A stretch of 64,000 nucleotides of DNA, taken from the IMG/VR virus record IMGVR_UViG_3300045988_087374; one strand, written 5' to 3'. This document shows positions 1 to 64,000 of this stretch, piece after piece. Source of the DNA: a virus. Both the position numbers and the translations under genes were made by a program. The first letter of the stretch is position 1. Each line of letters opens with the position of its first letter. The notes under the pieces are model-generated. The model was not told the origin of the DNA. It searched no databases and was given only the letters and a program-made list of their open reading frames with translations.

Positions 1-26
1 ATAGAGCAGATTCTTCAAATCAGAAT

Positions 27-713
27 TTGACAGAAGAAGAAATTTATAAAAAAGACGCTTCAAATACTGATGAATACTGGTTTTCCCCAAAAGAGGAAGT
101 TCCAAATTCCAAAAAAAGGAAAAACCATGGAAATTCCCAAAACGGGAAAAAGGAACTTCCCGAAAAAGGAAACGCTTTAATTAATAAGAACTATAATAGA
201 GATTTAGAAGAGGTTTATGGAAAGAGAGTTAAAGATTCTGATACTACTAAAGTAGTACCAGTAGATTCTCCATGTCCGGGTAAACCGGAAACAAGGAGCA
301 ACCAGTCTCCACTCGGAACGGGAATAAGTGAAATTCTTTTGCGAAAAGGAATAAACCAATATTGGATTGACGCTGGCTATGAAGAATATAAAGATTTGAA
401 AACGAACGTCACTAATGTCATATTATATTTTTTGGAAAAATACAAAAGCAAAATGGGAAAAAGCCATGTCCATATGAAAGAAGAATATATAAAGATTGCA
501 GTAGATGGGATTATTGCAATACCAGACGAAATGATTGAACTAGTAGATGCCTATGGCTTTGAATACATTTACAAATCATGTATTGATATGTATTTTGATA
601 CAGAATTCAGAGAAGATACAAATTATCGTATTTTTCATTTCATATCAGGTGACATCAGAAAAAATATTGCAATGAAACTTTCAGACCAAATAGAGTTGAT
701 AAACGATAAATAA
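27..713 (+). CDS. hypothetical phage protein, possibly 5'-truncated by the window edge
   Basis: 228-codon ORF from TTG. The frame stays open back to nt 3, so the gene may begin upstream of the window. No domain recognised. Confidence 0.5.
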   Translation: MTEEEIYKKDASNTDEYWFSPKEEVPNSKKRKNHGNSQNGKKELPEKGNALINKNYNRDLEEVYGKRVKDSDTTKVVPVDSPCPGKPETRSNQSPLGTGISEILLRKGINQYWIDAGYEEYKDLKTNVTNVILYFLEKYKSKMGKSHVHMKEEYIKIAVDGIIAIPDEMIELVDAYGFEYIYKSCIDMYFDTEFREDTNYRIFHFISGDIRKNIAMKLSDQIELINDK

Positions 714-938
714 AAACAAGTAAGCCCTGTGAAAACAGGTATACTATTATTGATTAATGGAAACAAACCAAAATCCATTTAAAATATCGCAGGTGATAAT
801 TTCCTCACATGACGTATTCAAATTGATTCTGGCAGAAAAACATCAAACAATAGCAATGATTCTAGACAAGCTACGAATGCCACCAGTGTTTCTTCTGACA
901 GACAGTCGTTTTCCATACTGAATCATACATCCCCGCTA

Positions 939-947
939 TGGTACAAT
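939..947 (+). promoter_or_regulatory. candidate extended -10 promoter (TGgTACAAT) ahead of the tail-fibre genes
   Basis: TGnTACAAT string inside a 315-nt ORF-free gap (714-1028) in an otherwise packed structural region. Confidence 0.3.
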
Positions 948-1028
948 AGAGAATCATAAGACGTTTACTATTGTTCAAGAAAGGGGAAAATAAGGGCAGA
1001 CATTTTTTTAAAGGTCGATGGCGTTGCA

Positions 1029-1355
1029 ATGCCTTGTCCATCAGCATATACATGGGGCTTGAATGATATATCCGCCTCAAAGTCCGGGCGTTCCGACGAT
1101 TCGGTGATGCATAAAAACCGAGTCGCACAAAAAAGAAAACTGGCATTGCAGTGGAACGGCAAGGACTGGGCAACCACAGCAAAGATTTTGCAGGCATTCA
1201 ATCCAGAATATATCCAGATAACTTATCCTGATATGATGTCAGGAAAATACGAAACTAGAACATTCTACGTTGGTGACAGAAGTGCCCCTGTAAAGTGGTG
1301 GTGGATAGGAAACCAACGGACGGAATCTATTAGTTTTGACGTGATCGAGAGGTGA
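1029..1355 (+). CDS. small tail-module protein (distal-tail-like family usually found just upstream of tail fibre genes)
   Basis: 108-aa ORF from the first ATG. Coding-looking sequence (ADIFLKVDGVA) continues upstream to nt 960 without a canonical start. Stop TGA overlaps GTG 1352 (GTGA). Confidence 0.65.
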   Translation: MPCPSAYTWGLNDISASKSGRSDDSVMHKNRVAQKRKLALQWNGKDWATTAKILQAFNPEYIQITYPDMMSGKYETRTFYVGDRSAPVKWWWIGNQRTESISFDVIER

Positions 1356-1479
1356 CAAAAGGCGAAATCTATCTAACGCTTGGAAAGAAAAAGTAAATAA
1401 CGGGACGGATATACAGTACCTCAAATATGCCGACATCACTTTAACGGATGGAACCGTACTTAATCTGACCAGTTCAGAT

Positions 1480-4400
1480 TTGTGGGCAAACGGCGTAATG
1501 TTTGAGGATTCTGTATCTGGAGATAACAGTTTCGACATTGGATCCGCGATCATTAATGTACTGACTCTGAGTATCAATAACTTTGACGGTCGGTACTCAG
1601 ACTATGATTTCGACAGGGCAGAAGTAGTTTGCTATATCGGGCTTGCTCTTGATGATGGAACAACCGAAAAAGTCCGTATCTGCACGGCAACAGTTGTAGA
1701 ACAGCCGGAAATCGAAACCGTGACCATAGATCTTACGTGTGAAGATAATATGCGGAAATTCGATCGTGATTATTCTGAGAGCAAATTAATCTATCCGGCT
1801 ACAAGGGCACAGATCATCCGTGATGCGTGCAGTGTATGCGGTGTTACTCTCTTGACTACTTCGTTTGACCGGGATGATTATGTTGTACAGCAACGTCCTG
1901 CTGATGATGCACTGACTTTTCGACAGGTGTTGCAGTGGGTTGCTCAAATCGGCTGTCAGTGGTTGCGATGTGACGAATATGGAAGATTATGTGTGAAATG
2001 GTTCGATACCGGAAAGACAAATCCGCAGGAAATCAATGTCACGTATAATTTCACACCAAAACATACAGATGTCGTTATTACAGGAGTAAAAGTCACAGAG
2101 TACAGTGATTCTTCGGAAGATGTGGCAGGAAGTTATATTTCCGGCACAGAGGGATATGTGTTGGGAATTTCCGATAACAAGTTGATTCGCAAAGGTGATG
2201 GGGAAACGGTTGCATCCATAATTGCTGAAAAATGCGTGGGAATGGTATTTCGTCCGTTTGAATCTCAATGTCCTACGGACGTAGCTTTGGAAGCCGGAGA
2301 CACGATCACAATAGAAGACCGGAACGGAAAACTGTACAACACCTATCTCACAACAACTACATTGCATCCCGGCTCAGGACAGACAATTGCCTGTAATGCC
2401 AAGAGCGCAGCTAAAAATAGCAGCACCCGGTATAGTCAGGCAACACAGACGTATGTGGATGCATGGAACTTGGTAGAAAAAGAAAAAAGTGAAAGAAAAA
2501 AGGCTATTGAGAAATTGCAGGAATCTCTTTCTGTCGGAAGTGGACTCTTTGCGACTTACGTTCAACAGGAAGACGGAAGCACAATCTCATATTTTCACGA
2601 CAAGAGCACTCTGAAAGAATCAAAAAATGTGATCAAAATCACATCTGAGGCAATCGGCGTGTCAAATGATGGTGGTAAAACTTATCCATTTGGCTTCCAG
2701 CTGACCGGAACGATGATAACCAAACTTCTGTACGCCGAGGGAATCAATGCAGATTATATTGATACCGGTGCATTGACAGTAAAAGATAAAGACGGAGATA
2801 TTATCTTCCAGGTCAATATGGACACCAATACAGTATACATGAATCCGGACATTTTGATTATTGGCGACCAGACTCTGACTGAAAAGCTGAAAAGCATGGA
2901 CAACAATATTGCAGAAGCAAAAAACATGACCATGCAGTTGACCAACGACTACCAGAGCATCACTACGGATGCCGATGGAAATATCAGCGGAACATTTCCG
3001 ACTGTGACAACTACGGCTCAGGTTATGTACGGAACGAACGATGTGACCAATGATTGCACCTACACCATTACGAAATCCAATAACGTGACTGGCTCATGGA
3101 ATGATTCCACACATACTTATACCGTGACCGGATTGAGTGCAGATAACGGATGGGTGGACATCAAAGCCACTTATCTACGGGCATTGTCAATCACGAAGCG
3201 GTTTACGGTTGCGAAGTTAAAAGCTGGAAAGAATGGAATCAACGGATTAGATGGACTTCAAGGCGAAAAAGGCGAACAGGGAATTCCGGGCAAAGACGGC
3301 AAGGACGGAATCAATGGAGTAGATGGTAAAACATCATACTTTCACATCAAGTATAGTTCTGTAGCGAGTCCGACATCATCTAGCCAGATGACTGAAACTC
3401 CATCCACTTACATTGGCACTTACGTAGATTACGAACCGAATGACAGTACAGACCCAAAGAAATACACATGGTCAAAATTTGAGGGAACAGATGGCAAAGA
3501 TGGCATTGCCGGAACGAACGGAACAGATGGAAAGACATATTATCTGCACATTGCCTATGCGAACAGTGCTGATGGCAGGACTGGTTTTTCCGTTTCTGAT
3601 GGAACTAATAAGATATATATTGGTCAGTATACCGATACCACTAAAGCGGACTCTACTGACCCTACGAAATATACGTGGAGTAAGATCAAGGGTGAACCGG
3701 GAGTTGATGGCAAACCGGGAACTGATGGAAAGCCCGGTGCAGACGGTAAGCCGGGTAGAACCTACATTATTGAGCCGTCCTGTACGGTTCTAAAACGCGG
3801 AGCAGATAAGGTTATCAGCCCGAACTTCTTGGAGTTCAACGCGTATTACCGCGATGGCGACTCAGCTACCAGATATGCATATAGTGGTAGATTTGTAATT
3901 GAGGAAACCGCCGATGGAAACACATGGAAAACTATTTATACATCATCCGCGAACGAAAGCTCAGTCAAGCATTATCTGTATACTGTTTTGACAGATGGAA
4001 ATGGTCAAACCATAACAGGCGGCAACGGTACTACAGTTGGAATTCCACGCGATATAACCAACATCCGGTGCAAACTGTACGCGGCTGGCGGCACAACAGA
4101 TATGCTTGATATGCAGAGTGTTGCGGTAGTTATTGATGTTGATAATCTAACGCAGACGGACATCGTAAATATCCTTTCCAACAACGGAGCATGGAAAGGG
4201 TTGTACTACAAGAATGGTCAACTGTATATCAGTTTTAGTGCGGCGTTAGGCGGCGAACTGGCATTGGGCGGAGCGAATAATGGAAATGGTATCCTTGCGG
4301 TTTACAATGAGTCAGGTAATATATCATACAAATTAACTAGCAATGGAAATGTGTTCTATAACGAAACGGGGCAATGTACCGCCGCATTAGTAGATGGAAA

Positions 4401-5136
4401 GATGCTTTTTCCGGACACTCCTTTTACAGTTACGACAGGTCAGTGGTCTAGTACGCAAAAAGGTTTTATCTATGGCTCAAAAGGTCTGAACCGGTTCAGC
4501 GGCCGCGTATACGGAAATGCAGACGGTACAGTTAAATTTGATTATACCACAGAATCTTTTGACGGATATTACGAACCTATATTTCTTGAAGATGATGAAA
4601 TAAACGGCTTTTTTGATGTATTAAAAGCAACGAACTATTTAATAGCTAAAGAATTGATGGGATTACCGGATAGTGATGGAATAGTTAGGGTAAAAGTCAC
4701 AAGTGCTATGGACATTTCAAAAACACTCAGATTATACAATCTAACACACGTATCATCCGGTGGACATCTGGTTCTTTCACAAGACGGAGCAACAGTAGCT
4801 TATCTTTCCTCATCTTCCAAACGGTACAAAGATGTCCAGAAGAACCTTGAATGTATGGAACAATGGTATGATATAGAACCTGTTTGGGCGAAATACAAAG
4901 ACGGTTATCTCGCGGACGATGATATTTTTAACGGAAAAAATATGCCAATGTTTCTAGCAGAAGATGTGGAAAAACATATGCCGGAGGCGGCGGTATACAA
5001 AAACGGCAAAATTGAGGACTGGAATTATCGTGTGATGATTCCGGCAATGTTTGCAATGTTGAAACAGCAGAAATCAGAGATAGATTCTCTCAAACAAGAA
5101 CTGGGCGAAATTAAACAGCTTTTGAGAAAGGAGTGA
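1480..5136 (+). CDS. tail fibre / tail-associated protein with collagen-like segments and C-terminal peptidase-S74 intramolecular chaperone domain
   Basis: 1218-aa ORF from TTG. It has three Gly-X-Y runs and two ~52-aa tandem modules ending TWSK(F/I)(E/K)G. The C-terminal SSSSKRYKD motif plus coiled coil is typical of autoproteolytic S74 domains. The true start is probably GTG 1352 (see findings). Confidence 0.9.
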   Translation: MWANGVMFEDSVSGDNSFDIGSAIINVLTLSINNFDGRYSDYDFDRAEVVCYIGLALDDGTTEKVRICTATVVEQPEIETVTIDLTCEDNMRKFDRDYSESKLIYPATRAQIIRDACSVCGVTLLTTSFDRDDYVVQQRPADDALTFRQVLQWVAQIGCQWLRCDEYGRLCVKWFDTGKTNPQEINVTYNFTPKHTDVVITGVKVTEYSDSSEDVAGSYISGTEGYVLGISDNKLIRKGDGETVASIIAEKCVGMVFRPFESQCPTDVALEAGDTITIEDRNGKLYNTYLTTTTLHPGSGQTIACNAKSAAKNSSTRYSQATQTYVDAWNLVEKEKSERKKAIEKLQESLSVGSGLFATYVQQEDGSTISYFHDKSTLKESKNVIKITSEAIGVSNDGGKTYPFGFQLTGTMITKLLYAEGINADYIDTGALTVKDKDGDIIFQVNMDTNTVYMNPDILIIGDQTLTEKLKSMDNNIAEAKNMTMQLTNDYQSITTDADGNISGTFPTVTTTAQVMYGTNDVTNDCTYTITKSNNVTGSWNDSTHTYTVTGLSADNGWVDIKATYLRALSITKRFTVAKLKAGKNGINGLDGLQGEKGEQGIPGKDGKDGINGVDGKTSYFHIKYSSVASPTSSSQMTETPSTYIGTYVDYEPNDSTDPKKYTWSKFEGTDGKDGIAGTNGTDGKTYYLHIAYANSADGRTGFSVSDGTNKIYIGQYTDTTKADSTDPTKYTWSKIKGEPGVDGKPGTDGKPGADGKPGRTYIIEPSCTVLKRGADKVISPNFLEFNAYYRDGDSATRYAYSGRFVIEETADGNTWKTIYTSSANESSVKHYLYTVLTDGNGQTITGGNGTTVGIPRDITNIRCKLYAAGGTTDMLDMQSVAVVIDVDNLTQTDIVNILSNNGAWKGLYYKNGQLYISFSAALGGELALGGANNGNGILAVYNESGNISYKLTSNGNVFYNETGQCTAALVDGKMLFPDTPFTVTTGQWSSTQKGFIYGSKGLNRFSGRVYGNADGTVKFDYTTESFDGYYEPIFLEDDEINGFFDVLKATNYLIAKELMGLPDSDGIVRVKVTSAMDISKTLRLYNLTHVSSGGHLVLSQDGATVAYLSSSSKRYKDVQKNLECMEQWYDIEPVWAKYKDGYLADDDIFNGKNMPMFLAEDVEKHMPEAAVYKNGKIEDWNYRVMIPAMFAMLKQQKSEIDSLKQELGEIKQLLRKE
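3226..3759 (+). repeat. in-frame collagen-like (Gly-X-Y)n runs alternating with two tandem ~52-aa modules
   Basis: GKNGINGLDGLQGEKGEQGIPGKDGKDGINGVDGK (3226-3330), GTDGKDGIAGTNGTDGK (3484-3534), GEPGVDGKPGTDGKPGADGKPGR (3691-3759). The intervening modules are YFHIKYSS...YTWSKFEG and YYLHIAYAN...YTWSKIKG. Confidence 0.9.
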
Positions 5137-5140
5137 TACC

Positions 5141-5566
5141 ATGGCTTCATTAAAAACAGATGTGCTGAGTGCTTTGCCGGCAACCACATCTTTGCAGGAT
5201 ACGGACTTGATTCCGGTCGGAACCGGTGCCGGAGCCACGCTAAAAAAAATGACGGGCACGAACTTGAGAAAAGCATTGCTCGGTTTTTCCGGAGCTGGAT
5301 ATGTGCTTCTCGAGGCAACTACGGTCAATGTAACTGCACCGTCGACAGCGGCAGGAAAATCCACCAGTGCAGTTACAGCGACGTTCACCAAAAACGCGAA
5401 TGCAGACCTGCTAGTTCCAATTCAGAGAACGTCCGGTTGGCTGACCTGTACAGGAATATCCGTGTCGGGAAACACGCTGACTACTTATTTCCTCAACACG
5501 ACAACAGGAACGCATTCCGGAGCGGCTACATTTTTGATATTACAGTTTAAAAAAATTACAGTATAA
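5141..5566 (+). CDS. hypothetical tail-fibre-associated protein
   Basis: 141-aa Thr/Ala-rich ORF starting 5 nt after the fibre gene stop. No TM segment, so it is not a holin. Confidence 0.7.
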   Translation: MASLKTDVLSALPATTSLQDTDLIPVGTGAGATLKKMTGTNLRKALLGFSGAGYVLLEATTVNVTAPSTAAGKSTSAVTATFTKNANADLLVPIQRTSGWLTCTGISVSGNTLTTYFLNTTTGTHSGAATFLILQFKKITV

Positions 5567-5578
5567 GGAGGCAAAAGC

Positions 5579-7213
5579 ATGGAAATCAAAGCAATTGATG
5601 TATCGTCAGATCAAGGCAAACCAGACTGGGAAAAAGTCGCAAAATCCGGCATAAAAGCAGCAATCCTCAGAGTCCATCAGAGATATGGCGTGGATTCTTC
5701 GTTTGAGCATAACTACAAAGGATGTAAACAGAACGGTATTCTGGCAGGGGCATACAAATACAGTTATGCCTTAACACCGGCACAAGCTGTTGAAGAAGCT
5801 GAGAACGTGATTGAAGTACTGAACGGACGCGGACTGGACTTTCCAGTATTCTACGATCTCGAATGGAAACAGCAGAGAAGCCTTGGGAAACAGGCAATCG
5901 AGAATATTGCGGTTTCATTCTTGACCAGAATGAAAAAAGCCGGTTATAAAGTTGGTATTTATTGCAATATGGACTGGTATAATAATTACCTGTCCGAAAA
6001 CCTCAAGAAATATGACCTCTGGCTTGCAAGATATGCGAATAATGACGATGGAACTATTCCGGATCGACTCAGACCGTCCGTTGGTATCGGCTGGCAGTAT
6101 TCAGAGAGTGGAAAAGTAGAAGGAATCAGTGCGAATGACGTTGATATGGACGTATTCTATACGGATTATCGGACGGAAAAGAAAGAAGAGGGAACAGTGA
6201 GTAAAACAAAATTACAGAAATTTACAGAACTCGGAGATTATTACGCCTCAAATGGTGGATATCTTGAAAAGAAAAGCAATGCTTATCTGGACGATTTTAA
6301 GAAGAATGCCGGATATAACAACTACACCAAATTTGCCCGTGATGTAAATTCTTGGGGGCAGCCGGGTTGTCAGGCTCAGCCGTGGTGTGCAGAGTATCAG
6401 TTCTGGAAACTGGTAAAAATCCTTGGAATCACCAGAGCATTAAAGATTATGGGCGGTGGTTTTTACAATTGCGTATCAATCACAAATCACGCTAAAGCAA
6501 ATGGAACATGGCATAAAGCACCAAAAGTAGGTGCGTTGATTATATTCCGTAACGGTTCCCATGTTGGCTCTGTTCGTAGGTTCAATGGCAGCATCGTTTA
6601 TACCAATGAAGGAAATACTTCCAGTGCTGCGGGGGTAGTCGCAAATGGTGGAGCTGTTCGCAATAAATCCTACGCTATCAACGATTCTGCAATTGATGGG
6701 TATGTTTGGATTGACTGGGGCGAAGAAAAAGCGTCTACAGCCGCTTGGAAAGCAACCGGAACGGCTACATCTACGGTGGACGACCTTTATATCCGTGAAA
6801 CACCGAATGGATATGTTCTTGGCGAGATTAACAAAAGCAACCGTGTTGAAATCAATGGTGAGAAGTCTGGAATGTGGACAAAAGTAAAAGTCGCAGGCAT
6901 TGGCATTGGTTGGGCTGCGACAAAATATCTTAAGATTGACGGAGTAGAGAATACAGCCACAACGATTTCTAAAAAGCAAGACAAGAATCAGAGGTTGTAC
7001 ACTGGACAGGTTACAGCTTCCAGCCTGAACGTCCGCACATGGGCTGGAACGGAATATCCGAACATCAAAAAATATCCGACATTGAACAAAGGAAACAAGG
7101 TTGACGTAATGAACTTCACTCAGAAAGCAAGTGATGGTAGTTCTTGGTATTACATCCGTATTGCCGGAAAATATTTCGGATTCGTTTACGCAAAACACAT
7201 TGGCAAAGTGTGA
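5579..7213 (+). CDS. modular endolysin: GH25 muramidase + CHAP-like peptidase + two SH3 cell-wall-binding repeats
   Basis: N-terminal IDVSSDQGKPDW...DLEW is GH25-like. The central PWCAEYQFW...GSHVGSV...NEGN is a Cys/His CHAP-like signature. Two C-terminal SH3-like repeats are present (LYIRETPNG..., LNVRTWAGTEYP...). SD AAGGAGG lies upstream. Confidence 0.9.
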   Translation: MEIKAIDVSSDQGKPDWEKVAKSGIKAAILRVHQRYGVDSSFEHNYKGCKQNGILAGAYKYSYALTPAQAVEEAENVIEVLNGRGLDFPVFYDLEWKQQRSLGKQAIENIAVSFLTRMKKAGYKVGIYCNMDWYNNYLSENLKKYDLWLARYANNDDGTIPDRLRPSVGIGWQYSESGKVEGISANDVDMDVFYTDYRTEKKEEGTVSKTKLQKFTELGDYYASNGGYLEKKSNAYLDDFKKNAGYNNYTKFARDVNSWGQPGCQAQPWCAEYQFWKLVKILGITRALKIMGGGFYNCVSITNHAKANGTWHKAPKVGALIIFRNGSHVGSVRRFNGSIVYTNEGNTSSAAGVVANGGAVRNKSYAINDSAIDGYVWIDWGEEKASTAAWKATGTATSTVDDLYIRETPNGYVLGEINKSNRVEINGEKSGMWTKVKVAGIGIGWAATKYLKIDGVENTATTISKKQDKNQRLYTGQVTASSLNVRTWAGTEYPNIKKYPTLNKGNKVDVMNFTQKASDGSSWYYIRIAGKYFGFVYAKHIGKV

Positions 7214-7274
7214 TAAATGTGATATAATAAGTATACCATAATTCAACTCCTCCCCAGAGTTTGAGCATGGACTC

Positions 7275-7325
7275 AAAAAAAAGAGATGGTCTGTTTCTTT
7301 CCTTGGCAGATCATCTCTTTTTATT
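7275..7325. terminator. bidirectional rho-independent terminator between the lysin and the convergent LytTR gene
   Basis: AAAAAAAAGAGATGG...GATCATCTCTTTTT: a stem flanked by an A-run and a T-run. Confidence 0.6.
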
Positions 7326-8022
7326 ACTTGTTTATATATTCCCAATATTGATTTTTAATATCCGCATATCCGTTCTTCCGAATCAGTACTTTATCTCCGG
7401 AAAACATCGTAAAATCAGAATCCAGCTTTTGCACATAATCCATGTTTACAACAAAGGACTTGTGGCAACGCAAAAAACGTTTATCGAGGTAAGGCTCAAC
7501 TGACTTTAAAGTTGCATACATATTGTGTATAATCCCGTTCGTGCAATGTACAAAAACCTGCTTATCCCGTGCCTCGAGGTACTCGATTTTATTCAATGGA
7601 ATTCTTATGATGCAATCTCTGTGCCTGATCGTGAGCATCTTGTGTTTCATATCACTCAGGGTATTGTCAATCACAGAAAACAGTCTTCCGTGCTCGTTTC
7701 CCTTGATGATATAATGCGTAAATTCAACATCCAACGCATCAAAAACGAAATCCTTGTGAGCTGTCCAAAAAGCAATTTCGCCCTTATATCCACACTCCCG
7801 GAGTTCTTTGGCAATATCCACGCCATTTTCGTTTTTAAGTACCACATCCAAAACAATCATATCAAACCATTTTCCGTCCTTGACATCATCTATCAAGGGT
7901 TCCCCGCTGAAATAACCGTCTATCGTATAGTTCCGGTCACCGTTTTGCTTTAAAAACGGTTCGATTCGATGTTTGAAATACTCAACCTGTAGTTCACAAT
8001 CGTCACAAATAGCGATTTTCAT
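7324..8022 (-). CDS. orphan response regulator, receiver + LytTR DNA-binding domain
   Basis: MKIAICDD...DMIVLDV receiver, and a C-terminal LytTR-like IRIPLNKIEYLEA...FLRCHKSFVVN. ATG 8022 has GGAAGGTG 6 nt upstream (the track start 8031 is a GTG). No histidine kinase is nearby. Confidence 0.85.
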   Translation of the reverse strand: MKIAICDDCELQVEYFKHRIEPFLKQNGDRNYTIDGYFSGEPLIDDVKDGKWFDMIVLDVVLKNENGVDIAKELRECGYKGEIAFWTAHKDFVFDALDVEFTHYIIKGNEHGRLFSVIDNTLSDMKHKMLTIRHRDCIIRIPLNKIEYLEARDKQVFVHCTNGIIHNMYATLKSVEPYLDKRFLRCHKSFVVNMDYVQKLDSDFTMFSGDKVLIRKNGYADIKNQYWEYINK

Positions 8023-8230
8023 AGTAATCACCTTCCGTTTATCGCTTGCACTTCAACTTTCATCAGATTATCCTCATCTAAGTAATTAATTATGGTAATA
8101 TAGTAGCACTGAAACGGAAATGTGTAAATAGTTCAGCGGAAGTTTAAAAACATTCGACATCTTAATACGTTGGTACAGCCTGCCAGATTGCTCTGGGGAG
8201 GAAACGTGATCGTAAATGCAGGCTTTGCCA

Positions 8231-8262
8231 TAAAAAGAGCCGGGGAGTAAAATCCTCGGCTC
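8231..8262 (-). terminator. rho-independent terminator after the Zn-ribbon/DUF4352 gene
   Basis: Minus strand GAGCCGAGG...CCCCGGCTC followed by TTTTTAT. Confidence 0.6.
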
Positions 8263-8267
8263 GTTGC

Positions 8268-9530
8268 TTACTGCAATTTAATTAATACTTTTTCATCAGT
8301 CCAGACGTTGGCAGTATACTCCAATTCTACAGACTGAGAATCAATTGGTATACTGTAATATGTAGAAAAAGAAACACTTCTTCCAGAGGAAAGATTAGTA
8401 TTTATGAAACCTCTGTTATCCAAACCATATGTTTGTTCACAAGTTTGATTATCAGCATAGCACTTAAAGTCATAGATACTTGCGTACTTGTCTGTGTTTC
8501 CAACATTATTGTATGTAAAAGATACCTTTGCATACTTCATTCCATCGGCAGGCGTATAAAGCCCGTATTCGTCTTCGTAATCCTGAAAATCAGTGTCTGC
8601 ATCATCTACAGTGATTTGCAACCCGTTAACTTCAAATGTAGATCCGACAGTTACATAATCAGGTGCAGATTCTTCAACTGGCTCAGGAGTAGGCATATCA
8701 GAAGAATTATTGATTTCTTCTGATACTTCATTTGCAATATCCTGTATTTCTTGCTCGTATGCATTTTGTTCCGTCGGAGAAGGAGTGCTTGCACTGTCTG
8801 AATTAAGCCCTCCATTACTCAAAACAAATACTGCCAATACGGGGAAAATGATTGACAATGCAATTCTTGTACCTTTTTTGAAGTGTTTGTATTTCCACAT
8901 AGTGAACAAACCGATGGGCCAGAATATCAAAATCATAAATACTGTAAATCCGGTAGATGCAAACACAGAATTCTTCTTTTCTTCTTCTTGAAATTGCTGA
9001 TACGAGAATGAACTAGACTGATTGCTAGTATTATTTTGGACTTTTTGGATATTTACATTGGTTTCACCAGATTTGAATTTGTCAGCATGGTTTCTAGCAT
9101 ATTCATTCACAAGATACCAATCGGAAACAAAATCTTTTTTAAAATACTTGTCTGCTATGTTTACTAAAAAATCTTTAGTTATTTCATATTTTTCAGAGTT
9201 AGCATTTACACATATTTTAAAGGAATCCTTGTAGTTTGGGGTAGAAAATGCAATTTTAAGTTGGTTGCGACCAAAATCATCTGGCTCTTCTTTTGAATAA
9301 TTCAAAACAAAATCATCAACAGGAGATTCCATAATTTGATTGTGATTATAGAAAACTTTGATTGTTTCTGACGTTGCTTGAATATACATAGAATCGTTTA
9401 TCTCTACAGTATATTCTTTTGGTTTTTCTTTTTCGGGCTGTCCTTTGATTAATGGAAAACCACAGTTTGGACAACTGGCAGCCTTGTCACTTATTTCTTT
9501 CCCACATTCAGGACATTTAATTATAGCCAT
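8268..9530 (-). CDS. membrane protein with N-terminal zinc ribbon and C-terminal DUF4352-like Ig-fold domain
   Basis: MAIIKCPECGKEISDKAASCPNCG zinc ribbon, a central two-TM stretch (FTVFMILIFWPIGLF..., ALSIIFPVLAVFVL), and a C-terminal GSTFEVNGLQITVDD...YAKVSFTYNNVGN. The start is moved to ATG 9530 (AGGAGGA SD); the upstream track codons cover a TATAAT. Confidence 0.8.
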   Translation of the reverse strand: MAIIKCPECGKEISDKAASCPNCGFPLIKGQPEKEKPKEYTVEINDSMYIQATSETIKVFYNHNQIMESPVDDFVLNYSKEEPDDFGRNQLKIAFSTPNYKDSFKICVNANSEKYEITKDFLVNIADKYFKKDFVSDWYLVNEYARNHADKFKSGETNVNIQKVQNNTSNQSSSFSYQQFQEEEKKNSVFASTGFTVFMILIFWPIGLFTMWKYKHFKKGTRIALSIIFPVLAVFVLSNGGLNSDSASTPSPTEQNAYEQEIQDIANEVSEEINNSSDMPTPEPVEESAPDYVTVGSTFEVNGLQITVDDADTDFQDYEDEYGLYTPADGMKYAKVSFTYNNVGNTDKYASIYDFKCYADNQTCEQTYGLDNRGFINTNLSSGRSVSFSTYYSIPIDSQSVELEYTANVWTDEKVLIKLQ

Positions 9531-9715
9531 ATCTTTTCCTCCTTGGTAAAATTTGCATATATTATACCGCAAGATTCAACAATATCATAGTCAAAACCGA
9601 AATATTTTTCATATTTTTATCCATCAAAAATGCAGTTTTATCGTTTTGCCCGATTAATTTGCACAAAAAGTGGTATAACTAAGTACATAAATTATAGACT
9701 AAAGAGGTATATATT

Positions 9716-10060
9716 ATGAGGAAGATTGAGAGATTGCTGATCGCAGTAGGAGTACTCTTTTTTGCAAGCTACATCATTCACTTGCCGATGTGCAATCAAG
9801 ATTATTTGTGTAAAAGCTCCATCCACTTGTCAGAGGATATGTACAAGCATTCAACCTTAAGCCAGAGCATAAAAGAGGTTCTAAGAACGAACGATATTGC
9901 AGAAAACATAGAAAATTCGTCAAAAGCGAACTTTATATTTGCGAAAGTAAAGGTTATATTTGAAATCACAAATATTCCAGTATACCACTGGCAACTTGCG
10001 AGGGGAAATTTGAATGCGTCCCGTTTTATTCCGTTTTATTGGACATATTATAAGGTATAA
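9716..10060 (+). CDS. hypothetical protein with N-terminal TM helix
   Basis: 114-aa ORF with AGAGG SD. No domain recognised. Confidence 0.45.
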   Translation: MRKIERLLIAVGVLFFASYIIHLPMCNQDYLCKSSIHLSEDMYKHSTLSQSIKEVLRTNDIAENIENSSKANFIFAKVKVIFEITNIPVYHWQLARGNLNASRFIPFYWTYYKV

Positions 10061-10146
10061 TACAAACATAAGTTCGGAACATATTTCCCACTGTCTGGAC
10101 ATATACTTTACTGTAGGCAGTAGTTTTCAAGCAGGGAGGGTTATTT

Positions 10147-10254
10147 ATGGATTATAAGAAAGAGATTATTGAATTATTAGATAAGGTAAAATTAGAAAGT
10201 ACTTTAAAAAGAGTATACAAGTTACTGGTATACTTATATTTAAGAGAAAAGTAG
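10147..10254 (+). CDS. hypothetical 35-aa protein
   Basis: ATG preceded by AGGGAGGG and followed directly by a strong hairpin terminator. Below the ORF-track size cut-off. Confidence 0.4.
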   Translation: MDYKKEIIELLDKVKLESTLKRVYKLLVYLYLREK

Positions 10255-10262
10255 CCTAAAAT

Positions 10263-10291
10263 GCCGCATCTGCTTTAACTGTAGATGCGGC
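10263..10291. terminator. bidirectional hairpin terminator
   Basis: GCCGCATCT-11 nt-AGATGCGGC between convergent genes. Confidence 0.6.
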
Positions 10292-10298
10292 ATAATAA

Positions 10299-10940
10299 TT
10301 ATTCTGTTTTTAAATCATCTGGCGATGCGGAGAAATAATATTCGAATTCGGAACTGTCATAATCGCCGCCCAACATTGAATTTATTTTGTCCGCAATAGA
10401 TGTTCCTAATTCCTCTCCGAATTCAGCATCTTCAACTTTTGTTCTTTTATATTCTGTAAAAATGTTTCCCCAGTCGTCTTGTGTGCCTGCATAGTAAATC
10501 TGGATGAGATCGCCATCTTCTTTAGGATTTAAGTAAGATAAGGCTTTATCTGTTACGTTTATCATACTTTTAGGAAAAAATACTTTTTGAACATCACAGG
10601 AATTAAAAACAGCATCATATATTTCAGTAATTCCTTCTTGAAAAATAACTGATTCAACATGAGAACTTCCAATTCCAATCTGGAAATCTGATAAATCTGT
10701 TGCATAGTCTGTTCCATCAATATTGTATGATGGAAGAATTTCCAAAATTTTACACTTGCCATCATAACCGTGCAATTTCACAGAGTTTCCTTCTATATCA
10801 TAATCAAAATCACTGATTACACCGTACTTTTCAGAATCATCCTTTTGAACTTCAACGCCAGTTACGCCGCCTGCATAAGTCGGAGTAGCAACTCCTAAAA
10901 CTGTAAAAGCACAAAATGCAATTAATAGCTTTTTCTTCAT
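10299..10940 (-). CDS. secreted leucine-rich-repeat (BspA-type) protein
   Basis: Signal peptide MKKKLLIAFCAFTVLGVATPTYAGG. LRR-like units VESVIFQEGITEIYDAVFNSCDVQKVFFPKSM. Confidence 0.8.
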   Translation of the reverse strand: MKKKLLIAFCAFTVLGVATPTYAGGVTGVEVQKDDSEKYGVISDFDYDIEGNSVKLHGYDGKCKILEILPSYNIDGTDYATDLSDFQIGIGSSHVESVIFQEGITEIYDAVFNSCDVQKVFFPKSMINVTDKALSYLNPKEDGDLIQIYYAGTQDDWGNIFTEYKRTKVEDAEFGEELGTSIADKINSMLGGDYDSSEFEYYFSASPDDLKTE

Positions 10941-11049
10941 AGATATTTCCTCCTTGATATTAGTTGCTTTTATTATATCACTATAAATTAAAACAACAAA
11001 GCAGAATATAAGAAAAGACCAGAGCTTTTTATTCTCTGGCCTTTCTTTT

Positions 11050-11406
11050 TTAATTGTTTTCCAATTCTGTTAGGATTTCTTGGAGTTGCTTCCAATGTTC
11101 ATCGCTGAGCTTTGCGAACTTTACAAGAATCTTCTTGGCAAATTCATTATCTCCGGTCATTACCGAATCCACGATAGCCTGCGCATCGCCATCGTCATCA
11201 CTTTGGAACATGTTTCCGATTCCCTTTACGAGCCAGTCGTAGTTGACTTTGAACTCTCGACAGATGTCTTTAATGGTTCGCTCCGATGGAGTTCTTTCTC
11301 CCTTTTCTATCATCCAAACAAAATTCTTGGATAATCCGATTTTATCAGCGAATTCATCTTGAGTCATCTTTGCAGTCTTTCTTATTTGCTGAATTCTGGT
11401 ATTCAC
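11050..11406 (-). CDS. CI-like XRE-family repressor
   Basis: HTH: MTQDEFADKIGLSKNFVWMIEKGERTPS. GTG 11406 has AAGGAGGTGAG upstream. The gene is divergent from the early operon. Confidence 0.85.
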   Translation of the reverse strand: MNTRIQQIRKTAKMTQDEFADKIGLSKNFVWMIEKGERTPSERTIKDICREFKVNYDWLVKGIGNMFQSDDDGDAQAIVDSVMTGDNEFAKKILVKFAKLSDEHWKQLQEILTELENN

Positions 11407-11548
11407 GTTCTCACCTCCTTTATCTAACTGCAAGTATATAATAATACAAGAATCTAACTAAGTCAAACTTTTTGTGAGATTTCTATTGACAAATCTAACT
11501 ATGTGAGATATTATAATAACACAAGTAATACAGAAAGGAGCGAGAGGA
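11407..11548. promoter_or_regulatory. immunity switch region with repeated operators and divergent promoters
   Basis: ATCTAACT at 11422, 11452 and 11493. TGTGAGAT at 11473 and 11502. TTGACA at 11486-11491 and TATAAT at 11512-11517. Confidence 0.6.
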
Positions 11549-11710
11549 ATGACAGGTGATAGACGAGAGGCGTTTAGAAAAATGGTAGAACGTTTTAATA
11601 ATCTGCCGGAGAAAAAACAAGATCAAATGCTCTGGTATGGAAAAGCAATCCTCGATATAGAGGAAAGCGAATCCGGTAAAAAAGAACCTGTGGCAGTAAA
11701 AAGTGATTAA
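11549..11710 (+). CDS. hypothetical 53-aa first early gene (Cro position)
   Basis: AAAGGAG SD then ATG. Below the track cut-off. No clear HTH. Confidence 0.5.
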   Translation: MTGDRREAFRKMVERFNNLPEKKQDQMLWYGKAILDIEESESGKKEPVAVKSD

Positions 11711-11722
11711 GAAAGGAGACGC

Positions 11723-12496
11723 ATGAACGAATTAATATCAATTAATTACGATGATGAAGAGCCAACTATTTCCGCAAGAGATTTGCATAAAGCATTAGAT
11801 GTACAATCAAGGTTTAGCAGATGGTTTGATTCAAACAGGGAACTGTTTGTTGAAGGCGAGGATTATAACAAGTGTACATCGAGTACGGTTGTTAATAACG
11901 GGGCTGTTAGGGAACTTGAAGATTATAAAATCACAGTGCTCATGGCAAAACACTTAGCAATGATGTCCAGAACTGAAAAAGGAAAGCAAATCAGGGATTA
12001 TCTCATCGACCTTGAAAAAGCATGGAACACACCAGAACAGGTTTTTGCCAGAGCATTGAAGATGGCAGACCAGACGATTGCAAAACTGAAAGGTTCGGTT
12101 GAAACATTGACAGCCGAAGTTAGCGTCAAGAACCAGATCATCGGAGAACTTAAACCGAAAGCAGATTACTACGATGAAATTTTAAAGAACCCGGGATTAG
12201 TTACAATTACCCAGATTGCAAAAGATTACGGAATGTCTGGCAAAAAGATGAATGATATCTTACACGACTTGGGAATCCAGTACAAGCAGAGCGGTCAGTG
12301 GTTGCTGTATGACAAGTATTCAAAGAATGGGTACACACATTCAGAAACTGTAGATATCGTCAGGTCAGATGGAAGACGTGATGTGAAGATGAACACCAAA
12401 TGGAAACAGAAGGGTAGAATTTTTCTTTACAACATGTTCAAAGAAAAAGGCATTGTTCCAATGATTGAGCAGGAAGATGCCCAGATGACAATGTAG
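11723..12496 (+). CDS. phage antirepressor (AntA-like N-domain + KilA-C/ANT C-domain)
   Basis: ISARDLHKALDVQSRFSRWF at the N-terminus. ADYYDEILKNPGLVTITQIAKDYGMSGKKMN at the C-terminus. Confidence 0.8.
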   Translation: MNELISINYDDEEPTISARDLHKALDVQSRFSRWFDSNRELFVEGEDYNKCTSSTVVNNGAVRELEDYKITVLMAKHLAMMSRTEKGKQIRDYLIDLEKAWNTPEQVFARALKMADQTIAKLKGSVETLTAEVSVKNQIIGELKPKADYYDEILKNPGLVTITQIAKDYGMSGKKMNDILHDLGIQYKQSGQWLLYDKYSKNGYTHSETVDIVRSDGRRDVKMNTKWKQKGRIFLYNMFKEKGIVPMIEQEDAQMTM

Positions 12497-12507
12497 GAGG
12501 GAGCATA

Positions 12508-12711
12508 ATGAAAGAAAAGACAATTATCAAATTAAAGAGCGGAGATGTGTTTGAAATTGACGGATCTTATGGTGATCTTGTTAGACCATCTATGTATCCA
12601 GATATGATTATGTTGGAATTTGATAAGAATGGAGAAAACCATTTGCTGAAAATTTGTTTAAATGATGTGCTCTATGTGGACACAATCACACAAAGCACAT
12701 CCGATGATTAA
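12508..12711 (+). CDS. hypothetical protein
   Basis: 67-aa ORF with GGAGGGAG SD. Confidence 0.6.
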   Translation: MKEKTIIKLKSGDVFEIDGSYGDLVRPSMYPDMIMLEFDKNGENHLLKICLNDVLYVDTITQSTSDD

Positions 12712-12884
12712 GCGTGTGGTGGTTTTATTGCATTTGCTTTGGCTAGTTTGATCGGTTCTTTTGACAGGATATTAAGAAATTCTTCGTTGTATTCGTGGTA
12801 CAACTTAATGATTTCTTTGGTGTCAGAACCATCTTTAACAGATTTAGCAACAGCCAGATCATGAGCAATTTGATTAATATCCAT
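12708..12884 (-). CDS. hypothetical 58-aa protein, antisense cassette A
   Basis: Hand-translated: MDINQIAHDLAVAKSVKDGSDTKEIIKLYHEYNEEFLNILSKEPIKLAKANAIKPPHA. GGAGGTG SD lies 6 nt upstream. Not in the track (<60 aa). Confidence 0.55.
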   Translation of the reverse strand: MDINQIAHDLAVAKSVKDGSDTKEIIKLYHEYNEEFLNILSKEPIKLAKANAIKPPHA

Positions 12885-12909
12885 TGGTCACACCTCCTTC
12901 CTATAGGAG

Positions 12910-12918
12910 ATTATAACA
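12910..12918 (-). promoter_or_regulatory. extended -10 promoter TGTTATAAT for cassette A
   Basis: Reverse complement of ATTATAACA, about 25 nt upstream of the minus-strand ATG. Confidence 0.5.
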
Positions 12919-12932
12919 TAGAAAGGAATGAT

Positions 12933-13157
12933 ATGTTGGAAGAAACTAATGCATTACTCGAGCAGATTTTGGAAGAACTTAAAGCTATTCGGAAAGAAGT
13001 TGCCCCTACGAGAACAAAAAAAGTAACGCACACAGCAAATATCTCCGGGAAGACAATTACCGAATGCGTTACAGATGGAGTTAGTTCTGCGATTCAGAAA
13101 TCCATTCGTGATACTGACGAAGTAGATTCACAGCAATTGAAGCAGATAATCCAGTAA
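12933..13157 (+). CDS. hypothetical coiled-coil protein
   Basis: Start moved to MLEETNALLEQ (AAAGGA SD). The upstream part of track ORF 12795 is antisense to cassette A. The 3' 77 nt overlap cassette B. Confidence 0.5.
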   Translation: MLEETNALLEQILEELKAIRKEVAPTRTKKVTHTANISGKTITECVTDGVSSAIQKSIRDTDEVDSQQLKQIIQ

Positions 13158-13257
13158 TTGCAGATACGAAGTTGTCTGTGTCTTCAATTGCGTCGGCTGT
13201 TGGCAGAATCAGCTTTTTCATATCAATGGTTTTTAAGAAATCATCAAAATCTTTCAT
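13081..13257 (-). CDS. hypothetical 58-aa protein, antisense cassette B
   Basis: Hand-translated: MKDFDDFLKTIDMKKLILPTADAIEDTDNFVSAITGLSASIAVNLLRQYHEWISESQN. GGGAGGTG SD lies 5 nt upstream. Same length as cassette A. Confidence 0.5.
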   Translation of the reverse strand: MKDFDDFLKTIDMKKLILPTADAIEDTDNFVSAITGLSASIAVNLLRQYHEWISESQN

Positions 13258-13280
13258 ATTAGCACCTCCCTTCGAGGGAG

Positions 13281-13289
13281 ATTATACCA
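13281..13289 (-). promoter_or_regulatory. extended -10 promoter TGGTATAAT for cassette B
   Basis: Reverse complement of ATTATACCA, within a ~45-nt block repeated from 12886-12932. Confidence 0.5.
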
Positions 13290-13305
13290 CAGAAAGGAGC
13301 ATAGC

Positions 13306-13563
13306 ATGAGTGATTTTAATGCAAAAGTAGATGTCCTGTATCAACTGTGCAGGAAGGCGCAGGAAAGAAATCGCATGACTGTAAATTTTAGCGTTACAAA
13401 TTATGAATACGGTCGATTTATGAGCGTTAGTATCTACGATGAATTATTTGATGGCGATCAAGAAGGAGTTATGTATGACATTTCGGAAAATGGATATCAG
13501 CAAGAAGAAAACTTCATCAAATCCAAAGAGCATCTTGAAAGAATTTTAAGGGAGGGGGAATAA
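13306..13563 (+). CDS. hypothetical protein
   Basis: 85-aa ORF with AAAGGAG SD. Confidence 0.65.
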   Translation: MSDFNAKVDVLYQLCRKAQERNRMTVNFSVTNYEYGRFMSVSIYDELFDGDQEGVMYDISENGYQQEENFIKSKEHLERILREGE

Positions 13564-13567
13564 GTGA

Positions 13568-13735
13568 ATGAATAAAAACACTTACGAACCAGAAACTCTC
13601 GAAGAGGAATTTGCTTTTCTGGTAGGGAGAGTAGCGGCACTCGAATCCGTAATGAACAAGGATGACAGCGACTACATTAAAAAAGAAGATGTGGCTGCGA
13701 TTCTTGGAATTGAGTTCAAAGGTAAAGAAGAGTAA
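13568..13735 (+). CDS. hypothetical 55-aa protein
   Basis: ATG 4 nt after the previous stop. Below the track cut-off. Confidence 0.45.
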   Translation: MNKNTYEPETLEEEFAFLVGRVAALESVMNKDDSDYIKKEDVAAILGIEFKGKEE

Positions 13736-13869
13736 GGTTTGGCTCCGCGGGTACGGCGAATACCACGCAGAGCCGCGTATCTAACTTAATTGGGTAAGTT
13801 AAATACAGGTAAAGTATAACATACCTTCCTGTATTTGAAAAGAAAAAATAAACCAGGAGGGCATTTTTT

Positions 13870-14013
13870 ATGTCAAAAATCAAAGAAAACAAAACTCTTG
13901 CAAGTGAAATTATCGCAGATCAGGAGTCAAAAAACAAGAAGATGGAACTCGCAGTTGTAGCATTATCTGTTGCGTTGCTCGCAACGGTGGTCACGAAAGG
14001 AAAAGGAAAATGA
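13870..14013 (+). CDS. 47-aa tail-anchored membrane peptide
   Basis: AGGAGGG SD. C-terminal TM LAVVALSVALLATVV. ATGA overlap with the next gene. Confidence 0.5.
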   Translation: MSKIKENKTLASEIIADQESKNKKMELAVVALSVALLATVVTKGKGK

Positions 14014-14201
14014 GCAAAGTTTTGTGCTTTATGGGAATTATGGCAGAAATAGGAGTGTTTTCCACAGTGGCAATCGTGCTGTGGTGGATAAGTGGAATGG
14101 ATGTATGGAAAATCCTGTGCATCAGTGCAGCTGCTTCAAGTCTTATTTCCCTTCCCATAATGCTCCAGATCGAGAGGTGGATAGATGGGAGAAAGCAATA
14201 A
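14010..14201 (+). CDS. 63-aa two-TM membrane protein
   Basis: MSKVLCFMGIMAEIGVFSTVAIVLWWISG...ILCISAAASSLISLPIML. Confidence 0.55.
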   Translation: MSKVLCFMGIMAEIGVFSTVAIVLWWISGMDVWKILCISAAASSLISLPIMLQIERWIDGRKQ

Positions 14202-14808
14202 AGCCACAGTAGTTGGAAGGTTCACAAAAGGATTTACCTATAGCTACTGTATGCATGGCGAAAATTTCTATACCACAGAAATTGCGGCAGAGCGGTTGAG
14301 CGGAAATTATGATTATATTCCGGTTACAATTTCCGAGCATCTAATTGATACGAGAGAGAACTTCACTGGAGAACCAGTGGAGCTTGTGGGAGATTTTCGT
14401 TCCTATAATAAGCAGGGAAAGAACCGAAGTCATCTAATCCTTACCTTGATGGCACAGGAGATCACGTTCGTAGATGATTCAGAAGCGTTTCCAGAGGACA
14501 AGATATTCCTTGATGGATTCATCTGCAAGCCGCCTACATACAGGAGAACTCCTCTTGGAAGAGAAATCGCAGAAATATTACTTGCAGTGAACAGGCCTTA
14601 CGAAAGATCAGATTATATACCGTGTATCTGCTGGGGAAGAAATGCGAGATGGGCAAGGAAACTTCCGGTTGGAATTGGGCTTACCATACATGGAAGAATC
14701 CAGAGCCGGGAATATGGAAAAGAATCCAAAATGGCATATGAAGTATCAATTAATAATATGGGAGTGAGAATTAATGAAAACAGTGGAATTAAAGCAGCTC
14801 AGTGTTGA
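14185..14808 (+). CDS. tandem OB-fold SSB-like protein
   Basis: Two SSB-like halves (VVGRFTKGF...LVGDFRSYNK and FLDGFICKPPTYRRTP...IHGRIQSREY). No acidic tail. Confidence 0.7.
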   Translation: MGESNKATVVGRFTKGFTYSYCMHGENFYTTEIAAERLSGNYDYIPVTISEHLIDTRENFTGEPVELVGDFRSYNKQGKNRSHLILTLMAQEITFVDDSEAFPEDKIFLDGFICKPPTYRRTPLGREIAEILLAVNRPYERSDYIPCICWGRNARWARKLPVGIGLTIHGRIQSREYGKESKMAYEVSINNMGVRINENSGIKAAQC

Positions 14809-16735
14809 GAACTATAAAAAATTAGAGTCTGCATCTTACCAGTTTGCACCAAGAACAATGGTATCTGGAAGAAACAGGCAGGGAAAGTCTACGTTGATGG
14901 ATGCGTATTTCGACACGCTGACAGGAAAATTGGCAGACGGTACACTTCCGAGCAACGTCAGAAGAAAAGTTGACGGTGAGGAAGTCGAAGGTGACATTAT
15001 CAGAGAATTAGTTCTTCTTATTGGCGGAACAGAAACCGTGATCCGCAAGGAAACGAAGAAAGGTAAATCTTCCAGCACCACAAAGTATCAGGTGGATGGG
15101 TTTGATTATAATAAGAAGAAATTTGAAGAATATCTGAGCAGTATTGCAGACCCGGAAGTAATTCTGATGTGTAGTAATGCCAGAATATTTCTGAACGAAA
15201 TCCGAAAATCTTCAGTGGGAGCAAAAGGACTTCTTGAAAAAATGGCGGGATTTGATATTGCAGAATTTATGAAAAAACATTCCGAAGTATCGAAAATCAC
15301 AAAAGGTCATTCGGTAGAAGAAACTATGAGGAAGCTCAGTAAAGAACGGCTTAATCAGAAGAAGGAACTGGATGCTAAGAAATCCGAACTTCAGTCTGCA
15401 AGAAGCAAGGAAATTGAGTGTGTAGACCGAACAGAAGAGAGAGAAAACCTTCTGGACAAACTGAGTGAATTAAAGCAGAAGATGCAGCAGTTGTCGGATT
15501 CCAGTAAAGCATACGACGAACTGTCCTATGAGATTACAGGATTGAAGAAATCCATGAATGCACTGGTTGCGGATGCAGAGAAAGAACGAAGAAATGTAGC
15601 TTCCTTATATAATGACCGCGTATTCAAGAAAAAACAGGAAGAAGAAAATCTTCGCACACTTGAAAATCTTCTGGCAACTGCCGAAAAACCGGAACGTATA
15701 CAACAGAGAATCACGGTATTGCAGGAGAAATACAAACAGGCATATGCGTCCAGTTTTGACGATTCTGCACTGAAAGAAATCGAAGCAGAGGAATTCAATC
15801 CGGAATCAACCATTTGCCCGACTTGTGGTCAGAATCTTCCAGAAGATCAGATTGAACAGCTTAAGTCCAATTTCGAGAGGATTAAACAGATCAGAATTGA
15901 TGCAGAACTGAAAAAGAAAGAACAGTTCGAAAAAGACAAACAGCAGAAACTCAGAGAAATCAATGAAGATGGACAAGCGGAAGTTGCCAGAAAGAAAGAA
16001 GTAGACAAGTCACGCGGAGAACTGGAATCCCAGATTGAGCAGACAAAACAGAGCATTGTAACACTTGCATCCGAGGTTGTTCAGATTAAGCAGAGATGGA
16101 AAAGTATGCCGGAAGAACCGGATATGTCAGGTAATGAAGAATACCAGGCATTGCTAGCCGAAGTCCAGAAGAAGCAGGAGCAGATGGACAGCATGGCAAA
16201 TAACTCCGGTGAGAAAGAAACTGTCATGCAAGAACGGATGGAAGTAGAACGTCAGTTAGCACAGATAGACGCGGACATTCGGCAGCAGGAGAAAATGAAG
16301 CAGGAAAAAGCAGACGAAATCGAACGGTTGACAAAAGAACAGAGAGAAATTTCCCAGAAAGAATCCGATGTTCAGTCACAGATTGATTTGCTGAAAGAAT
16401 TTTCCATCCAGAAGAATCAGGCACTTGCGGATACAATCAATCCACACTTTAAACATTTCCAGTTCCAGTTTTTAGACTACACACAGGACGGAGAACCAGT
16501 GGAAGTATGCCGGATGATCGTAGATGGTATTGATTACTTCAACGGGCTGAACCACTCTGATCAGATTCTGTGCAACATTGATCTTGTGGCAGGATTACAG
16601 GAACTGAACGGTTTGAACTTGCCAATTTGGGTTGACGATGCAGAATCTGTGAATGAAGAACGATTCCCAAAGATGGAACAGCAGGTTATTTATTTGAAAG
16701 TATCTGACAACGAGTTGAAAGTGGAGGGATTCTAA
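14774..16735 (+). CDS. Rad50/SbcC-like AAA ATPase with coiled coil and CxxC hook
   Basis: Walker A GRNRQGKST, a ~400-aa Glu/Lys coiled coil with CPTCGQ, and Walker B LPIWVDDAES. Confidence 0.85.
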   Translation: MKTVELKQLSVENYKKLESASYQFAPRTMVSGRNRQGKSTLMDAYFDTLTGKLADGTLPSNVRRKVDGEEVEGDIIRELVLLIGGTETVIRKETKKGKSSSTTKYQVDGFDYNKKKFEEYLSSIADPEVILMCSNARIFLNEIRKSSVGAKGLLEKMAGFDIAEFMKKHSEVSKITKGHSVEETMRKLSKERLNQKKELDAKKSELQSARSKEIECVDRTEERENLLDKLSELKQKMQQLSDSSKAYDELSYEITGLKKSMNALVADAEKERRNVASLYNDRVFKKKQEEENLRTLENLLATAEKPERIQQRITVLQEKYKQAYASSFDDSALKEIEAEEFNPESTICPTCGQNLPEDQIEQLKSNFERIKQIRIDAELKKKEQFEKDKQQKLREINEDGQAEVARKKEVDKSRGELESQIEQTKQSIVTLASEVVQIKQRWKSMPEEPDMSGNEEYQALLAEVQKKQEQMDSMANNSGEKETVMQERMEVERQLAQIDADIRQQEKMKQEKADEIERLTKEQREISQKESDVQSQIDLLKEFSIQKNQALADTINPHFKHFQFQFLDYTQDGEPVEVCRMIVDGIDYFNGLNHSDQILCNIDLVAGLQELNGLNLPIWVDDAESVNEERFPKMEQQVIYLKVSDNELKVEGF

Positions 16736-16736
16736 C

Positions 16737-16967
16737 ATGACGTACAATATTCCAGAAGCTATCAAGGCACAGGAACAATTCTGTGACAAGAACGAATATC
16801 CATGTTTTGCACCGGATAATGGCATCTGTTGGGATTGCCATCAGAATATCTATTCCGAAAATGGTAGAACCAGATACGGCAAGGAAACACATGGTATTTC
16901 GGTGGAAAGTGCCGGACATTATCTGATTACAGGATGCCCGTTTTGCAGTAGAAGCTATTGCGATTGA
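16737..16967 (+). CDS. Cys-rich zinc-binding protein
   Basis: 76 aa with CWDC and CPFC pairs. Confidence 0.65.
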   Translation: MTYNIPEAIKAQEQFCDKNEYPCFAPDNGICWDCHQNIYSENGRTRYGKETHGISVESAGHYLITGCPFCSRSYCD

Positions 16968-17275
16968 GTTAAAACAGCTAGCACGGAAAAGCAACGGAAC
17001 TGCTTAGGAGAGCCAAGAACAGTGAAGGAACGGTACAGATAAGAAACGTTGCGGAAATGAGTGGTATAGACATGCAGGGGAAATGAAATGCAGTGAGAGG
17101 CCCAGTAGAGCAAAGGAATTGAAAAGCAAGGTAAAGTAGAGCGGTGGAAAAGCAAGGCAAAGTGGAGTGCTGGAAATGCGTAGAAAGGCAACGCTGGGCG
17201 TAGGCAAAGTGGAGTGGCGAGAGGTCATGCAGTCTGATGCAAAGCAATAATTCATAAAAAAGGAGAAAAATTGAG
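16968..17275 (+). other. purine-rich ORF-free leader R1 (candidate structured RNA or regulatory leader)
   Basis: Hand count on 16981-17220: 63 pyrimidines in 240 nt. 17007-17191 contains no TTA/CTA/TCA. Ends in AAAAGGAGAA SD. Confidence 0.5.
17126..17223 (+). repeat. degenerate 26-nt tandem repeats GCAAGGyAAAGTrGAGyGsTGGAAA
   Basis: Copies at 17126-17151 and 17152-17177, and a third related copy at 17198-17223. No intervening spacers. Confidence 0.6.
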
Positions 17276-17872
17276 ATGAAAGAAATGAAAGTTAGATTAA
17301 CATTTTTAGAGGAAGTTCTGGGAACTGCAAATGCAGAAAGAGATATTCACGAGAAGTTCATTGCATCTAAAGCACCAGATGCACCTTCTAGAGAACAGGA
17401 AGTTGAAGCCCTTGGAGTTGAAGAAGTTGTCGAAAAAGGAAGAACAGTGTTCCCGAAAGATGAAAACGGCAATCCGTTCTTATGGGACTATCAGATCAGA
17501 GGATTTTTCAAATCAGCTGCACAGGCAGGTTCCTACGTGGGTGGAACAAAGAAACTCGCAGCATACAAAAAGAAAATCGACTTACTGGTATTTGTGAATG
17601 AACGAAAGATTCCATTTATTCTTCCAGAAGGTACAGGACTTTCTGATTGCCAGAGACCATTGAGAGCACAGACAGCACAGGGCGAAAGAATTTCTTTAGC
17701 AGACAGTGAAACCGTACCGGCAGGTTCGACAGTAGAATTCACAATCAAAGTACTGGACGATTCACTGATGAAATATGTAATCGACTGGCTTGATTATGGG
17801 CAGTTCAATGGTATTGGTCAGTGGCGAAACTCAGGTAAAGGCCGTTTCAAATGGACTGAAATCACGAAATAA
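17276..17872 (+). CDS. hypothetical protein of the recombination module (RAMP-like glycine-rich C-terminus, or a PD-(D/E)XK-like nuclease)
   Basis: 198 aa. VRLTFLEEVLGT, IRGFFKSAAQ, IDLLVFVNERK, and C-terminal GIGQWRNSGKGRFKW. Confidence 0.8.
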   Translation: MKEMKVRLTFLEEVLGTANAERDIHEKFIASKAPDAPSREQEVEALGVEEVVEKGRTVFPKDENGNPFLWDYQIRGFFKSAAQAGSYVGGTKKLAAYKKKIDLLVFVNERKIPFILPEGTGLSDCQRPLRAQTAQGERISLADSETVPAGSTVEFTIKVLDDSLMKYVIDWLDYGQFNGIGQWRNSGKGRFKWTEITK

Positions 17873-18177
17873 GCTACGGCATGGCTGATTGTAGTTATGA
17901 TAGGTAAAGCAAATGCGTGGAATGGCCGGGTATTGATCTGTTTCGGCGAAGCGTAGCTTAGCAAGGTAATGCAAGGGAATAGTCCTGAAAGGCGATGATG
18001 TGTGTTGTATAGGCATAGTGCAGAAAAGTCATGAACAGCAAAGACGGAGCATAGAATGGAGTAGTAAAGCATTGGAGAAGCAAAGAATGGAAAAGTAATG
18101 AAATGCAAAGGCGAAGTATGGTGCTGAACAGAAATGCGTCGGAAGAATAATTATAATTATTGAAAAGGAGAATTAAA
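17873..18177 (+). other. purine-rich ORF-free leader R2, paralogous to R1
   Basis: Shares the ordered blocks AATGAAATGCA (18097), GTGCTG (18121), GAAATGCGT (18131) and the AAAAGGAGAA SD with R1. Confidence 0.5.
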
Positions 18178-19281
18178 ATGGCAGAAAACACACAGGTAGC
18201 AAATTTTAACACACAGCTTTCCTATTACACAAATCGTTATGTCGATTTAATGGAAAGAGATTTAACTTCAAGAGGAATGGAATTTGATTCCTACTCAAAA
18301 GATTGCGTAGTAGCGGCAATGGGATCTATTTTCCAGATGGTGCATGAGAGTGGCGTGAACTTTGAAGCAATCAACGGCTCTAATCTTAAATTTATCCTGA
18401 GTAAAGTTGCAGCGTTGAAACTGAATGCAAATGCACAGCCGAGAGAATGTTATTTCCAGATTAGAAATGTAAATGTAGCAGCGAAAGGGCAGAAACCTCA
18501 GTGGGAGAAGAAAGTCGAATTTGCGATTGAGGGTGATGGAAACGATGCTCTTGTAAGTAGATATGGTGTCAATGTGGCTAAAGTATTTCCATATTGGAAA
18601 GTCAGAGAGGGCGACAAATATACGCCGCCAAGACATAGAGGTGTGGAGATTACACCGCCGGAATGGGAAGAATCCGGAATTGGAAAAGTGGTTCGCGTCG
18701 TATATCCGATTCAGTACAAGGACGGACATATTGAATATCTTTCTTGCGAAAGAGCAGATGTACTGAAGAATCTTGCAGCACATATCAAGAATAATCTTCA
18801 GAATGAAACGTTTGGGATTTGTGCAGACAGATACAAAGCTACAGATGCACAGAAAGCTCAGATTGAAGCAAAGAAAAAAGAAATCATGAAAAAGGTTGCT
18901 GATATTGGGGAACTGGAAGCAATTATTGATTGTGAGGAATTAAGACCGTACATTTCCCCGTCTTACTACGAAACACAGTCCAGAGAATCCATGATTATCC
19001 GTAAAATGCGTAACAACATTATGAAGTCTATTCCTAAGAAATGGGATAATTCGGTGCAGGCATATGAATATAACACGTTGGACGCTACATACAGGGAAGT
19101 ACAGGAAGAGATCGAACAGAATGCCAACAAAGAGGAATTTATTCCAGAACCAATGGCAATCGAGGAACAGCCGAAACAGCCGACAGTTGCAGAAGTTGTA
19201 CATTCAGCTGAGAAAGAACCAGTTCCGGCAGCAGTCGTGGAACCGGAAATTCCAGAATTCATGAAACAGGAGGAAATGTGA
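18178..19281 (+). CDS. recT: RecT-family single-strand annealing protein (putative)
   Basis: Start moved to MAENTQ (AAAAGGAG SD). RECYFQIRN...AIEGDGNDALVSRYGV...VREGDKYT resembles the RecT core. Acidic C-terminal tail. Confidence 0.7.
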   Translation: MAENTQVANFNTQLSYYTNRYVDLMERDLTSRGMEFDSYSKDCVVAAMGSIFQMVHESGVNFEAINGSNLKFILSKVAALKLNANAQPRECYFQIRNVNVAAKGQKPQWEKKVEFAIEGDGNDALVSRYGVNVAKVFPYWKVREGDKYTPPRHRGVEITPPEWEESGIGKVVRVVYPIQYKDGHIEYLSCERADVLKNLAAHIKNNLQNETFGICADRYKATDAQKAQIEAKKKEIMKKVADIGELEAIIDCEELRPYISPSYYETQSRESMIIRKMRNNIMKSIPKKWDNSVQAYEYNTLDATYREVQEEIEQNANKEEFIPEPMAIEEQPKQPTVAEVVHSAEKEPVPAAVVEPEIPEFMKQEEM

Positions 19282-19282
19282 T

Positions 19283-19888
19283 ATGAACAATAAAGAAATT
19301 TTACAGAAAGCAAAGGAACTGGTTGAACTTCTGGAAAAGCAGGAAGAAACTGAAAAGATTGAGTTGTCAACACTGAAACGAGGAGAAGTATTTCAGACCA
19401 CTGGAAAGCGTAAATACAAGGTTCTGGAACAGTATGGAGATACAACGAAAATTATTTCACTTGATCTGGTGAAAAAAAATGTGGAATTCGGAGACAACAC
19501 GGATTACAACAAATCAAATGTAAAGAAGTTATGCGACACAGAAATCTTAAAGGATTTTGAGGAAGAATTTGGTGCTGAAAGCATCGAAGAGCATACGGTA
19601 GATATTATTACCGTGGATGGACAGAAAGTCGGAAGTGTAAAATGTAAAATCCGTCCAATTACATTTGATGAAGCACGAGAATACACAGATATTACACCGA
19701 ACAATGATCTGAACGACTGGTATTGGACGTTGTCGCCATGGTCGACAGAAGAACGTGGTTGGAGTAAAAGCTTGGCCGTTGTTTCCCCTTCGGGCTATAT
19801 CTTCAGCGTCAATTACGTCAACGCTAATGGTGTTCGCCCAGTTTGTATCTTAAAATCTAATATCTTTGTATCTAAGGTGGAGGAATGA
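19283..19888 (+). CDS. DGR target protein 1 (DUF6273-like, C-type-lectin-fold variable C-terminus)
   Basis: 201 aa. WYWTLSPWS...VVSPSGYIFSVNYVNANGVRPVCI carries VR1. No signal peptide. Confidence 0.85.
   Translation: MNNKEILQKAKELVELLEKQEETEKIELSTLKRGEVFQTTGKRKYKVLEQYGDTTKIISLDLVKKNVEFGDNTDYNKSNVKKLCDTEILKDFEEEFGAESIEEHTVDIITVDGQKVGSVKCKIRPITFDEAREYTDITPNNDLNDWYWTLSPWSTEERGWSKSLAVVSPSGYIFSVNYVNANGVRPVCILKSNIFVSKVEE
19776..19840 (+). repeat. DGR variable region VR1
   Basis: 65 nt. 10 mismatches to TR, all at TR adenines. Confidence 0.9.
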
Positions 19889-20490
19889 TTATGAAGAAAA
19901 ATCTGAAATATTTCGAGAATGAATTATCTCGGTTGAATAAAGAATTTGCAGATTATAAGAAAAAATATATCGGAACACCGGAAATTGGAAAAGTTATTGA
20001 ACTTGCTGGAATGGATTGGCTGATTCTGGATAAGACAGAAAAAGGATATTTTGCCATTTTGAATGGATTTGATGAAAAAGAAAGAACATTTGATTCAACT
20101 TCAAATAACTGGATTACAAGTAAACTGAGAAATGAGTTAAATGCTCGTTTTCTTAAAAAAATTACGGACGAGCTTGGGAAAGATGCAGTTATTGAGTTTG
20201 ATCGAGATTTACTTTCTATGGACGGCCAGACGGAATACGGACATTGTAAAGATAAGATTTCATTTTTGACGGTTGATGAATACCGAAAATACAGAAAATT
20301 ACTTACAAATATGGATAAATGGTGGTGGCTGCTTACTCCATGGAGTACACCAGTAAATGATTTCAGCACAACAATTACCGTTGTTTCCCCTTCGGGCTTT
20401 ATCTACAACGACGGTTACGACTACGTAAATGGTGTTCGCCCAGTTTGTATCTTTTCTTCTTCAATCTTTGAATCAGGAAGTGATGATTAA
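19885..20490 (+). CDS. DGR target protein 2 (paralogue of target 1)
   Basis: 201 aa. WWWLLTPWS...VVSPSGFIYNDGYDYVNGVRPVCI carries VR2. ATGA overlap with target 1. Confidence 0.85.
   Translation: MIMKKNLKYFENELSRLNKEFADYKKKYIGTPEIGKVIELAGMDWLILDKTEKGYFAILNGFDEKERTFDSTSNNWITSKLRNELNARFLKKITDELGKDAVIEFDRDLLSMDGQTEYGHCKDKISFLTVDEYRKYRKLLTNMDKWWWLLTPWSTPVNDFSTTITVVSPSGFIYNDGYDYVNGVRPVCIFSSSIFESGSDD
20378..20442 (+). repeat. DGR variable region VR2
   Basis: 65 nt. 9 mismatches to TR, all at TR adenines. Confidence 0.9.
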
Positions 20491-20861
20491 TGGCAAATGA
20501 AGACTTAAAGGTAATAACAAAGGCTAAGCAGCTCGCAAAGCATACATTAATAGTTACCAGCAATTGCAGACGATATCCAAAGAAATACAGGTTTTCGTTG
20601 GTAGATAAGATGCAAAATAAAGCATTAGAAATCTATGAGTTGCTTTTTGAAGCCAACCGAACTGATCTGAAAGATTATAAAAGAGAACGGTTAGAACTGC
20701 AAACAAAAGCTATTACTTATTGCGATGAGTTGATGTACTTTATAGAACTTTCATATGAATTAGGAATTATCAATTCCGGTGGAATGGAAGCATGGTCGCA
20801 AATGGTAAAAGATATAAAGTACATGACTATTTCATGGAGAACAAAAGACAGAAAAAGATAA
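20490..20861 (+). CDS. avd: accessory variability determinant (Avd, four-helix-bundle / 23S rRNA IVS family)
   Basis: 123 aa, basic and helical (KAKQLAKHTLIVTSNCRRYPKKYRFSLVDKMQNKALEIYELLFEAN). Sits between the target and TR. Confidence 0.8.
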   Translation: MANEDLKVITKAKQLAKHTLIVTSNCRRYPKKYRFSLVDKMQNKALEIYELLFEANRTDLKDYKRERLELQTKAITYCDELMYFIELSYELGIINSGGMEAWSQMVKDIKYMTISWRTKDRKR

Positions 20862-20887
20862 TTTTCACAGGTTATGCACTGCGAATA

Positions 20888-20952
20888 CCGTTGTTTCCCC
20901 TTCGGGCAATATCAACAACAACAATTACAACAACGAAAATGGTGTTCGCCCA
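20888..20952 (+). repeat. DGR template repeat (TR)
   Basis: CCGTTGTTTCCCCTTCGGGC-AATATCAACAACAACAATTACAACAACGAAAAT-GGTGTTCGCCCA in the avd-RT intergenic region. Confidence 0.9.
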
Positions 20953-21056
20953 ACATGGATCACATGCAGACAGAGTAAGCGTAAAGCTGAAATCAGAAAA
21001 GATACAAGCAAATGCATAACCTTTTCGCAATGGACAAATATAAAGGAACAAAATAA

Positions 21057-22076
21057 ATGGATAAAGAAATTGTTGCAAATTTTGAGAATTTATATCGTTC
21101 TTACAAAAAGGTTAAGAGCGGCAAGAGATTTAATTCAGGTACTGCAAGATTTTCTAATTTGTCTCTTGAAGGCCTTCATCTCTTGAAAGAACAATTGGAA
21201 AGTCAAACGTATACCATAAATCCGTATAATAAATTTCAAATTCATGAGCCAAAAGAGCGAACGATAGAATCATGTGCATTTAAGGACAAAGTAGTGCAGA
21301 GATGCTTTTCTGATTACATTCTGACACCGAAACTTGAAAATATCCTGATTAAATGGAACACTGCCGGGCAGCAAGGAAAAGGACAACACATGGCAATGGA
21401 CGGGTTAAGAAATCAAATGTTGGATTTCTATAAAAGAAATGGAATGAATAGTTGGATTGTAAAATGTGATATTCACAAATACTTTTATTGCATAGACCAT
21501 GAAATCATGAAAGATGTTTTGGATTATTACTTTGATGATGATTTTACAGTCTGGTTGAACCATTTGTTTATTGACAGTACAGGTAATCCCGGGCTTCCAT
21601 TAGGAAATCAGGTAAATCAGAAGTACGCATTGTTGCTTTTACATTCACTGGATCAGATGATAACGATTGAATTTGGAAATCCATATTACGGACGATACAA
21701 CGATGATTTTTATGTGATTTGTAAAACGAAAGAAGATGCCAGAGAAATTCTCGAAGCAATCCGAATGATGATTGAAAGTCTTAGACTGGAATTAAACCCT
21801 AAATCACAAATTGTACCATTTCGCATGGGATTGTGTTATCTGGGCTTTCATCATTACGTGACTGATGAAGGAAAATATATCAGAAAATTGCGTGGTGATA
21901 AGAAAAGAAAAACACAGAGAAAAATCCGAAGATGGGTACGGGCAGTGAATGACGGGAAGATGTCGATGGAAAAATTCCATGAAAAATACGGATCATGCAA
22001 GAATCATATGCTTCATGGAAATTGCACCAAACTATGTCATAGTATGGATTTAGAAATTGAAAGGAGAATGAAGTGA
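21057..22076 (+). CDS. DGR reverse transcriptase
   Basis: 339 aa. LPLGNQVNQ is a variant of the DGR-specific (I/L)GxxxSQ motif. Catalytic RYNDDF box. Confidence 0.9.
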   Translation: MDKEIVANFENLYRSYKKVKSGKRFNSGTARFSNLSLEGLHLLKEQLESQTYTINPYNKFQIHEPKERTIESCAFKDKVVQRCFSDYILTPKLENILIKWNTAGQQGKGQHMAMDGLRNQMLDFYKRNGMNSWIVKCDIHKYFYCIDHEIMKDVLDYYFDDDFTVWLNHLFIDSTGNPGLPLGNQVNQKYALLLLHSLDQMITIEFGNPYYGRYNDDFYVICKTKEDAREILEAIRMMIESLRLELNPKSQIVPFRMGLCYLGFHHYVTDEGKYIRKLRGDKKRKTQRKIRRWVRAVNDGKMSMEKFHEKYGSCKNHMLHGNCTKLCHSMDLEIERRMK

Positions 22077-22423
22077 GATTAATTAGTCAGAATGGGGAAT
22101 TTGATGTTCCTTATGAAATTACACCATTGAGCAGAACTGGAAATATTATAAGGATATATATTCCGATTTCCGGCGAAAAAGGAACGATTATGGCGGCATA
22201 CTCCACAGAAAAAAAGGCTGAAAAAGCTATGGAGATGTTGCGTAAAGTGTATACAGGAATGTTTCTTGCGCAAAATGTTGAAATGAGCGATGACGATTAC
22301 GAGGAATGTATAAAAATGGCTGCAAGAGGTTTTGGAATCATCAAAACAATGGTTAACAGTCCAGATATCAAATTTGAACCGGCAAACATCGTGTTTAGAT
22401 TTCCTAAGGATGATGAAGTATAA
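22073..22423 (+). CDS. hypothetical protein
   Basis: 116-aa ORF whose GTG overlaps the RT stop. Confidence 0.6.
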   Translation: MRLISQNGEFDVPYEITPLSRTGNIIRIYIPISGEKGTIMAAYSTEKKAEKAMEMLRKVYTGMFLAQNVEMSDDDYEECIKMAARGFGIIKTMVNSPDIKFEPANIVFRFPKDDEV

Positions 22424-22448
22424 ATCTTGATATAGAAAAGGAGACATT

Positions 22449-23078
22449 ATGAGTTATAGCAGTTTAGTAGTTATCACTCCGGATTACTATGGAAAGGAAA
22501 AAGAAATTTTTAGAAACTCATGGTTATTTTCACCTATTATCTTGGATGTTTTGACTGAGAAATATATTCCTTACGGAGAACTTTTCAGACATGGATATAA
22601 AAGAAACGTGATTTACGACAGAAAACTTTTCAAAGAGCTTAACAGCATTATAAACGATTGTCAGGACACACCAGATCGTATTTTATGGGAACTGTCTAAT
22701 CAGCAGATTTTCTTCACGAAAGACAAAGATTTTATCGAAGAGTGCATTTATGCCTTTCTCAAACAGAATGAAAACTACTGCGCCGATTATGACAGCGAAA
22801 ACCACATTCCAGTTTTAAAAATAAAACATATTCTGGAAAGGTTTTGCGATATTGCACATCATATCAAAACGCTTGAAGTAGAAGAAACACCATACTTTGT
22901 ATTTAAGAACACATCGGTTGACGATAGTGTATCTAATTGGTTCTCTTGTTTTAATGAGAACACCGGGAAATGGGAATATTCTAAATTAAGTGAGAACAAA
23001 GATTTTTGTGCAGAATTTGTAGTGATTGAAGATAACAAAATAAAACAATTTATCAGTAATCTGGATTACAAATATTAA
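22449..23078 (+). CDS. hypothetical protein
   Basis: 209-aa ORF with AAGGAGA SD. Confidence 0.7.
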   Translation: MSYSSLVVITPDYYGKEKEIFRNSWLFSPIILDVLTEKYIPYGELFRHGYKRNVIYDRKLFKELNSIINDCQDTPDRILWELSNQQIFFTKDKDFIEECIYAFLKQNENYCADYDSENHIPVLKIKHILERFCDIAHHIKTLEVEETPYFVFKNTSVDDSVSNWFSCFNENTGKWEYSKLSENKDFCAEFVVIEDNKIKQFISNLDYKY

Positions 23079-23112
23079 TGCAAAAACAATGTAGAAAAAG
23101 AGGTGATGTCAT

Positions 23113-23880
23113 TTGTTCATGCGAGTAATTTCAACAGGAAGTACTAAAGGAAATTGTTACGCTTTGCAGGCAAGTACAGGCGAGATTATTCTTCTTGACT
23201 GCGGATGCAATTACAAGAAAATCCTTAGAGGGATTGACTACCAGATAAGCAATGTTGAAGCTGTACTTCTTTCACATGGGCACGGAGATCACACCGAAGC
23301 ATTCAAGGAAATAATGAATGCAGGCATTCAGATTTACGCCAATGACGAGACCGTTGAGGACATGAACGTCCGAACAGGCGAACTGATGAAAGGCGTTCCA
23401 GAAAGATACCCATTTAGAGTTGGTTCGTTTATCGTGACTCCATTTGAGCTGCCGCATACGACATATGATAAAGAAGCAAAAATACTTATTCCGTGTCCAA
23501 ACTACGGCTATCTGGTACAGCATGAAGAAATGGGAAAACTCCTGTATATGACCGATTTCGAATTCTGCAACTATAGTTTCCGCAGAATGCAAGTTGAGCA
23601 TCTGGTAATTGAGTGCAATTACTGCGAAGAATTGGTGAATAGGTCAGAAGCTAACTACAGGCACCGAATAAAAGGGCATTGTTCTTTGTCAACTTGCAAG
23701 CAATTCATTAAGCAAAACCGCACAGAATCACTTCGGACGGTAACACTGGTACATTTGAGTGGTCAAGCGTCAGATGCCCGTAAAATACAGCAAGAAATAC
23801 AGGAAGTCACAGGAAACAATGTTCTGGTTCAGATCGGACGGGCTGGACTGGAAGTCGACTTGAATTTGTGCCCGTTCTGA
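23113..23880 (+). CDS. metallo-beta-lactamase-fold hydrolase (candidate recombination nuclease)
   Basis: HGHGDH motif. AGAGGTG SD lies 8 nt before TTG. Confidence 0.8.
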   Translation: MFMRVISTGSTKGNCYALQASTGEIILLDCGCNYKKILRGIDYQISNVEAVLLSHGHGDHTEAFKEIMNAGIQIYANDETVEDMNVRTGELMKGVPERYPFRVGSFIVTPFELPHTTYDKEAKILIPCPNYGYLVQHEEMGKLLYMTDFEFCNYSFRRMQVEHLVIECNYCEELVNRSEANYRHRIKGHCSLSTCKQFIKQNRTESLRTVTLVHLSGQASDARKIQQEIQEVTGNNVLVQIGRAGLEVDLNLCPF

Positions 23881-23894
23881 AAGGAGAAATTTTT

Positions 23895-24011
23895 ATGGAA
23901 ATGCTAGACTGTAGCAAATGTAGATTCCGTAATTGCTGTACGTTGGCATGGGATTACGGTTCACTTTACTGTAACGACTATGAGGAGGAAGATACATGGA
24001 ACATTTCTTAG
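23895..24011 (+). CDS. 38-aa Cys-rich peptide
   Basis: AAGGAGA SD. MEMLDCSKCRFRNCCTLAWDYGSLYCNDY... Confidence 0.4.
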   Translation: MEMLDCSKCRFRNCCTLAWDYGSLYCNDYEEEDTWNIS

Positions 24012-24163
24012 AATCACTCGAAAAACTAAAGAAACCGTCAACTCACAGTAATCCAGAGAAAGTTGACCCGTTGTTCTGTCGGTATAACAAGGGTTGGAAT
24101 GATGCAATCGAAAAGGTCGAGAAACTGTTTGCAACGATTTCTAAGGAGAAGAAACATGAATAA
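23996..24163 (+). CDS. hypothetical 55-aa protein
   Basis: GAGGAGGAAG lies upstream. Overlaps the neighbouring genes by a few nt. Confidence 0.45.
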   Translation: MEHFLESLEKLKKPSTHSNPEKVDPLFCRYNKGWNDAIEKVEKLFATISKEKKHE

Positions 24164-24578
24164 AGTAATTTTGATCGGACGTTTAATCAAAGATCCAGAT
24201 GTCCGAATGGGAACAAACGATACTAAGATTGCCAGATATACACTTGCAGTCAACCGCAAGTATCACAAAAACAATGAACCCACAGCTGATTTTATCGGCT
24301 GTGTGGCTCTTGGAAAGAATGGTGAATTTGCTGAGAAGTATCTGTACAAAGGAATCAAAATCGCAGTCGCCGGAAGAATTCAGACCGGCAGTTATACTAA
24401 TCGCGATGGGCAGAAAGTGTATACCACTGACGTATTAATCGAAGAACAGGAATTTGCGGAAAGTAAGAAGAGCCAGTCAGAAGAACAGCGTCCACCGATT
24501 CCGAGCCCAGAACAGGGTGCAGATGATTTTATGAGTGTTCCGGCATTCACAGAAGATGATGAACTTCCGTTTAGTTAA
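24156..24578 (+). CDS. ssb: single-stranded DNA-binding protein
   Basis: MNKVILIGRLIKDPDVR...canonical OB fold and an acidic DDELPF tail. Start moved to ATG 24156 (AAGGAGAAG SD). Confidence 0.9.
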   Translation: MNKVILIGRLIKDPDVRMGTNDTKIARYTLAVNRKYHKNNEPTADFIGCVALGKNGEFAEKYLYKGIKIAVAGRIQTGSYTNRDGQKVYTTDVLIEEQEFAESKKSQSEEQRPPIPSPEQGADDFMSVPAFTEDDELPFS

Positions 24579-24588
24579 GGAGTAAGAA

Positions 24589-25998
24589 ATGAAGTTTATA
24601 GATTTTTTCGCAGGAATCGGAGGATTTCGCAGAGGAATGGAATTAGCGGGGCATGAATGCGTTGGTTTTTGCGAATTCGATAAATTTGCTACTGCGAGTT
24701 ACATCTCAATGCACTTACTGACAGAAGAGCAGCGAAAGACATTGGAAGATATTCCTATCAAGAAAAGACAGAAAGAAATATTAAAGGAGGAATACAGAAA
24801 TGGAGAATGGTATGCAAATGACATTAGAAGAGTGTATGCCGAAGACATTCCCAAAGCAGACTGCTGGTGCTTCGGGTTCCCCTGTCAGGACATATCCGTT
24901 GCAGGAAAGCAAGCTGGATTTCAAGGAAACCGTTCAAGCCTGTTTTTCAGAGTTATGTACCTTGTCAGACAACTCAAAGAAGAAGATAAACCCACTTACC
25001 TTTTCATTGAGAACGTTAAAAATTTGCTTAGTGTTAATGGAGGATGGGATTTCGCCAGACTGCTCATTGAAATGGAGCGGCAGGGGTATGATGCAGAATG
25101 GCAGGTGCTCAACTCCAAAGATTTCGGAGTGCCGCAAAACCGGGAAAGATGTTTTATTATCGGACATCTTAGAGGGGGAAGTACCTCAAAAGTATTTCCT
25201 ATCGAAGGAACAGACGGAAAAAATAGTATTCAAATAATTGCACATAAAGACGGATATAGAAGAAATACGCAAGTGTTTGGACCTGATGGAATTACCGAGA
25301 CTCTTGATACCGGACAAGGTGGTGGAAGAGGACATCATGTAGCATTGCCGTGTTTTATTGATTTAAGTTATAAAAAAACAGAGCTAACCAATAAGGCAAG
25401 GTGCTTACAAGACAGATACAACAAAGGAATTGCAAATCATAAAGCCGAAGTAAGCGGAGTTGCAATTCCAGTTCTCACGCCAGATCGTGCAGAAAAACGT
25501 CAGAATGGCAGACGATTCAAAGATGATGGCGAGCCGATGTTTACGCTTACGAGTCAAGACAGACATGGCGTAGCAGTTGAACCAATCGGGATACTGAGAA
25601 ATGTTCGCACAGAATATGGAAAAGAAATCCGCAAGGATTACGAAAGTGGAAAACTTGATATTTCCAGACATGAATTTCTTGCTAATGAAATCAGAGAAGA
25701 TGGAATTGCAAATACCTTAGATACAAGCTGCAATCAAGGAATATTCGTGCAGATATCGGAAGAATTAACGGTATATGCAGTCTGGCATGAAAAATATCAG
25801 TGTTACATAGCAATCAGAAAGCTGACACCGAAAGAATGTTTTCGGCTGCAAGGCTGGCCCGATGATTATTTTGAGAAAGCTCAGTTTGTTAATTCTGACA
25901 GCCAGTTATACAAGCAGGCGGGAAACGGAGTAACTGTATCAGTGATTAAAACAATTGCGGGAAAATTAAAAATATCTTGCGAACAACAAAGCCAGTAG
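24589..25998 (+). CDS. DNA (cytosine-5)-methyltransferase, orphan
   Basis: FAGIGGF (motif I), GFPCQDIS (IV), ENVKNL (VI), QNRER (VIII), GNGVTV (X). No adjacent endonuclease. Confidence 0.9.
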   Translation: MKFIDFFAGIGGFRRGMELAGHECVGFCEFDKFATASYISMHLLTEEQRKTLEDIPIKKRQKEILKEEYRNGEWYANDIRRVYAEDIPKADCWCFGFPCQDISVAGKQAGFQGNRSSLFFRVMYLVRQLKEEDKPTYLFIENVKNLLSVNGGWDFARLLIEMERQGYDAEWQVLNSKDFGVPQNRERCFIIGHLRGGSTSKVFPIEGTDGKNSIQIIAHKDGYRRNTQVFGPDGITETLDTGQGGGRGHHVALPCFIDLSYKKTELTNKARCLQDRYNKGIANHKAEVSGVAIPVLTPDRAEKRQNGRRFKDDGEPMFTLTSQDRHGVAVEPIGILRNVRTEYGKEIRKDYESGKLDISRHEFLANEIREDGIANTLDTSCNQGIFVQISEELTVYAVWHEKYQCYIAIRKLTPKECFRLQGWPDDYFEKAQFVNSDSQLYKQAGNGVTVSVIKTIAGKLKISCEQQSQ

Positions 25999-26014
25999 AA
26001 AGGAAAACAATTAA

Positions 26015-26440
26015 ATGAAACCAGTTTTGGAAACAAAATCTACATACAAAGGTTATCCATATGTGGTTCTGTTTATGCCCGGAGCATACAGATGCGGATA
26101 TGTTGGAGTACCTTACAGTCACAAGTTAGCGAAGAAAAGTGTTAATAAGTTAAGTCATCTTAGATGCCATGGTGGAGTTGCCTACGCAGAATCGCATTTA
26201 TATAATTGCGATGATAAAGATACATGGTGGATTGGATTTGATTGCGCTCATTGTTTTGATGGATATGATATTGAGTTAGCGAAGCAGTATTTCGGGGGCA
26301 AACCAGGTTTCAAAATGATGCTTCAGGCAGCGGAAGATTTATGGGAAAAGGCAAACAAAGATCCAGAAACTGAAATCCGTTCGCTTGCTTACGTCAAAGA
26401 TGAGTGCAAGAAACTCATTGACCAGATTAAAAAGGAGTAA
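26015..26440 (+). CDS. hypothetical protein
   Basis: 141 aa. Conserved-looking HGGVAY...WWIGFDCAHCFD. Confidence 0.7.
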   Translation: MKPVLETKSTYKGYPYVVLFMPGAYRCGYVGVPYSHKLAKKSVNKLSHLRCHGGVAYAESHLYNCDDKDTWWIGFDCAHCFDGYDIELAKQYFGGKPGFKMMLQAAEDLWEKANKDPETEIRSLAYVKDECKKLIDQIKKE

Positions 26441-26446
26441 TACCGG

Positions 26447-27049
26447 GTGGATTATAGAAAAGACATTGATGTGGACTACAGAAAAGTTTTTGCAATGAAG
26501 CAAGAGCGAGAAAACAGAATACAAAAGATATGTCCAAACATTCCGAATTCTAGTGGCATATATGCTTTTTACAGGGTGGATGAAGCTGGAATTAGGCGCA
26601 GTTACGTGGGACAGGCGCTTAGACTTCGTGAGAGATGCGCGAGCCATTTAGCAGAATATGACCACATAGCATTAAGCCTTAAAAAGCATAAGTTTTACAG
26701 TGAAAGCAATCCTACTGGTTGGAAACTTGCATACAGAACTTGCCCCAAAAGTGAGCTTGACCAAAAAGAAATTGAAACGATCAAGGCTTTTGCAGATAAA
26801 GGTTTCCAGATGTACAACATTACAGCCGGTGGACAGTCAACTGGTAAGCAAGTAACAGGACAGTACAAACCGCCTAAGACATATAGACAAGGTATACAGC
26901 AAGGCAAAATAACCCTTGCAAGAGAATTAAAGCATATTATTGATATTCACTTAGAAGTATCAATCAGACCAGAGAAAACAAACAATAAGGTGTCCATAAA
27001 GGCACTCGAAAAATTCAACAATCTTCTTGATGAAGACTCTTACAAATGA
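26447..27049 (+). CDS. GIY-YIG nuclease-domain protein
   Basis: SGIYAFYRV...RSYVGQALRLRERCASH...YNITAGG. Confidence 0.7.
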   Translation: MDYRKDIDVDYRKVFAMKQERENRIQKICPNIPNSSGIYAFYRVDEAGIRRSYVGQALRLRERCASHLAEYDHIALSLKKHKFYSESNPTGWKLAYRTCPKSELDQKEIETIKAFADKGFQMYNITAGGQSTGKQVTGQYKPPKTYRQGIQQGKITLARELKHIIDIHLEVSIRPEKTNNKVSIKALEKFNNLLDEDSYK

Positions 27050-27199
27050 TAAAGCTGCCGGTTCCGGCAGAGATAAAACTCCATACAAAAGATAATTACA
27101 ACTGAATAATGCACACCCTCTGGGACTGTAACAGTGCGACTCGCTTCCTGGCATAGCACGCTATCCATTCTCGGAGGGTAAAAGAAACGAGGTAATCAT

Positions 27200-27466
27200 A
27201 TGGTAAGTAAGTATAACACCGAAAGAAAGTATCGCGAGGGGCAGGAGAACCGCAAAGAAATCTTTAAGTTTATTGAAGATTACATCGAACTTCACGGATA
27301 TTTCCAATCAAACCGCGAAATTGAAGAAACCACCGGATTGTCCAAAGCGACCGTACAAAGGCATATGAAGAAGTTCGAACTTGACGGAATTATTGCAACT
27401 GAACACCCAAACACACCACGGGCATATCGGCTCGTAGGATATGAATACAGGAGAGTAAGAGGATGA
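27200..27466 (+). CDS. winged-helix DNA-binding protein
   Basis: FQSNREIEETTGLSKATVQRHMKKFELDGII. Confidence 0.7.
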   Translation: MVSKYNTERKYREGQENRKEIFKFIEDYIELHGYFQSNREIEETTGLSKATVQRHMKKFELDGIIATEHPNTPRAYRLVGYEYRRVRG

Positions 27467-27714
27467 AATTGTATAGTGTTTTCGACAATGACCAGTGGGT
27501 TGCGGATATGACAGCAGATGATATTGCTGAGATGATCGGATACACCAGAGAGCAGGTTATCCGTGCAGTTGCAAATGCATCGGTGATTAATGATAGATAT
27601 ACGTTTGTGTACGATGGCGACACCATTGTAACAGGAAATACGCCGAATGACCGTAGACTCTTAAAGGAATTCATTCTGGCTACATTTCAGATAAAAGGAT
27701 TGGTGGGAGCATGA
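27463..27714 (+). CDS. hypothetical protein
   Basis: 83-aa ORF, start overlaps the previous stop. Confidence 0.6.
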   Translation: MKLYSVFDNDQWVADMTADDIAEMIGYTREQVIRAVANASVINDRYTFVYDGDTIVTGNTPNDRRLLKEFILATFQIKGLVGA

Positions 27715-28154
27715 ACAGAGCAGAGAGAAGGAGACAGCAGAAAGCAGCTGAGAAAACACGCTTAAATGCACCGTACAATTTCAGCAATTTCAGTCTGGAA
27801 CAAATATCAAAGGCAACAGGGGCAAGGGTTGAGTCTTTGAAATTGTATCTGATGCAACGTGAAGATGAAATGCGAGAAGCGTTAATTAAAGAATCACAGG
27901 AAAAGCTGTGGAAAGCAGAGGACTATATTGCAGTTGCAAATGTTCTTATCAGTTTGTTTGCAATTAAGAAAACGTGGAAGTTCACAAAAGCAAACCAGAG
28001 ATTTCTGGAGAATCTGAATTCCGCGATGGAATACGTTGAAAAAATTGGAGTCGAAAAAGCATATCAGGAAGCAAAAGAAACAATGGAGATTGAACTTGAG
28101 TTTGATTCCATGGACATAAATAAAGAATTCGGTTTCGGAGAAAGAGAGGATTAA
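27711..28154 (+). CDS. hypothetical protein
   Basis: 147-aa ORF, overlapping start. Confidence 0.65.
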   Translation: MNRAERRRQQKAAEKTRLNAPYNFSNFSLEQISKATGARVESLKLYLMQREDEMREALIKESQEKLWKAEDYIAVANVLISLFAIKKTWKFTKANQRFLENLNSAMEYVEKIGVEKAYQEAKETMEIELEFDSMDINKEFGFGERED

Positions 28155-28156
28155 TC

Positions 28157-28498
28157 ATGGCAGAGAATTGCAATGAATGCAGTATCGCGTGGATTCGCGG
28201 TGGTGAGTATGCAGAGGTGTCGGCGTACAGTGGGAGCAAATTAAAAGGGAGAGTCCTTAAATTATCAGAACAGTTCCCGGATGATGTGAAGATTCTGGCT
28301 ACGAACAAAGACGGTTCAATTTTTGCTCATATTCCGGCTAAGTATGTGAAATTACGTGCACCGAAAATTTTGACGGAAGAGCAGAGAGCGGAACTGATCG
28401 AGCGAGGCAAGAGTATGTCGAGAAGCAAAGCAATTGATTGTGAAGAAACGTCAGATTTCGATTCTGACGATGATAACGAGGAAATGTTCACGTTTTAA
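28157..28498 (+). CDS. hypothetical protein
   Basis: 113-aa ORF. Confidence 0.65.
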   Translation: MAENCNECSIAWIRGGEYAEVSAYSGSKLKGRVLKLSEQFPDDVKILATNKDGSIFAHIPAKYVKLRAPKILTEEQRAELIERGKSMSRSKAIDCEETSDFDSDDDNEEMFTF

Positions 28499-28515
28499 AG
28501 AAAGGCGGTTTTAAG

Positions 28516-28743
28516 ATGAGTAAAGTAAAATCTTATGGATTAAAAGCATATGTATCTAAGGCGTTCGGATTGGATGTCGGAAGCCGAATTAAACGTACTA
28601 AATGTGGCGAGGAAGAAAAAGAGCATATCTACGAGGTAAAACAGCTTTTTCCACATTGCGTTTTGCTGGAAGATATTTACGATCACACAAGAATTTGCCC
28701 TTGTTACAGTAAATTAAGTTTGATGTTAAGAGGGATTGAATAA
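28516..28743 (+). CDS. hypothetical protein
   Basis: 75-aa ORF. Confidence 0.55.
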   Translation: MSKVKSYGLKAYVSKAFGLDVGSRIKRTKCGEEEKEHIYEVKQLFPHCVLLEDIYDHTRICPCYSKLSLMLRGIE

Positions 28744-28942
28744 AAAACTGGTTAAAAAGATGGGAGTATAGATGATTAAAAGAAAGGAATAACGAATCCT
28801 CGGTAAACTGAGGTTGTATCAAGATTAGAATGGTGAATTGATACATAAAGTTTGGCGGAGTGGCTGTGCCTAAGTAAGCACTTAATAATGAATCCAAGCC
28901 GATTGCTAAACTATCCTCACACAGGATTTGTAGCGTGATGTT

Positions 28943-29653
28943 ATGAAAGTATGTTGGTTTTCGACAGGAATAAGCAGTTTTGTAGCGTGTTATCTGGCAA
29001 AGGATGTTGATGAGATTATTTATACTCATGTATCGAATCAGCATCCAGACAGTCTGAGGTTCTTGCATGATTGCGAGAAGTTGCTAGGAAGAAAGATAAC
29101 GATAATCCAGTCAGATAGGTTTGACTCAGTGGATAACGTGATGGAGTTCACGCACACAATGAATACTCCGTTTGGTTCTCCATGTACGAGATATTTGAAA
29201 AAAGAAGTAAGAAAAAAATGGGAATCTGAGCATCCGGATCACCACATATATGTATGGGGGTTTGATGTAAATGAAAAGAGTAGGGCAGAGAATACCTGTA
29301 AGGCTCTAAGCGATTACGACCATGAGTTTCCATTAATTGAACACAGATTAACTAAGCAAGAAGCACACGGAATAGCGGACAGGTTAGGATTAAAACGTCC
29401 AATTATGTACGATTTAGGATATTCGAACAACAATTGCATTGGATGTGTCAAAGGCGGCATGGGCTACTGGAATAAAATTAGGAAGGACTTCCCCGAAGTA
29501 TTTCAAAAGCGTGCGGAGCAAGAGCGTAGATTTGGAAGAAGTTGCATAAACGGAGTATTCCTTGATGAATTAGAACCAGACAGAGGAGATATTAACACAG
29601 AAATCATGGAGGACTGCACAATAGCGTGTCAGTTGCTTACATGGGGAAAGTGA
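28943..29653 (+). CDS. PAPS-reductase-like adenine-nucleotide alpha-hydrolase family protein
   Basis: N-terminal KVCWFSTGISSFVACYLA resembles the PP-loop. The family is common in phages next to DUF4417/ParB-type genes. Confidence 0.7.
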   Translation: MKVCWFSTGISSFVACYLAKDVDEIIYTHVSNQHPDSLRFLHDCEKLLGRKITIIQSDRFDSVDNVMEFTHTMNTPFGSPCTRYLKKEVRKKWESEHPDHHIYVWGFDVNEKSRAENTCKALSDYDHEFPLIEHRLTKQEAHGIADRLGLKRPIMYDLGYSNNNCIGCVKGGMGYWNKIRKDFPEVFQKRAEQERRFGRSCINGVFLDELEPDRGDINTEIMEDCTIACQLLTWGK

Positions 29654-29662
29654 GGATCGGAA

Positions 29663-29887
29663 ATGAAAAATAATAATTACACTTCATTTTTCAAAATGAA
29701 ACCAAAGAAAGTAGAGAGATACATTCGTTGCAGAAAATGTGGTGCCGCTATGGATGATAGAGATTTCCCTTTTGAAATTAAGTGTCACAAATGCGGATAT
29801 TCGTATCAGTCAAAGCCGTGGGAGCCACAGCCTATGACGGCAGAAGAAATTACTGAATTATATTGTAAATTGCGCTATGGAAAGTGA
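29663..29887 (+). CDS. zinc-ribbon protein
   Basis: CRKCGA...CHKCGY. Confidence 0.6.
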   Translation: MKNNNYTSFFKMKPKKVERYIRCRKCGAAMDDRDFPFEIKCHKCGYSYQSKPWEPQPMTAEEITELYCKLRYGK

Positions 29888-29896
29888 GGACACAAA

Positions 29897-30184
29897 ATGT
29901 TAATTAGAAGTCAAGATAAAACAGCACTGGTAAAATTTGAAAACATTGTAGTTAATCTAAAACTCCCAGATTCATTGAGGGTTATATGTTGGGGTTGGCA
30001 GGATGCACAGAGAAGTGGAGGATATCTTATTTTAGGACAATATTCCACCAAAGCAAAAGCCATGAAAGTACTGAATATGATTCAAGAAGCCTATGAAAGA
30101 TACGAATACGAAAAGGCATTCAAAACTGGGCCGGCATTGTTCGAGACATTTCAGATGCCAGAGGATAGTGAGGTGGAAATATGA
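29897..30184 (+). CDS. hypothetical protein
   Basis: 95-aa ORF. Confidence 0.6.
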   Translation: MLIRSQDKTALVKFENIVVNLKLPDSLRVICWGWQDAQRSGGYLILGQYSTKAKAMKVLNMIQEAYERYEYEKAFKTGPALFETFQMPEDSEVEI

Positions 30185-30747
30185 AAAGATCTGAAACAAC
30201 AAAATTTCTTAGCAGATTGTTGGAAAAAAGCCGTTTTTCTGGTCCAGGTAAATACTGGGCTAGAGAAGTAAGCCTTGATTATGGCTACGCAGCAGGAAAG
30301 GCAAGAAGAGTAGATTACATGCAATTTATTCCGGAAAATCAGTGCTCTATCTCAGCAATCGAAAAAGGAATATTTGCATGCTATGAAATCAAAAGTTGCA
30401 AAGAGGATATTTACAGCGGAAATGGATTAAATTTTATTGGCGAAAAAAACTACCTTGTGACAACAATGGAGTGCTACAAAAAGATTTTACCTGATTTAAA
30501 AAATGGAAAATTTGCCCAACATATACGTGAGAATTTTCCGGAATGTTACGCGGAAATAGGTAACATGGGAGTAATGGTTGCAGTTCCGTATCAGAGAGAT
30601 GTTGCAGAAGAATTTGAAAGCCCAACACCACTAGGTGAAGATGTGGAGAAATGGAGATTATCAGTTATTTTGAAGTGTGGACACAATGGTTCAAGAAAAA
30701 GATCCATGACAGAACTGTTGTTTTGCATGGTAAGAAGCGGGCAGTGA
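30181..30747 (+). CDS. PD-(D/E)XK-like (MmcB-type) nuclease-fold protein
   Basis: RVDYMQF...ACYEIKSCKED fits a D...ExK core. Confidence 0.6.
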   Translation: MKRSETTKFLSRLLEKSRFSGPGKYWAREVSLDYGYAAGKARRVDYMQFIPENQCSISAIEKGIFACYEIKSCKEDIYSGNGLNFIGEKNYLVTTMECYKKILPDLKNGKFAQHIRENFPECYAEIGNMGVMVAVPYQRDVAEEFESPTPLGEDVEKWRLSVILKCGHNGSRKRSMTELLFCMVRSGQ

Positions 30748-30763
30748 GAAAGGATGGAATAAT

Positions 30764-30964
30764 ATGATACATATCAAAGAAAGATTAATGCAGTACGCGG
30801 ATAAATATTCGGGCTGCTACAAATACGCCGGGGTGTATGTCAAAGTTATTCAAGATATGATTGAGCAGCTTCAGGGCGATCTGGAACAGGACGAGAAAGA
30901 AAATGGTTGGATTCCGGTGAGCAAGAGATTGCCGGAAGAATATGTTAAGGAGGACAGATCATGA
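30764..30964 (+). CDS. hypothetical protein
   Basis: 66-aa ORF. Confidence 0.5.
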   Translation: MIHIKERLMQYADKYSGCYKYAGVYVKVIQDMIEQLQGDLEQDEKENGWIPVSKRLPEEYVKEDRS

Positions 30965-31062
30965 TTACATTCTTATTAGGACTTACACTTGGAATCATAA
31001 TCGGCGTGACTGGCATTGTATGCGTAGCGATCATGTACGATAAGCACCACCCAGACAATTAG
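30961..31062 (+). CDS. 33-aa single-TM peptide
   Basis: MITFLLGLTLGIIIGVTGIVCVAIMYDKHHPDN. ATGA overlap with the previous gene. Confidence 0.4.
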   Translation: MITFLLGLTLGIIIGVTGIVCVAIMYDKHHPDN

Positions 31063-31072
31063 AAAGGAAGCT

Positions 31073-31981
31073 ATGAGAATACAACTTATAGATGTTGATG
31101 GACATAATTTTCCGAATTTGCCATTGATGAAAATATCGGCATGGCATAAGGGAAAAGGTGACTCCGTAGAATGGTACGACCCATTAACAGCATGGATAAA
31201 TCCACCAGATAAGGTATATATGAGCAAGGTATTTACATTTACGCCGGATTATCCGCATCCTGTATGTGCAACGGAAATCATAAAAGGCGGCACGGGATAT
31301 GAATATCCGTCTGGTGGGGAACCATTACCAAATGAAATTGAACATATTTATCCCGATTATAGTCTTTATTCAGAATTATGCAAAGATACCGCTTATGGTT
31401 TTCTTACAAGAGGATGCCCTAGAGGGTGCGATTTCTGTATTGTAAAAGACAAAGAAGGAAAGAAAAGCTGTAAAGTAGCAGATTTATCAGAATTTTGGAA
31501 TGGTCAAAAGAATATAATCTTGCTTGATCCCAACATGTTTGCTTGTACAGAATGGAGAAATTTATCTGAACAATTAATAGACAGTAGAGCATATATAGAT
31601 TTCTCACAAGGCTGTGACATTCGGATTATGACCGATGAAAAGGCAAATTACATTAAGCAAATGAAAATAAAACAGATTCATTTTGCATGGGACAGATATG
31701 AAGACAAAGGCATAATTATCCCGAAATTTCAAATGTTTAAGAAAATAACTGGGTGGGATCGCAGAAAAATGTCTGTATATGTGCTGACAAATTTTAATAC
31801 CACATTTGAACAGGATTTGGAAAGAGTATACACACTTCGGGATTTAGGGTATTGGCCTTACGTAATGATTTTCGATAAGCAAAACACAAAACCTACCGAT
31901 TCTGTTAGAAGATTGCAACGATGGGTAAATATGAGAGCTACGTTTGAAAGTGTAAGAAAGTTTGAAGATTATACAGGATAG
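31073..31981 (+). CDS. radical SAM domain protein
   Basis: CPRGCDFC is a CxxxCxxC cluster motif. 302 aa. Confidence 0.75.
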   Translation: MRIQLIDVDGHNFPNLPLMKISAWHKGKGDSVEWYDPLTAWINPPDKVYMSKVFTFTPDYPHPVCATEIIKGGTGYEYPSGGEPLPNEIEHIYPDYSLYSELCKDTAYGFLTRGCPRGCDFCIVKDKEGKKSCKVADLSEFWNGQKNIILLDPNMFACTEWRNLSEQLIDSRAYIDFSQGCDIRIMTDEKANYIKQMKIKQIHFAWDRYEDKGIIIPKFQMFKKITGWDRRKMSVYVLTNFNTTFEQDLERVYTLRDLGYWPYVMIFDKQNTKPTDSVRRLQRWVNMRATFESVRKFEDYTG

Positions 31982-31995
31982 AAAGGAGTAACGGT

Positions 31996-32310
31996 ATGCT
32001 GACAAGGAACAAGAAACTGAAAGATTACGGCATTCCGGCAGAAGACATTGAAAAACTGAATACGATGCTGAAAGACTTCCCGGCAGAGTACGGATACCTG
32101 CTTACCAGTGCTGCCTTGTCAGCTTGCCCGAAAAACACGGTGATAGCGGATATGGTTATTGAAAATATCTTGCATCGGAAAAGTTATAGGAAAATCAGTA
32201 AAGAAAGATATATCCCAATGAACCCAAAAGACTTCTACGGATACAGGCGCAAAACCGTCGCTGTACTGTATGAGAGGATGCGGTTGTTGGGAGTGTGGGA
32301 GGATGAATAA
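31996..32310 (+). CDS. hypothetical protein
   Basis: 104-aa ORF. Confidence 0.6.
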   Translation: MLTRNKKLKDYGIPAEDIEKLNTMLKDFPAEYGYLLTSAALSACPKNTVIADMVIENILHRKSYRKISKERYIPMNPKDFYGYRRKTVAVLYERMRLLGVWEDE

Positions 32311-32550
32311 ATGAAATTAATTGATTTGATAGCAGCAATTGGCGGCGATCCCGAAAGCGACAATAAAATTCAGATATGCCATCCGGGTAGAAGCTGGGAA
32401 GATTACGATACATTCAATACCGGTTCAAAGCTGTTGAAACCATTTTATAACTTGAAAGTAAGCTGCCTTTCAGCGATAGAAACGGATGTGATTAGAGTTG
32501 ACTTGGATTTCAATGAGAAAAAGGGTGAAGTAGATGAGCAGACTGATTGA
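32311..32550 (+). CDS. hypothetical protein
   Basis: 79-aa ORF abutting the previous stop. Confidence 0.55.
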   Translation: MKLIDLIAAIGGDPESDNKIQICHPGRSWEDYDTFNTGSKLLKPFYNLKVSCLSAIETDVIRVDLDFNEKKGEVDEQTD

Positions 32551-32794
32551 TGCAGACGATTTAATTGAATATATTAAAATCTGGGAAATTGGAAATAGTA
32601 TTAGTTCTGACCAGAAGGAGTTTATTGATTGCGTCAACAGGCAGCTGACAGTTTTTGATGTGGATAAGGTTATCAATGAATTAAAAAGAGATAAATTCAT
32701 TGAATCGGAATGTATATTATCTGATGTACATCAAGGATATAATGCTGGACTGAACAGGGCAATCGAAATTATAAAAGGCGGTGGAGTTGAATGA
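32534..32794 (+). CDS. hypothetical protein
   Basis: 86-aa ORF. Confidence 0.55.
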   Translation: MSRLIDADDLIEYIKIWEIGNSISSDQKEFIDCVNRQLTVFDVDKVINELKRDKFIESECILSDVHQGYNAGLNRAIEIIKGGGVE

Positions 32795-32946
32795 GTAAAG
32801 GTAAAGACATTTCCACCATGTATACAAAGGAGGAAAACAAAAAGAACGGAAGACTCGGATACGGTCTAGCTACCAGAGAGAAAGATACTATCATTAGTCC
32901 GGCGCAGTACGGAGCATTCTTGCAGAAAAGAGGTAAGAAATCATGA
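32791..32946 (+). CDS. hypothetical 51-aa basic protein
   Basis: ATGA overlap. Below the track cut-off. Confidence 0.4.
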   Translation: MSKGKDISTMYTKEENKKNGRLGYGLATREKDTIISPAQYGAFLQKRGKKS

Positions 32947-33194
32947 ATAAATCAGTATTAGTTATGAATACACTGGAAAATTGCTTGGATGCGTCTTCTA
33001 GAACAATATAAGGAGAACGGATAAATGTTAAAAATAATACGATGCGAAGATAACGGACAATCCAGTTGTAAACGCTGCGAAGATAAAGGTATTTGGAATA
33101 GGAACTAGATGCGTTTCTTGTATAAGATAGAAGGACAAGATGGTCTTTATTGTGAAGAATGCATAAAAGAAATTATGAGAAAGGAAGAACGAGA

Positions 33195-34067
33195 ATGTTT
33201 GAATATACAGAAAATGACAGCAAAGAGATCGGAGAAGTGAACAGTGAGTTAGAGACAAAAAGAATTTCATTCAGCATTCACGGAGAGTTCATCACGCAGC
33301 TTGCGAGAGAGTGGTTTTATACCGGAGAAAAGAGCCATGAGAAAGTCATCGAGTTTCTGATGGATAGCATGACCGGAACAGACACATCGGAGGCACAGAT
33401 CAGAAGATATGCAGAGGACATTCTGCTCGGTCGCGCCGCCCTGAAGGGGAGCACGGCAGCAGGTACATATCATCTCGAAACATACGAACCGGGAGAAGAA
33501 GAGCAGATGCCGCAGAGCATGAACATCTGGAAAGAAGTCGAAAGACGGAAGAAAGCGGAGAAGGATCTGCGGAGAATGATTGAACGGTGGGACGTAGCAA
33601 TGAACTGCATATCGGAAAACACGCAGAGAGAAATCCGAAAGAAACTTGGAGAAGAGACTGCGGAGGATAGACAGCAGGATGCGCTCGACAGCTTCATGAA
33701 GAGAATGCTGGATAAAGAAGAACACACCACGGAAGATTATGGATGGTTAGAGCCGGACGGAACTTTTCATGGAGTGGAATGGGGAGAGCATCAGGAATGG
33801 GCGCAGAATTTCATGAACGAAAAGTTCCCGAAAGAAGCAATGGACGGACACATTGACTTGCAGATAAAATGCAATGTCGGTTTGATTGGAGCAGGAGACT
33901 GGCTCGTTGAAAGAGGATGGGTTCTCTTACACAATCCGAGTCAGGGAATTGCTTTTCCGACAAAGAATCCGGTAAAAGAGTACACAAAGGCACAGAAAGA
34001 GTTCCTTTACAGCTATTACATAGAAAGAGGTTGCCAAAAAGAAGCAAACGCAATATGGCAAGAATAA
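33195..34067 (+). CDS. hypothetical acidic protein
   Basis: Start moved to MFEYTEND (GAAAGGAAG SD). 290 aa. Confidence 0.7.
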   Translation: MFEYTENDSKEIGEVNSELETKRISFSIHGEFITQLAREWFYTGEKSHEKVIEFLMDSMTGTDTSEAQIRRYAEDILLGRAALKGSTAAGTYHLETYEPGEEEQMPQSMNIWKEVERRKKAEKDLRRMIERWDVAMNCISENTQREIRKKLGEETAEDRQQDALDSFMKRMLDKEEHTTEDYGWLEPDGTFHGVEWGEHQEWAQNFMNEKFPKEAMDGHIDLQIKCNVGLIGAGDWLVERGWVLLHNPSQGIAFPTKNPVKEYTKAQKEFLYSYYIERGCQKEANAIWQE

Positions 34068-34170
34068 AAGAGAGGGATATTGTTCCAATTAATAATGTAG
34101 AATCACAAAAAGATATTATTGCAGTTGGTTGGAATAAATGTATTGATAAGATTACAGGAGGAATGGATTA

Positions 34171-34365
34171 ATGGCATGTGCAAAGAAATGTGATAGATGT
34201 GGAAAACTGTATGAGCAGTACAATTCTAAAAACGATAAAAAAAATCCTAATGGGATCATGGTATTAAATCTGGATAGTCAGAGAAGATATTTCACGCATA
34301 ATGCTCTGGATTTATGTCCTGATTGCATGAAAGGATTTCAGGACTGGTTTAGAGAGGTGAAGTAG
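34171..34365 (+). CDS. zinc-ribbon protein
   Basis: CDRCGK...CPDC. Confidence 0.6.
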   Translation: MACAKKCDRCGKLYEQYNSKNDKKNPNGIMVLNLDSQRRYFTHNALDLCPDCMKGFQDWFREVK

Positions 34366-34704
34366 ATGAGTAAGAAAGTGAAGTGCTGTGAGTGTGCTTC
34401 TTTTTTAGGCTGGGCTTTGCCTGAGCGAGTAGATAAAGATAACTACGAATACGCCAAAAGTGTTTTCAAATTGGCTTCTACTACAGGAGTATGTGCATAC
34501 AGCATGAAAACCAAACAGATGGCACATGAGCAGTATTGCAAACGATTTGAAAAGAATAAATATTTAGAGCAGGAAAGTGAACCTTTTAAACAGGAAATTT
34601 TGAACCTTAAAAATGCGATTGCAGAGTATGAAAAAGAAAATTTTGTGGAAGTAGACGAATCTTGGAAAGCTCTATTTATGAAAAGATTTCAGGAGGTGAA
34701 GTAG
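34366..34704 (+). CDS. hypothetical protein
   Basis: 112-aa ORF. Confidence 0.6.
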   Translation: MSKKVKCCECASFLGWALPERVDKDNYEYAKSVFKLASTTGVCAYSMKTKQMAHEQYCKRFEKNKYLEQESEPFKQEILNLKNAIAEYEKENFVEVDESWKALFMKRFQEVK

Positions 34705-34859
34705 ATGGAGAGATTAACAGAAAGAGTGTATGATGGGCTCATAATAATAAAGCAGGATAGTGGTGACGAAGGAAATTATAAAGCGGCTGATAAACTTGCC
34801 CACTTATGAAGACTTAGAAGAACAGGGCTTATGGTGGTAAATGTACGCATGAAGTTAGA

Positions 34860-35138
34860 ATGGAAGCCATTAAGGCGTTAGAAAAGCAGATTCCGAAGAA
34901 AGTTTTATACGAAGATGTTGGGTTTGACTGTTATCATGATGTAAACTTGTACGCCTGCATATGCCCGTCGTGCGGATTGCATATCATTGATTTTTCAGAC
35001 GATGATGTTGATTCTAAATGTAACAGTGATAACCCAGAAGATATGTTTCATTCCAGTATGGTGTATCATGCGTATATCGGCATGAATAATTATTGTAACA
35101 GGTGCGGACAGAAATTAGATTGGAGAGAAGAGGAATAG
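34860..35138 (+). CDS. zinc-ribbon protein
   Basis: CPSCGL...CNRCGQ. Confidence 0.55.
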   Translation: MEAIKALEKQIPKKVLYEDVGFDCYHDVNLYACICPSCGLHIIDFSDDDVDSKCNSDNPEDMFHSSMVYHAYIGMNNYCNRCGQKLDWREEE

Positions 35139-35142
35139 ATAA

Positions 35143-36036
35143 ATGGCTCAGAAGCGAATGTTTACAATGAAAATCGTTGACAGTGATGCATTCCTGGAGA
35201 TGCCGTTGTCAACTCAGTGCTTATATTTTCATCTTAACATGAGAGCTGACGATGATGGATTCATTGGAAATACAAAAAGAATAATGAAAATCATAGGAGC
35301 AAGTGAAGATGACCTGCGATTATTGATTGCAAAAAGGTTCGTTCTTACGTTTGAAGACGGTGTAATAGTAATCAAACACTGGCGAATGCATAACACATTG
35401 TCAAGAGATCGGTATGCTGAAACATCATATACAGACGAAAAGAAAATGCTGCTTTTGAAGGATAACGGTAGTTACTCTTTGACGGGTGGGAATCCGATTG
35501 ATGATACTCGGCTGATAGAACGCTCTGGACGGCAGACGCAACAAAGACGCAACAAAGACGCAACAAAGACGCACTCAGATAAAGGTTTAGATATAGATAA
35601 AGATATAGATAAAGAGAAAGATAATAAATTAATAGTATCTAAAGATACTATTTGTCAGACTGATGTCCGACGTGTTATCGAGGAATGGAACAAATTACAA
35701 GAAGTTGGTATCAATCCGATACGCGATATTAAACCGTCGTCAAAAAGATGCCAGTTACTTAAAGGGCGAATCCGTGAATATGGAATTGATGAAGTCTTTA
35801 ATGCAATCAGCAACGTCCGCAAGAGTGATTTCCTTCGAGGGGAGAATAACCGCGGATGGATGATAACATTTGACTGGTTTGTTAAACCAAATAATTTCCT
35901 TAAGACGTTGGAAGGAAACTACAACAAGGAGGGACAGCATGGAACTTGCAGAACAGTTACAACACCTGTCAAACCACTTATCCCATTCGATCAGTGGAAC
36001 GGAAGTGACGAGTCAGACACCCCATTCGCAGACTGA
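35143..36036 (+). CDS. phage replisome organiser (DnaD-like N-terminal domain)
   Basis: MFTMKIVDSDAFLEMPLSTQCLYFHLNMRADDDGF is typical of the replisome-organiser N-domain. Internal iterons (see the repeat feature). Confidence 0.85.
   Translation: MAQKRMFTMKIVDSDAFLEMPLSTQCLYFHLNMRADDDGFIGNTKRIMKIIGASEDDLRLLIAKRFVLTFEDGVIVIKHWRMHNTLSRDRYAETSYTDEKKMLLLKDNGSYSLTGGNPIDDTRLIERSGRQTQQRRNKDATKTHSDKGLDIDKDIDKEKDNKLIVSKDTICQTDVRRVIEEWNKLQEVGINPIRDIKPSSKRCQLLKGRIREYGIDEVFNAISNVRKSDFLRGENNRGWMITFDWFVKPNNFLKTLEGNYNKEGQHGTCRTVTTPVKPLIPFDQWNGSDESDTPFAD
35535..35624. repeat. putative origin iterons inside the organiser gene
   Basis: GACGCAACAAA x3.5 (35535-35573), then AGATATAGATAA x2 plus a degenerate third copy (35589-35624), followed by an AT-rich stretch. 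Confidence 0.6.
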
Positions 36037-36784
36037 TTGCCCTAAATGCGGCGGTACTGGCTGGATATGGTCAAGGAATGAGGACGGAATCCCGTATTGC
36101 GAGGAATGTCCCTGCGGAATTCGTAAGAAAATAATCTTGCAGAATCAATTACAGTTCGCGGAAATGCCAGAAATGTATAGAGACTGTACCTTTGCGAACT
36201 TGAGAAGTAATGTGTATCAATCTCCAGACAGCAAGGAAACATTCATCCAGGCTGCAAAAGCTGTGAAGTACTGGCTTGAACATATCGGAGAGATGCAGAA
36301 ACAGGGGATGGGACTATATATCTGCTCTGGCGTAAAAGGGTCCGGAAAGACAAGGCTTGCGTGTAGTATAGCTAATGAACTGATGCAGAAATATCAAAAA
36401 TCAGTCAAATTTACTACCTCACTGGGAATTCTTGAGGAAATCAAGTCCACATGGTCAGTCCGCGATAATGCGACAGAAAGTAAGTTGATTCATGATCTAA
36501 CATATGCCGATGTTTTGATTATTGATGATTTCGGAGCAGATTCCGGGAAAGATTGGATTAATGAAAAATTCTATGGGATTATCAACGGACGGTATGTGGA
36601 TAGAAAAATCACTATCTTCACAAGTAATTATCGCATATCGCAACTTCCGTATGATGATCGCATCACGAATAGGATTCTGGAGCGGTCTTATGAAATCCCA
36701 TTTCCGGAAGAATCCGTAAGAAAGCATATCGCGGAGGAAGCAAGAAATAACATGATTGCAGCTATCCAGAAAGGAGCAAAATGA
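35939..36784 (+). CDS. DnaC/IstB-like helicase loader with N-terminal zinc finger
   Basis: Start at MELAEQ (AAGGAGGG SD). CPKCGGTGW...CEECPCG. Walker A GVKGSGKT and Walker B LIIDDFG. Confidence 0.85.
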   Translation: MELAEQLQHLSNHLSHSISGTEVTSQTPHSQTDCPKCGGTGWIWSRNEDGIPYCEECPCGIRKKIILQNQLQFAEMPEMYRDCTFANLRSNVYQSPDSKETFIQAAKAVKYWLEHIGEMQKQGMGLYICSGVKGSGKTRLACSIANELMQKYQKSVKFTTSLGILEEIKSTWSVRDNATESKLIHDLTYADVLIIDDFGADSGKDWINEKFYGIINGRYVDRKITIFTSNYRISQLPYDDRITNRILERSYEIPFPEESVRKHIAEEARNNMIAAIQKGAK

Positions 36785-37008
36785 GGAAACCGTGGGGGCT
36801 TCTAAGTGAAGCAGAGATTAATGTGCTGAAGAAAAACCAGTGCATGAAATGTAGACACTTTTCCAAGACGAGCAAAAATAATACGTTCCTGGCTACGTCG
36901 GTATGCAATTATATTTTGAACGAGGGACACAGCCGAAAATGTGATCCAAGGGACTGCATCAAAAGCGGACGATTTGAGAAAAGGATAGGGCGTAGAAAGA
37001 AGAGATGA
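36781..37008 (+). CDS. Cys-rich protein
   Basis: 75-aa ORF, overlapping start. Confidence 0.55.
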   Translation: MRKPWGLLSEAEINVLKKNQCMKCRHFSKTSKNNTFLATSVCNYILNEGHSRKCDPRDCIKSGRFEKRIGRRKKR

Positions 37009-37011
37009 AAA

Positions 37012-37233
37012 ATGAGAAAAGTAAGCGAAATGTACCGAAGATCTGGTGGGACTTGCTGGCAACATACTTGCATGGAGTGTGCGGATTACCTTCCGGGTAA
37101 GAAAACGGGGAAATGCCGGAACTATGAGCTGGACGTTCCATGGAATCCGAATTCCGTTGCCTGCAAATTTTTCACAAAAGAACACGAGGAAGAGCTGAAA
37201 GGACAAATGAATATTTTTGATTTTGTGAAATAG
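37012..37233 (+). CDS. Cys-rich protein
   Basis: 73-aa ORF. Confidence 0.55.
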   Translation: MRKVSEMYRRSGGTCWQHTCMECADYLPGKKTGKCRNYELDVPWNPNSVACKFFTKEHEEELKGQMNIFDFVK

Positions 37234-37354
37234 GGGTGATCGCATGGCAATCATAACACTTGACGGTAAACCGGTTGACATTGAAAAAATCGAACTGCCG
37301 GAGGAAATTGTGGAGTTAATCATGACGTGTCTGGATTGACCAAATGAATAATGT

Positions 37355-37401
37355 GGTGTAGAATGTGTCGTAACATGATATGTGCGGCACATTTTCTACA
37401 C
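37355..37401. promoter_or_regulatory. imperfect 46-bp palindrome upstream of the integrase (attP or operator candidate)
   Basis: GTGTAGAATGTG-20 nt (with nested ACAT-GAT-ATGT)-CACATTTTCTACAC. Confidence 0.35.
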
Positions 37402-37416
37402 AAAGGAGGAAAACGC

Positions 37417-38781
37417 ATGGAATGTGTTGCATATTTGCGTGTATCTACAGAGAAACAGGCAGAGGAAGGAAACGGACTGGACAGTCAGCGGCGTGATATT
37501 GAGAACTACTGCCGGAAAAACGAACTGATAATCAAGAATTGGTATGAAGACGATGGTTTTACTGGCTCGAACATGAACCGACCGGGATTGCAAAGACTTA
37601 TCAATGATTGCACCAGAAAACGAATCAAATGCGTAGTAGCATTCAAACTTGACCGATTATCACGAAGCATGGTAGACGGAATCTATCTGATCGAACGAAT
37701 ATTTATCCCAAATGGTGTGGAATTCAAGTGCGTCCATGACAGTGTGAGTTACGACAGCCCAATGGAACAGGCATATACACAGATGATGGCAGTGTTCGCT
37801 CAGCTTGATAAAAACACAATGCTGCTTAGAATGCGAGGCGGAATGCTGGAGCGCGTGAAGCAGGGATTCTGGATGGGCGGCGGAAACTTGCCCTATTGCT
37901 ATGACTACGACAGGGAACAGGGGATTTTAGTTCCCATATCGGAACGAGCGGAGCAGGCAAGGCAGGCATTGGACTTGTACTTGTCGGGATATTCGGATGC
38001 CAAAATCAGAGATATTTTAGGCTACACAAGCGAAAGGGTTGTCAGGAACATTTTGACAAGTCCGGTCAATATCGGGATGATTCCGTATAAGGGAAGTGTC
38101 TATCGAGGAAAGCACAAACCGATTTTTGAAGCAGAGAAATTTGAGGCAGCTCAAGAAATGAGGAAATCTCGCCGACAGCACAAACTTCAGAACATCAATC
38201 AGCCGGCACACTTGCTTACAGGACTATGCTATTGTGGTGTGTGCGGATGTAAGATGAGGTACCAGAAATGGACGCATGGAAAGCATAAGATATACTGCTG
38301 TTCGCGGAATGCGGGATGTTCACATTTGCCTAATTACAATCCTAACTGCGATAATTCTCTTGAATGGGCAGATGATATCGAGAAGCAGGTGGAAGAACAG
38401 ATTCTTAAAATCTCGCTCAATCTATCTTCGTACAAGCCCAAGGAAAAAGAAACCAGACTGGAAATATTGCAAAAGCAGTATGACAAAGAGAAAACCAAAC
38501 TAAAACGGCTATATTCGTTGTACGCTGATGGGAACGATACAGTTCTGGAAATGATACAGGAATCCGAAAGCAAGTTGTCAGAAATAAAAGAACAGATTGA
38601 CAGAGAAACAGAGAATACAGAGTACACGCAAAAAAAAGAATACGTCTACGAAAAAATAAAAAGGCTCGCCGACGTTTGGGATCACATCGACAAGCCAGAC
38701 AAAAACAAGATACTAAAGAGTATAATCTCAAAAATTGTGATAGTCAATGGAAACGTTGAAATACAGTTAAAGAGATTTTAG
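37417..38781 (+). CDS. int: large serine recombinase (integrase)
   Basis: Start at MECVAYLRVSTEKQ (AAAGGAGGAAAA SD). Resolvase catalytic domain, recombinase domain, CYCGVCGC zinc ribbon and C-terminal coiled coil. Confidence 0.9.
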   Translation: MECVAYLRVSTEKQAEEGNGLDSQRRDIENYCRKNELIIKNWYEDDGFTGSNMNRPGLQRLINDCTRKRIKCVVAFKLDRLSRSMVDGIYLIERIFIPNGVEFKCVHDSVSYDSPMEQAYTQMMAVFAQLDKNTMLLRMRGGMLERVKQGFWMGGGNLPYCYDYDREQGILVPISERAEQARQALDLYLSGYSDAKIRDILGYTSERVVRNILTSPVNIGMIPYKGSVYRGKHKPIFEAEKFEAAQEMRKSRRQHKLQNINQPAHLLTGLCYCGVCGCKMRYQKWTHGKHKIYCCSRNAGCSHLPNYNPNCDNSLEWADDIEKQVEEQILKISLNLSSYKPKEKETRLEILQKQYDKEKTKLKRLYSLYADGNDTVLEMIQESESKLSEIKEQIDRETENTEYTQKKEYVYEKIKRLADVWDHIDKPDKNKILKSIISKIVIVNGNVEIQLKRF

Positions 38782-38866
38782 CATAACCTATACGCCATAC
38801 CTACGGCATATAGTTAGTGCTAATAAGTGCCGCACGTATCATGTTAATAAATAACAGGAGGTAACG

Positions 38867-39547
38867 ATGATCTCACAGGGAATTAGCCATACCGCATATG
38901 ACGTAATGCGAGAGTACATGATTACAGGAGCCGAACTGGACGGCAAATACCAAATTCCAATGATGGAACGATACACAGACCGACCGGGCGAAGATACTGT
39001 GGATTTCAAGGATAGCTTCAGTCCGAAGATTAAGAACCACCGCAAGCTGACGGTGAATTTTTATATCCATGACTGTGAATTCGAGAGAATCTGGAACAAT
39101 CCAGACAGGTATCTGGAGCATCTGAAATGTTTCCACAGCGTGATCGCACCGGATTTTTCCATGGCTGTTGGACAGGGTGGAATGCCGTTCGCTATGAATA
39201 TCTGGCAGAAATATCGTAATCATGCATTGTCTTATTATCTCAGTATGAACGGAATCAAGGTAATTCCAAACGTGAACATACCGCCGGAGTACTGTTATGA
39301 TTGGGCGTTTGACGGCGTACCGAAAAGAAGCACAGTAGCGTGCTGCACTAATGGCAGAATCAAAGCCAGGGCATCCAGAGAGGAATTCTGCAAGGGATTC
39401 AAGGAAATGGAAAAGAGGATTGAACCACTGAGGGTTATTATTGTCGGGACAATTCCACCGGAACTTAAAACAGATGCAGAAATCGTGAATTTCAAGACTC
39501 GCAGTCAGAAGATCAGAGACAGGGAGGGGAAATACAATGGGATATAA
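38867..39547 (+). CDS. DUF4417-like protein
   Basis: FHSVIAPDFSM...NIWQKYRNHALSYYLSMNGIKVIPNV matches my recollection of DUF4417. AGGAGG SD. Confidence 0.75.
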   Translation: MISQGISHTAYDVMREYMITGAELDGKYQIPMMERYTDRPGEDTVDFKDSFSPKIKNHRKLTVNFYIHDCEFERIWNNPDRYLEHLKCFHSVIAPDFSMAVGQGGMPFAMNIWQKYRNHALSYYLSMNGIKVIPNVNIPPEYCYDWAFDGVPKRSTVACCTNGRIKARASREEFCKGFKEMEKRIEPLRVIIVGTIPPELKTDAEIVNFKTRSQKIRDREGKYNGI

Positions 39548-39674
39548 TACTGATGCGTACATGAGGAAAAAATCTCGAACCAAGAAGCAACAGGAGAGGG
39601 AACAGATGATGAGTCGCAAAGGGATCGGTAAAAGGACCGGTCGCATGAAGAAAGAAAAGTTAAATAAATTGTGA
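39537..39674 (+). CDS. 45-aa highly basic protein
   Basis: MGYNTDAYMRKKSRTKKQQEREQMMSRKGIGKRTGRMKKEKLNKL. GGGAGGGG SD. Confidence 0.45.
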   Translation: MGYNTDAYMRKKSRTKKQQEREQMMSRKGIGKRTGRMKKEKLNKL

Positions 39675-40336
39675 AAAGTTAACAGCACTAGAATTGATGT
39701 TATAAATTACACTGTGCCAAATGCACAAAAGAGAATTTTGAAATAAGGCTAAGCCGTTTTCTTGTTCCATTTTTTGCGATTTTTTCCGCAGATTTCGGGA
39801 TCGCGCTGATCAATGCCAGTCTGAAACGTACCAGACTGCCGAACCGATGAAAATAGTAAAGCAGACCTGTGCAGGAAATCTCGAGAAATGCGGTAATTGA
39901 TTGACCGAAAACGGCTAGAATCAATTTGAATGTGCTAACCCTAGACTTAATCAAATACGCGTACAAAGTCCGTAAATGAGCCTAAAAGGAATTATAAACA
40001 ATGTAACCGCTACCAGTACGCATATACGCACTAATTCTTGTAAAACGTCAAATACAGCCTTTCAAGATCAGGAGCTGCCGCCAGCTGCACGAACTGGACA
40101 AACTGCTAGAAAGACCAGCGGAAACGATCAGAAGCAGATCACAAACCGGAAGTGTATATATAACCATGATACCGCTGTTAATGTCTTGCGTCAATCCTTA
40201 TTATTGATTACTTAAAAATTGCTAGAATTGATTTCAGAAGCCGATGCGGTAAAATGTACGTCTAATCCATCCAAAGCTGTTTTAACCCGTAAAACGTCAA
40301 CAAAACCAAAGACACGAGAAAAAGAGCAGCCAAAAG

Positions 40337-40720
40337 CTACTCTAAGTAATTGACGCGGGCTTTTCGCGGAAGATCTCGGAAGAACTCGAGAAAGCCGGAG
40401 TTGTCCAAGGTACTATACTGGCGGTCTGATGTCGGAATGATACGCCCGTCCTTAATCTCCATGCATGACAGCTGCAAGTGATTTGCCAGCTTGGTTGACC
40501 GATGCAGGGCGTACCGCATGACCGACACAGCTCCAGATTGACAGCGAACCGGTGGCAAGTCGTACCAGATCAGCGGCACGGATCCGGACGCAACCGCCCG
40601 GAAAACATCGGCGGCGTTCTGTCTGGCGGCATCTCTTATTTTTTTAACTTCGGAAAAATCGCCGCTTTTTATGGCCACGATAGTCTGCTTTGGTGTTGGT
40701 TTTATAATCTTATTTATCAT
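40337..40720 (-). CDS. hypothetical protein (GC-rich island)
   Basis: Start moved to MINKIIK (GGAGGG SD). Terminator hairpin spans the stop. Confidence 0.7.
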   Translation of the reverse strand: MINKIIKPTPKQTIVAIKSGDFSEVKKIRDAARQNAADVFRAVASGSVPLIWYDLPPVRCQSGAVSVMRYALHRSTKLANHLQLSCMEIKDGRIIPTSDRQYSTLDNSGFLEFFRDLPRKARVNYLE

Positions 40721-40722
40721 TT

Positions 40723-40935
40723 TTATAACCCTCCAAAAGTTTTGCTTTTCTTGTAGCATTTGTTCCAGAAGTCAACAATTTTTTCTGCTTCTTTTCTTGT
40801 ACTACAAATATTAGCAGCGGTTATTCCGGAAATTTGCAACGCAAATACAAGGTTATCAGATTCGGCAACCCGAAGAACAGAAGCGAAGTTTTTACCGTCA
40901 TTTTTCGTTGAAATTGCTATATAATGATATTTCAT
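40723..40935 (-). CDS. hypothetical protein
   Basis: Start moved to MKYHYIAIS (GGAGGG SD). Confidence 0.65.
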   Translation of the reverse strand: MKYHYIAISTKNDGKNFASVLRVAESDNLVFALQISGITAANICSTRKEAEKIVDFWNKCYKKSKTFGGL

Positions 40936-40949
40936 GTTTAAACCCTCCA

Positions 40950-40982
40950 ATTTTTAGAAAAACAGGCGGGGAAGACCCGCCC
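40950..40982 (-). terminator. rho-independent terminator
   Basis: Minus strand GGGCGGG-TCTTC-CCCGCC then TGTTTTTCT. Confidence 0.7.
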
Positions 40983-40995
40983 AGATATAGTGCAT

Positions 40996-41199
40996 TTAGT
41001 TCAGACAATCATTGATTTTCTTTTTCAGATGCGGAAACGCTTCACAAATTTCCTGCACGCTGTCTGCGTAATAGTCACCCACGGTCTTGCCAAAAATCTT
41101 GATATTTCCGGAATAAAAACCGGCGAGATCGTTAAACCAGATGTCAAGCCCGGTTGCCTGCTCCTTTTTGTCGCTGTACCACATATCAATTTTTATCAT
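40996..41199 (-). CDS. hypothetical protein
   Basis: 67-aa ORF with AGGAGGA SD. Confidence 0.65.
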   Translation of the reverse strand: MIKIDMWYSDKKEQATGLDIWFNDLAGFYSGNIKIFGKTVGDYYADSVQEICEAFPHLKKKINDCLN

Positions 41200-41221
41200 G
41201 TTTTCTTATCCTCCTTGAATT

Positions 41222-41254
41222 TTATTAAAAGACCGCCGGGGAAATGCTCCCCGG
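41222..41254 (-). terminator. rho-independent terminator
   Basis: CCGGGGA-5 nt-TCCCCGG with a T-run on the minus strand. Confidence 0.65.
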
Positions 41255-41270
41255 TACGCTTACCGGCCTG

Positions 41271-41435
41271 TTAAGCCACACTATCAATAATTTTTTCAAC
41301 TGCCTTTTCCCAGTCCGAGAAAGTGCAGTAGTTGTGGTCGTAATAATATTTTTCTTTTTCAAGTTCGTTTTTTCGCTCCGGAAACAGTTCCGCGAGAGAA
41401 TCGGTCATCCGGTGAACTCTTTCGTAATCTGCCAT
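41271..41435 (-). CDS. hypothetical 54-aa protein
   Basis: MADYERVHRMTDSLAELFPERKNELEKEKYYYDHNYCTFSDWEKAVEKIIDSVA. AAGGAGGG SD. Below the track cut-off. Confidence 0.55.
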   Translation of the reverse strand: MADYERVHRMTDSLAELFPERKNELEKEKYYYDHNYCTFSDWEKAVEKIIDSVA

Positions 41436-41437
41436 GT

Positions 41438-41839
41438 TTACGCCCTCCTTAGCATCTCAAGAATCTTCTTGCAGGCTCTGATATAATCATCGGTCAACAC
41501 CTCATTCTTGGAATGTTCGCCGCGCGTCCGGGATTCGAGCCAATCAACAACGCCGGTGCGGTTGTTTCTCAGTTCTTCCAAAAATTCATCATACGAAGAA
41601 AAATCCTCATTTTTGATAAGTTCCGGGACAAATCGAGCGAACCCGAATATTGCATTTAAACCGTTTGGCTCTCTGTAGATACAACCGCCGTAAAACTTGC
41701 TTTTGGTTCCCTCACAAGTTTTGTGAAGTGCTTTGCAACCATAACACATCGTGTTATATGTCAGGCTGTCGAGTGCCTGTTTTCTTTCTTTTCTTGCCTG
41801 CTCCTGTTCGGGAGTTGCGAAAATAGTATAATCTTTCAT
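41438..41839 (-). CDS. hypothetical Cys-containing protein
   Basis: 133-aa ORF. Confidence 0.7.
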   Translation of the reverse strand: MKDYTIFATPEQEQARKERKQALDSLTYNTMCYGCKALHKTCEGTKSKFYGGCIYREPNGLNAIFGFARFVPELIKNEDFSSYDEFLEELRNNRTGVVDWLESRTRGEHSKNEVLTDDYIRACKKILEMLRRA

Positions 41840-41865
41840 GTTTCTACCTCTCTTTTTTATTTTTT

Positions 41866-41912
41866 TGAAATCCGGCGGTTGCGTTGAGGCTACGGCTTGA
41901 CCGCCGCCGGAG
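41866..41912 (-). terminator. rho-independent terminator
   Basis: CCGGCGGT...ACCGCCGCCGG stem with a downstream T-run on the minus strand. Confidence 0.6.
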
Positions 41913-41915
41913 ATG

Positions 41916-42113
41916 TTAAACTTCTACGCTGATCAGGGACGGATCCAGATCTCCGCGTCTATATTTAACTGGGAGATACAAGCCCACGCCGTAAGGATCG
42001 GCCAGCAGCTCCCCGAAATGGGAGTAATGATAGTCAATTCCCATTTCTTTGAATTTCCCTATTGCAGTACTGTTAAGGGAACCTTTTTCCCACTTAATAT
42101 TTGCTATTTTCAT
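41916..42113 (-). CDS. hypothetical protein
   Basis: 65-aa ORF. Confidence 0.6.
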   Translation of the reverse strand: MKIANIKWEKGSLNSTAIGKFKEMGIDYHYSHFGELLADPYGVGLYLPVKYRRGDLDPSLISVEV

Positions 42114-42132
42114 TTTGTTTTCTCCTTATTTT

Positions 42133-42288
42133 TTATTTATTTTCATTCATGATTGCCTGAATGTGTGGTCTGTAAAGCGTGTTCCACAGCTCCTCAGCGG
42201 AGATACCGCATTCTTCGGCGACCTGAATGTTTTCATCATAACTGTTTAATAATTCAATTACTCTCTTTGTTCTTCCTTCTCTGCTCAT
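42133..42288 (-). CDS. 51-aa putative HTH protein, first gene of the island
   Basis: MSREGRTKRVIELLNSYDENIQVAEECGISAEELWNTLY... Below the track cut-off. Confidence 0.5.
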   Translation of the reverse strand: MSREGRTKRVIELLNSYDENIQVAEECGISAEELWNTLYRPHIQAIMNENK

Positions 42289-42494
42289 ACTTTTTTCCTT
42301 CTTTCTCCCGGCTTGGTGACCGGGTTGTTTGTTCTCTGTTGATGAGATTATAATACATCAAAATTTAATGTATGTCTATTGACATTATACACTAAAATAT
42401 AATGTATAAAAGAGTGCTGTTTTGTACATATTGTACATTGCGATATAGTGTATAAAATGATATGATAAAATATATCTTATAAGGAGGAAAAAGC
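42289..42494. promoter_or_regulatory. second divergent switch region with TGTA(C/T)A-type repeats
   Basis: Plus-strand promoter TTGCGA (42438-42443), 17 nt, TATGAT (42461-42466). Repeated (A/G)TGTATAAAA and TGTACA motifs. Palindromic ATTATAAT at 42347-42354. Confidence 0.55.
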
Positions 42495-42746
42495 ATGATT
42501 AGATACAAACGAAATATAATTGATATGATGGCAAAAAAAGGAGTTACTACATATATTATAAGAAAAAATAAGCTTTTCACAGAAGGCCAGTTACAGCAGC
42601 TCCGCAGTGATCGGCTTGTTACTCAAGACACACTTGACAAGTTATGTACTATATTGGAATGTCAGCCTGGCTATCTACTGGAATATTTGCCAGATGAAAA
42701 AACAAAAGATTTTGAAGAAATGGTGTTGACATACACTAAAAAATGA
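42495..42746 (+). CDS. XRE-family HTH regulator
   Basis: 83 aa. ...LRSDRLVTQDTLDKLCTILECQPGYLLEY is typical of Cro/CI-type HTH. AAGGAGGAAAAA SD. Confidence 0.75.
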   Translation: MIRYKRNIIDMMAKKGVTTYIIRKNKLFTEGQLQQLRSDRLVTQDTLDKLCTILECQPGYLLEYLPDEKTKDFEEMVLTYTKK

Positions 42747-42815
42747 TGTACAATAAAGACAGTTAAAGAAAGTAACTAAAAACTTCACTCACAGAGAAAA
42801 AAGGAGAGAGAAAAC

Positions 42816-43076
42816 ATGATTAAAGCAAACGGATGGACAGACTATTCAGAGAGAATTGGCGACGAAGTCTACAACGTTAGTGAGGACGGTTATAAAACTT
42901 ATAAAATTGAGGTTTTTTTAAGCAGTCCTTTTGATAGCAGTGCTTTACCGATTCGGACGATCACTGTTGGAAGTCTTGAGCAGGTAGAAAAAATCTTGAA
43001 GAAAGAAAGAGAAAAGGCAGGCATAACGGAACCGTACTCTTTTAGCTATACCACAAGAGACGGCTCTAAATGTTAA
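42816..43076 (+). CDS. hypothetical protein
   Basis: 86-aa ORF with AAGGAGAGAG SD. Confidence 0.65.
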   Translation: MIKANGWTDYSERIGDEVYNVSEDGYKTYKIEVFLSSPFDSSALPIRTITVGSLEQVEKILKKEREKAGITEPYSFSYTTRDGSKC

Positions 43077-43093
43077 TATTAGGAGGATGCGAA

Positions 43094-43777
43094 ATGGAAT
43101 TTAAATGTGTGCATTACGGCGAAGAATGTGTGTTATCATACACAGACGAGGGCGAAAACACTCTGACGCAGGTTGTAACAGCAATGTCAGAAAAAGGAAT
43201 AGAATTTGAACTGCTTCCAGTAGGAGACTGGCAGGATGAAATGTTCATCGATGTCTTGAAGTACGCAAGCCAGAAGGACGGACAGCCGGTATACTGCATC
43301 GTATGCGGTGCAGAGTGTTGCTACATACAGACGCGGAAATTGCCAGAAGATATGGATATTCAAAAGCTCGTCTATGATGTTTTGGGACAGAAAAAAGGCT
43401 ATAAGCCTATGGTAATGCAGTCTAAATTCGGGAAGGTATTGACCGAAACAATGAATCAAGCGAATGAGATCATTGCTTCCGGAAACTTTTCCGAGGCAGA
43501 GCAAGAAGTTATAGCACTTTTCAGGGAAAAAGCATCGTCAACAATGGTACCTGAAGACGATCAATGGAGCTTCGAAGATGAAGATGATCCCGTAGAAGAC
43601 GAAACAATGTTTTTATATTCGTACAAAATAGTTGCCGACTTACTCAGCCGAAAAGGTTACAGTTATGAAAAAATGGAACAGTACGCGAAAATAGATCACC
43701 ATGATGTTGAAACATGGGAGAATGATCTGAAGCGACTGTACAATGGTTTCTACTGGATGAATGTAAAGAAACAGTAA
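43094..43777 (+). CDS. hypothetical protein
   Basis: Start moved to MEFKCVHYG (TAGGAGGA SD). Confidence 0.7.
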   Translation: MEFKCVHYGEECVLSYTDEGENTLTQVVTAMSEKGIEFELLPVGDWQDEMFIDVLKYASQKDGQPVYCIVCGAECCYIQTRKLPEDMDIQKLVYDVLGQKKGYKPMVMQSKFGKVLTETMNQANEIIASGNFSEAEQEVIALFREKASSTMVPEDDQWSFEDEDDPVEDETMFLYSYKIVADLLSRKGYSYEKMEQYAKIDHHDVETWENDLKRLYNGFYWMNVKKQ

Positions 43778-43804
43778 AACGAGGGCGAAAAAGGAGAGGT
43801 AAAA

Positions 43805-44014
43805 ATGATGAATAGAAGATATGTTAAGAATGAATGGGGCGTAACTATTGACTACGAAGTTGCTGAAAACTTGATGGACGACGAACTCAGAGAAAAGATC
43901 GCATATGAGTTACAGCTTGTATCAGATCAAGAGTTCTTTGACATCTACTGCCAGGAGCACGAAAAAGTTTTTGGTGAAGAATGGGAGCTTGCAAAGAAAA
44001 ACCCGTGTTATTAA
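43805..44014 (+). CDS. hypothetical protein
   Basis: 69-aa ORF with AAGGAGAGG SD. Confidence 0.6.
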   Translation: MMNRRYVKNEWGVTIDYEVAENLMDDELREKIAYELQLVSDQEFFDIYCQEHEKVFGEEWELAKKNPCY

Positions 44015-44027
44015 GGGAGTTGGTAAA

Positions 44028-44648
44028 ATGAAAAGGACAAAAAGGAAGTGCCCGGAATGCGGAACTGAATTTTTCGGCACAACCGGTTCCACATTATGCC
44101 CAGCCTGTCAAAAAAGTAAAATTGCAAGTTCTACAATTCGTGAAAGAACTTGCATAGACTGTGGGCGAACTTTTGATGGCGGGCCACGTGCTAAAAGATG
44201 CCCGGAATGCCGCATACTGGCGAGGAAAGAAAACACTGCCAAATATCGCAAGTCCGGGCCTATGCGTCCACTTGGGAGTATTGACTACTGCCAACGATGC
44301 GGAAAAGAATATGTGGTAAAAACAGGCCGCCAAAAATATTGCTCTGGCAAATGTGCCCAAATTTCTGTCAAGGAATGGCAATCAGAACATAAAAAAGCAA
44401 AGTATAGCCCAGAGGAAGCTAAGAAGCAGCACGCAGAAAGCAGATTGAAAAGAATAAAAATTTGCAGATATTGCGGAAAATCTTTTTGGGATGGCACTTC
44501 TTCAAATGTATGTTCGGAGTATTGCAGGAAAAAACAGTTGCAGATCAGGAGATATGAGTCAGAGATTCGGCGTGGCTGCAATTGCGATTTGCAAAAACTG
44601 TTGGATGAAAGAGAGTTGTATAGAGAAGAGCAAAAAAAGAGTGACTAA
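44028..44648 (+). CDS. multi-zinc-ribbon protein
   Basis: Start at MKRTKRKCPECG. Five or more CxxC pairs across 206 aa. Confidence 0.7.
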   Translation: MKRTKRKCPECGTEFFGTTGSTLCPACQKSKIASSTIRERTCIDCGRTFDGGPRAKRCPECRILARKENTAKYRKSGPMRPLGSIDYCQRCGKEYVVKTGRQKYCSGKCAQISVKEWQSEHKKAKYSPEEAKKQHAESRLKRIKICRYCGKSFWDGTSSNVCSEYCRKKQLQIRRYESEIRRGCNCDLQKLLDERELYREEQKKSD

Positions 44649-44757
44649 CAACGAACGTTAGCCACTCTCTCATAGAAACGCATTCAATAATAATTGAATA
44701 GCATCAAGCACCATCAGTATAATATAATACACATATAATGTCAAGGGAGAGAAGAAA

Positions 44758-44943
44758 ATGAATAAATACGAATTTAGTGCAAACGAATTAACAGAAAAGG
44801 CGTTTGCGGTATATAGCAACAGTAGCTTTGCGTTCTGGAAAGATGCAAACGGCACATTCTACAGAAGCGACAATCTAAACAGCGAAAAGGTGGAAGTCGG
44901 AACCGCCGAAGATGTAAACGAATTTTTGGAAATGTTCGCCTAA
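44758..44943 (+). CDS. hypothetical protein
   Basis: 61-aa ORF with GGGAGAGAAG SD, followed by a terminator. Confidence 0.6.
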   Translation: MNKYEFSANELTEKAFAVYSNSSFAFWKDANGTFYRSDNLNSEKVEVGTAEDVNEFLEMFA

Positions 44944-44977
44944 AAAAAAGCCCCTTGGAATTTACCAGGGGCTTTTA
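44942..44977. terminator. rho-independent terminator (A-run/stem/T-run)
   Basis: AAAAAAAAGCCCCTTGG-6 nt-CCAGGGGCTTTT. Confidence 0.7.
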
Positions 44978-45600
44978 TCATACTTTTTTTGCGGCGGTGT
45001 AACGACGACCTACGGGTTAACAGCCCCACCGCCAAAGCTGTTATAACACATATAACACAATATTCCCGAAGCTGTCAAGAGAAAAATTATATTTTTTTGC
45101 ACTTGACTTTTGGTCTGACAGTGCGATATGCTTACACCAACGACGGCCGCCGGGAACTCATGGAGGGGTAGTGAACAGAAGCCAAGGTTAATTGAATACC
45201 GAAATCTATGCAGCCAGATCACGCCGGAGCAGTGCCGGAAGGTCTGGCTTTTTATGTACCTGATAGACCTATATATTATATATATTAATAGATTACCAGT
45301 ACAGTAATGTATGTTAATATCTTTTATACCCCTCCATAGATTCTCTAAGGTTAGAGTTGATTAATATAATATATTATATATATATTAATATATAGAGCAG
45401 TAGAAGATATATCAGAAATACCAGAAGGTAAAAAAAATATTATATAAAAAACTGTTGACAAAATTATAAAGAGTATGTAATGATAGTAGCAACTTAATAC
45501 AGATACAGATTTTACAAGAGATTTTTTACGATACATAGGATTAAGCTAGGTTAATTAGATCATTGGACTATTAACCTGTTTATTTTTATGTATTTTTTTA

Positions 45601-46320
45601 TTGTATAAAAGAAATGAGGTGAAAAAGGGGAGGACAACAGAAGAACTTCTGGAGAATTTTGAAGACGAAACAGAAAATCTATTGCGTGCGTTTTGCGAAA
45701 AATACAATATCGAGAGTCCGATGGAGATGAAACAGAATACTTTTGAAGCTGCCATGTCCTACGCTGGTGATCACATTTTCTTGAAACCGGATGGAGTGAC
45801 GCTAAAGTATAATCGCCAGACTATTGTTGATGCAGATAACGCTTTGCTTATAGAGTATATCTTAGATAGATATGAGCAGATATGCAAAATCTATAACAAA
45901 GAAGTTAATATACAAGGTTTTAGTAGATACATAAAAATCAGCGAACAAACCATGTATAACTGGTTAAACGGTGAGTATAAAACAAAGGTATATATAGATA
46001 CTGAGGGCAATGTTATAAAAGATATACAGGAATGGAAGTTGAATAAAAGGGGTGAATATAGGGAGATAACAAGCACCTCACACCTTGATTTAGTGAAAAA
46101 AATTAGGTTAATGGATGAACATTCCTTGTCAAATATCGGCATTGGCGACAGGAACAATACCGGCGTTGCAATGAAGCTAAACACTCAGTACGGATGGAAC
46201 GCACCAAACGGAAGAGGAGCGAATGAGGATACCGGAAAACCGAAACGCAGTGCACAGGAGATCGCGGAAAAGCACAGAGCAGCACTGGAACTTCCAGAGC
46301 CAGAGAGACCGGAGCTGTAA
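45601..46320 (+). CDS. putative terminase small subunit (HTH protein)
   Basis: GFSRYIKISEQTMYNWLNGE HTH and a C-terminal GVAMKLNTQYGWN resembling the TerS xxLKNxxGW motif. The start codon is uncertain (TTG 45601 or GTG 45619). Confidence 0.55.
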   Translation: MYKRNEVKKGRTTEELLENFEDETENLLRAFCEKYNIESPMEMKQNTFEAAMSYAGDHIFLKPDGVTLKYNRQTIVDADNALLIEYILDRYEQICKIYNKEVNIQGFSRYIKISEQTMYNWLNGEYKTKVYIDTEGNVIKDIQEWKLNKRGEYREITSTSHLDLVKKIRLMDEHSLSNIGIGDRNNTGVAMKLNTQYGWNAPNGRGANEDTGKPKRSAQEIAEKHRAALELPEPERPEL

Positions 46321-46525
46321 ATAGTGACACTGACCGAGCGCAAAACCTTGTAAAATGTACGCAAGGCACGAACAAAAAGCTACAAAAACATGAGATATAG
46401 CAATATTTGTACAATACATACAAATTACGCACTATAAATTGTGCATGATGTATAATAATCTATAAAGAAAACGTGAGTTTGTCTTATAGATACGTATGTT
46501 CGATAAGAAACGGCATGACAATTCT

Positions 46526-46680
46526 CCTTGGCTACTGCCGAAGGCATCCGAAGACTAGCGTTTGAACCGGGTCGGCGGGAACCCATGGGGCAGAGGGCCG
46601 CCCGGTTAGCGTGATACCTGGACAGACCCAGGGAGGGGGTATATATAACACCCCACAACCGCCTAATGGGTTGCCCAAGG
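46526..46680 (+). ncRNA. candidate structured RNA (GC-rich island in a 500-nt ORF-free leader)
   Basis: Closing pairing CCTTGGC/GCCCAAGG. An 11-bp helix AACCGGG(T)CGGC/GCCGCCCGGTT (46565-46607). Hairpins CCTGG/CCAGG and GGGGT/ACCCC. TATAAT at 46453-46458 upstream. Confidence 0.4.
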
Positions 46681-46823
46681 ATTCCAAAAAAACAAAAAGA
46701 CCCATTTTACATTCATTTCCTCAACATGGCAGAGATAGTGATTGCAACACGACAAGCGGTAAGCCTTAACCGTTTCTCTGCCAACACTAAATAAGGCAGT
46801 ACCAAGAAAGGCAGGTATAAAAC

Positions 46824-47213
46824 ATGAAGATAGGGTATGCAAGGGAATCTGGATTATGGTTCCCGTTGGAAGCAAAGAAAAAGATACTTTTGAACGAAGA
46901 AATTGACTCGTTTATTTTCGATTTGGCAGATGAAAATAATAATTTTGAACTTCTTTGTGAAAACATGAAAAAGGGTGATTCATTAATTATTTGCGGAGTT
47001 GATGATATCGGAAATACCAAGAATGAAATTGAAGAAGCATGGAGACGGCTTTGTAATTTGAATATTGAAATCTATGTGCTCACAGCTCCGACGTTGTTTT
47101 ACAGTGAAAGCATGACGCTAGAACAATCGTTTATAAGAGATGTGACACGTAGTGTACTTGCTTCTCAGGTTGAAATTGCTAATCAGAAATTAAAAGCAAT
47201 AAACGATTTGTGA
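46824..47213 (+). CDS. resolvase-catalytic-domain-only protein, probably inactive
   Basis: MKIGYARESG keeps the Ser position, but LDRLGR is replaced by VDDIGN. No DNA-binding domain. Confidence 0.7.
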   Translation: MKIGYARESGLWFPLEAKKKILLNEEIDSFIFDLADENNNFELLCENMKKGDSLIICGVDDIGNTKNEIEEAWRRLCNLNIEIYVLTAPTLFYSESMTLEQSFIRDVTRSVLASQVEIANQKLKAINDL

Positions 47214-47247
47214 TAACTGATAATATTCGCAGAAAGGTAGGCATAAG

Positions 47248-47460
47248 ATGGAGAAAATAGTAAACAACGACGGATATCTTCGGTCAAGGTTGATGGATAT
47301 GGCGCAACATCTTTTGAATATTTGTAACGAAACCGGAAATTCAAATATTCAACTTATGACATCATCTTTGGAGAATGGGAAAGGTATTACGCTTCTGGCT
47401 AAAGCCGATGACAAACCGATTCTTTCTGTAAAAATGGATACTGCCTATGAAAAAGTATAA
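47248..47460 (+). CDS. hypothetical protein
   Basis: 70-aa ORF. Confidence 0.55.
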   Translation: MEKIVNNDGYLRSRLMDMAQHLLNICNETGNSNIQLMTSSLENGKGITLLAKADDKPILSVKMDTAYEKV

Positions 47461-47596
47461 CCCACAGGGCGAATCAATCCGGATCCGGCTGCCGTACCAG
47501 TTAGAGTGCAAACTCATATCTGAGAAGAACCGAACCGGCAAAAGCGTGTCGCAGATCACCCGTGAAGCACTGGCAGAATATTTTCGAAAGAGGTAG
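47447..47596 (+). CDS. ribbon-helix-helix (CopG/Arc-like) protein
   Basis: MKKYNPQGESIRIRLPYQLECKLISEKNRTGKSVSQITREALAEYFRKR. Below the track cut-off. Confidence 0.5.
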   Translation: MKKYNPQGESIRIRLPYQLECKLISEKNRTGKSVSQITREALAEYFRKR

Positions 47597-47662
47597 GTAA
47601 ATGTCGATACTCGAAAAATTTTTCAAAATACAAAAAGGCGGTTTTGGAAAGGAATAAAACGA

Positions 47663-48058
47663 ATGAATAGAAATGAAAAAGCTTATTATGCGTACGTAGA
47701 AAACGGAAAAGCGGTTATCACCGAAGAAAAACCGGATTTTAATAAAATAAAAAATTACACGATGGTAAAAGCCGACAGAATCGAATGTGTTATCGGTGGC
47801 AAGAAAATCCAGGATGAATTACCACTTCCAGATGAACCGATTGACGTAGCAACAAAACTTATCCAAGCAACTGTCACGGCAAAGATACCGAAATACGGAG
47901 TCCTGTATCCGGTTCTGGAGGCAGAAAGTATTGAGATTCCAAAATACGATGTTATCCAGCTTCAGAAGATTGCAGAGCATCTTCTGGCGTATTGCAAAGC
48001 ACAGGAAAGGGGATGCAAAGATGGCTGTTGTGAAAATTATAAATCCGAGTCCGTATGA
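47663..48058 (+). CDS. hypothetical protein
   Basis: 131-aa ORF. Confidence 0.65.
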   Translation: MNRNEKAYYAYVENGKAVITEEKPDFNKIKNYTMVKADRIECVIGGKKIQDELPLPDEPIDVATKLIQATVTAKIPKYGVLYPVLEAESIEIPKYDVIQLQKIAEHLLAYCKAQERGCKDGCCENYKSESV

Positions 48059-48404
48059 CTGGAGGGGGACACAGTACTTTATTGATGGACATGAAGTACC
48101 GAGAGTAAAGTCTGTTGATTTCCATGTTTTGGTTGATGAAGTTCCGATATTTAATTTTGAAATGATGTCGGCACCTGATATAGAAATGGAGTGCCTGGCA
48201 CAAATTAGTTTCACTTCTCAATCAATTACTGATGCAATTTCAGTTTTAAGACACGAACTGTTGCAACGCGGGGAAATTTACCACGGCTTCAAAGCAAGCC
48301 TAAAATCGGCTTTAGAGCATTACAATTACTGTGGATTGCCATTTGAGCCGAAAGATGATGTTGCCAGAAAGATTCTCGATTTCATGATAGGAGAAGAAAA
48401 ATGA
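48021..48404 (+). CDS. hypothetical protein
   Basis: Start moved to MAVVKIINPS (AGGGGATG...ATG). Confidence 0.6.
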   Translation: MAVVKIINPSPYDWRGTQYFIDGHEVPRVKSVDFHVLVDEVPIFNFEMMSAPDIEMECLAQISFTSQSITDAISVLRHELLQRGEIYHGFKASLKSALEHYNYCGLPFEPKDDVARKILDFMIGEEK

Positions 48405-48580
48405 GATTACCATTAACAATCATTGCTGTAGCAATCAACATAATAGTGTTCACAACGTTGGCTGCATTCCTCGTGACGCAAATTAGCGAGCAGAAAACAC
48501 CGATGCTTTCTACTTTCTTCTTTGCACTGATGGAATTAGGACTTATTCTAAATACCATATTAATTTGCACAGCGAGGTGA
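48401..48580 (+). CDS. 59-aa two-TM membrane protein
   Basis: MRLPLTIIAVAINIIVFTTLAAFLV...FFFALMELGLILNTILI. ATGA overlap. Confidence 0.5.
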   Translation: MRLPLTIIAVAINIIVFTTLAAFLVTQISEQKTPMLSTFFFALMELGLILNTILICTAR

Positions 48581-48845
48581 AATATGCTTTTAGCATTTCC
48601 GATGTGGATTATCCCGTATCTCATCATAGAGCGGGTTAAACCAATAGAAAAACCTATTTGCATTTGCAGGCAATGCCCTTATGTAAAGCGGTATGCCAGC
48701 AAACGATCCATGCATCCGACATAGTGGGGAATTCAAACCGTTCAATTTTATAGCTTATTAAGATGCAAAAAAAATACCCCATATGATGTGTCACACACGA
48801 TTCCCGCCGTATTTTGAGATGGTGCTTTCTACGGCGGGAACTTAC

Positions 48846-48917
48846 AGGGCTATCACCAAAAGGTAAGGTAACGGGCTTTGATCCCGTCATGTGTGGGTTC
48901 GAATCCCACTAGCCCCG
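48846..48917 (+). tRNA. tRNA-Gln (anticodon UUG)
   Basis: Hand-folded: anticodon arm ACGGG-CTTTGAT-CCCGT, T arm GTGGG-TTCGAAT-CCCAC, acceptor AGGGCTA/TAGCCCC with an A1.C72 mismatch, 3-bp D stem. Confidence 0.75.
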
Positions 48918-48963
48918 CTTGCCAAGATTTTTGGCACTTATGTTTTCTTTTTTTCACCTCGTT

Positions 48964-49016
48964 ACCATCTAGCTCAACGGAGCTGATTAAAGGGACTTCA
49001 AATGTCCCGGATGGTT
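48964..49016 (+). ncRNA. tRNA-like element lacking an anticodon arm
   Basis: Acceptor ACCATCT/GGATGGT, hairpin GCTC-AACG-GAGC, 8-nt linker, T arm GGGAC-TTCAAAT-GTCCC. Confidence 0.5.
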
Positions 49017-49124
49017 TTCTCGGATCATAGCAGGAGGTGCTTATCGAGAGCCTTTGTTGCGACTGGTGGTTAAGAATCGCAACAGCAGACGCATTGTTGC
49101 TGACAGCCTACAATGTGCTGCTCA

Positions 49125-49198
49125 GGAAATTTAGTTCAGTTGGTCAGAACGTCCGGCTCATAACCGGAAAGTCCAGGGTTCGAGTCCCTGAATTTCCA
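49125..49198 (+). tRNA. tRNA-Met or Ile2 (anticodon CAU)
   Basis: Perfect cloverleaf: GGAAATT/AATTTCC acceptor, D arm GTTC-AGTTGGTCA-GAAC, TCCGG-CTCATAA-CCGGA, T arm CAGGG-TTCGAGT-CCCTG. Confidence 0.9.
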
Positions 49199-49559
49199 TC
49201 TCTTTCCTGAATGCCATTCGTACCGTAAAACGAATGGAAAAAACTTGCCGATTGAGCGTTTTGGCAATGTCTGTACGAGTGCGATACGGCGTAGCTTGTG
49301 CAAGGGATTGCTTTTCCGGTCGGCGTGCATCTCGGAGTAGTAATGTTTGGTGTAACGTGCACTTGGCATGGTGAGTTTTCAAGAGATGCAGTCTTCAAAA
49401 GACATACGTATACAGAATCCTAAACAACTCCGTGGAGCATACCACGGTTACCAAAAAGCCGTCAGGTTGGCAAAAATACGATAGTCCAAGTTATGAAAAA
49501 TTGCCTAGTGGAACGCATAACACGAAAAAATCATTGCTAACCCGGGGTGTCCGGGTTGA

Positions 49560-49630
49560 CGCAGGATGGAGTATAGGTAACTCGCGGGCCTCCTTAGCCC
49601 GAAAGGGTGGTTCAATTCCGCCTCCTGCAA
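49560..49630 (+). tRNA. tRNA-Arg (anticodon CCU)
   Basis: D arm GAGT-ATAGGTA-ACTC, CGGGC-CTCCTTA-GCCCG, T arm GGTGG-TTCAATT-CCGCC, acceptor with a C1.A72 mismatch. Confidence 0.8.
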
Positions 49631-49844
49631 TTTGCCAAGAGAAACAAGGTGTCCCAGCCCTTACAACTTGGGTGGGCGGTTTAATTCCGCAAGTCGGCAG
49701 TTCCGGCAGATACTCCTCTAGCAAAAGGTTATTGCTATCCTGTTTATCGGTTTTCGGTTCAAAAAGCAAGTTCTCAATTTTCTCTCTGTGGTGTGAAAAT
49801 CAACCCAAACACTTAAATAAAGTGTTTGACCGTTACAGGCGGTA

Positions 49845-49916
49845 CGGAATGTAGCTCAGTGGTAGAGCAATGGCTTTGTAAGCTATGTGCCGCAAGTTCG
49901 ATTCTTGCCTTTCCGA
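49845..49916 (+). tRNA. tRNA-Thr (anticodon UGU)
   Basis: D arm GCTC-AGTGGTA-GAGC, ATGGC-TTTGTAA-GCTAT, T arm GCAAG-TTCGATT-CTTGC. One U.U mismatch in the acceptor. Confidence 0.8.
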
Positions 49917-49917
49917 T

Positions 49918-50035
49918 TCCATATAGTGGCGGAATACGTAGACGCTATTGTGGTAGCATAGGTTTGAACCCACAACTTAGGTGACCTTAGCCGGCGGCAT
50001 GAGAGTAAAAGGGTGGAAATCCCCTCCTATATGGA
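49918..50035 (+). ncRNA. oversized tRNA-like element (class-II D arm, no canonical anticodon or T arm)
   Basis: 9-bp closing stem TCCATATAG/CTATATGGA, D-arm string GTGGCGGAATACGTAGACGC, internal 6-bp TTGTGG/CCACAA helix. Confidence 0.4.
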
Positions 50036-50066
50036 CGTTTGATGCATTGAGTGATAATGCTCTGAT

Positions 50067-50203
50067 TGAAAAGTGGCGGAACTATTGACGGTGATGAATC
50101 CGATACAATAGAAAGGCAGACGCAGAGGATAGTACATCGTAATGGGTGAGTATGTGTCTTTGGACATGGGATGTACATGGAAGTTCGAACCTTCCCTTTT
50201 CAG
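50067..50203 (+). ncRNA. oversized tRNA-like element with a D-loop insertion hairpin
   Basis: Acceptor TGAAAAG/CTTTTCA. GTGGCGGAAC-[CTATTG...CAATAG hairpin]-AAGGCAGACGC. 7-bp GTACATC/GATGTAC arm. Consensus T arm GGAAG-TTCGAAC-CTTCC. Confidence 0.45.
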
Positions 50204-50255
50204 CTCCTACGAATTGCCATCGTAGGAATAAATTACTCCTAAGGTATAGTTTGGT

Positions 50256-50308
50256 TTCCAGTACTCCACGTTGGGTGGCTAGTTACGGTTCAAGTCCGTG
50301 TACTGGAA
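50256..50308 (+). ncRNA. tRNA-like element lacking an anticodon arm
   Basis: 8-bp TTCCAGTA/TACTGGAA, D-like CCAC-GTTGG-GTGG, 5-nt linker, T arm TACGG-TTCAAGT-CCGTG, then TTTTT. Confidence 0.5.
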
Positions 50309-50330
50309 TTTTTGTTTAAGGAGGTGGCTT

Positions 50331-50501
50331 GTGGAAGAAAAAGATTATTGTTGTACATGCAAATGGTATGCACTGGAAGAAGGCGTTTGCTGTAATGGCG
50401 ACAGTGAACATTGCGCGGATTTTAGATTACTTGATGATAGCTGTGAATGTTGGGAGGGTGTTGAAGATGAGAAAACAGGAGATAATTTACATCGCAGTTG
50501 A
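50331..50501 (+). CDS. 57-aa Cys-rich protein
   Basis: GTG 6 nt after AAGGAGG. VEEKDYCCTCKWYALEEGVCCNGDSEHCADFRLLDDSCECWEG. Confidence 0.5.
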   Translation: MEEKDYCCTCKWYALEEGVCCNGDSEHCADFRLLDDSCECWEGVEDEKTGDNLHRS

Positions 50502-50838
50502 CAATAAAGATGCTAATTGGTTTTTAAATGAACTGTGCGAAGTTGGAAGAATAACAGATCCTTACCTGCGTGTCGATAGGAGAAAGAAAACGATTGAAAC
50601 CAGTAATTGCAAAGTAATAGCAGTTTCTCTTTCAGGTTGTTACACATTTGCTCCGATATCACCTATAGATTTTTACCTGTATAGTAGCAAGCCTATTACA
50701 ACACAATTAGAATTGATAAAAAATAGATACAACGAACTGAAAACAATAGAGATGCATTTGTCGACATTTGCAACAAAAATAGATATGAAAATATTAATTA
50801 ATATTTTGAATGGTGTAGAAGATGAAGATAATGGGTAA
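50467..50838 (+). CDS. hypothetical protein
   Basis: Start moved to MRKQEIIYIAV (GGGAGGG SD). The 5' part of track ORF 50329 is probably not translated. Confidence 0.6.
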   Translation: MRKQEIIYIAVDNKDANWFLNELCEVGRITDPYLRVDRRKKTIETSNCKVIAVSLSGCYTFAPISPIDFYLYSSKPITTQLELIKNRYNELKTIEMHLSTFATKIDMKILINILNGVEDEDNG

Positions 50839-50983
50839 AGAAATCAATGATGAATGTTCCAAGTGCGGGAATATCCTTGAATGTGAATTGTTTCGACAGG
50901 GGCACGGAATAAAACAGGAACGTGAGAATGTAGCAAAGATGATCGAGTGTCAGATGAAGCACAGGGAGGACAGGGAGAAATGA
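50831..50983 (+). CDS. 50-aa Cys-containing protein
   Basis: MGKEINDECSKCGNILECELF... Overlapping start and stop. Confidence 0.4.
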   Translation: MGKEINDECSKCGNILECELFRQGHGIKQERENVAKMIECQMKHREDREK

Positions 50984-51267
50984 AAGAAATTATGGAAAAT
51001 AATTTATCGTTGCGAGACAAATGTAAATGTCCATTTTGCGGAGGAACAGTAATTAATACAGGACTGGATTTCTTTGGTGGTGACGTAGGTGCCGCAGGCT
51101 TGAGAACTGATGCAGAATGGATTTGTACAAACTGCAAAACTGAATTTAATAGTGAGTTTTATCTCAGATCTGATAGGATTGAGACGATTTATAACGCAAA
51201 GGTCACATTACTTGATAAAAAAGATTGTCAACCTAACATTCTTGGAGAATTAGATAATGATAGATGA
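50980..51267 (+). CDS. zinc-ribbon protein
   Basis: Start at MKEIMENN (GGGAGGACAGGGAGAA upstream). CKCPFCGG...CTNCK. Confidence 0.6.
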   Translation: MKEIMENNLSLRDKCKCPFCGGTVINTGLDFFGGDVGAAGLRTDAEWICTNCKTEFNSEFYLRSDRIETIYNAKVTLLDKKDCQPNILGELDNDR

Positions 51268-51282
51268 ATATGGAGATATAAA

Positions 51283-51492
51283 ATGATTAAAATATTAAAA
51301 CCAGGAACAAAAAAAGAAGCAACTTGTGACAAGTGCGGTGCGTTATTGAGTTATGATGAAAATGAAGATGTGAAAGAGGAATGCATAGAAAAAAAGTTTG
51401 CTACAAATATGCCATCTGGATATGGAATTAAGCAGAAATACATCATATGCCCGCAGTGTAAGAATAAAATAATTACGTGGTCTACAAGATAG
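51283..51492 (+). CDS. zinc-ribbon protein
   Basis: CDKCGA...CPQCKN. Confidence 0.6.
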   Translation: MIKILKPGTKKEATCDKCGALLSYDENEDVKEECIEKKFATNMPSGYGIKQKYIICPQCKNKIITWSTR

Positions 51493-51504
51493 GAGCGAAT
51501 TGCC

Positions 51505-51744
51505 ATGATTAAAAAACTCTGTAATCTCTACATAAAACATAAGACAAAAAATCTCACGAGGATTCCGTTGTTCACAATGATGTTTGACTGGAAGAAGTTC
51601 CAAGAGGGTGGGAAGAAAGGAAGTTGCTTACTGTATGTAATTCATCCAGACATCGCAAACGATCTGGTTCTGCGTAAGAAGCTGTGCGACTGCGCGGACT
51701 ATATCCGTGACAATTACGATATGGAAAATTTTACAAAAATTTAG
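51505..51744 (+). CDS. hypothetical protein
   Basis: 79-aa ORF. Confidence 0.55.
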   Translation: MIKKLCNLYIKHKTKNLTRIPLFTMMFDWKKFQEGGKKGSCLLYVIHPDIANDLVLRKKLCDCADYIRDNYDMENFTKI

Positions 51745-51760
51745 CGTGAGGGAATTTCAG

Positions 51761-51961
51761 GTGAATGGTGTTGAAAACAAAAGAATTTTGGAATTGAAAA
51801 AGGAAAATAAAAGACTTGTAGCAAAAAACAAAGAACTCGAAGAAAAACTCGAAAAAACCAATTCGATTGTTATGGCATATACAAATGAGTTGCAAACCAG
51901 AGAAGTTATAAAAGGTGTTTGGGAGACACAATGCTTGCCCAATATTCATGGAGCAAGCTGA
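51761..51961 (+). CDS. coiled-coil protein
   Basis: GTG 7 nt after GAGGGA. ELKKENKRLVAKNKELEEKLEK. Confidence 0.5.
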   Translation: MNGVENKRILELKKENKRLVAKNKELEEKLEKTNSIVMAYTNELQTREVIKGVWETQCLPNIHGAS

Positions 51962-51962
51962 T

Positions 51963-52238
51963 ATGGGAGTGAAAGATGAATTGAATCGGTTCTTTATAGG
52001 AGAAAAAGAGATAGATACATCAGGAATACCGGAGTTCCCGGGAGATTTGATTAAGTATTCGCTGCAATCTGTCGGAAAAGAGCTTGAATTTAGGACGGAA
52101 TTTGAATTGCCGAAGGAAATTTTTTATTCATTGTTTTTCTCGAACCGGATAAGCCAAAATAATTTCCGTAAAATACATGGAATCCCCAAAAAGCGCAAGA
52201 TTGCAGGACGAAGAGGAGTGAGGAAGCATGAAAGATAA
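51963..52238 (+). CDS. hypothetical protein with basic C-terminal tail (paralogue pair, member 1)
   Basis: ...NNFRKIHGIPKKRKIAGRRGVRKHER. Confidence 0.55.
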   Translation: MGVKDELNRFFIGEKEIDTSGIPEFPGDLIKYSLQSVGKELEFRTEFELPKEIFYSLFFSNRISQNNFRKIHGIPKKRKIAGRRGVRKHER

Positions 52239-52518
52239 TGCATATTTATTTAGCAGCCATTGGATAGAAGCCGTTCAAAGCCTATATCTTTCTTCAGGAG
52301 TGTTTAAAACATGTATTACTTCATATAAAAACAATTATCTTAAAATGCACGGAAAACACAAAATAAGACAGGTCGCTGGAAGAAAGAGAAAAAGAAAATT
52401 TAGTAATCAATTCAGTAAAAATGCAAAGAATAAAATGAGAATTTATCTCAAACGGAAACATAAAGGTATTAAGCATAAAAAGAATAGGAGAAATAATGAG
52501 CATCAAATCAGCATTTGA
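52228..52518 (+). CDS. hypothetical protein with basic C-terminal tail (paralogue pair, member 2)
   Basis: ...NNYLKMHGKHKIRQVAGRKRKRKF... then a Lys/Arg-rich tail. Confidence 0.55.
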   Translation: MKDNAYLFSSHWIEAVQSLYLSSGVFKTCITSYKNNYLKMHGKHKIRQVAGRKRKRKFSNQFSKNAKNKMRIYLKRKHKGIKHKKNRRNNEHQISI

Positions 52519-52729
52519 ATCTGAGGGGATAGATTTCTCTCAGGTAATGAACCCACCGGAGCCGTGGGACGGACGGGCATTAATAAAGAACATCAATGGC
52601 AAGGACTACGCTTGCTGCCCTTTCTGTCAGAAGAAAGCACTTCTGATTAGTTCAGATACAAAAATTCAACATCTTAAATTGAAGTGCAAGGGTAGTAACT
52701 GCAAGAAAGAGTTCGAGGTGAATGTATGA
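52496..52729 (+). CDS. Mu Com-like zinc-finger protein
   Basis: CCPFCQKKALLISSDTKIQHLKLKCKGSNCKKEFEV. Confidence 0.55.
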   Translation: MSIKSAFESEGIDFSQVMNPPEPWDGRALIKNINGKDYACCPFCQKKALLISSDTKIQHLKLKCKGSNCKKEFEVNV

Positions 52730-53037
52730 AATATGGTGTAGTGAATTATCCCATTAAGATTATTGATGAAGAAATCATTAATGCACTGGCAGACATTGAA
52801 ATACATCATGAAGAAGATAAACGAATTGTTTTGGTAGAATGCGTCATGAATTATACAGAACTTCCAGAAGAATGCGTTCTTGAAATTGGATATCTTAAAA
52901 GAAAATTCAAACTCATGCATATCGACTCAGCTACAACAGAATTTGGAATCTATAAACTTAAATTTATGTTTGAGCGAGCAGAAGATATAAATAAAAAAGA
53001 TGAGTGGTGGGATTCACTTAGAAGCATTGTGAGGTGA
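52726..53037 (+). CDS. hypothetical protein
   Basis: 103-aa ORF, overlapping start. Confidence 0.6.
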   Translation: MKYGVVNYPIKIIDEEIINALADIEIHHEEDKRIVLVECVMNYTELPEECVLEIGYLKRKFKLMHIDSATTEFGIYKLKFMFERAEDINKKDEWWDSLRSIVR

Positions 53038-53041
53038 ATGT

Positions 53042-53623
53042 ATGAAAGAATTAATTAGACCTGTTCCAATTGAAATCGTTGATCTTGGAATAGAAACTCA
53101 CGCACAAATTGAGATTGAAGAAATTCTTCTTACATCATTCCCACCAATTCAAAAAACTATTTTAAAATTCAGCACTGAATGTACCGTATTTGATCTTAGA
53201 ACTGAATACTCGATAAAAATAAAAAATGATGATGCAGTGATAAAATGTTATAGGGGGAACACTTTAAACACTTTCATTCAGAAAGACGCAGGTGAAAGAA
53301 CTGTTGCTGAATGGCGCAAGGTTATATCGCGTTCAAAAAACACTCCGGACATTGTTAAAGCTATTGATTCTATAAAAGTGTCTGATGAAGATGTTATTAA
53401 ATCAGTTGCCAGTGATTCAGAAGAACTTCAAAAAACTAAGCCTATGGAACTGGACGAACTTTCGGAAGAAACCAAGTTTAGAATTTATAAATTAATTGTA
53501 AATGAAATTGGAAAGCATTTTTACAATTGCGAGATGCGTATGTCATATAAAGACTTTATACTTGTTGAGGATTGCATCAGAAAAGTTTTGCAAGGAGAAC
53601 AAGATGAACACAAAACGGATTAA
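53042..53623 (+). CDS. hypothetical protein
   Basis: 193-aa ORF. Confidence 0.65.
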   Translation: MKELIRPVPIEIVDLGIETHAQIEIEEILLTSFPPIQKTILKFSTECTVFDLRTEYSIKIKNDDAVIKCYRGNTLNTFIQKDAGERTVAEWRKVISRSKNTPDIVKAIDSIKVSDEDVIKSVASDSEELQKTKPMELDELSEETKFRIYKLIVNEIGKHFYNCEMRMSYKDFILVEDCIRKVLQGEQDEHKTD

Positions 53624-53780
53624 ATGTATTTTGACAGGTGGATGCAAGTTCAAAAGTTCGGATACAGAATCGAAATGTAATGATAAAGAAAAGACTTGCA
53701 CTATTACAGAAACTTGCTACAAATGTGGGAAGAAGTACACTGCTGTATTCACTTACAAACAGTTAGGAATTCCAGATTAG
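53604..53780 (+). CDS. 58-aa Cys-rich protein
   Basis: Start at MNTKRIKC (AAGGAGAACAAG SD). Confidence 0.45.
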   Translation: MNTKRIKCILTGGCKFKSSDTESKCNDKEKTCTITETCYKCGKKYTAVFTYKQLGIPD

Positions 53781-53792
53781 GAGAAATGCTGA

Positions 53793-54002
53793 ATGATAGA
53801 AATATTTGTAATTTTTGCTTTTGTGTTATTTATATTATTTTTAACTACATGGCAATGTGATGAAAAGCATGGCGTTTCGTATTGGACAGCAATGGTAATA
53901 TTCGGAATAATCTTAACCGCTATTGGAGTGGCACTTTCGTATTTTATATACGTAATAGGTTTGGCGTTAATTTCAATATTTTCAAGCGTGTTCATTGGAT
54001 AG
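53793..54002 (+). CDS. 69-aa three-TM membrane protein (holin-like topology)
   Basis: IFVIFAFVLFILFL..., AMVIFGIILTAIGVAL..., VIGLALISIFSSVFI. Not adjacent to the endolysin. Confidence 0.6.
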   Translation: MIEIFVIFAFVLFILFLTTWQCDEKHGVSYWTAMVIFGIILTAIGVALSYFIYVIGLALISIFSSVFIG

Positions 54003-54021
54003 TAAAGAATGGAGTATTTAT

Positions 54022-54621
54022 ATGAAAAAGATACCAACATTATTTGAGCGAGAATTCAAAGATCATAACGTTGTAAAGGTTCTTCCAAAAGTGCATCCGG
54101 GTATGGAATGGGTACTTGAAGGAGAGGGGATTGCAACAGTCAAATACGACGGCTCTTGCTGTGCAGTAATTGACGGAAAATTTTATAAACGATACGACTG
54201 CAAGAAGGGTAAAATACCACCAGAGGGATTTATTCCCTGTTGCGAACCAGATGCGATTACAGGTCATTGGCCGGGATGGTTAAAGGTTGATGAGAATAAT
54301 CCGTCTGACAAATGGTTTGTAGAAGCATATTATGTAACTTCAATGTGGACAAATCAAGGTCTTAAATTGCCGGATGGCACATATGAAGCTTACGGAAAAC
54401 ATTTTCATGGCAATCCGTATAATGATGATTATGATGCCTTGATAAAACATGGCAAAGAAATCGTTGAAGTCGAAAGGACATTTGAGGGGATCAAGAAATA
54501 TCTTTTCGAACACGAAATAGAGGGATTAGTTTTCTGGAAAGACGGAAGCCCACAATGTAAAATCAAGCGTTCAGATTTTGGATTTGAATGGCCAGTAAAG
54601 AAGGCAAGGGAGAGTTTATGA
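54022..54621 (+). CDS. minimal ATP-dependent RNA/DNA ligase-family nucleotidyltransferase
   Basis: Motif I TVKYDGS (KxDG), EGLVFWKDG (motif IV-like), CKIKRSDFG (motif V-like). About 200 aa. Confidence 0.7.
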   Translation: MKKIPTLFEREFKDHNVVKVLPKVHPGMEWVLEGEGIATVKYDGSCCAVIDGKFYKRYDCKKGKIPPEGFIPCCEPDAITGHWPGWLKVDENNPSDKWFVEAYYVTSMWTNQGLKLPDGTYEAYGKHFHGNPYNDDYDALIKHGKEIVEVERTFEGIKKYLFEHEIEGLVFWKDGSPQCKIKRSDFGFEWPVKKARESL

Positions 54622-54884
54622 AGAAAATATTTTTTGCTGCGTTATTATCAATGATGCTGTTTGGATTAACAGCATGTCAATCGACAACAAAGAGTTTGGG
54701 TGGGACAACCACATTAAAATTAAAACCAGGTGTAAAACTGGAAGAAATCACATGGAAAGACGATGATTTGTGGTATCTTACTCGACCAATGAGAGATAAC
54801 GAATCAGCCGAAACACATACATTTGACCAGTCAACTGATTTTGGTTTCGAAGGTCAAGTAATTATTATTGAGAAGAATAAATAA
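54618..54884 (+). CDS. small lipoprotein
   Basis: MKKIFFAALLSMMLFGLTAC lipobox. Confidence 0.7.
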   Translation: MKKIFFAALLSMMLFGLTACQSTTKSLGGTTTLKLKPGVKLEEITWKDDDLWYLTRPMRDNESAETHTFDQSTDFGFEGQVIIIEKNK

Positions 54885-54957
54885 ATAAATCAGTCAGAGA
54901 GCCACATGAGAGCCAGACTAAAACCTAAAATAAGAAGGGAGGTCTGGCTCTATTTTT

Positions 54958-56694
54958 ATGTCAAAAATTACAGAAGGTTCGCTTGAATGGTATCGGGCAA
55001 TTTTAAATCAAATCATTAATGGTGATATGACGGTCTATCAAAACCAAAAAGATTGCTTTGATCTGCTGTTAAATATGAATATTGACCTTCCTTTCAAGGA
55101 TAATCCAGATGCACAGAACATGGCAATGAAAGTCAGTCGGTACGCTCATAATAAAGCTGCGAAAAAGGCAGCAGTTACAGGAAGTGGTTCATTTGACGAT
55201 TTGTACTGGCAGTATTTATTGATGGAAGCACAGAACTATCAGGTTGACAGCGGACTCCTTTACCTTGAAAAGAACCGAATCCCGAAAGAACGATTCTACG
55301 AACCACGAAGAAATGTGTTCTTACAGCATAACATCATAGGTTCACTGCAAGACCTGATGGATGACAAATTAGATATATTTGCATTAAGCGTACCTCCAGG
55401 TTGTGGTAAGAGTACTCTGGAAGATTTCTTTTTATCATTGGTAGGTGGATGGTTCCCGAATGACTTTAACCTGTCTTCGGCACACAGTAGTATTCTGACA
55501 CGTTCCCTTTATGATGGTGTTCTGGAAATTATCAATGATCCCGTAGAATACACGTGGCATGAGATATTCCATAACGTAGAAATTCAAGGAACAAATGCAA
55601 AGGAAACTACAGTCAATCTCGAAAGAAACGGACGATTTAAGACATGGACATTTCGCTCTATTGATGGTTCTTTGACTGGTGCCACTAGATGCAATAGATT
55701 CCTTACTGCCGATGACCTTGTGTCTGGTATTGAAGAAGCTTTGAACAAGAACCGACTTGATACCTTATGGACAAAAGTGGTAAATGACTTGCGTTCCCGT
55801 AGACTTGAGGGATGCAAAGAGTTTTATATTGCCACTAGATGGTCAGTACATGATCCTATCGGAAAGCTGCAACAACTATATGCCGGAAACCCACGGGCAA
55901 GGTTTATTGCAGTGCCGGCTCTTGACGAGAACGGCAAAAGTAATTTTCTGTTTACGGTAAATGGATTCTCTGAGAAATATTTCAATGATGCTAAGGAATC
56001 CATGGATGAAATTTCTTATAACTGCCTTTATCAGCAGCAACCAGTAGAACGTGAAGGATTACTTTTACCACCAGATAAACTTAAAAGGTTCTTCTTTAGT
56101 AAAGACGATGTGCCGGATGGATGCACTGACGAATATGCCATTCTTCCAAAAGAAGAAGCAGATGCGATATGGGCAGTATGCGATACGAAGGATAAAGGAA
56201 CGGACTTCGAGTCTTTACCCATTGCATATCAATATGGAGATAAATTTTTCTTTCCCGACGTGGTATTCGATGATACCACAGACTATGATATTTTGGATAA
56301 AAAGACAGCAGATATTTTGATAAGGCATAATCCGCACAAGATTCGCTTTGAATCAAATAATGTGGGAAATCGTGTCGCTCATAATATTCAAAATATGATT
56401 AAAGGAAAATGTAGGGCAGATATTGAGACGAAGCCGACATCCGCAAATAAAGAAACAAAAATTCTTGTAAATTCTGACTATATAGCAAAACACTTTTATT
56501 TTTTACACCCAAGTCAATACAAAGCCAAGTCTGATTACGGACTATTTATGGCAAATGTAACCACATATACTACCAGAGCGAAAGTACCGCATGATGATGG
56601 CATCGACAGTTTAGCTATGATGGCTGAGTATGTGCAAAATCCGCTTGGTGGAAAAGCAACAGCAACGCATAATCCATTTTGGGGAAGGAGGTAA
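54958..56694 (+). CDS. terL: terminase large subunit
   Basis: 578 aa. Walker A LSVPPGCGKST. Position upstream of the portal. Confidence 0.85.
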   Translation: MSKITEGSLEWYRAILNQIINGDMTVYQNQKDCFDLLLNMNIDLPFKDNPDAQNMAMKVSRYAHNKAAKKAAVTGSGSFDDLYWQYLLMEAQNYQVDSGLLYLEKNRIPKERFYEPRRNVFLQHNIIGSLQDLMDDKLDIFALSVPPGCGKSTLEDFFLSLVGGWFPNDFNLSSAHSSILTRSLYDGVLEIINDPVEYTWHEIFHNVEIQGTNAKETTVNLERNGRFKTWTFRSIDGSLTGATRCNRFLTADDLVSGIEEALNKNRLDTLWTKVVNDLRSRRLEGCKEFYIATRWSVHDPIGKLQQLYAGNPRARFIAVPALDENGKSNFLFTVNGFSEKYFNDAKESMDEISYNCLYQQQPVEREGLLLPPDKLKRFFFSKDDVPDGCTDEYAILPKEEADAIWAVCDTKDKGTDFESLPIAYQYGDKFFFPDVVFDDTTDYDILDKKTADILIRHNPHKIRFESNNVGNRVAHNIQNMIKGKCRADIETKPTSANKETKILVNSDYIAKHFYFLHPSQYKAKSDYGLFMANVTTYTTRAKVPHDDGIDSLAMMAEYVQNPLGGKATATHNPFWGRR

Positions 56695-57121
56695 AATAAG
56701 GAATACAAGGGAATACCTGAATCAAATTCAACGTTACGAGAAAATCATTCACAATAAGTACATAGAGCGAGAACAATTAAGATCCCATGCAACTGGTCTG
56801 AAATCTTTCTGCTACGAATCAGAACGGGTGCAGACATCCGGCAGTCATGACATGATAGGCGATTTGGTGGCAAAGATTGTTGATCTGGAAGCTGAAATCA
56901 TAAGCATTACAAATGAGTACATGGACAAGAGAATGGAAATTATCCACTTAATTGATTCCGTGGAGAGTCCGGTTCTGTACGAGATTCTTTTCAAAAAATA
57001 CATTAAAGGTAAACCACTGGATGTGATCGCTGATGAAATTGGATATTCCTATCAGCGAACCAAGGAGCTACATTTATGTGCTATTGAAACCGTAAAGGAA
57101 CTTGGACGTTTTGATTCCTAA
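56630..57121 (+). CDS. sigma-70 region-4-like phage transcriptional regulator
   Basis: C-terminal GKPLDVIADEIGYSYQRTKELHLCAIETV HTH. The start is uncertain: ATG 56630 overlaps terL by 65 nt and there is no canonical start after the terL stop. Confidence 0.6.
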   Translation: MCKIRLVEKQQQRIIHFGEGGKIRNTREYLNQIQRYEKIIHNKYIEREQLRSHATGLKSFCYESERVQTSGSHDMIGDLVAKIVDLEAEIISITNEYMDKRMEIIHLIDSVESPVLYEILFKKYIKGKPLDVIADEIGYSYQRTKELHLCAIETVKELGRFDS

Positions 57122-57213
57122 AACATCATACTGAAACATACTTAAAAATGTAATATAATGTAAGGTGTAAGAATACATGAAAGCATCGGAGAAAAATCTT
57201 CGGTGCTTTTTTC

Positions 57214-58674
57214 ATGCCTAAAAAGGAGGACGGGGCAGTGGCAAGAAATAAATCAAAGTATATCGACCTCTGCCAAGGTGAATTTGGCAGAAAGGTAGCT
57301 TATACCGGAGTGAGCAGAATTACACCTAATAACGTCTTGAAAGTAATTGCAGATACCATCGGCACTCACAACAGGAACCGGACAATGATTGACTATCTGT
57401 ACAGATATTACAAAGGAGACCAACCAGTCCTGTACAGAGAAAAACAAGTCAGACCGGAAATCAACAATAAAGTATGTGAGAATCATGCACTTGAAGTTGT
57501 ACGTTTTAAGGCATCTCAGACTTATGGTGAACCAATTCAGTTCGTCTGTAAGAAAAAGAATGCAAGTGAAGAAACCAATGCACAGGTGGACTTGTTCAAC
57601 GATTATCTGGACGAAGCCAACGCAGAAGCCAGAAACATTGAGTTAGGAACATATCAAAGTGCTGTGGGAACTGCATACAAGTGTATTCTTCGCGAAGAGG
57701 ACTGGACAAGCGACTCAGATATGCCACCGTTCAGATTATTCATTCCGTATCCTGGAGATTGTTACATCGTATATTCCAGAAATACCGGTAAACCAATGCT
57801 TTCCGTGCAGATACTGAAAGATGAAGAGAATCAGCAGTATTATCAGTGCTATTCAAGGGCACAATACTTTATCATTCAGAACGGTAAAATCACAACTTCG
57901 GGGCTGAATGGTTTTGGAGAAATCCCGATTGTTGAATATCCAAATAACCATGACAGGCTGTCAGATATTGAGATCGCAATAACTATGTTCGATACAATCA
58001 ACGTCATGCAATCAAACCGCATGGACGGAGTTGAACAGTTTGTGCAAGCATTCATGAAATTCAAAAACTGTGAAGTTGATGAAAATGAGTTCCTGAAGAT
58101 GGTGAAACTGGGAGCTATATCCGTAAAAGACACAGGATCCGGTTGCCAGTCAGATGTAGAATTAATGACCGCGGAACTGAACCAGTCCGAAAGCCAAGTT
58201 GCAAAGGACGATATTTACAGCAATATGTTGATTGTTGAGGGGATGCCGGACAGACAGCAGAATACAGGCGGAGATACCGGACAGGCAGTATATCTTCGTA
58301 ATGGTTGGGATTTTGCAGAACGTAGAGCCAAACTTGACGAACCATTTATCCGTGAAGCTGAGAAAATGTCTGCAAGAATCATTCTAAAGATCATACGTAA
58401 TACCACCGGTGATATAAAACTTTCCACCAGAGATTTTGATGTAAAGATTACCAGAAATCCAACAGACAATATGCTTGTTAAAGCACAGGCACTGGATTAT
58501 CTGGTTAAGAACAAGATACATCCGCTCATTGCATTGATTACTTGTGGATTATTTAGTGACCCGCAGAAAGTATACGAAATGAGTTTTCCGTATATGCAAT
58601 CTTTGTACGAGAATCCAGAAGAGGAAGTGCAGAAAGCACAAGCCTTGCTTACTAAGGATGTGGTTACTGAATGA
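57214..58674 (+). CDS. portal protein
   Basis: 486 aa. Position between the terminase and the Mu-F-like head protein. SPP1 gp6-like size and composition. Confidence 0.8.
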   Translation: MPKKEDGAVARNKSKYIDLCQGEFGRKVAYTGVSRITPNNVLKVIADTIGTHNRNRTMIDYLYRYYKGDQPVLYREKQVRPEINNKVCENHALEVVRFKASQTYGEPIQFVCKKKNASEETNAQVDLFNDYLDEANAEARNIELGTYQSAVGTAYKCILREEDWTSDSDMPPFRLFIPYPGDCYIVYSRNTGKPMLSVQILKDEENQQYYQCYSRAQYFIIQNGKITTSGLNGFGEIPIVEYPNNHDRLSDIEIAITMFDTINVMQSNRMDGVEQFVQAFMKFKNCEVDENEFLKMVKLGAISVKDTGSGCQSDVELMTAELNQSESQVAKDDIYSNMLIVEGMPDRQQNTGGDTGQAVYLRNGWDFAERRAKLDEPFIREAEKMSARIILKIIRNTTGDIKLSTRDFDVKITRNPTDNMLVKAQALDYLVKNKIHPLIALITCGLFSDPQKVYEMSFPYMQSLYENPEEEVQKAQALLTKDVVTE

Positions 58675-59306
58675 GTTCGGTAATGAAATTTGACAAAATC
58701 AACGCGTTGGATTCGAACAGGCGGAGTGAGCCGTACAAAGAGTATTTCGACAAAATGTCTATTTCTGATAAGCAAAAGAAACTGAGGATAGCTTTTTCCG
58801 AACAGATGGAAGAAGTTATCCTTTATATTTTATCACTGATAGAAACAATGATCGAAAGCGAATCCATTGACCAGAAATATGTAGAAGATGAGTTGCTTGA
58901 ACGGTACCTTCTGATAGCAGCTACTTATTTTCCCGTAGATGATTACATCACGGATTACGCAAGGCAGTTTGCCCATGAAGTCGTGCGGGCAACTTTTGAC
59001 CATACCGATGAAGAATATTATCTTTCCAAAGACAGGGCAATGTTTATTTCTGAATGTGAAGCCAATACTTCACTCAATTATAAAGAATATACAGATGCAA
59101 TCAAAGCAGGAAAGACCCTCAAGACATGGAAAGATGTCGGGGACAAGAGAGAACGAAAAACACACCTCGAAGTTGGCGGAACGACAATTCCTATCAGGGA
59201 ATTATTTGCAGTTGGTGACAGTCTGATGCTTTTTCCAAAAGACAGCTCAGCCGGAGCCACCTCGAAGGAAATTGTGAACTGTCGCTGTTCAATTGAATAC
59301 AGTTAA
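58671..59306 (+). CDS. minor head protein (Mu F / SPP1 gp7 family)
   Basis: C-terminal ...KEIVNCRCSIEY is typical of the family. Start overlaps the portal stop. Confidence 0.75.
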   Translation: MSSVMKFDKINALDSNRRSEPYKEYFDKMSISDKQKKLRIAFSEQMEEVILYILSLIETMIESESIDQKYVEDELLERYLLIAATYFPVDDYITDYARQFAHEVVRATFDHTDEEYYLSKDRAMFISECEANTSLNYKEYTDAIKAGKTLKTWKDVGDKRERKTHLEVGGTTIPIRELFAVGDSLMLFPKDSSAGATSKEIVNCRCSIEYS

Positions 59307-59310
59307 TTAG

Positions 59311-59335
59311 GAGACGAGAAATCGTCTCTTTTTTA
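59311..59335 (+). terminator. rho-independent terminator
   Basis: GAGACGA-GAAA-TCGTCTC followed by TTTTTT. Confidence 0.8.
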
Positions 59336-59432
59336 TTACACAAAAATAAATGCAACCCGAAAGCGTGAACATGGGAGACACCTTGTGCTGAGCGAACAGC
59401 GTTAAAAAGCGTATTGGTGATAGGAGATTTCA

Positions 59433-60059
59433 ATGACAAGAGAAGATGTTAAAAAAATTTTTCCAGAAGCAACCGACGAGCAGATTACTTCTTTTCTGAA
59501 TCAGTCCAATTCTGATGTGGCTAGAGAAAAAGCAAAAGCCCAGAAGATGAAAGAGGATGCGGAGAAAGCAAAAGCACTGGAAGAAGAACTGGAAGAACTG
59601 AAAAAACAGAACATGAGCGAAGCCGAGAAAGCAGAACTGGAACGCCAGAAAGAAAAGGCAGCAAACGAGAAAAGAATCTCTGATCTCGAATCTGCACTTG
59701 CAACTTCGCAAAGAGAGGCACTCGTAGGAAAGATTACTTCTATTTTTGCTACCGCAGGAATGAAAGGAGATGCCTACACAGGGGCAATCAAAGCGTTTTC
59801 CAACATGAAAGCAGATGATGCTCTCAAAGAAGCACAGGCATTTGTCGATGGAATTTCCGCAGAAAATAAAACCGCTCTTGATACTGCAAAAGCCACATGG
59901 GAGAAAGAAGCCCTCGAAAGAACACCAAATCCGGGCGGCGGAACTGGTGACGGCAAAACAGAAAAGAAGAGTGAAGCATCCGAATATGCAAAAGCGTACT
60001 CAGCAAGAATGAACCCAGAAATCAAACCGGCGGACGATAACACACCGGTAAATATTTAA
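59433..60059 (+). CDS. scaffolding protein
   Basis: Glu/Lys/Ala-rich coiled coil, 208 aa, upstream of the capsid gene. Confidence 0.75.
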   Translation: MTREDVKKIFPEATDEQITSFLNQSNSDVAREKAKAQKMKEDAEKAKALEEELEELKKQNMSEAEKAELERQKEKAANEKRISDLESALATSQREALVGKITSIFATAGMKGDAYTGAIKAFSNMKADDALKEAQAFVDGISAENKTALDTAKATWEKEALERTPNPGGGTGDGKTEKKSEASEYAKAYSARMNPEIKPADDNTPVNI

Positions 60060-60082
60060 TTCAAGTAAAGGAGATTTAGATT

Positions 60083-60427
60083 ATGGCTTTTATGAAAACA
60101 GAGCAGTACGAATCCACCCCAAACATTCTCGAATCTGAGGTTGGACTGGTACTTAAAACTTACACAGCAGATCAGACAAATGCCGAAACCGTTGGAACTA
60201 AGAAAATCATCAAAGCAGGTTCCGTATATCCAACAAATGCAACCGGTGCAAAAGGAATCGTATTTGAAGATGTTGACATGACAGACGATGCAAAGAGACC
60301 AATTTCCGTAATTGTTGCAGGACGTGTTCTTGAAAAGAGACTTCCAGTAACTGTCGATACTACTGCAAAAACAGAACTCGAAAAAGCGGGAATCGTATTC
60401 GTAACCACTACAGATCCAGAATTTTAA
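60083..60427 (+). CDS. head decoration-like protein
   Basis: 114-aa ORF immediately upstream of the E-type capsid gene. AAGGAGA SD. Confidence 0.6.
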   Translation: MAFMKTEQYESTPNILESEVGLVLKTYTADQTNAETVGTKKIIKAGSVYPTNATGAKGIVFEDVDMTDDAKRPISVIVAGRVLEKRLPVTVDTTAKTELEKAGIVFVTTTDPEF

Positions 60428-60440
60428 GGAGGTATAACAG

Positions 60441-61478
60441 ATGCCATTTAATGTATTAGAATCAATTACACAGGAAGAAAGATTTAACTTCTCTCAGGAT
60501 TTCAGCGTAAAAAGACCGGGCATTCTTGATACCATTTTCCCGGATGTCAAAACCCAGTACCTGAAAGCTGAATACTACAGACTTATGGCCGGACAGCGAC
60601 TGCCAGAGGTAGCATTTGTTCATGCACTTGATACCGAGGCAGAGATCGGCTCCAGACCGGGATTCGAAAAAGTGCTGACTGAAAAACTCTTCATCAAGAG
60701 AAAAATCAATCAGTCTGAGAGATTACAGCAGGCAATTGAAAATGGTGTGCCGGACGATGAACGTCTGAAGAGATTTGTATTCGATGATGCAGCCAACCTG
60801 TTCGAAGGCGTTATTGCCAGAGCAAATGTTATGAAAGGCCAGTTCCTTTCTACAGGTGCCGTAAAAGTCAAAGAAAACAATGTAGATCTGAATATTGATT
60901 ACGGCGTACCGACTGGTGCAAAAGTCACTCTTACAGACTGGTCTAGTCCAGATGCGGACATCATGGGTGATATTCAGAAGATGGTTGCAGTTGCAGAGGA
61001 CAACGGTTTTGTTGTAAATAAGGCACTCACATCCCTCAAGATGATTAACTACATGAGAAACAATACTGCTATGCAGACAGCAGTTCTGGGAGCGGCAAAT
61101 AAACGGCTCCTGACAAAACAGGAACTTGTAAACCTCATCATGCAGGAATATGGATTTACCATTGATCGCTGTGATGAGAAATTCAGATACAGAAAAGCAG
61201 ATGGAACACTGAAAACCGGAAGATACTTCAAAGAAGATGTATTTACCCTGTATGAATCCGAAGCAAATGGTTCTTTCGGTACAGGACTCTGGGGCGTTAC
61301 ACCTGAGGAACTTGAATACAGACAGTTCGTTCAGGAAGAAAACCGTTCTTTCGTAACACTGTCCATGTGGGCTACACAGGATCCGGTTGCAGTATGGACA
61401 AAAGCATCCGGTATGTTCGTTCCTGTTGCACCAAAAGCCAACGGAGGTATCGTGATCGGTACCAAAGCGGGGGAATAA
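60441..61478 (+). CDS. major capsid protein (lambda gpE-like family)
   Basis: 345 aa. The N-terminal MPFNVLESITQEERFNFSQDF...YLKAEYYRL and the position fit Phage_cap_E-type capsids. Confidence 0.8.
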   Translation: MPFNVLESITQEERFNFSQDFSVKRPGILDTIFPDVKTQYLKAEYYRLMAGQRLPEVAFVHALDTEAEIGSRPGFEKVLTEKLFIKRKINQSERLQQAIENGVPDDERLKRFVFDDAANLFEGVIARANVMKGQFLSTGAVKVKENNVDLNIDYGVPTGAKVTLTDWSSPDADIMGDIQKMVAVAEDNGFVVNKALTSLKMINYMRNNTAMQTAVLGAANKRLLTKQELVNLIMQEYGFTIDRCDEKFRYRKADGTLKTGRYFKEDVFTLYESEANGSFGTGLWGVTPEELEYRQFVQEENRSFVTLSMWATQDPVAVWTKASGMFVPVAPKANGGIVIGTKAGE

Positions 61479-61574
61479 GCGGGCATAGTCTTGAAAAAGA
61501 CAGCCAGTCACCATCTGTAGCGAGTGCAGATGATACATCAACACACAAGTATACAGAAAGCGAGTTGTCCAACA

Positions 61575-61678
61575 TGACAGTGGTTCAGTTGAGACAGCTT
61601 GCGAGTGGCAACGGCTATGCCCTGTCCGCAACAAACAAGGCTGGTATTATCACGGAAATCCTGTCTCAGCAAGGGTAG
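61575..61678 (+). CDS. Rho-N/SAP-like domain protein, start unresolved
   Basis: MTVVQLRQLASGNGYALSATNKAGIITEILSQQG. The same frame is open and coding-like back to 61466 but lacks a start codon (see finding). Confidence 0.45.
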
Positions 61679-61688
61679 GTGATTATGA

Positions 61689-62015
61689 ATGAACGAAGAA
61701 CTTGTAAATGATCTGACGGTTTATTTAGCTGATGAAGCAGATTCGCCCGAGATAATTCTCTTTTCTGTGAAGCGTGCAATTCGTTCATTCAAGAAGAAAA
61801 GAAATTATCCGTCAAGTTATACAGAGGAAAAAATAAACAGCGATATGGAAAGCTGCTATGATTGCATCTTCGATTTGGCTCTTTACTTTCTGGCAAAGCA
61901 GGGGGCTGAATTTCAATCATCCCATTCTGAATCATCCGTAAACAGAGGATGGAATTCAGAGACGGATATATTTGTCAATCATGGCGTTTTTCCATTTGCA
62001 AGCGGTTTAGGTTGA
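61689..62015 (+). CDS. head-tail connector (gp6-like) protein
   Basis: 108 aa. LTVYLADEADSPEIILFSVKRAIRSFKKKRNYP is typical of gp6-like adaptors. Confidence 0.7.
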   Translation: MNEELVNDLTVYLADEADSPEIILFSVKRAIRSFKKKRNYPSSYTEEKINSDMESCYDCIFDLALYFLAKQGAEFQSSHSESSVNRGWNSETDIFVNHGVFPFASGLG

Positions 62016-62127
62016 ATAGATGGGACGGAACGTAACTCGCTCTTCCTCCCGGCGGGTTGCAGGGTTGCTCTTTTAAAGCAGGGAATGAGCAAAAAATCTG
62101 ATAGGGAGAGAAAGAAAGGAACTGGCG

Positions 62128-62433
62128 ATGGGATGTGAACATGAATGTTTTAATGAACACCGCTTCGAAGAAATTGAAAAAAGTATTCATGATATGCAGG
62201 AAAAGCAGTCTGAAAGGCACAAAGAATTTTATTCAAGAATTAATAAGCTCGAACAGCAGACCGCCCTGTATAGCAATGACTTAGATCATATCAAAGAAAC
62301 AGTCGATGAGATGAACAACAATTTAAAAATCCTCATGGCAGTCCCCAGCAAACGTTATGACACCATTATTGTGTGTGTTATTACTACCGTTGTTGGAGCG
62401 ATTGTGGGTTTTGCACTAAGCGGTATTTTTTAA
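62128..62433 (+). CDS. XhlA-like coiled-coil protein with a C-terminal TM anchor
   Basis: CFNEHRFEEIEKSIHDMQEK...a coiled coil, then IIVCVITTVVGAIVGFALSGIF. Confidence 0.65.
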   Translation: MGCEHECFNEHRFEEIEKSIHDMQEKQSERHKEFYSRINKLEQQTALYSNDLDHIKETVDEMNNNLKILMAVPSKRYDTIIVCVITTVVGAIVGFALSGIF

Positions 62434-62463
62434 CTTCCACTTGTAAGGGAGGATGGTGGAGTT

Positions 62464-62676
62464 ATGGATTATAAGGATTTTACTGAAAGCGAAAGAAAAT
62501 TTTATCTGCAAGAAGCAGGTTTTAACAGTCGCGAAGAAAAATTATTCCGATTACGGGTTTATGGCGAGAAAACACTGTGGGAAGCATCTGAACTGATGGG
62601 GTACAGTCCAAGAACCATAGACCGGATTAACAATCGAATAAAGAAGAAAATAACAAAGGTTGCCCCGATGTATTAA
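62464..62676 (+). CDS. sigma-70 region-4 / LuxR-type HTH protein
   Basis: LFRLRVYGEKTLWEASELMGYSPRTIDRINNRIKKKI. A terminator hairpin overlaps the stop. Confidence 0.65.
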   Translation: MDYKDFTESERKFYLQEAGFNSREEKLFRLRVYGEKTLWEASELMGYSPRTIDRINNRIKKKITKVAPMY

Positions 62677-62875
62677 GTCGGGGTTTTTCTTTGTATTATG
62701 GCGAAAACGTGGCGAAATAGTGACGTTCAAAAACAGAGTTCCTTCCTATATAATATAATCATAGGAGAAAACACAATGATTATGTTAAGAAACCCTTACG
62801 AGGGTATATGGGAAAAGCATCGTTCCATAGATGATATGGACATGATTCTGGAATCCCGAACAGGAGGAATAGATT

Positions 62876-63385
62876 ATGGCAGGTTATCCGTATTATCCGC
62901 AACAGCCAATGGTAAACAGCCCATACGGGCAAATACAGCCGTATCAGGACAGGCTGGCACAATTGCAGAATAATTACCAACAGGCAATGCCTTATGGTCA
63001 AATACAGATGCAACAGCCAATACAACAGGTTCCACAGATTGCCATGTTACAAGGGCAGATGGTTGATGGGATTGATACTGTAAAAGCAAAGGACGTTGAT
63101 ATGTCTGGCAGTCCTGTTTACTATCCAAAAACAGACGGAACAGAAATATACAAAAAGCAATTACAGGCAGACGGAAGAAGCAGGATTTTTGTTTACCGAC
63201 TTGTAAATCCAGACGAACAGCAGCCACCGAAGCAGGAAGAAAAACAGATTGACATTGAGTCTATGTTTAATCAGCTTCGGAATGATGTTTGCTCTGAGAT
63301 TTCTGGAATAAAAGATTTGCTACCGACACAAATATCGGTTACAAATGATTCCCCAAGACAGCAGAACGGAGGTAAGCAGAGATGA
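62876..63385 (+). CDS. Gln/Pro-rich hypothetical protein
   Basis: AGGAGGAATAG SD. N-terminal YPYYPQQPMVNSPYGQIQPYQ low-complexity region. Confidence 0.65.
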   Translation: MAGYPYYPQQPMVNSPYGQIQPYQDRLAQLQNNYQQAMPYGQIQMQQPIQQVPQIAMLQGQMVDGIDTVKAKDVDMSGSPVYYPKTDGTEIYKKQLQADGRSRIFVYRLVNPDEQQPPKQEEKQIDIESMFNQLRNDVCSEISGIKDLLPTQISVTNDSPRQQNGGKQR

Positions 63386-63627
63386 GTTTCAACCCAAACG
63401 CCATGATGAAAAAGCAATTTGAAAAAATGATTTCTCAGAGGTTCGGAAGTGTTGATAACATGATGAACGATATGAGTAAATTTGCAGGAAATAATCCGAC
63501 ATTGAAAAATGCATTGGATTTATACAAAAAAGGTGATACAGATCAATTACATCAAATACAGCAAAATGTATTTAATGAAAAGCACTTATCACCAGACGGA
63601 ATTATCCAGAAATTCCTTGGATTATAA
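63382..63627 (+). CDS. hypothetical protein
   Basis: 81-aa ORF, ATGA overlap. Confidence 0.6.
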   Translation: MSFNPNAMMKKQFEKMISQRFGSVDNMMNDMSKFAGNNPTLKNALDLYKKGDTDQLHQIQQNVFNEKHLSPDGIIQKFLGL

Positions 63628-63723
63628 CATTTCCCCATAATTGGGTGATTAAAAATCGCTACAATTTGGGACGACAGCCGCGGATGTCTCCTATTGTAAA
63701 TAAAATTTAAGGAGACTAAAAAC

Positions 63724-64000
63724 ATGATGAATGGTTCTAATTACAGTCTTAGCGACATTGCCGCCGCTACAGGCTCTAATAACCGTGCCAATGACATGTG
63801 GGGCGGTGATGGTTTTTCACTTATCTGGCTCGTACTGATCTTCGCAATCTTCGGATGGGGAGGTTTCGGCGGCTGGGGCGGTGGCTTCGGTGGTAATGGT
63901 GGAAACGGTGCAAATGGTGCAGGATTCCAAGGATGGGCTACACGTGCAGATATCAATGAGAGTTTTGCTCTTAACGATATTCAGAATGGTATCAGAGGTA
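63724..64000 (+). CDS. glycine-rich single-TM protein, 3'-truncated by the window
   Basis: AAGGAGA SD. MMNGSNYSLSDIAAATG...FSLIWLVLIFAIFGWGGFGGWGGGFGGNGGNGANGAGFQGW... Not in the track because it runs off the end. Confidence 0.6.
   Translation, partial: MMNGSNYSLSDIAAATGSNNRANDMWGGDGFSLIWLVLIFAIFGWGGFGGWGGGFGGNGGNGANGAGFQGWATRADINESFALNDIQNGIRG

What the first reader, a model, noticed from the sequence alone, without database searches (positions are those of the whole stretch)
16968..18177. Two paralogous ~300-nt purine-rich ORF-free leaders flanking a protein with a Cas6/RAMP-style glycine-rich C-terminus, next to RecT
The early operon is otherwise tightly packed, yet two ~300-nt gaps (16968-17275 and 17873-18177) precede consecutive genes. 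Each gap ends in the same AAAAGGAGAA Shine-Dalgarno context. R1 is 74% purine on the sense strand by hand count (63 pyrimidines in 240 nt, 16981-17220). It contains no TTA/CTA/TCA between 17007 and 17191, which explains the three overlapping artefactual minus-strand ORFs in the track. R1 and R2 share ordered blocks: AATGAAATGCA (17082 / 18097), GTGCTG (17167 / 18121) and GAAATGCGT (17173 / 18131). R1 also carries 26-nt degenerate tandem repeats (17126-17223). The enclosed 198-aa protein ends GIGQWRNSGKGRFKW, which fits the GhGxxxxxGxG glycine-rich loop of Cas6/RAMP RNA-binding proteins. It starts with a beta-strand-like VRLTFLEEVLGT and has IRGFFKSAA. An alternative reading is a PD-(D/E)XK nuclease (IDLLVFVNERK) acting as the RecT partner. 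A duplicated long purine-rich leader around such a protein is not something I can assign to a known element.
Basis: partly seen in the sequence, partly recalled or inferred. Interest (0 to 1): 0.65.

Follow-up and report, generated by a model that had tools for sequence, protein, structure and literature searches.

The report
Phage VIPR repeat-RNA silencing module
The two "leaders" are arrays of five-base repeats which, with the small Cas7-like protein between them, most likely form a VIPR system, a phage weapon first described in 2026 that uses repeat RNAs to find and silence the DNA of rival phages.

Summary

Both gaps parse almost perfectly into NNNNG pentamers, with an NNNNGG hexamer every 5-7 units. 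The best period is 5.15 nt, and the signal occurs nowhere else in the 64 kb.

The 198-aa protein models as a single-RRM RAMP. Its best structural matches are Cas7/Csm3 (Foldseek E about 1e-8). It does not look like Cas6 or a PD-(D/E)XK nuclease.

At least 118 of 122 related loci (39-96% protein identity) carry a same-strand array of this kind directly next to the gene. The array sequence itself turns over fast.

This anatomy matches VIPR systems (bioRxiv 10.64898/2026.04.26.720920 and .720927). In those, one Vipr protomer binds each pentanucleotide repeat of a vrRNA, and the filament recognises double-stranded DNA through a gapped code. Profile comparison with the characterised phage SUSP1 Vipr family is collinear end to end (E 4.6e-5).

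The repeat here is the non-canonical NNNNG form, which the preprint mentions only in its Methods. The locus has no structured 3' tail and no identifiable accessory gene, and I found no targets.

Verdict: a new member of a recently described kind. The RecT adjacency is lineage-specific.

The parts
16973..17244 (+). Upstream pentamer-repeat array (candidate vrRNA array 1). It has about 51 units of NNNNG with 8 NNNNGG hexamers. It is punctuated into runs of 5-7 units and is 72% purine.
   Evidence: The parse gives 98% of units ending in G. Periodicity power is 23.2 at period about 5.15. There are stops in all frames. There is no significant RNA structure (z -0.48) and no Rfam match.
17258..17267 (+). 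Shine-Dalgarno context AAAAGGAGAA of the vipr-like gene.
   Evidence: It is one of only two copies in the window and lies 9 nt upstream of the ATG at 17276.
17276..17872 (+). vipr-like gene encoding a 198-aa single-RRM RAMP. The protein has a helical insertion (about residues 22-56), a thumb hairpin (about 123-147) and a G-loop, G179-I-G-Q-W-R-N-S-G-K-G189-R-F.
   Evidence: AF2 model: pLDDT 80.8, pTM 0.75. Foldseek against PDB: Cas7/Csm3/Cmr4, E 1e-8, TM 0.55-0.59. BFVD: 55%-identical 'Cas system-associated RAMP superfamily protein', TM 0.89. hhalign against the SUSP1 Vipr family: E 4.6e-5 over 183 columns. No Pfam or PHROG hit.
17875..18145 (+). Downstream pentamer-repeat array (candidate vrRNA array 2). 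It has about 53 units. Its first ~40-120 nt and last ~70 nt are conserved in relatives, and the middle is replaced or changed in length.
   Evidence: Parse. Power 19.6. BLAST against relatives. No significant structure (z +0.64).
18163..18172 (+). Second AAAAGGAGAA Shine-Dalgarno context, serving the RecT-like gene that starts at 18178.
   Evidence: RecT-like, phrog_2185, E 8.3e-119. The RecT-like gene is a neighbour, not a demonstrated part of the module.
16737..16967 (+). A 76-aa Cys-rich (zinc-ribbon-like) protein immediately upstream of array 1. It is only a candidate accessory (vap-like) gene and this is unproven.
   Evidence: phrog_20040, unknown function, E 5.8e-17. It co-occurs with the module in 39 of 116 loci, all in the window's own phage lineage.

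Best explanation
The region 16973-18145 is a VIPR (Viral Interference Programmable Repeat) locus of a Clostridia-infecting gut phage. It consists of a vipr gene flanked on both sides by vrRNA arrays.

Shown here:
- The arrays are strings of NNNNG pentamers on the gene's strand.
- The protein is a small Cas7-like RAMP related to the characterised SUSP1 Vipr.
- The gene-array pairing is conserved across a very large family, while array sequence and length turn over quickly.

Inferred by analogy with the SUSP1 and P. fulva systems:
- The arrays are transcribed with the early operon.
- Their C-poor, unstructured composition would let them persist as untranslated RNA.
- They are cut or read as guide units.
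- One Vipr protomer binds each pentamer. It holds the invariant G with the G-loop (W183/R184 align with SUSP1 W178/R179) and the thumb.
- The protomers polymerise into a helical filament that presents the variable bases.
- The filament pairs through a gapped code with double-stranded DNA of a competing phage or prophage and represses its transcription.

This clade fixes only one G per repeat. SUSP1's G1-contacting H17 and D177 align with T17 and Q182 here. The clade also inserts an extra G (CAANGG) every 5-7 repeats. Its decoding rule is therefore probably not identical to the published 2-paired, 1-skipped rule, and it remains unknown.
For: Repeat anatomy:
- G periodicity has period 5.15 nt and is unique in the window.
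- 98% of parsed units end in G. Over 1424 pentamers from 19 arrays, position 5 is G in 96% and position 1 is G in only 3%.
- Position 5 also changes least between homologous arrays (4% against 9-12%).

Protein:
- The AF2 model is a single-RRM RAMP, and the Foldseek matches are Cas7-family proteins.
- Three independent weak sequence hits fall on the G-loop: Cas6 E 0.022, Csm4 E 0.09, type VII Cas7 E 0.42.

Co-occurrence:
- 80 of 80 IMG/VR loci have a same-strand array abutting the gene.
- 38 of 42 GTDB loci do so at the main threshold.
- Two more GTDB loci have array-like sequence just below threshold.

Turnover:
- Relatives whose protein is 94-96% identical have arrays that BLAST cannot align, or that are only about 79% identical.
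- The gaps holding them range from 143 to 522 nt in these close relatives.

Match to the published system:
- VIPR is a ~20 kDa RAMP with a thumb and a G-loop.
- Long flanking intergenic regions encode pentanucleotide tandem-repeat RNAs, with one protomer per repeat.
- The systems are mostly viral or proviral.
- The Methods list alternative NNNGG, YNNNG and NNNNG repeats.

Direct comparison with SUSP1:
- The SUSP1 locus (KT454805.2, 27.5-29.5 kb) has the same layout, and my periodicity scan flags only that locus in 50 kb.
- hhalign of our family against SUSP1 Vipr gives E 9.1e-5 with a single sequence and E 4.6e-5 with a profile. The alignment is end to end and the G-loops are in register.
Against: - Homology to the characterised Vipr is only moderate (hhalign probability 59-69%).
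- The canonical GGY/NN consensus is absent. The position equivalent to G1 is G in only 19% of units.
- There is no conserved structured 3' tail or pseudoknot, and the arrays fold no better than shuffles.
- No ribozyme or other Rfam family was found.
- The period is 5.15, not 5.0, because of the extra G. SUSP1 arrays lack this feature.
- No accessory gene is shared across lineages.
- No targets were found, either in a local test of 36 rule variants or in two exact IMG/VR scans.
- Expression, processing and binding are untested.
- I could not place the protein in the preprint's seven-type phylogeny, because no supplementary data are held.
Confidence: 0.85

Rival explanations
1. Anti-CRISPR or decoy reading. 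The phage Cas7-like protein, alone or assembled on its own repeat RNA, mimics a backbone subunit. It would poison or sequester the host's type III or type I effector complexes, and the arrays would act as RNA scaffolds or sponges rather than guides.
For: The best structural matches are Csm3/Cmr4/type VII Cas7. Phages are known to carry cas homologues and repeat-like RNAs as anti-CRISPRs (papers listed, for example PMC10651486 and 10.1101/2023.06.24.545427). The module sits among early genes.
Against: The arrays have no CRISPR-repeat-like hairpin or repeat-spacer layout. The viral-cas preprint I checked does not describe a Cas7 homologue of this kind. The pentamer-per-protomer grammar and the rapid turnover of the variable positions are what a guide system predicts, and a sponge would not need them. 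The hhalign link is to Vipr.
Confidence: 0.05
2. DNA-level element. The repeats are iterons of a replication origin, or loading sites for the neighbouring SSB, SbcC-like or RecT proteins, and the RAMP gene is a passenger.
For: The module lies inside the replication/recombination block in this phage. There are 26/31-nt tandem units. The 5.15-nt period is about half a B-DNA helical turn.
Against: The G phase is always on the strand of the RAMP gene, in about 120 loci. The arrays travel with the RAMP gene into unrelated neighbourhoods such as XRE regulators, primase-like proteins and TnpB, while the RecT-like and SbcC-like genes do not. Origins are normally conserved among 95%-identical phages, whereas these arrays are not. 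No AT-rich unwinding element or inverted repeats were found.
Confidence: 0.04
3. The gaps are long 5' leaders processed by a Cas6-like endoribonuclease, or they are simple untranslated spacers or translational enhancers whose purine richness only avoids Rho and secondary structure.
For: Each gap ends in a strong Shine-Dalgarno sequence. The RNA is predicted to be unstructured and is C-poor. There is a weak PADLOC Cas6 hit, E 0.022.
Against: A leader or spacer function does not explain a G at every fifth base that holds over 150-900 nt and across proteins only 39% identical. The fold has one RRM and is Cas7-like, not a two-RRM Cas6. Cas6 substrates are hairpin repeats, and none exist here.
Confidence: 0.05

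Closest known systems
VIPR systems, type II (Escherichia phage SUSP1 and a Pseudomonas fulva prophage); bioRxiv 10.64898/2026.04.26.720920 and 10.64898/2026.04.26.720927
   Same: The protein is a ~195-200-aa RAMP with an RRM core, helical bundle, thumb and G-loop. The G-loop motif is G-x-G-(D/Q)-W-R...G-R-F. The gene is flanked by long intergenic arrays of pentanucleotide repeats on its own strand. The context is viral, with no cas genes. The variable repeat positions evolve fast. The two protein families align end to end.
   Different: - The repeat is NNNNG (H-N-N-N-G), not Y-N-N-G-G.
- SUSP1's G1-contact residues H17 and D177 align with T17 and Q182.
- An extra G (CAANGG) every 5-7 repeats gives a period of 5.15, against 5.0 in SUSP1.
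- The arrays are continuous over 270-900 nt, rather than discrete ~100-nt vrRNAs each capped by a pseudoknotted tail.
- No vap gene is recognisable.
- The hosts are Clostridia.
- The decoding rule and the targets are unknown.
Class 1 CRISPR backbone subunits (Cas7 family: Csm3, Cmr4, type VII Cas7)
   Same: These are the best structural matches (E 1e-8 to 1e-5, TM up to 0.59). The size is the same, and both have the G-rich loop, the thumb hairpin and the expected one-protomer-per-RNA-segment binding mode.
   Different: There is no CRISPR array, no Cas5, Cas6, Cas10 or Cas11, and no adaptation genes nearby. The RNA period is about 5 nt with a fixed G, instead of 6 nt with no base specificity. 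Sequence similarity is only marginal (E 0.09-0.42).
Type IV-B Csf2 filaments (PMC7937560)
   Same: A Cas7-like filament encoded on a mobile element without a CRISPR array. According to that paper's abstract, it assembles on RNA that is not a crRNA.
   Different: Csf complexes contain Cas11 and other subunits, bind heterogeneous cellular RNAs, and have no dedicated repeat array next to the gene. I did not compare them directly here.

Membership tests
VIPR system | The Vipr protein is a small (~20 kDa) RAMP with a single RRM core, a glycine-rich loop, a thumb hairpin and a helical bundle. | tested here: met
   The AF2 model (pLDDT 80.8) has the order beta1, helical insertion, alpha1, beta-hairpin 123-147, alpha2, G-loop, beta. 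Foldseek matches the Cas7 family with 165 hits at E<=1e-3. The protein is 198 aa.
VIPR system | Sequence relatedness to an experimentally characterised Vipr (SUSP1 ALH47069.1 family). | tested here: met
   hhalign of A2 against SUSP1 Vipr gives E 9.1e-5, probability 59%, 175 columns. A2 against the SUSP1-family profile A3 gives E 4.6e-5, probability 68.5%, 183 columns. The alignment is end to end with the G-loops in register. The support is moderate, not strong. tblastn alone finds no link.
VIPR system | The vipr gene is flanked by long intergenic regions made of pentanucleotide tandem repeats on the gene's strand. | tested here: met
   There are two arrays of about 51 and 53 units. The signal is unique in the window. 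It is present next to the homologue in at least 118 of 122 loci. The positive control on SUSP1 behaves the same way.
VIPR system | Canonical repeat consensus: conserved GGY alternating with a hypervariable NN (YNNGG). | tested here: not met
   Only one G is fixed (position 5, 96%). The G1-equivalent position is G in 19% of units. The Y3-equivalent position is A 39%, C 38%, T 19%, G 3%.
VIPR system | The alternative repeat consensus accepted by the authors for some types (NNNGG, YNNNG, NNNNG). | tested here: met
   The preprint's Methods, section 20, list these forms. The arrays here are NNNNG / HNNNG.
VIPR system | An invariant structured 3' tail (pseudoknot) caps each vrRNA. This is a type II feature. 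| tested here: not met
   No fold is better than shuffles (z -0.48 and +0.64). There is no recurring non-repeat segment inside the arrays. The only recurring mark is the CAANGG hexamer punctuation. The preprint describes other architectures (staggered, ribozyme-separated, single vrRNA) for other types.
VIPR system | An adjacent vap accessory gene (DNA-binding protein, nuclease or helicase). | tested here: inconclusive
   No neighbour family is shared across lineages. The 76-aa Cys-rich protein is found in 39 of 116 loci, and the SbcC-like and RecT-like genes in 48 of 116, all in one lineage.
VIPR system | A non-CRISPR context, mostly viral or proviral. | tested here: met
   The neighbours are phage replication/recombination genes and a DGR. 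No cas gene or CRISPR array lies in 13-23 kb. The relatives are IMG/VR viral contigs and prophage-bearing Clostridia genomes.
VIPR system | vrRNAs are expressed, processed and co-purify with Vipr, and the RNP binds double-stranded DNA and represses transcription. | not testable with these tools
   This needs RNA-seq, pull-down and reporter assays.
VIPR system | The variable bases match natural targets (competing phages) under a gapped rule. | tested here: inconclusive
   A test of 36 position/skip rules with exact gapped seeds on 1.7 Mb of related loci showed no excess over unit-shuffled controls. Two 20-base NN+1-skip patterns had 0 matches in IMG/VR. The database and the rule space were both very limited.
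CRISPR-Cas class 1 (Cas7 as part of an effector complex) | Association with a CRISPR array and with other cas genes. | tested here: not met
   None was found in the window neighbourhood or in the related loci inspected.
   The model has a single RRM. All of the top 50 PDB matches are Cas7-type. The arrays lack hairpins. The only sequence hint is PADLOC Cas6 at E 0.022.
   There is no Pfam, PHROG or NCBIfam hit. No such fold appears among the Foldseek matches.

The most novel reading that the evidence does not exclude
This very large gut-Clostridia phage clade may be a mechanistically distinct VIPR variant.

- Size: more than 7,900 clusters at 90% identity and about 1,750 at 50%, compared with 2,664 Vipr sequences in the founding preprint.
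- Fixed bases: only one base per repeat is fixed, which leaves up to four programmable positions.
- Array layout: the arrays are continuous, 270-900 nt long, and have no tail.
- Punctuation: a CAANGG hexamer every 5-7 repeats adds one extra nucleotide about once per helical turn of a Vipr filament. The SUSP1 filament has six subunits per turn in the binary state and five in the ternary state.

If this is right, the RNA-to-DNA decoding rule and the way guide units are delimited differ from the published 2-paired, 1-skipped code. One reading is ruler-like punctuation in place of a pseudoknot cap. Another is the 'staggered' arrays that the preprint mentions.
Probability: 0.35. Interest if true: 0.6.

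Novelty: new member of a known kind. Interest (0 to 1): 0.4.

Why it matters
VIPR was described only in 2026. It is proposed to be an ancestor of the CRISPR RAMPs and a minimal programmable DNA-binding platform.

This locus shows that a non-canonical NNNNG form is extremely abundant in human and animal gut phages of Lachnospiraceae, Oscillospiraceae and related Clostridia. It sits among early genes, and its arrays differ between phages that are otherwise nearly identical. That is the signature expected of an inter-phage arms race in the gut virome.

The locus also supplies a natural test case for how the Vipr G-loop reads one guanine instead of GGY, and for how guide units are delimited without a structured tail.

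In practical terms, these arrays are routinely mis-called as coding sequence. Examples are the 317-aa 'extended' proteins and the spurious antisense ORFs. The 5.15-nt G periodicity is a simple detector for them.

Tried and rejected
- Stop-codon recoding of the gaps. Rejected: all three stop codons occur in all three frames.
- A known RNA family or ribozyme. None was found at E<=1 in 14-23 kb, apart from a sub-threshold RT-2 hit in the DGR.
- A structured RNA. Rejected: z-scores are -0.48 and +0.64.
- Promoters or terminators bounding the gaps. Nothing exceeds the shuffle expectation.
- TRAP-like, CsrA-sponge-like and RecT-loading readings of the 5-nt period. I considered these before the protein's fold and the VIPR preprints made them unnecessary, and did not pursue them.
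- PD-(D/E)XK nuclease and Cas6. Rejected on fold.
- RecT partnership. Rejected as obligatory.
- Collinear paralogy of R1 and R2. Not supported.
- An alignment-based scan with the diverse alignment A2. It failed for lack of conserved stretches, so I used A1 instead.
- One literature search was badly worded and returned nothing useful.
- Target prediction, in three attempts:
  - Exact gapped seeds for 36 position/skip rules against 1.7 Mb of related loci showed no excess over unit-shuffled controls.
  - The few hits were A-rich low-complexity sequence or unmasked array ends.
  - Two exact IMG/VR scans of 10-repeat runs from relatives L111 and L099 under the published NN+1-skip rule gave 0 matches.
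- Supplementary data of the preprint, needed for type assignment, are not held.
Full report
**1. The observation**

The two gaps exist as described.
- 16968-17275 and 17873-18177 carry stop codons of all three kinds in all three + frames.
- They are 72.4% and 66.9% purine. 16986-17285 is the most purine-rich 300 nt of the window.
- The hand count of 63 pyrimidines in 16981-17220 is exact.
- There is no TTA/CTA/TCA in 17007-17191. This explains the three overlapping minus-strand ORFs.
- AAAAGGAGAA occurs only at 17258 and 18163.
- Tandem Repeats Finder sees a 26-nt period at 17121-17176.
- Neither gap matches an Rfam family or folds better than shuffles.
- No promoter or terminator consensus bounds the gaps.

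**2.

Both gaps have a G at every fifth base.
- Identity autocorrelation peaks at lags 5, 10, 16, 21, 26, 31 and 36, and coding controls show nothing.
- For G alone the peaks continue to lags 62-77 with maxima at 31 and 62. The best Fourier period is 5.15 nt in every array tested.
- A dynamic-programming parse cuts both gaps into NNNNG pentamers, with an NNNNGG hexamer every 5-7 units. 98% of units end in G.
- The parse scores are 44.2 and 45.6, against 15.7 +/- 3.1 and 12.2 +/- 3.4 for shuffles.
- In the whole 64 kb, on both strands, only these two segments exceed a power of 12. They reach 23.2 and 19.6, against a 99th percentile of 7.6.
- The R1-R2 similarity is not above shuffles of unit order (42/300). 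The gaps share a grammar, not collinear ancestry.

**3. The protein**

- The 198-aa product has no Pfam or PHROG family.
- Three independent weak hits fall on its C-terminal loop: PADLOC Cas6 at E 0.022, NCBIfam Csm4 at E 0.09, and PDB type VII Cas7 at E 0.42.
- An AF2 model built on 53 homologues has pLDDT 80.8 and pTM 0.75. It shows one RRM core, a low-confidence helical insertion (about residues 22-56), a beta-hairpin at 123-147 and the G-loop.
- Foldseek against the PDB returns only Cas7-type backbone subunits among the top 50: type VII Cas7, Csm3, Cmr4 and Cas7-11. E values are 1e-8 to 1e-5 and TM reaches 0.59.
- Against viral models, the best hit is a 55%-identical 'Cas system-associated RAMP superfamily protein' from an uncultured siphovirus (TM 0.89).
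- The family is very large and unannotated. More than 7,945 clusters at 90% identity score E<=1e-3, as do 1,757 clusters at 50% identity.
- The window's own 90% cluster has 2,218 members.
- GenBank phage records hold only four uncultured faecal phages with it.

**4. The gene and the arrays travel together**

- In 80 of 80 IMG/VR loci (59-96% protein identity), an array with period about 5.15 lies directly upstream, downstream or on both sides of the gene, with the G phase on the gene's strand.
- The same holds in 38 of 42 loci from GTDB genomes (39-66% identity). These come mainly from Lachnospiraceae, Oscillospiraceae and other Clostridia, and include the isolate Porcincola intestinalis.
- Two of the four GTDB exceptions (L083, L109) have array-like sequence just below threshold. 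The other two are partial protein matches.
- The arrays are 150-900 nt long.
- Array sequence is not conserved. Among relatives with 94-96% identical protein, R1 aligns in only five loci, at about 79%. Only the ends of R2 align, and gap length varies from 143 to 522 nt.
- Between alignable arrays, the G position changes least (4%), and the other four positions change at 9-12%.
- The hexamers have the consensus CAANGG. Together with the following pentamer they carry slightly more information than interior units. Runs contain 5-7 units, which gives the 26/31/36-nt spacing.
- Gene neighbourhoods differ between lineages: SbcC-like plus RecT-like, primase-like, XRE regulators, or TnpB. The RecT adjacency is lineage-specific, and no common accessory gene emerges.

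**5. Identification**

A literature search found two 2026 preprints describing VIPR systems. They report the following.
- A phage-encoded RAMP of about 20 kDa (Vipr) is flanked by long intergenic regions.
- These regions encode vrRNAs made of pentanucleotide tandem repeats. Type II has 9-16 YNNGG repeats plus a structured tail.
- The RNAs co-purify with the protein.
- The NN bases pair with double-stranded DNA while skipping every third target base.
- Natural targets are competing phages and prophages.
- There are seven types. Some loci use NNNGG, YNNNG or NNNNG repeats, and there are staggered or ribozyme-separated arrays.
- The structure paper shows one protomer per repeat in a right-handed filament. 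The filament has six subunits per turn in the binary state and five in the ternary state.
- In that structure, G1 is read by H17 and D177, G2 by R138 and W178, and Y3 by a pocket that includes R179.

**6. Direct comparison with SUSP1**

- In phage SUSP1 (KT454805.2) the locus is recognisable. A 195-aa protein is encoded at 28474-29061 (minus strand) and a 146-aa gene lies downstream. GGYNN arrays fill the flanking gaps.
- My periodicity scan flags only that locus in 50 kb, with a period of 4.98-5.02. This serves as a positive control and shows that the 5.15 period here is a real difference.
- hhalign of our family against SUSP1 Vipr gives E 9.1e-5 (probability 59%).
- Against a profile of 33 SUSP1-family proteins it gives E 4.6e-5 (probability 68.5%, 183 columns, end to end).
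- In that alignment, GVG-D177-W178-R179 lies over GIG-Q182-W183-R184, and H17 lies over T17. The residues that read G1 in SUSP1 are replaced here, and the Trp and Arg of the G-loop are kept.
- This fits a repeat with one fixed G instead of two. It is an inference from a moderate-confidence alignment. I could not assign the thumb arginine equivalence.

**7. Mechanism**

- Shown here: the anatomy, the fold, the homology, the co-occurrence and the turnover.
- Inferred from the SUSP1 and P. fulva work: the arrays are transcribed within the early operon, one protomer binds per pentamer around the invariant G, the protomers form a filament that displays the variable bases, and the filament recognises a competitor's DNA through gapped pairing and silences it.
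- Unknown for this clade: how many positions are read, how many target bases are skipped, and what the extra G does. It may delimit guide units, or it may add one nucleotide per filament turn. It is also unknown whether an accessory protein takes part.
- My attempts to find targets failed, but they were small in scale.

**8. Rivals**

- An anti-CRISPR decoy, a DNA-level origin or iteron element, and a plain leader with a Cas6-like processor each explain part of the data.
- None of them explains a strand-locked single-G pentamer grammar that follows the RAMP gene through unrelated neighbourhoods while its variable positions diverge.
- I give them 0.04-0.05 each, and 0.85 to VIPR membership.

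**9. Verdict**

- It belongs to a kind described in 2026, so it is not categorically new.
- It is an uncharacterised member carrying the non-canonical NNNNG repeat. It has punctuated, tail-less arrays and belongs to a very abundant gut-phage clade.
- Interest is moderate at 0.4. It would be higher if the decoding rule proves different.

Noticed in passing
window 19283-22076: A complete diversity-generating retroelement lies just downstream of the RecT-like gene. It has two DUF6273 target genes (19283-19888 and 19885-20490) with variable repeats at 19764-19849 and 20366-20451. It also has an Avd-like gene (20490-20861), an A-rich template repeat at 20876-20961 that is 80% identical to the second variable repeat (as is the first), and a reverse transcriptase (21057-22076). 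A sub-threshold Rfam RT-2 hit (E 0.06) overlaps 20961-21065.
   Followed up: partly
window 16955-17255 (minus strand) and the 90% protein cluster of 17276-17872: Gene callers read the pentamer arrays as coding sequence. Three overlapping minus-strand ORFs of 78-89 aa cover array 1. Many members of the protein's 2,218-member cluster are annotated as 317 aa, which would correspond to a gene call starting about 119 codons further upstream, in the array region (I did not check this by alignment).
   Followed up: partly
window 14185-16967: Upstream of the module lie three genes. The first is an SSB-domain protein with a long N-terminal extension (207 aa; phrog_26861). The second is a 653-aa SbcC/SMC-like ATPase with weak LmuB/JetC PADLOC hits. 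The third is a 76-aa Cys-rich protein (phrog_20040). No exonuclease partner for the RecT-like gene was seen in 13-23 kb.
   Followed up: no
window 18178-19281: The RecT-like protein matches phrog_2185 at E 8.3e-119 but has no Pfam RecT hit at E<=0.01. The first listed start for its ORF is a TTG at 18160, and the ATG at 18178 follows the Shine-Dalgarno sequence.
   Followed up: no
window 48846-49916: A cluster of four tRNA genes: Gln-TTG, Met-CAT, Arg-CCT and Thr-TGT.
   Followed up: no
L099 6561-7045, L084 8381-8585, L093 1741-1965, L098 3661-3875: Some related loci carry additional periodic-G segments with other periods (4.92-4.95 and about 6.0), a few kb from the vipr-like gene. They could be a second repeat type or coding periodicity. 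I did not examine them.
   Followed up: no
L040 1161-2267: In one relative, a TnpB/IS605 OrfB-like gene lies about 730 nt upstream of the vipr-like gene, separated from it by one 220-aa ORF. This puts two different RNA-guided systems close together on one phage contig.
   Followed up: no

Follow-up and report, generated by a model that had tools for sequence, protein, structure and literature searches.

Between a gene for a RecT-like annealing protein and one for an MBL-fold hydrolase, this phage carries two tandem target genes (T1 and T2), an accessory gene (avd), a template repeat (TR) and a reverse transcriptase (RT), an arrangement that reads as a complete diversity-generating retroelement (DGR) with Avd, TR, RT, two variable repeats (VR1 and VR2) and an IMH versus IMH* distinction at their 3' ends. 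The window, meaning the whole stretch of DNA that was analysed, is 64 kb long, and its relevant features are as follows.

11486-11514, + strand: candidate early rightward promoter, TTGACA-17-TATTAT, from a consensus scan only
18160-19281, + strand: RecT-like single-strand annealing protein (phrog_2185, E 8.7e-119), its stop 2 nt before the T1 start
19283-19888, + strand: T1, 201 aa, a predicted N-terminal helix and then a DUF6273 domain
19776-19840, + strand: VR1, at the 3' end of T1, variable core 19796-19828, 10 differences from TR, all at TR adenines
19829-19849, + strand: VR1 3' boundary, the G+C-rich GGTGTTCGCCCA and then the IMH-like flank GTTTGTATC, as read from the sequence
19885-20490, + strand: T2, 201 aa (199 aa if the start is 19891), DUF6273
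20378-20442, + strand: VR2, at the 3' end of T2, variable core 20398-20430, 9 differences from TR, all at TR adenines
20431-20451, + strand: VR2 3' boundary, the G+C-rich boundary and then the IMH-like flank GTTTGTATC
20490-20861, + strand: avd, accessory gene, 123 aa, basic, pI 9.4
20869-21022, + strand: putative DGR RNA (TR plus spacer), closed by a 10-bp stem (20869-20878/21013-21022)
20888-20952, + strand: TR, 65 nt, the non-coding copy between avd and RT
20941-20961, + strand: TR 3' boundary, the boundary and then the IMH*-like flank ACATGGATC, which differs from the VR flank at non-adenine positions
21057-22076, + strand: RT, 339 aa, motifs LPLGNQVNQ and YNDD
23113-23880, + strand: MBL-fold hydrolase (Lactamase_B_2, E 2.3e-12; phrog_392, E 7e-59), marking the end of the recombination block

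The DGR region is part of a long unidirectional early or DNA-metabolism gene block, with an SbcC-like protein and RecT upstream and the MBL gene, an SSB and a C5-methyltransferase downstream, and the family matches bear out the placing of the cassette between RecT and the MBL-fold gene by the first-pass annotation. From gene order alone the DGR block would be expressed early. The site at 11486, divergent from a leftward site at 11466-11438, is the only strong promoter-like site upstream of the DGR, in a region where promoter-like sites in total are no more numerous than in shuffled sequence, and between it and the DGR no + strand terminator-like site was found. The targets adjoin each other and avd as had been described, neighbouring ORFs overlapping or abutting: the T1 stop overlaps the ATG at 19885, and the TAA that ends T2 overlaps the ATG of avd at 20490. 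Both paralogous ORFs were confirmed, with a correction to the start of T2, for which most database gene calls use the ATG at 19891 (199 aa), at a canonical distance 3' of GGAGG. As a defence system the locus was set aside, PADLOC giving only generic RT matches and weak LmuB/JetC-like matches for the SbcC-like ATPase, and so was a counter-defence island built on the MBL protein as the anti-Pycsar Apyc1, the score of 16.9 bits against a cut-off of 50 being insufficient.

The phage itself is a temperate siphovirus-like phage of gut Clostridia, its host probably Lachnospiraceae or Blautia-like; that host comes only from relatives of TerL in Blautia and Lachnospiraceae MAGs, because T2 has no relatives in the GTDB species representatives. 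Searched by megablast against 50,697 phage records the cassette gave no match, and only protein-level searches succeeded, and P0163 had no relative in IMG/VR.

Repeats, retroelement proteins and targets

Re-alignment returned the repeats at the coordinates first assigned to them. The initial 20 nt and the final 12 nt are the same in all three copies, and the differences between TR and the two VRs fall on TR adenines in 19/19 cases, leaving C, G and T untouched. Adenine makes up 20 of the 33 central bases of TR, and by our own arithmetic the chance of such a distribution is about 7e-5 for the 33-nt core and about 5e-10 for the whole 65 nt. A repeat finder independently recovered TR, VR1 and VR2 as one three-copy family, and no additional VR was found within the 64-kb window. 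Read in the target frame TR encodes VVSPSG-NINNNNYNNEN-GVRP, with a codon repertoire of 2.05e11 amino-acid combinations in which no stop codon is possible. At the 3' side GGTGTTCGCCCA is common to all copies, and beyond it the flanks diverge as the first reading had it, with GTTTGTATC after both VRs versus ACATGGATC after TR. The same GTTTGTATC flank lies 3' of the VRs in related loci, and the TR flank of relatives occurs as the variants ACCTGTATC and ACCTGCATC, a conserved pattern that fits the expectation for IMH versus IMH* in a DGR.

That TR is enclosed by an Avd-like gene and an RT with LPLGNQVNQ and YNDD was confirmed by profile matches to phrog_3206 ('Avd protein of DGR', E 8.3e-24), which places the smaller protein in the Avd family, and phrog_1423 (E 3.6e-88). 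The size and basic charge of Avd are as expected for a four-helix bundle. Of the DGR HMM check proposed earlier, the PHROG part succeeded for both proteins but the NCBIfam part did not: Avd reached 41.8 bits with NF033474 (E 1.1e-10) against a curated cut-off of 80, its Pfam matches (23S_rRNA_IVP and bAvd) being under cut-off as well, and the RT gave no DGR-RT match, its best NCBIfam model being that of a group II intron at 101.9 bits against a cut-off of 300. The RT matches Pfam RVT_1 (E 7e-12) and, across 95-97% of its length, shares 34-40% identity with the enzymes of nd12, nd4, FP_Brigit, Lelie and FP_Toutatis, with Bordetella phage records also among the matches, and homology to these published DGR-phage enzymes would place it, beside its TR, in the DGR clade. 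Counting against this, the RT reads GNQVNQ in place of GxxxSQ, the canonical motif of DGR RTs.

For the putative DGR RNA the fold z-score is -1.8, and a hairpin (CATG-GATCA-CATG, 20954-20966) lies just 3' of TR. Folding of the alignment preserves the closing stem, whose only changes are G-U-compatible, and the pair 20955/20965 switches between A-U and C-G in 5/13 sequences, which is suggestive only of a conserved structure. A match to the Rfam RT-2 RNA in the TR-RT spacer (22.3 bits, cut-off 40) was not reproduced on a shorter stretch and was dropped, and no gathering score of Rfam was reached by any related locus.

Both targets lie above the Pfam gathering threshold for DUF6273 (PF19789, cut-off 23.5), T1 at 26.9 and T2 at 30.9 bits, and so belong to that family; they match phrog_9958 (E 1.6e-24 and 6.7e-47 respectively), and precomputed PF19789 matches exist for most homologues. 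The two are 40% identical over 121 aa. Outside the VR dN/dS is 0.12 for T1 and 0.21 for T2, and their scaffolds are under purifying selection. Structure prediction was held back by alignment depth, because DGR variants of single lineages flooded the profile searches: an AF2 run with a shallow alignment (pLDDT 41) was discarded and the second model was only moderate (pLDDT 73.6, with residues 144-180 below 50). It predicts a long N-terminal helix at residues 2-29. Foldseek with this model matched DUF6273 proteins and returned no Mtd, TvpA, FGE or other C-type-lectin structure, and for that reason no C-type-lectin fold is claimed from our own data. The only solved structure to which both the family profile (E 6.6e-4) and the AF2 model (Foldseek probability 0.90) point is PDB 9qa6.

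Diversity in populations and the position of the targets

Among 120 metagenomic homologues of T2 (93-100% identity) variation is essentially confined to residues 172-182, the 11 codons for which the A-rich TR core is the template, and the residue sets seen there (I/V/F at ATC, Y/C/F at TAC, V/E/G/A/D at GAA) match the predicted repertoires, so that diversification in populations is apparent from near-identical proteins. In related IMG/VR loci 658/696 TR-VR differences are at TR adenines, with 18 of the 38 exceptions at position 2, the extreme 5' edge, and TR is invariant across relatives while the VRs vary. This population comparison indicates that the DGR is active in nature.

Close relatives with an assessable downstream region (n=77) keep T1-T2 in every case, avd and RT together in 51, neither in 23 and part only in the remaining 3. 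The 23 relatives that have lost avd-TR-RT still carry diversified VRs, and in such DGR-less relatives 112/533 differences are non-A. The target pair is the core of the locus and avd-TR-RT is dispensable.

In other lineages a tandem target pair occurs in 73/95 loci sampled, both targets match TR in 45/50 DGR-bearing loci, and 282/317 TR-VR differences are at A (35 elsewhere). All 95 loci are free of structural and lysis markers for five genes around the targets and 73 have a DNA-metabolism marker near them, the loci having come from only two query proteins, being phylogenetically related, and the structural marker panel being small. PHROG spot checks of 20 immediate neighbours found no structural protein; those annotated are methyltransferases, a replication initiator, SbcCD, primase, ligases, a ParB-like protein and a tRNA-His guanylyltransferase, and the rest have no annotated function. 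One other lineage has the order SbcC-T1-T2-Avd-RT-x-RecT-x-MBL-x-SSB. FP_Toutatis, nd4 and FP_Brigit likewise have their small DUF6273 homologue in an early or replication region, again clear of structural and lysis markers over a five-gene distance, and that of FP_Brigit, gp06, is a remote VR of the FP_Brigit TR. In these three phages avd-RT are in the late region beside a large target and only the small target is in the early module, so that what is conserved is where the target lies, not where the machinery does. Small DUF6273 proteins as phage DGR targets make up about 1250 clusters at 50% identity; the arrangement is widespread rather than peculiar to one phage, and apparently undescribed so far.

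The first-pass annotation had also argued for a non-canonical role from targets with neither signal peptide nor TM segment. Neither is indeed present in T1 or T2, but the argument does not discriminate, because Mtd and other virion proteins are without them too. The case for such a role really comes down to gene position, and it is strengthened because the position is conserved across many lineages.

Activity and function of the target pair

Taken as a whole the locus is very probably a functional DGR that acts on a target pair in the early block. By analogy with BPP-1, a complex of RT and Avd would reverse-transcribe the TR-spacer RNA, placing random nucleotides opposite template adenines, and the cDNA would replace either VR, the direction of transfer being set by the shared G+C-rich 3' boundary together with an IMH flank unlike the IMH* flank of TR. 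Each target could then take up to about 2e11 forms of a surface hairpin, all free of stop codons. That the three-copy repeat came instead from ordinary paralogy or gene conversion, helped by chance compositional bias and with no retroelement, might be entertained in so far as T1 and T2 are paralogues and a C-terminal similarity is therefore expected, but the third copy is non-coding and sits between avd and RT, and the adenine specificity, here and in the relatives, the variation of T2 in populations and the invariance of TR effectively refute such an origin, the chance of which is as good as nil. It is very unlikely, too, that the DGR of the present genome is a recent relic whose VR differences record past activity only. 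The relatives that lost avd-TR-RT and keep diversified VRs would fit a relic, as would Lelie, which had no VR heterogeneity in sequencing reads (PMC11792537), but here all three ORFs are intact, the 20 core TR adenines are all kept and the VR flanks match TR exactly, with zero non-adenine differences as against the 112/533 of DGR-less relatives.

What a functional DGR in the early block diversifies its targets for is a separate matter. The usual reading of phage DGRs is that they switch host range or adhesion by acting on virion proteins. Judged from context, the odds are about even that T1 and T2 are not virion receptor-binding proteins but are co-produced with the recombination and replication genes as binders that work intracellularly or post-lysis, conflict between phage and host or between phages being the most plausible setting; a role outside the virion is plausible, though not proven. 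It is possible, if on the unlikely side, that they are virion-associated receptor-binding or adhesion proteins, Mtd analogues or decoration, with genes outside the late module by chance and a DGR serving host-range or mucus-adherence switching, as is assumed in the published work on tgt2 of nd4 and nd12. DUF6273 domains do occur in virion-type proteins of the tentaclin or Hoc-like kind and in others that have a tail-fibre N-terminus, the phrog_10993 matches are partial (the lectin-like part only), the helix predicted at residues 2-29 could serve docking or oligomerisation, and a receptor-binding function has been proposed for tgt2 of nd4 and nd12 (PMC10743442). Set against this are the 0/95 loci with a structural or lysis marker nearby and the like finding in FP_Brigit, FP_Toutatis and nd4. 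T1 and T2 consist of the helix and a single domain, encoded between RecT and MBL with the VR at the 3' end of the gene, and have neither the beta-prism and beta-sandwich attachment domains of Mtd, a tail-module gene product, nor the Ig domains of tentaclins (no Ig or Fn3 domain was found in either). Further, a tail protein of conventional type (1218 aa, with collagen and BppU-like domains) is already present in the phage, and it carries no VR.

Quite unlikely is a purely mechanistic reason for the position of the cassette, whereby its place within the SbcC-RecT-MBL-SSB module would tie cDNA synthesis to the single-strand-annealing machinery of the phage and to replication forks, which would integrate cDNA into the VRs as a natural 'DGRec' counterpart. 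RecT abuts T1 here and the SbcC-to-SSB order of the other lineage is in keeping with it. In E. coli BPP-1 cDNA gave no mutagenesis without CspRecT, and the natural recombination step is stated not to be understood (bioRxiv 10.1101/2025.03.24.644984; 10.64898/2026.07.21.739853). However FP_Brigit, FP_Toutatis and nd4 keep avd-RT late and have only the small target early, many loci adjoin methyltransferases, primase or ligase and not RecT, and RecT would act in trans anyway. The non-virion reading can be taken further, albeit doubtfully: small DUF6273 targets would never be virion parts but hypervariable antibody-like intracellular binders, possibly neutralising variable host defence or nuclease proteins (cf. 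Gam in the lambda red operon), and compatibly the RecT/SSB/SbcC linkage would supply a single-strand-annealing pathway for cDNA integration.

There is then a whole family of small DGR targets whose genes, in several gut-phage lineages, consistently lie with those of DNA metabolism and stay under purifying selection even after loss of the retroelement. Should T1 and T2 act inside the cell, phages would have in targeted hypermutation an instrument of intracellular conflict, and the family would be a natural source of compact, evolvable binder scaffolds, and intracellular counter-defence binders would constitute the first DGR-diversified counter-defence system in phages. Should they prove to be virion components, this is an ordinary DGR in an odd gene position. 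The recurrent RecT/SSB/SbcC linkage is a concrete lead on how DGR cDNA integrates into its target.

Relation to known systems

BPP-1 (mtd-avd-TR-brt) has the same components in the order target, avd, TR, RT, with the VR at the target 3' end, AAY-rich stop-free TR codons, adenine-specific differences, homologous RTs and a G+C-rich 3' boundary followed by flanks differing between VR and TR. In contrast to the two tandem targets here BPP-1 has one, Mtd, with a beta-prism and beta-sandwich in place of the 201-aa helix-plus-DUF6273 architecture, and its cassette adjoins tail genes rather than a recombination/replication block. The BPP-1 TR is 134 nt, longer than the 65 nt found here. A VR-proximal hairpin/cruciform is seen in BPP-1 but none was detected here, DNA 3' of VR1 or VR2 folding no better than shuffled sequence.

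The structure 9qa6, the DUF6273 N-terminal domain of an IgA peptidase of Thomasclavelia ramosa, shares the WW..TP ... GVRP motif region with the targets, but belongs to a secreted, sortase-anchored bacterial protease, is no DGR target and is much larger (residues 31-322; PMC12402451).

The first-pass annotation regarded two targets as unusual, a view that finds no support, since two-target DGRs and small single-domain DUF6273 targets have been published: tgt2 of nd4 and nd12 (PMC10743442), those of Lelie and CP11 (PMC11792537) and that of Toutatisvirus (bioRxiv 10.1101/2024.10.15.618418). The small targets of nd4, nd12, Lelie, CP11 and FP_Toutatis are of the same family and about 28-31% identical to T2 (tblastn, 79-88% of length), with a single DUF6273 domain flanked by short helices, a C-terminal VR, one TR serving two VRs and, in the cases inspected (nd4 and FP_Toutatis), an early or replication context. 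They differ in that the second target is a large tentaclin or Hoc-like protein beside the RT, whereas no large or structural DGR target was found here, and the small target lies far from avd-TR-RT (17 kb in Toutatisvirus, 41 kb in FP_Brigit), whereas here the machinery adjoins two small paralogous targets.

A non-structural phage DGR target has already been proposed in Quimbyvirus (Benler et al. 2021, PMC8008677), in a two-target DGR; from the genes around it one target was argued to be no structural protein and to play a part in phage-host conflict. That system differs in its Bacteroides host, its frameshifted RT and its other target, which is still structural, and the non-structural target lies on the opposite strand in a defence/counter-defence island (PMC8008677).

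The cassette and its adenine-directed variation

The diversity-generating retroelement (DGR) of the window is made up of the following parts, the template repeat (TR) and the variable repeats (VR1, VR2) being placed by scripted comparison with one another.

19283-19888: ORF of T1, the first of two tandem DUF6273 target genes
19776-19840: VR1, in T1
19885-20490: ORF of T2, the second target (199 aa from the ATG at 19891 used in most database gene calls)
20378-20442: VR2, in T2
20490-20861: avd (accessory variability determinant), encoding a 123-aa protein
20869-20878 with 21013-21022: 10-bp closing stem between avd and RT, enclosing the TR and most of the spacer
20888-20952: TR
20954-20966: hairpin directly 3' of the TR
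21057-22076: ORF of the reverse transcriptase (RT), with motifs LPLGNQVNQ and YNDD

Scripted re-alignment reproduces the repeat coordinates of the first-pass annotation together with the shared ends and the core differences, in that a 20-nt 5' part (CCGTTGTTTCCCCTTCGGGC) and a 12-nt 3' part (GGTGTTCGCCCA) are identical in TR, VR1 and VR2, and the 33-nt core has 10 differences from the TR in VR1 and 9 in VR2. Each of these 19 lies on a TR adenine, as had been claimed, and the diverging flanks are also seen, with GTTTGTATC directly 3' of both VRs and ACATGGATC at the TR. The same three-copy family was recovered by an independent repeat finder, and no additional copy is present in the 64-kb window even with 10 non-adenine mismatches allowed. 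The earlier ORF map agrees apart from the T2 start, and T1 and T2 are paralogues (40% identity over 121 aa).

Both targets score above the gathering threshold of Pfam DUF6273 and match phrog_9958. The earlier calls of an Avd-like gene and of an RT hold in PHROG and less so in NCBIfam: the 123-aa avd product falls in the PHROG family "Avd protein of DGR" (E 8e-24) and matches the NCBIfam Avd model with a score below its cut-off, and the RT matches phrog_1423 (E 4e-88) with no DGR-RT match in NCBIfam, where the best model is a group II intron RT far below threshold, which is not read as contrary evidence. By tblastn the RT is 34-40% identical over nearly its full length to those of the DGR phages nd12, nd4, FP_Brigit, Lelie and FP_Toutatis, and Bordetella phage records are also among the matches. 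Read in the target frame the TR gives VVSPSG-NINNNNYNNEN-GVRP, and its core codons (eight AAY, ATC, TAC and GAA) allow 2.05e11 amino-acid combinations while making a stop codon impossible.

Variation in populations follows the same rule. A search with T2 of 5.8 billion proteins gave 3623 relatives, and among the best 120 of these (93-100% identical) high-entropy variation occurs only at residues 172-182, with minor polymorphism at a few sites elsewhere; the residue sets I/V/F at ATC, Y/C/F at TAC and V/E/G/A/D at GAA are those that adenine mutagenesis predicts. At the DNA level, across 80 syntenic IMG/VR loci on phage contigs, many of 77-82 kb, the TR is near-invariant and the VRs divergent, with 658 of 696 TR-VR differences at TR adenines and 18 of the 38 exceptions at repeat position 2, the 5' edge, where replacement by cDNA would be expected to be incomplete. 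The TR itself has the alleles CTATTG and CCGTTG at positions 2-3 of this edge (L001, L009 and L012 among these loci compared with the window), often but not always common to the VRs of the same genome, which is consistent with non-adenine TR polymorphisms being carried over and the 5' crossover point varying. Outside the VR, dN/dS is 0.12 and 0.21 for the two targets, indicating purifying selection.

The analysis shows the components, the adenine-specific passage of information from a TR that stays constant into two VRs that vary, and selection acting on the target scaffolds. The element is a genuine DGR, its activity being established for the lineage rather than for the copy in the window genome. 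By analogy with the reference DGR of Bordetella phage BPP-1, RT-Avd would copy the TR-spacer RNA with misincorporation opposite adenines, the cDNA would then replace a VR, and transfer would be kept one-way by the common G+C-rich end together with the difference between the sequences 3' of the VR (IMH) and of the TR (IMH*). Across relatives the 10-bp closing stem is invariant or changed only to G-U, and one pair of the hairpin alternates between A-U and C-G, a compensatory change, in 5 of 13 sequences; this is suggestive, and both stem and hairpin may have a structural part in the DGR RNA. Close to the VRs no cruciform was found. A sub-threshold Rfam match of the TR-RT spacer (20961-21065, plus strand) to RT-2 RNA (RF03077; 22.3 bits, cut-off 40, E 0.04) was set aside, being neither reproduced on a shorter stretch nor at gathering score in any related locus.

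Loss and rearrangement in close relatives

Every close relative of the window phage keeps the T1-T2 pair. Among 77 assessable and otherwise syntenic relatives, avd-TR-RT is missing with both targets retained in 23 (e.g. L003, L004, L006, L029 and L047), and in three more (L065, L067, L068) only an RT fragment is left; in some DGR-less loci other sequence, about 600 nt long, separates T2 from the next conserved ORF. Purifying selection on the targets is the same in DGR-less copies, and the VRs of these copies have drifted more outside the adenines (non-A positions account for 112 of 533 differences).

One record (IMGVR_UViG_3300045988_060245; L032 and L105) has the order T2-Avd-T2-Avd-RT with four repeat copies, which could be a true tandem duplication of target and avd or an assembly artefact of VR heterogeneity. 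Homologues of 355-411 aa also exist (P0122, P0144, P0148, P0218, P0387), the first four with two matched stretches, and look like single-protein fusions of the tandem pair.

Genomic position of the small targets

The genome in the window is siphovirus-like and either circularly permuted or derived from a prophage; its landmarks outside the cassette are as follows.

1480-5136: tail protein
5579-7213: endolysin
8268-9572, minus strand: 434-aa ORF near the lysin, of unknown function, with short N-terminal PHROG matches only
about 11.45 kb: candidate divergent promoter pair (consensus scan)
17276-17872: 198-aa ORF between the SbcC-like gene and RecT
23113-23880: MBL-fold hydrolase, 3' of the DGR
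37351-38781, plus strand: large serine recombinase (serine integrase; phrog_95, E 2e-106)
54958: TerL, then the portal and major capsid genes at the end of the gene order

One long plus-strand block runs through Ant, an SSB-like gene, an SbcC-like ATPase, RecT, the DGR, two unknown ORFs, the MBL-fold hydrolase, SSB and a C5-methyltransferase. A DnaD-like loader and the serine integrase come later in the gene order. By consensus scan only, the best promoter-like site 5' of the DGR is at 11486-11514, with no plus-strand terminator-like site between it and the cassette. The serine recombinase sits in the middle of the plus-strand replication block and not beside the lysogeny switch. For the 198-aa ORF, searches of Pfam, PHROG, NCBIfam and PADLOC gave no match, yet relatives that have the ORF keep it at 93-96% identity. 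The MBL-fold hydrolase, like its orthologue in locus L155, shows a weak similarity below the cut-off to the Apyc1 family of anti-Pycsar nucleases (PF23023; 16.9 bits in the window, cut-off 50). The host is probably a member of the Lachnospiraceae, since TerL relatives of 76-77% identity are found in Blautia MAGs.

An exhaustive phmmer search with T2 of 1.84 billion cluster representatives gave 1253 related clusters, and the 150 matches listed are mostly of 170-270 aa with a few two-domain fusions. With two divergent representatives as queries 104 further IMG/VR loci were gathered and their genes labelled by a marker panel, the counts resting on the 95 in which a small DUF6273 gene was recognised. 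A tandem pair occurs in 73 of the 95 and avd with RT directly downstream in 50; a DNA-metabolism marker lies within five genes in 73 and a structural or lysis marker in none, the structural panel being small. The commonest order is SbcC-T1-T2-Avd-RT-x-RecT-x-MBL-x-SSB. When 20 immediate neighbours without a label, taken from the most divergent loci, were searched against PHROG, no structural protein appeared. Those with an annotated match were DNA methyltransferases, a replication initiator, a fused SbcCD, a primase, ligases of the ATP- and NAD-dependent types, a ParB-like protein and a tRNA-His guanylyltransferase; the remainder had no annotated function. In 45 of the 50 DGR-bearing loci both members of the tandem pair correspond to the TR of their own locus (282 differences at A, 35 elsewhere).

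The loci compared throughout are mutually related and come from only a few independent lineages, namely the window phage, P0167-like phages of about 55 kb, a heterogeneous P0153 set, Brigit-like phages, Toutatis/Lelie and nd4, and across those sampled the position of the small DUF6273 target family is general. In FP_Brigit gp06, annotated as a hypothetical protein, holds a second and remote VR of that phage's own TR (L084:3948-4559, L086:7300-7800). Over 73 nt this VR differs from the TR at seven sites, every one an adenine when the printed alignment is inspected. The gene opens the early region behind the cro-like regulators, just 5' of exonucleases, RecT and a replisome organiser. FP_Brigit therefore has two targets, gp06 and the Hoc-like gp60, the latter with avd-TR-RT some 41 kb away beside tail genes. 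FP_Toutatis gp24 neighbours methyltransferases, a regulator and a replication initiator, and tgt2, the small target of nd4, adjoins a Pol III alpha-like gene, with SSB and DnaC lying downstream.

Role of the targets and known systems

Because this position is conserved, the targets may be proteins made together with the DNA-metabolism genes rather than parts of the virion, a reading to which we give about an even chance. The published view, in which such targets are receptor-binding proteins or adhesins, seems rather unlikely. The lack of a hydrophobic segment or signal-peptide-like N-terminus, which the first-pass annotation had brought into the argument, is true of both T1 and T2 and carries no weight, since virion proteins such as Mtd go without signal peptides too. 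Linkage to RecT, SSB and SbcC could also be mechanistic, given that BPP-1 cDNA in E. coli was integrated only when RecT was supplied and that the natural integration step of DGR cDNA is not understood (bioRxiv 10.1101/2025.03.24.644984; 10.64898/2026.07.21.739853). Such a linkage would be compatible with targets made together with the DNA-metabolism genes, but as the main explanation it is countered by FP_Brigit, FP_Toutatis and nd4, where the early module holds the small target and not the machinery.

An AF2 model from a 92-sequence alignment (pLDDT 73.6, pTM 0.71; pLDDT 41 with a shallow alignment) has an N-terminal helix of 28 residues and a domain that mixes alpha and beta elements. The VR is modelled as a beta-hairpin (169-174 / 177-184), and residues 144-180 are of low confidence. 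With this moderate-confidence model as query, Foldseek linked the target directly to no classical C-type lectin or FGE structure; its best viral matches are DUF6273 proteins (E 4e-5) and its best PDB match is the T. ramosa IgA peptidase 9qa6 (probability 0.90, E 0.11), also the top match of a sequence-profile search, the N-terminal domain of which is DUF6273 (PMC12402451). T1 and T2 lack the attachment domains of Mtd and the Ig domains of tentaclins.

The first-pass annotation had called the two targets, their non-structural look and their place in the early operon unusual, and two of these points have precedent, because small targets sharing a TR and non-structural or non-virion roles are already published. 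A small single-domain target with a second target on one TR is described for nd4 and nd12 (PMC10743442), Lelie and CP11 (PMC11792537) and Toutatisvirus (bioRxiv 10.1101/2024.10.15.618418), these small targets being about 28-31% identical to T2 by tblastn; a non-structural phage DGR target was proposed earlier for Quimbyvirus (PMC8008677), and a secreted, non-virion role for the Mushuvirus tentaclin (bioRxiv 10.64898/2026.05.08.723808). In the papers cited here no comment on the location of the small-target genes was found. On present evidence the kind of DGR and the target family are already known, and the whole does not amount to a new type of system; what is new is the placing of the machinery beside two tandem small targets, within a recombination/replication block and with no structural target.

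What the first reader, a model, noticed from the sequence alone, without database searches (positions are those of the whole stretch)
48722..50330. tRNA cluster interleaved with four tRNA-shaped RNAs that lack anticodon arms
No credible ORF exists across this 1.6 kb. Four canonical tRNAs fold by hand (Gln-UUG, Met/Ile2-CAU, Arg-CCU, Thr-UGU). Three of them carry an acceptor-stem mismatch, including A1.C72 and C1.A72. Between them lie four elements with tRNA acceptor/T-arm geometry but no anticodon arm. Two are ~52-nt minimal versions (48964-49016 and 50256-50308). Each has a 7-8-bp acceptor stem, a 4-bp D-like hairpin, a 5-8-nt linker and a T arm with a consensus loop (TTCAAAT, TTCAAGT). Two are oversized versions (49918-50035 and 50067-50203). 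Both open with the class-II tRNA-Leu-like string GTGGCGGAA and close with perfect 7-9-bp acceptor stems. The second of these has a consensus T arm (GGAAG-TTCGAAC-CTTCC), a 30-nt hairpin inserted into the D loop before GGCAGACGC, and a 7-bp GTACATC/GATGTAC arm in place of the anticodon and variable arms. Perfect closing stems and intact T loops argue against simple tRNA decay. Possible roles are RNase P/Z processing punctuation, decoys for host anticodon nucleases or tRNA-binding enzymes, or a new phage tRNA-like ncRNA class.
Basis: seen in the sequence. Interest (0 to 1): 0.7.

Follow-up and report, generated by a model that had tools for sequence, protein, structure and literature searches.

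The report
Armless tRNA mimics punctuating a phage tRNA array
A gut-phage tRNA cluster holds four normal tRNAs plus four tRNA-shaped RNAs with no anticodon arm; two of these are small, conserved in over 250 related phage contigs, and most likely mark where host tRNA-processing enzymes cut and where the array ends.

Summary
ARAGORN and Rfam find exactly four tRNAs (Gln-UUG, Met-CAU, Arg-CCU, Thr-UGU). Neither calls the four extra elements, even at E<=10.

The two mini elements are real, strand-specific RNA structures.
- A is at 48964-49016 and D at 50256-50308.
- Each keeps the 12-bp acceptor/T minihelix of a tRNA (7/5 in A, 8/4 in D), plus a D-like hairpin and no anticodon arm.
- They sit at fixed positions in more than 250 related IMG/VR phage contigs.
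- All helices are 96-98% paired. Compensatory changes occur in all three helices of D and in two of three in A.
- D's loops (GUUGG, UUCAAGU) and a 3' U-run never change. D ends 20-26 nt before the next start codon whatever gene follows.

The two large elements form a lineage-restricted cassette.
- B is at 49918-50035 and C at 50067-50203.
- They share a 5' string that resembles a tRNA-Leu D arm. Too little variation exists to test their folds.
- Their closest precedent is T4 species 1 RNA (rnaC).

Best reading (about 0.45): these are cis-acting punctuation for RNase P and RNase Z in a non-coding RNA operon, and D also acts as terminator and mRNA 5' boundary. A trans-acting mimic or decoy role is not excluded. 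I also found a covarying RNA of about 360 nt (49199-49559), absent from Rfam, in the same array.

The parts
48846..48918 (+). tRNA-Gln (UUG), with an A1.C72 mismatch and no encoded CCA. It is the first gene of the array.
   Evidence: ARAGORN; Rfam 58.4 bits. It is the first element of the array in all related loci.
48920..48951 (+). Hairpin UGCCAA-GAUUU-UUGGCA followed by a U-rich run. It is terminator-like and lies directly after tRNA-Gln.
   Evidence: Terminator scan. Hairpins of different sequence, each with a U-run, sit at the same place in L002, L228, L184 and L295.
48964..49016 (+). Mini tRNA-like element A. It is a three-way junction of a 7-bp acceptor, a 5-bp hairpin with loop AACG, a 7-nt linker and a 5-bp T stem with loop UUCAAAU. 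The acceptor plus T stem make a 7/5 = 12-bp minihelix. The discriminator is U, and there is no anticodon arm and no CCA.
   Evidence: Minimum-free-energy fold, z = -3.8. 21 distinct variants are 98.3% paired; 5 of 17 pairs change on both sides; slid controls reach at most 58%. Present in more than 120 IMG/VR contigs. Deleted in at least 3 of 70 arrays.
49051..49124 (+). Conserved structured spacer between A and tRNA-Met. It has the hairpin CCUUUGUUGCGAC...UCGCAACAG and a second, variable hairpin that ends at the tRNA-Met 5' end.
   Evidence: Found in 215 loci with 58 distinct sequences. Stem pairs 46:64 and 47:63 covary.
49125..49198 (+). tRNA-Met/Ile2 (CAU)
   Evidence: ARAGORN; Rfam 74.9 bits.
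49199..49559 (+). Conserved structured non-coding RNA candidate, 286-394 nt in relatives. It is flanked by tRNA-Met and the next tRNA and is not in Rfam.
   Evidence: 192 loci, 113 distinct sequences. At least 5 helices show compensatory changes. The only Rfam match is a chance-level THF hit (17.3 bits, E = 3.1).
49560..49630 (+). tRNA-Arg (CCU), with a C1.A72 mismatch.
   Evidence: ARAGORN; Rfam 46.9 bits.
49790..49844 (+). Leader motif GUGAAAAUCAAC, a hairpin, then GACCGUUACAGGCGGUA, directly before tRNA-Thr.
   Evidence: It recurs before tRNA-Thr, 'Cys(aca)' and Ile(tat), and before the 113-120-nt tRNA-like elements of relatives. The hairpin sequence varies.
49845..49916 (+). tRNA-Thr (UGU), with a U6.U67 mismatch.
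   Evidence: ARAGORN; Rfam 66.5 bits.
49918..50035 (+). Oversized tRNA-like element B (118 nt). It has a 9-bp closing stem, a tRNA-Leu-like D arm (GUGGCGGAAUACGUAGACGC), a 6-bp arm with a 16-nt loop at the anticodon position, and an irregular T arm.
   Evidence: Sequence. 17 copies with 6 variants; one compensatory A-U to G-C change and one wobble change in the closing stem. The fold is ambiguous. No Rfam hit.
50067..50203 (+). Oversized tRNA-like element C (137 nt). It has a 7-bp acceptor, a tRNA-Leu-like D arm split by a 30-nt hairpin, a long composite arm in place of the anticodon and variable arms, and a consensus T arm (7/5).
   Evidence: The consensus fold is a four-way junction. 10 variants are 99.4% paired, but only one pair is compensatory. 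19 copies. Passes the strict scan.
50206..50226 (+). Hairpin with a 7-bp stem and the 7-nt loop AUUGCCA, after the last tRNA or tRNA-like element of the array.
   Evidence: The stems covary among relatives (CCUACGA, CCAGUGA, CUGGCAA, CCAAUGA, CCGGUAA). The loop keeps N-N-UGC-N-A.
50256..50308 (+). Mini tRNA-like element D. It has an 8-bp acceptor (plus a U50256-A50308 pair in this subtype), a 4-bp hairpin with loop GUUGG, a 6-nt linker and a 4-bp T stem with loop UUCAAGU. The acceptor plus T stem make an 8/4 = 12-bp minihelix. It has no anticodon arm.
   Evidence: Minimum-free-energy fold, z = -3.0. 25 variants are 96% paired; 7 of 17 pairs change on both sides; slid controls reach at most 56%. 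A third subtype changes all three helices again with the same loops. It ends every one of 70 arrays sampled through the terminase gene. Single copy in the window, 81.9 bits.
50309..50333 (+). U-run (50309-50313), Shine-Dalgarno sequence AAGGAGG (50318-50324) and GTG start (50331) of a small Cys-rich ORF.
   Evidence: A run of four or more U follows D in all subtypes, although the downstream sequence differs. The distance from D to the start codon is 20-26 nt in 93 of 102 contexts, with at least 5 unrelated downstream genes.

Best explanation
The region is a non-coding RNA operon of an uncultured clade of human-gut phages with genomes of about 75-80 kb. It holds four working tRNAs, structured spacer RNAs, and tRNA-derived elements that have lost the anticodon arm.

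Shown:
- A and D are selected RNA structures on the + strand.
- Both keep the 12-bp acceptor/T-stem stack. In established tRNA biochemistry, RNase P, RNase Z and the CCA-adding enzyme use this stack as a ruler.
- D also keeps a GG-containing D-like loop and a consensus T loop, the two partners of the tRNA elbow.

Inferred:
- Host RNase P cuts at their 5' ends and RNase Z cuts after the discriminator. No tRNA in the array encodes CCA, which is the class of precursor that RNase Z handles.
- A and D therefore act as cheap, non-decoding punctuation. They cut the long transcript into tRNAs, discrete structured spacer RNAs and the downstream mRNA.
- D is the boundary of the array. Its acceptor stem plus the invariant U-run forms a partial terminator or attenuator. 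Cleavage at D leaves the next gene with a short U/A-rich leader about 23 nt before its start codon.
- B and C form an accessory cassette, apparently derived from tRNA-Leu, in which other hairpins replace the anticodon arm. They are probably released as stable small RNAs like T4 species 1 RNA. Their function is unknown.
For: Structure and selection:
- A: 98.3% of cells paired and 5 compensatory pairs. Position 1:72 occurs as C-G, U-A, G-C, A-U and G.U.
- D: 96% paired and 7 compensatory pairs spread over all three helices. Three subtypes plus a UCGC/GCGA variant share invariant loops.
- The invariant U.G pair at 7:66 in A, and other G.U pairs, fit only the + strand RNA.

Ruler length: 7/5 in A, 8/4 in D and 7/5 in C.

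Fixed positions:
- A always lies between tRNA-Gln and tRNA-Met. D is always the last element. D was present in 70 of 70 arrays sampled through the terminase gene.
- The U-run follows every D variant.
- D lies 20-26 nt from the start codon in 93 of 102 contexts, with unrelated downstream genes.

The segments that the elements flank are themselves conserved, covarying RNAs.

A more distant relative (terminase 79% identical) has at D's place a plain hairpin. Its stem matches the acceptor of the third D subtype, and it keeps a U/A-rich tail and the same spacing to the start codon. This points to a boundary function of the stem.

Precedent: plant mitochondrial t-elements define mRNA ends through RNase P and RNase Z (PMC1920247).
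Against: - No RNA ends, cleavage or termination were measured. All processing steps are inferred.
- A simple minihelix would be enough for RNase P or RNase Z, so the strict conservation of D's two loops may reflect another partner.
- A is missing from at least 3 arrays whose flanking spacer is intact, so it is not needed to release that spacer.
- A three-way junction is an unusual terminator. The terminator scan did not call D.
- The downstream gene has no room for its own promoter, so termination at D cannot be complete.
- B has a poor T arm and is unlikely to be a good RNase P or RNase Z substrate.
Confidence: 0.45

Rival explanations
1. A and D (and perhaps C) are trans-acting tRNA mimics. 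After RNase P/Z processing and CCA addition, the RNAs of about 50 nt would persist and bind proteins that recognise the tRNA elbow or acceptor end. Candidates are host toxins that modify the 3' CCA end, tRNA-modifying enzymes, or the phage's own RNA-repair proteins. They would act as decoys, sponges or cofactors.
For: - D's GUUGG and UUCAAGU loops are invariant across three subtypes, which is more than minimal processing needs.
- The window encodes an RNA ligase (phrog_14301, E = 8e-55).
- In relatives, a DUF2828 plus vWA protein that PHROGs names 'RNA-binding protein' is encoded inside the array, next to oversized tRNA-like RNAs.
- Ro60/TROVE proteins work with tRNA-like partner RNAs (PMC4201824, PMC7824862).
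Against: - The discriminator base and the end of the acceptor stem vary freely. That argues against recognition by a specific enzyme.
- The elements have no anticodon loop, so they cannot be decoys for anticodon nucleases.
- D's tight coupling to the U-run and the next start codon is a cis property.
- The window has no DUF2828 gene.
Confidence: 0.28
2. D is simply the intrinsic terminator or stabilising hairpin at the end of the tRNA operon, and A is a tolerated relic. On this view the tRNA likeness is history: a terminator hairpin built from, or invaded by, a tRNA fragment. It would not be used by tRNA-processing enzymes.
For: - The stem plus U-run is invariant.
- The distant relative L295 has only a plain hairpin with the same stem sequence at that place.
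- A is lost in some genomes.
Against: - The inner D-like hairpin and T arm of D covary and keep invariant loops, so they are under selection themselves.
- The exact 12-bp stack is kept.
- A covaries in the acceptor stem and the D-like hairpin across more than 120 contigs.
Confidence: 0.15
3. The elements are non-functional, decaying tRNA pseudogenes left by the rapid turnover of cassettes in the array.
For: - The array is highly mosaic, with many aberrant tRNA-like genes in relatives.
- One relative (L031) carries a B/C recombinant that destroys the closing stem.
- B has a degenerate T loop.
- B and C occur only in a young, near-identical lineage.
Against: For A and D this is excluded by conservation at fixed positions and by compensatory changes. 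For C, 6 of 8 variable stem columns preserve pairing, which is weak evidence.
Confidence: 0.07

Closest known systems
Plant mitochondrial t-elements (tRNA-like processing signals; Forner et al. 2007, PMC1920247)
   Same: Both are non-decoding tRNA-like folds built around an acceptor stem and a T arm. D carries the GGTTCRANYCC motif. Both are embedded in long transcripts and lie next to mRNA ends. t-elements are cut by RNase P and RNase Z to define mRNA termini.
   Different: The system here is a phage, not an organelle. The elements sit inside a tRNA array, with a defined three-way junction and a conserved D-like hairpin. D also carries a U-run. Cleavage is not shown here.
Phage T4 species 1 and species 2 RNAs (rnaC 139 nt, rnaD 119 nt)
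   Same: Both are stable RNAs encoded at the far end of a phage tRNA cluster, with sizes close to C (137 nt) and B (118 nt). T4 rnaC has a consensus T arm (CCGGG-UUCGAAU-CCCGG) next to an acceptor-like closing stem, with long hairpins replacing the other arms. Their function is still unknown (PMC9697503).
   Different: blastn finds no sequence similarity. The rnaC closing stem has two U.U mismatches. T4 has no known counterpart of the 51-52-nt elements A and D.
Bacterial Y RNAs of the YrlA type (Rfam YrlA; Chen et al. 2014, PMC4201824)
   Same: Both are tRNA mimics that keep acceptor, D and T features, lack a decoding anticodon loop, and can be substrates of RNase P and the CCA-adding enzyme. 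Relatives of this phage encode a vWA RNA-binding protein next to oversized tRNA-like RNAs.
   Different: The topology is permuted. In YrlA the RNA ends lie in the Ro60-binding stem at the anticodon position, and the 'acceptor' is a closed hairpin. Here the ends are at the acceptor. There is no Rfam YrlA hit and no Ro60/TROVE or DUF2828 gene in the window.
tRNAs with non-canonical 8/4 or 9/3 acceptor/T configuration (PMC5389517)
   Same: D keeps a 12-bp acceptor/T stack in an 8/4 arrangement. That arrangement has been reported for unusual tRNAs of bacteria and their phages.
   Different: Those are decoding tRNAs with anticodon arms. D has none.
tRNA-like domain of tmRNA; mascRNA
   Same: Both are acceptor/T-arm mimics without a decoding anticodon loop, processed by tRNA enzymes.
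   Different: ARAGORN finds no tmRNA. The only mascRNA match is a 16-bit T-arm fragment inside tRNA-Met. There is no G3.U70 pair, no mRNA-like domain and no long non-coding RNA host.

Membership tests
tRNA (Rfam RF00005 / ARAGORN) | Full cloverleaf with a 5-bp anticodon stem and a 7-nt anticodon loop; scores above the model threshold. | tested here: not met
   A, B, C and D give no RF00005 match even at E<=10. ARAGORN finds no call at default settings or with introns allowed. A and D have a 5-7-nt linker where the anticodon arm should be.
tRNA (Rfam RF00005 / ARAGORN) | 12-bp coaxial stack of acceptor and T stem, with a 7-nt T loop. | tested here: met
   A is 7/5 with UUCAAAU, D is 8/4 with UUCAAGU, and C is 7/5 with UUCGAAC. 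B is irregular. In some relatives the T loop of A is 8 nt.
YrlA / bacterial Y RNA | RNA termini form the Ro60-binding stem at the anticodon position; encoded next to a Ro60 (TROVE) gene; match to the Rfam model. | tested here: not met
   The termini are at the acceptor stem. There is no Rfam YrlA match. The window proteins scanned give no TROVE hit, and tblastn finds no DUF2828 gene.
tmRNA | tRNA-like domain plus a tag-peptide reading frame. | tested here: not met
   ARAGORN, which also searches for tmRNA, finds none. Rfam finds none.
t-element-like RNase P/Z processing signal (functional class) | tRNA-like fold with an acceptor stem and a T arm carrying GGTTCRANYCC. | tested here: met
   D contains GGTTCAAGTCC. 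C has AGTTCGAACCT, a near match. A has a T arm without the GG.
t-element-like RNase P/Z processing signal (functional class) | RNA termini coincide with the ends of the element; the element is cut by RNase P and RNase Z. | not testable with these tools
   No transcript data or enzymology is available. The only support is positional: D lies 20-26 nt before the next start codon, and the elements flank structured spacers.
Intrinsic (Rho-independent) terminator | Stable stem immediately followed by a U-tract. | tested here: met
   The 8-9-bp closing stem of D is followed directly by a run of 4-9 U in every subtype. A has no conserved U-run.
Intrinsic (Rho-independent) terminator | Simple hairpin with a short (3-8-nt) loop. 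| tested here: not met
   The stem of D closes a 35-nt two-hairpin junction. The consensus scan does not call it.
T4 rnaC/rnaD-type stable RNAs of a tRNA cluster | Discrete stable RNA encoded in a phage tRNA cluster, tRNA-like at its ends. | tested here: inconclusive
   Location, size and the T arm/closing stem of C resemble T4 rnaC. RNA stability cannot be tested, and there is no sequence homology.

The most novel reading that the evidence does not exclude
A and D are a previously undescribed class of minimal phage tRNA mimics of 51-52 nt: a 12-bp minihelix plus an elbow, with no anticodon arm. On this reading they are matured and CCA-tailed like tRNAs and then act in trans. One possibility is titrating host factors or toxins that recognise the tRNA elbow or 3' end. 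Another is acting as cofactors of the phage RNA ligase or Ro-like RNA-repair proteins. They would belong to a multi-RNA operon that also encodes a new RNA of about 300 nt.
Probability: 0.22. Interest if true: 0.8.

Novelty: new variant of a known kind. Interest (0 to 1): 0.6.

Why it matters
Phage tRNA arrays are usually read as codon-usage or anti-defence tools, and everything between the tRNAs is ignored. Here the space between the tRNAs is full of selected RNA structure. Two minimal tRNA mimics keep exactly the dimensions that tRNA-processing enzymes measure. There is also a tRNA-Leu-like cassette resembling the unexplained T4 species 1 RNA, and a covarying RNA of about 300 nt that is absent from Rfam.

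If the mimics are punctuation, they would be a bacterial-virus counterpart of mitochondrial tRNA punctuation and plant t-elements. They would also explain how such arrays are linked to downstream late genes. If they act in trans, they would be a new kind of phage small RNA aimed at the host tRNA machinery.

In both cases they give clear, testable substrates: RNase P and RNase Z cleavage, CCA addition and termination. They also provide an alignment deep enough to build Rfam-style models.

Tried and rejected
- Rfam at E<=10 over 48600-50450 gave only the four tRNAs plus chance hits: THF riboswitch 17.3 bits (E = 3.1), nuoG, mascRNA fragment, plastid UTR models on the antisense strand of tRNAs. 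All were rejected.
- ARAGORN with introns found no new genes. With the threshold lowered to 80% it called B 'Ala(agc), 38-nt intron' and C 'Ile(gat), 57-nt intron', together with several obvious false positives. These were rejected as unreliable.
- YrlA/Y RNA reading: rejected on topology and absence of a model hit. The 486-aa window ORF that I suspected to be the DUF2828 homologue is the portal protein. tblastn finds no DUF2828 gene in the window.
- Prophage or host search: exact-pattern scans for D and for A in 185,579 GTDB genomes found nothing. The host remains unknown. The nearest cultured terminase is from Clostridium phage Maintenon, 42% identical.
- Cultured-phage homologues: blastn of the region against 50,697 phage records hit only the tRNAs and one uncultured faecal scaffold.
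- Are A and D paralogues? The D covariance model scores A at only 9.8 bits (E = 2.4) and finds no other copy in the window.
- Promoter search: sigma-70-like matches are at the shuffle level, and none is convincing between the tRNA-Gln terminator and A, or after D.
- Covariation for B and C: too little variation to decide.
- PDB sequence search with the relatives' DUF2828 protein gave nothing, so a Ro60-like fold remains untested.
Full report
**Observation**

The window looks like a tailed-phage genome with nearly all genes on the + strand. Downstream of the region lie a terminase large subunit (54958-56694), an SPP1-type portal, a MuF-like protein and a major capsid protein.

ARAGORN and Rfam at gathering score agree on four tRNAs: Gln-ttg 48846-48918, Met-cat 49125-49198, Arg-cct 49560-49630 and Thr-tgt 49845-49916. 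None of the four encodes CCA. No ORF in the interval is credible.

None of the four extra elements matches any of the 4227 Rfam families at E<=10. ARAGORN does not call them at default settings or with introns allowed.

**Anatomy of the four elements**

| Element | Coordinates | Closing stem | Other features |
|---|---|---|---|
| A | 48964-49016 | 7 bp, ACCAUCU/GGAUGGU | 5-bp hairpin with loop AACG; 7-nt linker; T arm GGGAC-UUCAAAU-GUCCC |
| D | 50256-50308 | 8 bp, UCCAGUAC/GUACUGGA (a ninth U-A pair in this subtype) | one U; 4-bp hairpin with loop GUUGG; 6-nt linker; T arm ACGG-UUCAAGU-CCGU; then UUUUU |
| C | 50067-50203 | 7 bp | consensus T arm; 30-nt hairpin inside a tRNA-Leu-like D loop; composite long arm where the anticodon and variable arms would be |
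| B | 49918-50035 | 9 bp | tRNA-Leu-like D arm; irregular T arm; ambiguous overall fold |

- A and D adopt these folds as their minimum-free-energy structures, with z = -3.8 and -3.0.
- The consensus fold of C is a four-way junction.
- The minimum-free-energy z-scores of B and C are not significant.
- A strict descriptor (7/7 acceptor, 5-bp T stem, NTCRANN loop) picks out A, C, D and tRNA-Met within this 1.6 kb. It finds only two other hits in 128 kb of both strands. Shuffles give 0-3 hits per 128 kb.

**Relatives**

One uncultured faecal phage scaffold in GenBank (MT838485) carries the same array. Pattern scans of IMG/VR gave 61 contigs with the D core, more than 120 with the A core, and more than 120 with a loop-only D pattern. 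Most of these contigs are 70-85 kb.

A sample chosen through the terminase gene, and so independent of the RNA elements, gave 79 loci at 87-97% protein identity.

The array architecture is constant at its ends and mosaic in the middle:

- It starts with tRNA-Gln, then A, then tRNA-Met.
- The middle is a variable set of tRNAs (Tyr, Met, Arg, Ser, Thr, Ile, Trp and others with odd anticodons) and tRNA-like cassettes.
- It ends with D, followed by a ribosome-binding site and the next gene.

D or one of its subtypes closes all 70 arrays in the terminase sample. A is present in nearly all arrays but is cleanly deleted in at least three. No copy of A or D was found in 185,579 bacterial and archaeal genomes, so the host is unknown and these phages were not found as prophages in that collection.

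**Covariation**

For D, 25 distinct sequences are 96% paired and 7 of 17 pairs change on both sides, spread over all three helices. Sliding the 3' partners drops pairing to 56% or less.

A third D subtype (UCCGGUGG..UCAC-GUUGG-GUGA..GUGG-UUCAAGU-CCAC..CCACCGGA) and a UCGC/GCGA variant change the helices again. The loops GUUGG and UUCAAGU, and the U-run, never change.

For A, 21 distinct sequences are 98.3% paired with 5 compensatory pairs. Position 1:72 occurs as C-G, U-A, G-C, A-U and G.U.

Invariant G.U pairs fix the strand as +.

Both elements keep a 12-bp acceptor/T stack: 7/5 in A and 8/4 in D. From established knowledge, RNase P, RNase Z and the CCA-adding enzyme measure this length. D also keeps the two loop motifs that form the tRNA elbow. 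The small loop and T loop of A are less constrained (AACG or AUCA; UUCAAAU, GUCAAAA or an 8-nt loop).

The D covariance model finds a single copy in the window (81.9 bits) and scores A at only 9.8 bits. The two elements are not close paralogues.

**B and C**

B and C occur together as a cassette in 17-19 of the loci held, at 95-100% identity. They share the string AGUGGCGGAA. One relative (L031) carries a recombinant between the two copies of this string that destroys the closing stem.

From my own knowledge of bacterial tRNA-Leu sequences, GUGGCGGAA..GGYAGACGC is the tRNA-Leu D arm. C has this arm with a hairpin inserted. I did not test this with a tool.

C shows one compensatory pair and four wobble-preserving changes against two disruptive ones. 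B shows one compensatory and one wobble change in its closing stem. This is compatible with the folds but does not decide the question.

**What surrounds the elements**

- The A to tRNA-Met spacer contains a hairpin conserved in 215 loci.
- The tRNA-Met to tRNA-Arg spacer (49199-49559) is a covarying RNA in 192 loci, with 113 distinct sequences and at least five helices carrying compensatory changes. It has no Rfam match.
- tRNA-Gln is followed by a hairpin and U-run in all relatives examined.
- After the last tRNA there is a hairpin with a 7-bp stem and 7-nt loop whose stem covaries.
- The 3' end of D lies 20-26 nt before the next start codon in 93 of 102 distinct contexts, across at least five unrelated downstream genes.
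- A more distant relative (MT835477, terminase 79% identical) has only two tRNAs and neither A nor D. At D's position it has a plain hairpin whose stem matches the acceptor of the third D subtype, followed by a U/A-rich tail and the same spacing to the start codon.

**Mechanism**

The best-supported reading is that A and D are cis-acting punctuation. They keep just the features that RNase P and RNase Z need. They sit at the borders of other RNA units, and none of the tRNAs carries CCA.

D additionally marks the end of the array. Its closing stem and U-run form a partial terminator or attenuator, and cleavage there would set the 5' end of the downstream mRNA. Because no promoter fits between D and the next gene, termination must be incomplete or overridden.

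All processing steps are inferred. I put this reading at about 0.45.

- The main rival (about 0.28) is a trans-acting mimic or decoy. It is favoured by the invariance of D's loops and by the RNA-repair context. The window encodes an RNA ligase. Relatives encode a DUF2828-vWA 'RNA-binding protein' inside the array, next to oversized tRNA-like RNAs that Rfam scores as tRNA with a 59-nt replacement of the anticodon arm.
- A pure-terminator reading (about 0.15) does not explain selection on the inner helices.
- Pseudogene decay is excluded for A and D, but remains possible for B.

**Comparison with known systems**

- The elements are not tRNAs, tmRNA or YrlA-type Y RNAs by the defining features I tested.
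- In function they most resemble plant mitochondrial t-elements (PMC1920247).
- C, and less clearly B, resemble T4 species 1 RNA. In T4, rnaC (139 nt) and rnaD (119 nt) lie at the far end of the tRNA cluster. T4 rnaC folds with a consensus T arm next to an imperfect acceptor-like stem. Its function is still described as unknown (PMC9697503).
- The 8/4 stack of D matches a configuration reported for unusual tRNAs of bacteria and phages (PMC5389517).
- I found no description of 51-52-nt armless tRNA mimics in phage tRNA arrays in the searchable literature. That is absence of evidence only.

**Verdict**

It is a new variant of a known kind (tRNA-like processing or stable RNAs), with good comparative support for A and D and weak support for B and C. 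Interest is moderate to high (0.6), because the elements are sharply defined, widespread in an abundant gut-phage clade and directly testable.

Noticed in passing
window 49199-49559: The spacer between tRNA-Met and tRNA-Arg is a conserved structured RNA candidate, 286-394 nt in 192 related loci with 113 distinct sequences. At least five helices show compensatory changes. Conserved blocks include GAUACGGCG, UCUCnGAGUU, GAGUUUUCAAGAG, AAACAACUCCGUGG and UAGUGGAAAGCAUAACACGAUAAAC..UUGCUAACCCGG..CCGGGUU. It has no Rfam match. It may be a new phage non-coding RNA released by the flanking tRNAs.
   Followed up: partly
window 49051-49124: The spacer between element A and tRNA-Met holds a hairpin that is highly conserved in sequence (CCUUUGUUGCGAC..UCGCAACAG) in 215 loci. 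A second, variable hairpin ends exactly at the tRNA-Met 5' end. The first hairpin is kept even where A is deleted.
   Followed up: partly
window 50206-50226: A hairpin with a 7-bp stem and a 7-nt loop follows the last tRNA or tRNA-like element in all arrays. The stem covaries in five versions, and the loop keeps a central UGC (AUUGCCA, AGUGCCA, ACUGCAA). Its dimensions resemble an anticodon stem-loop. Function unknown.
   Followed up: partly
window 49790-49844: A two-hairpin leader motif (GUGAAAAUCAAC, variable hairpin, GACCGUnACAGGCGGUA) lies directly before tRNA-Thr. In relatives it recurs before tRNA-Thr, 'Cys(aca)' and Ile(tat), and before the 113-120-nt tRNA-like element. It may be a cassette junction or a processing signal.
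   Followed up: no
window 48920-48951: A terminator-like hairpin and U-run lie directly after tRNA-Gln. Hairpins of different sequence sit at the same place in relatives, including the distant MT835477. This suggests tRNA-Gln ends an upstream transcription unit.
   Followed up: partly
window 49660-49700: A T-arm-like fragment (GGGCGG-UUUAAUU-CCGC) lies just after tRNA-Arg. It looks like a partial duplicate of the tRNA-Arg 3' half. ARAGORN calls it only at a lowered threshold.
   Followed up: no
window 53995-54621: A 208-aa protein with a KYDG nucleotidyl-transferase motif matches the phage RNA ligase family phrog_14301 (E = 8e-55), with a weak Pfam RLIG1 hit. It lies 3.7 kb downstream of the tRNA array and may be part of a tRNA-repair counter-defence.
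   Followed up: partly
L002 1570-1781 and 1933-3393 (MT838485); about 22 of the first 62 loci: In many relatives a DUF2828 + DUF7788/vWA protein (486 aa; PHROG 850, 'RNA-binding protein') is encoded inside the tRNA array. It is always preceded by a 113-120-nt tRNA-like RNA, which Rfam scores as tRNA at 47.9 bits with a 59-nt insert replacing the anticodon arm, and usually by a 90-nt tRNA-like RNA. This resembles a Ro60/Y-RNA-like protein-RNA pair. The gene is absent from this window.
   Followed up: partly
related loci, e.g. L077, L099, L133, L226 (tRNA 'SeC(tca)'); L002 3445-3513 ('Cys(aca)'); L006 (Ile(tat)): Related arrays carry tRNAs with unusual anticodons. One has a UCA anticodon, which would read UGA stops and could act as a suppressor. 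Thr-like bodies carry altered anticodon loops. This suggests fast anticodon-arm evolution and possibly stop-codon recoding in this clade.
   Followed up: no
L295 6002-6058 (MT835477, terminase 79% identical): This more distant relative has only tRNA-Gln and tRNA-Ile(tat). In place of D it has a plain hairpin (UUCCGGUGG, 16 nt, CCACUGGAA) with a U/A-rich tail about 22 nt before the next ATG. The stem matches the acceptor of one D subtype.
   Followed up: yes
window 50331-53800: Downstream of the array lies a run of very small ORFs rich in CxxC pairs, for example MEEKDYCCTCKWY..CCNGDSEHCADF. They look like zinc-ribbon mini-proteins. The first one after D is the commonest neighbour of D in relatives.
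   Followed up: no
window 40001-42000: A local reversal of GC and AT skew occurs in an otherwise uniformly positive-skew genome. A weak stem-only match to the D model lies at 41866-41919 (13 bits, not significant).
   Followed up: no
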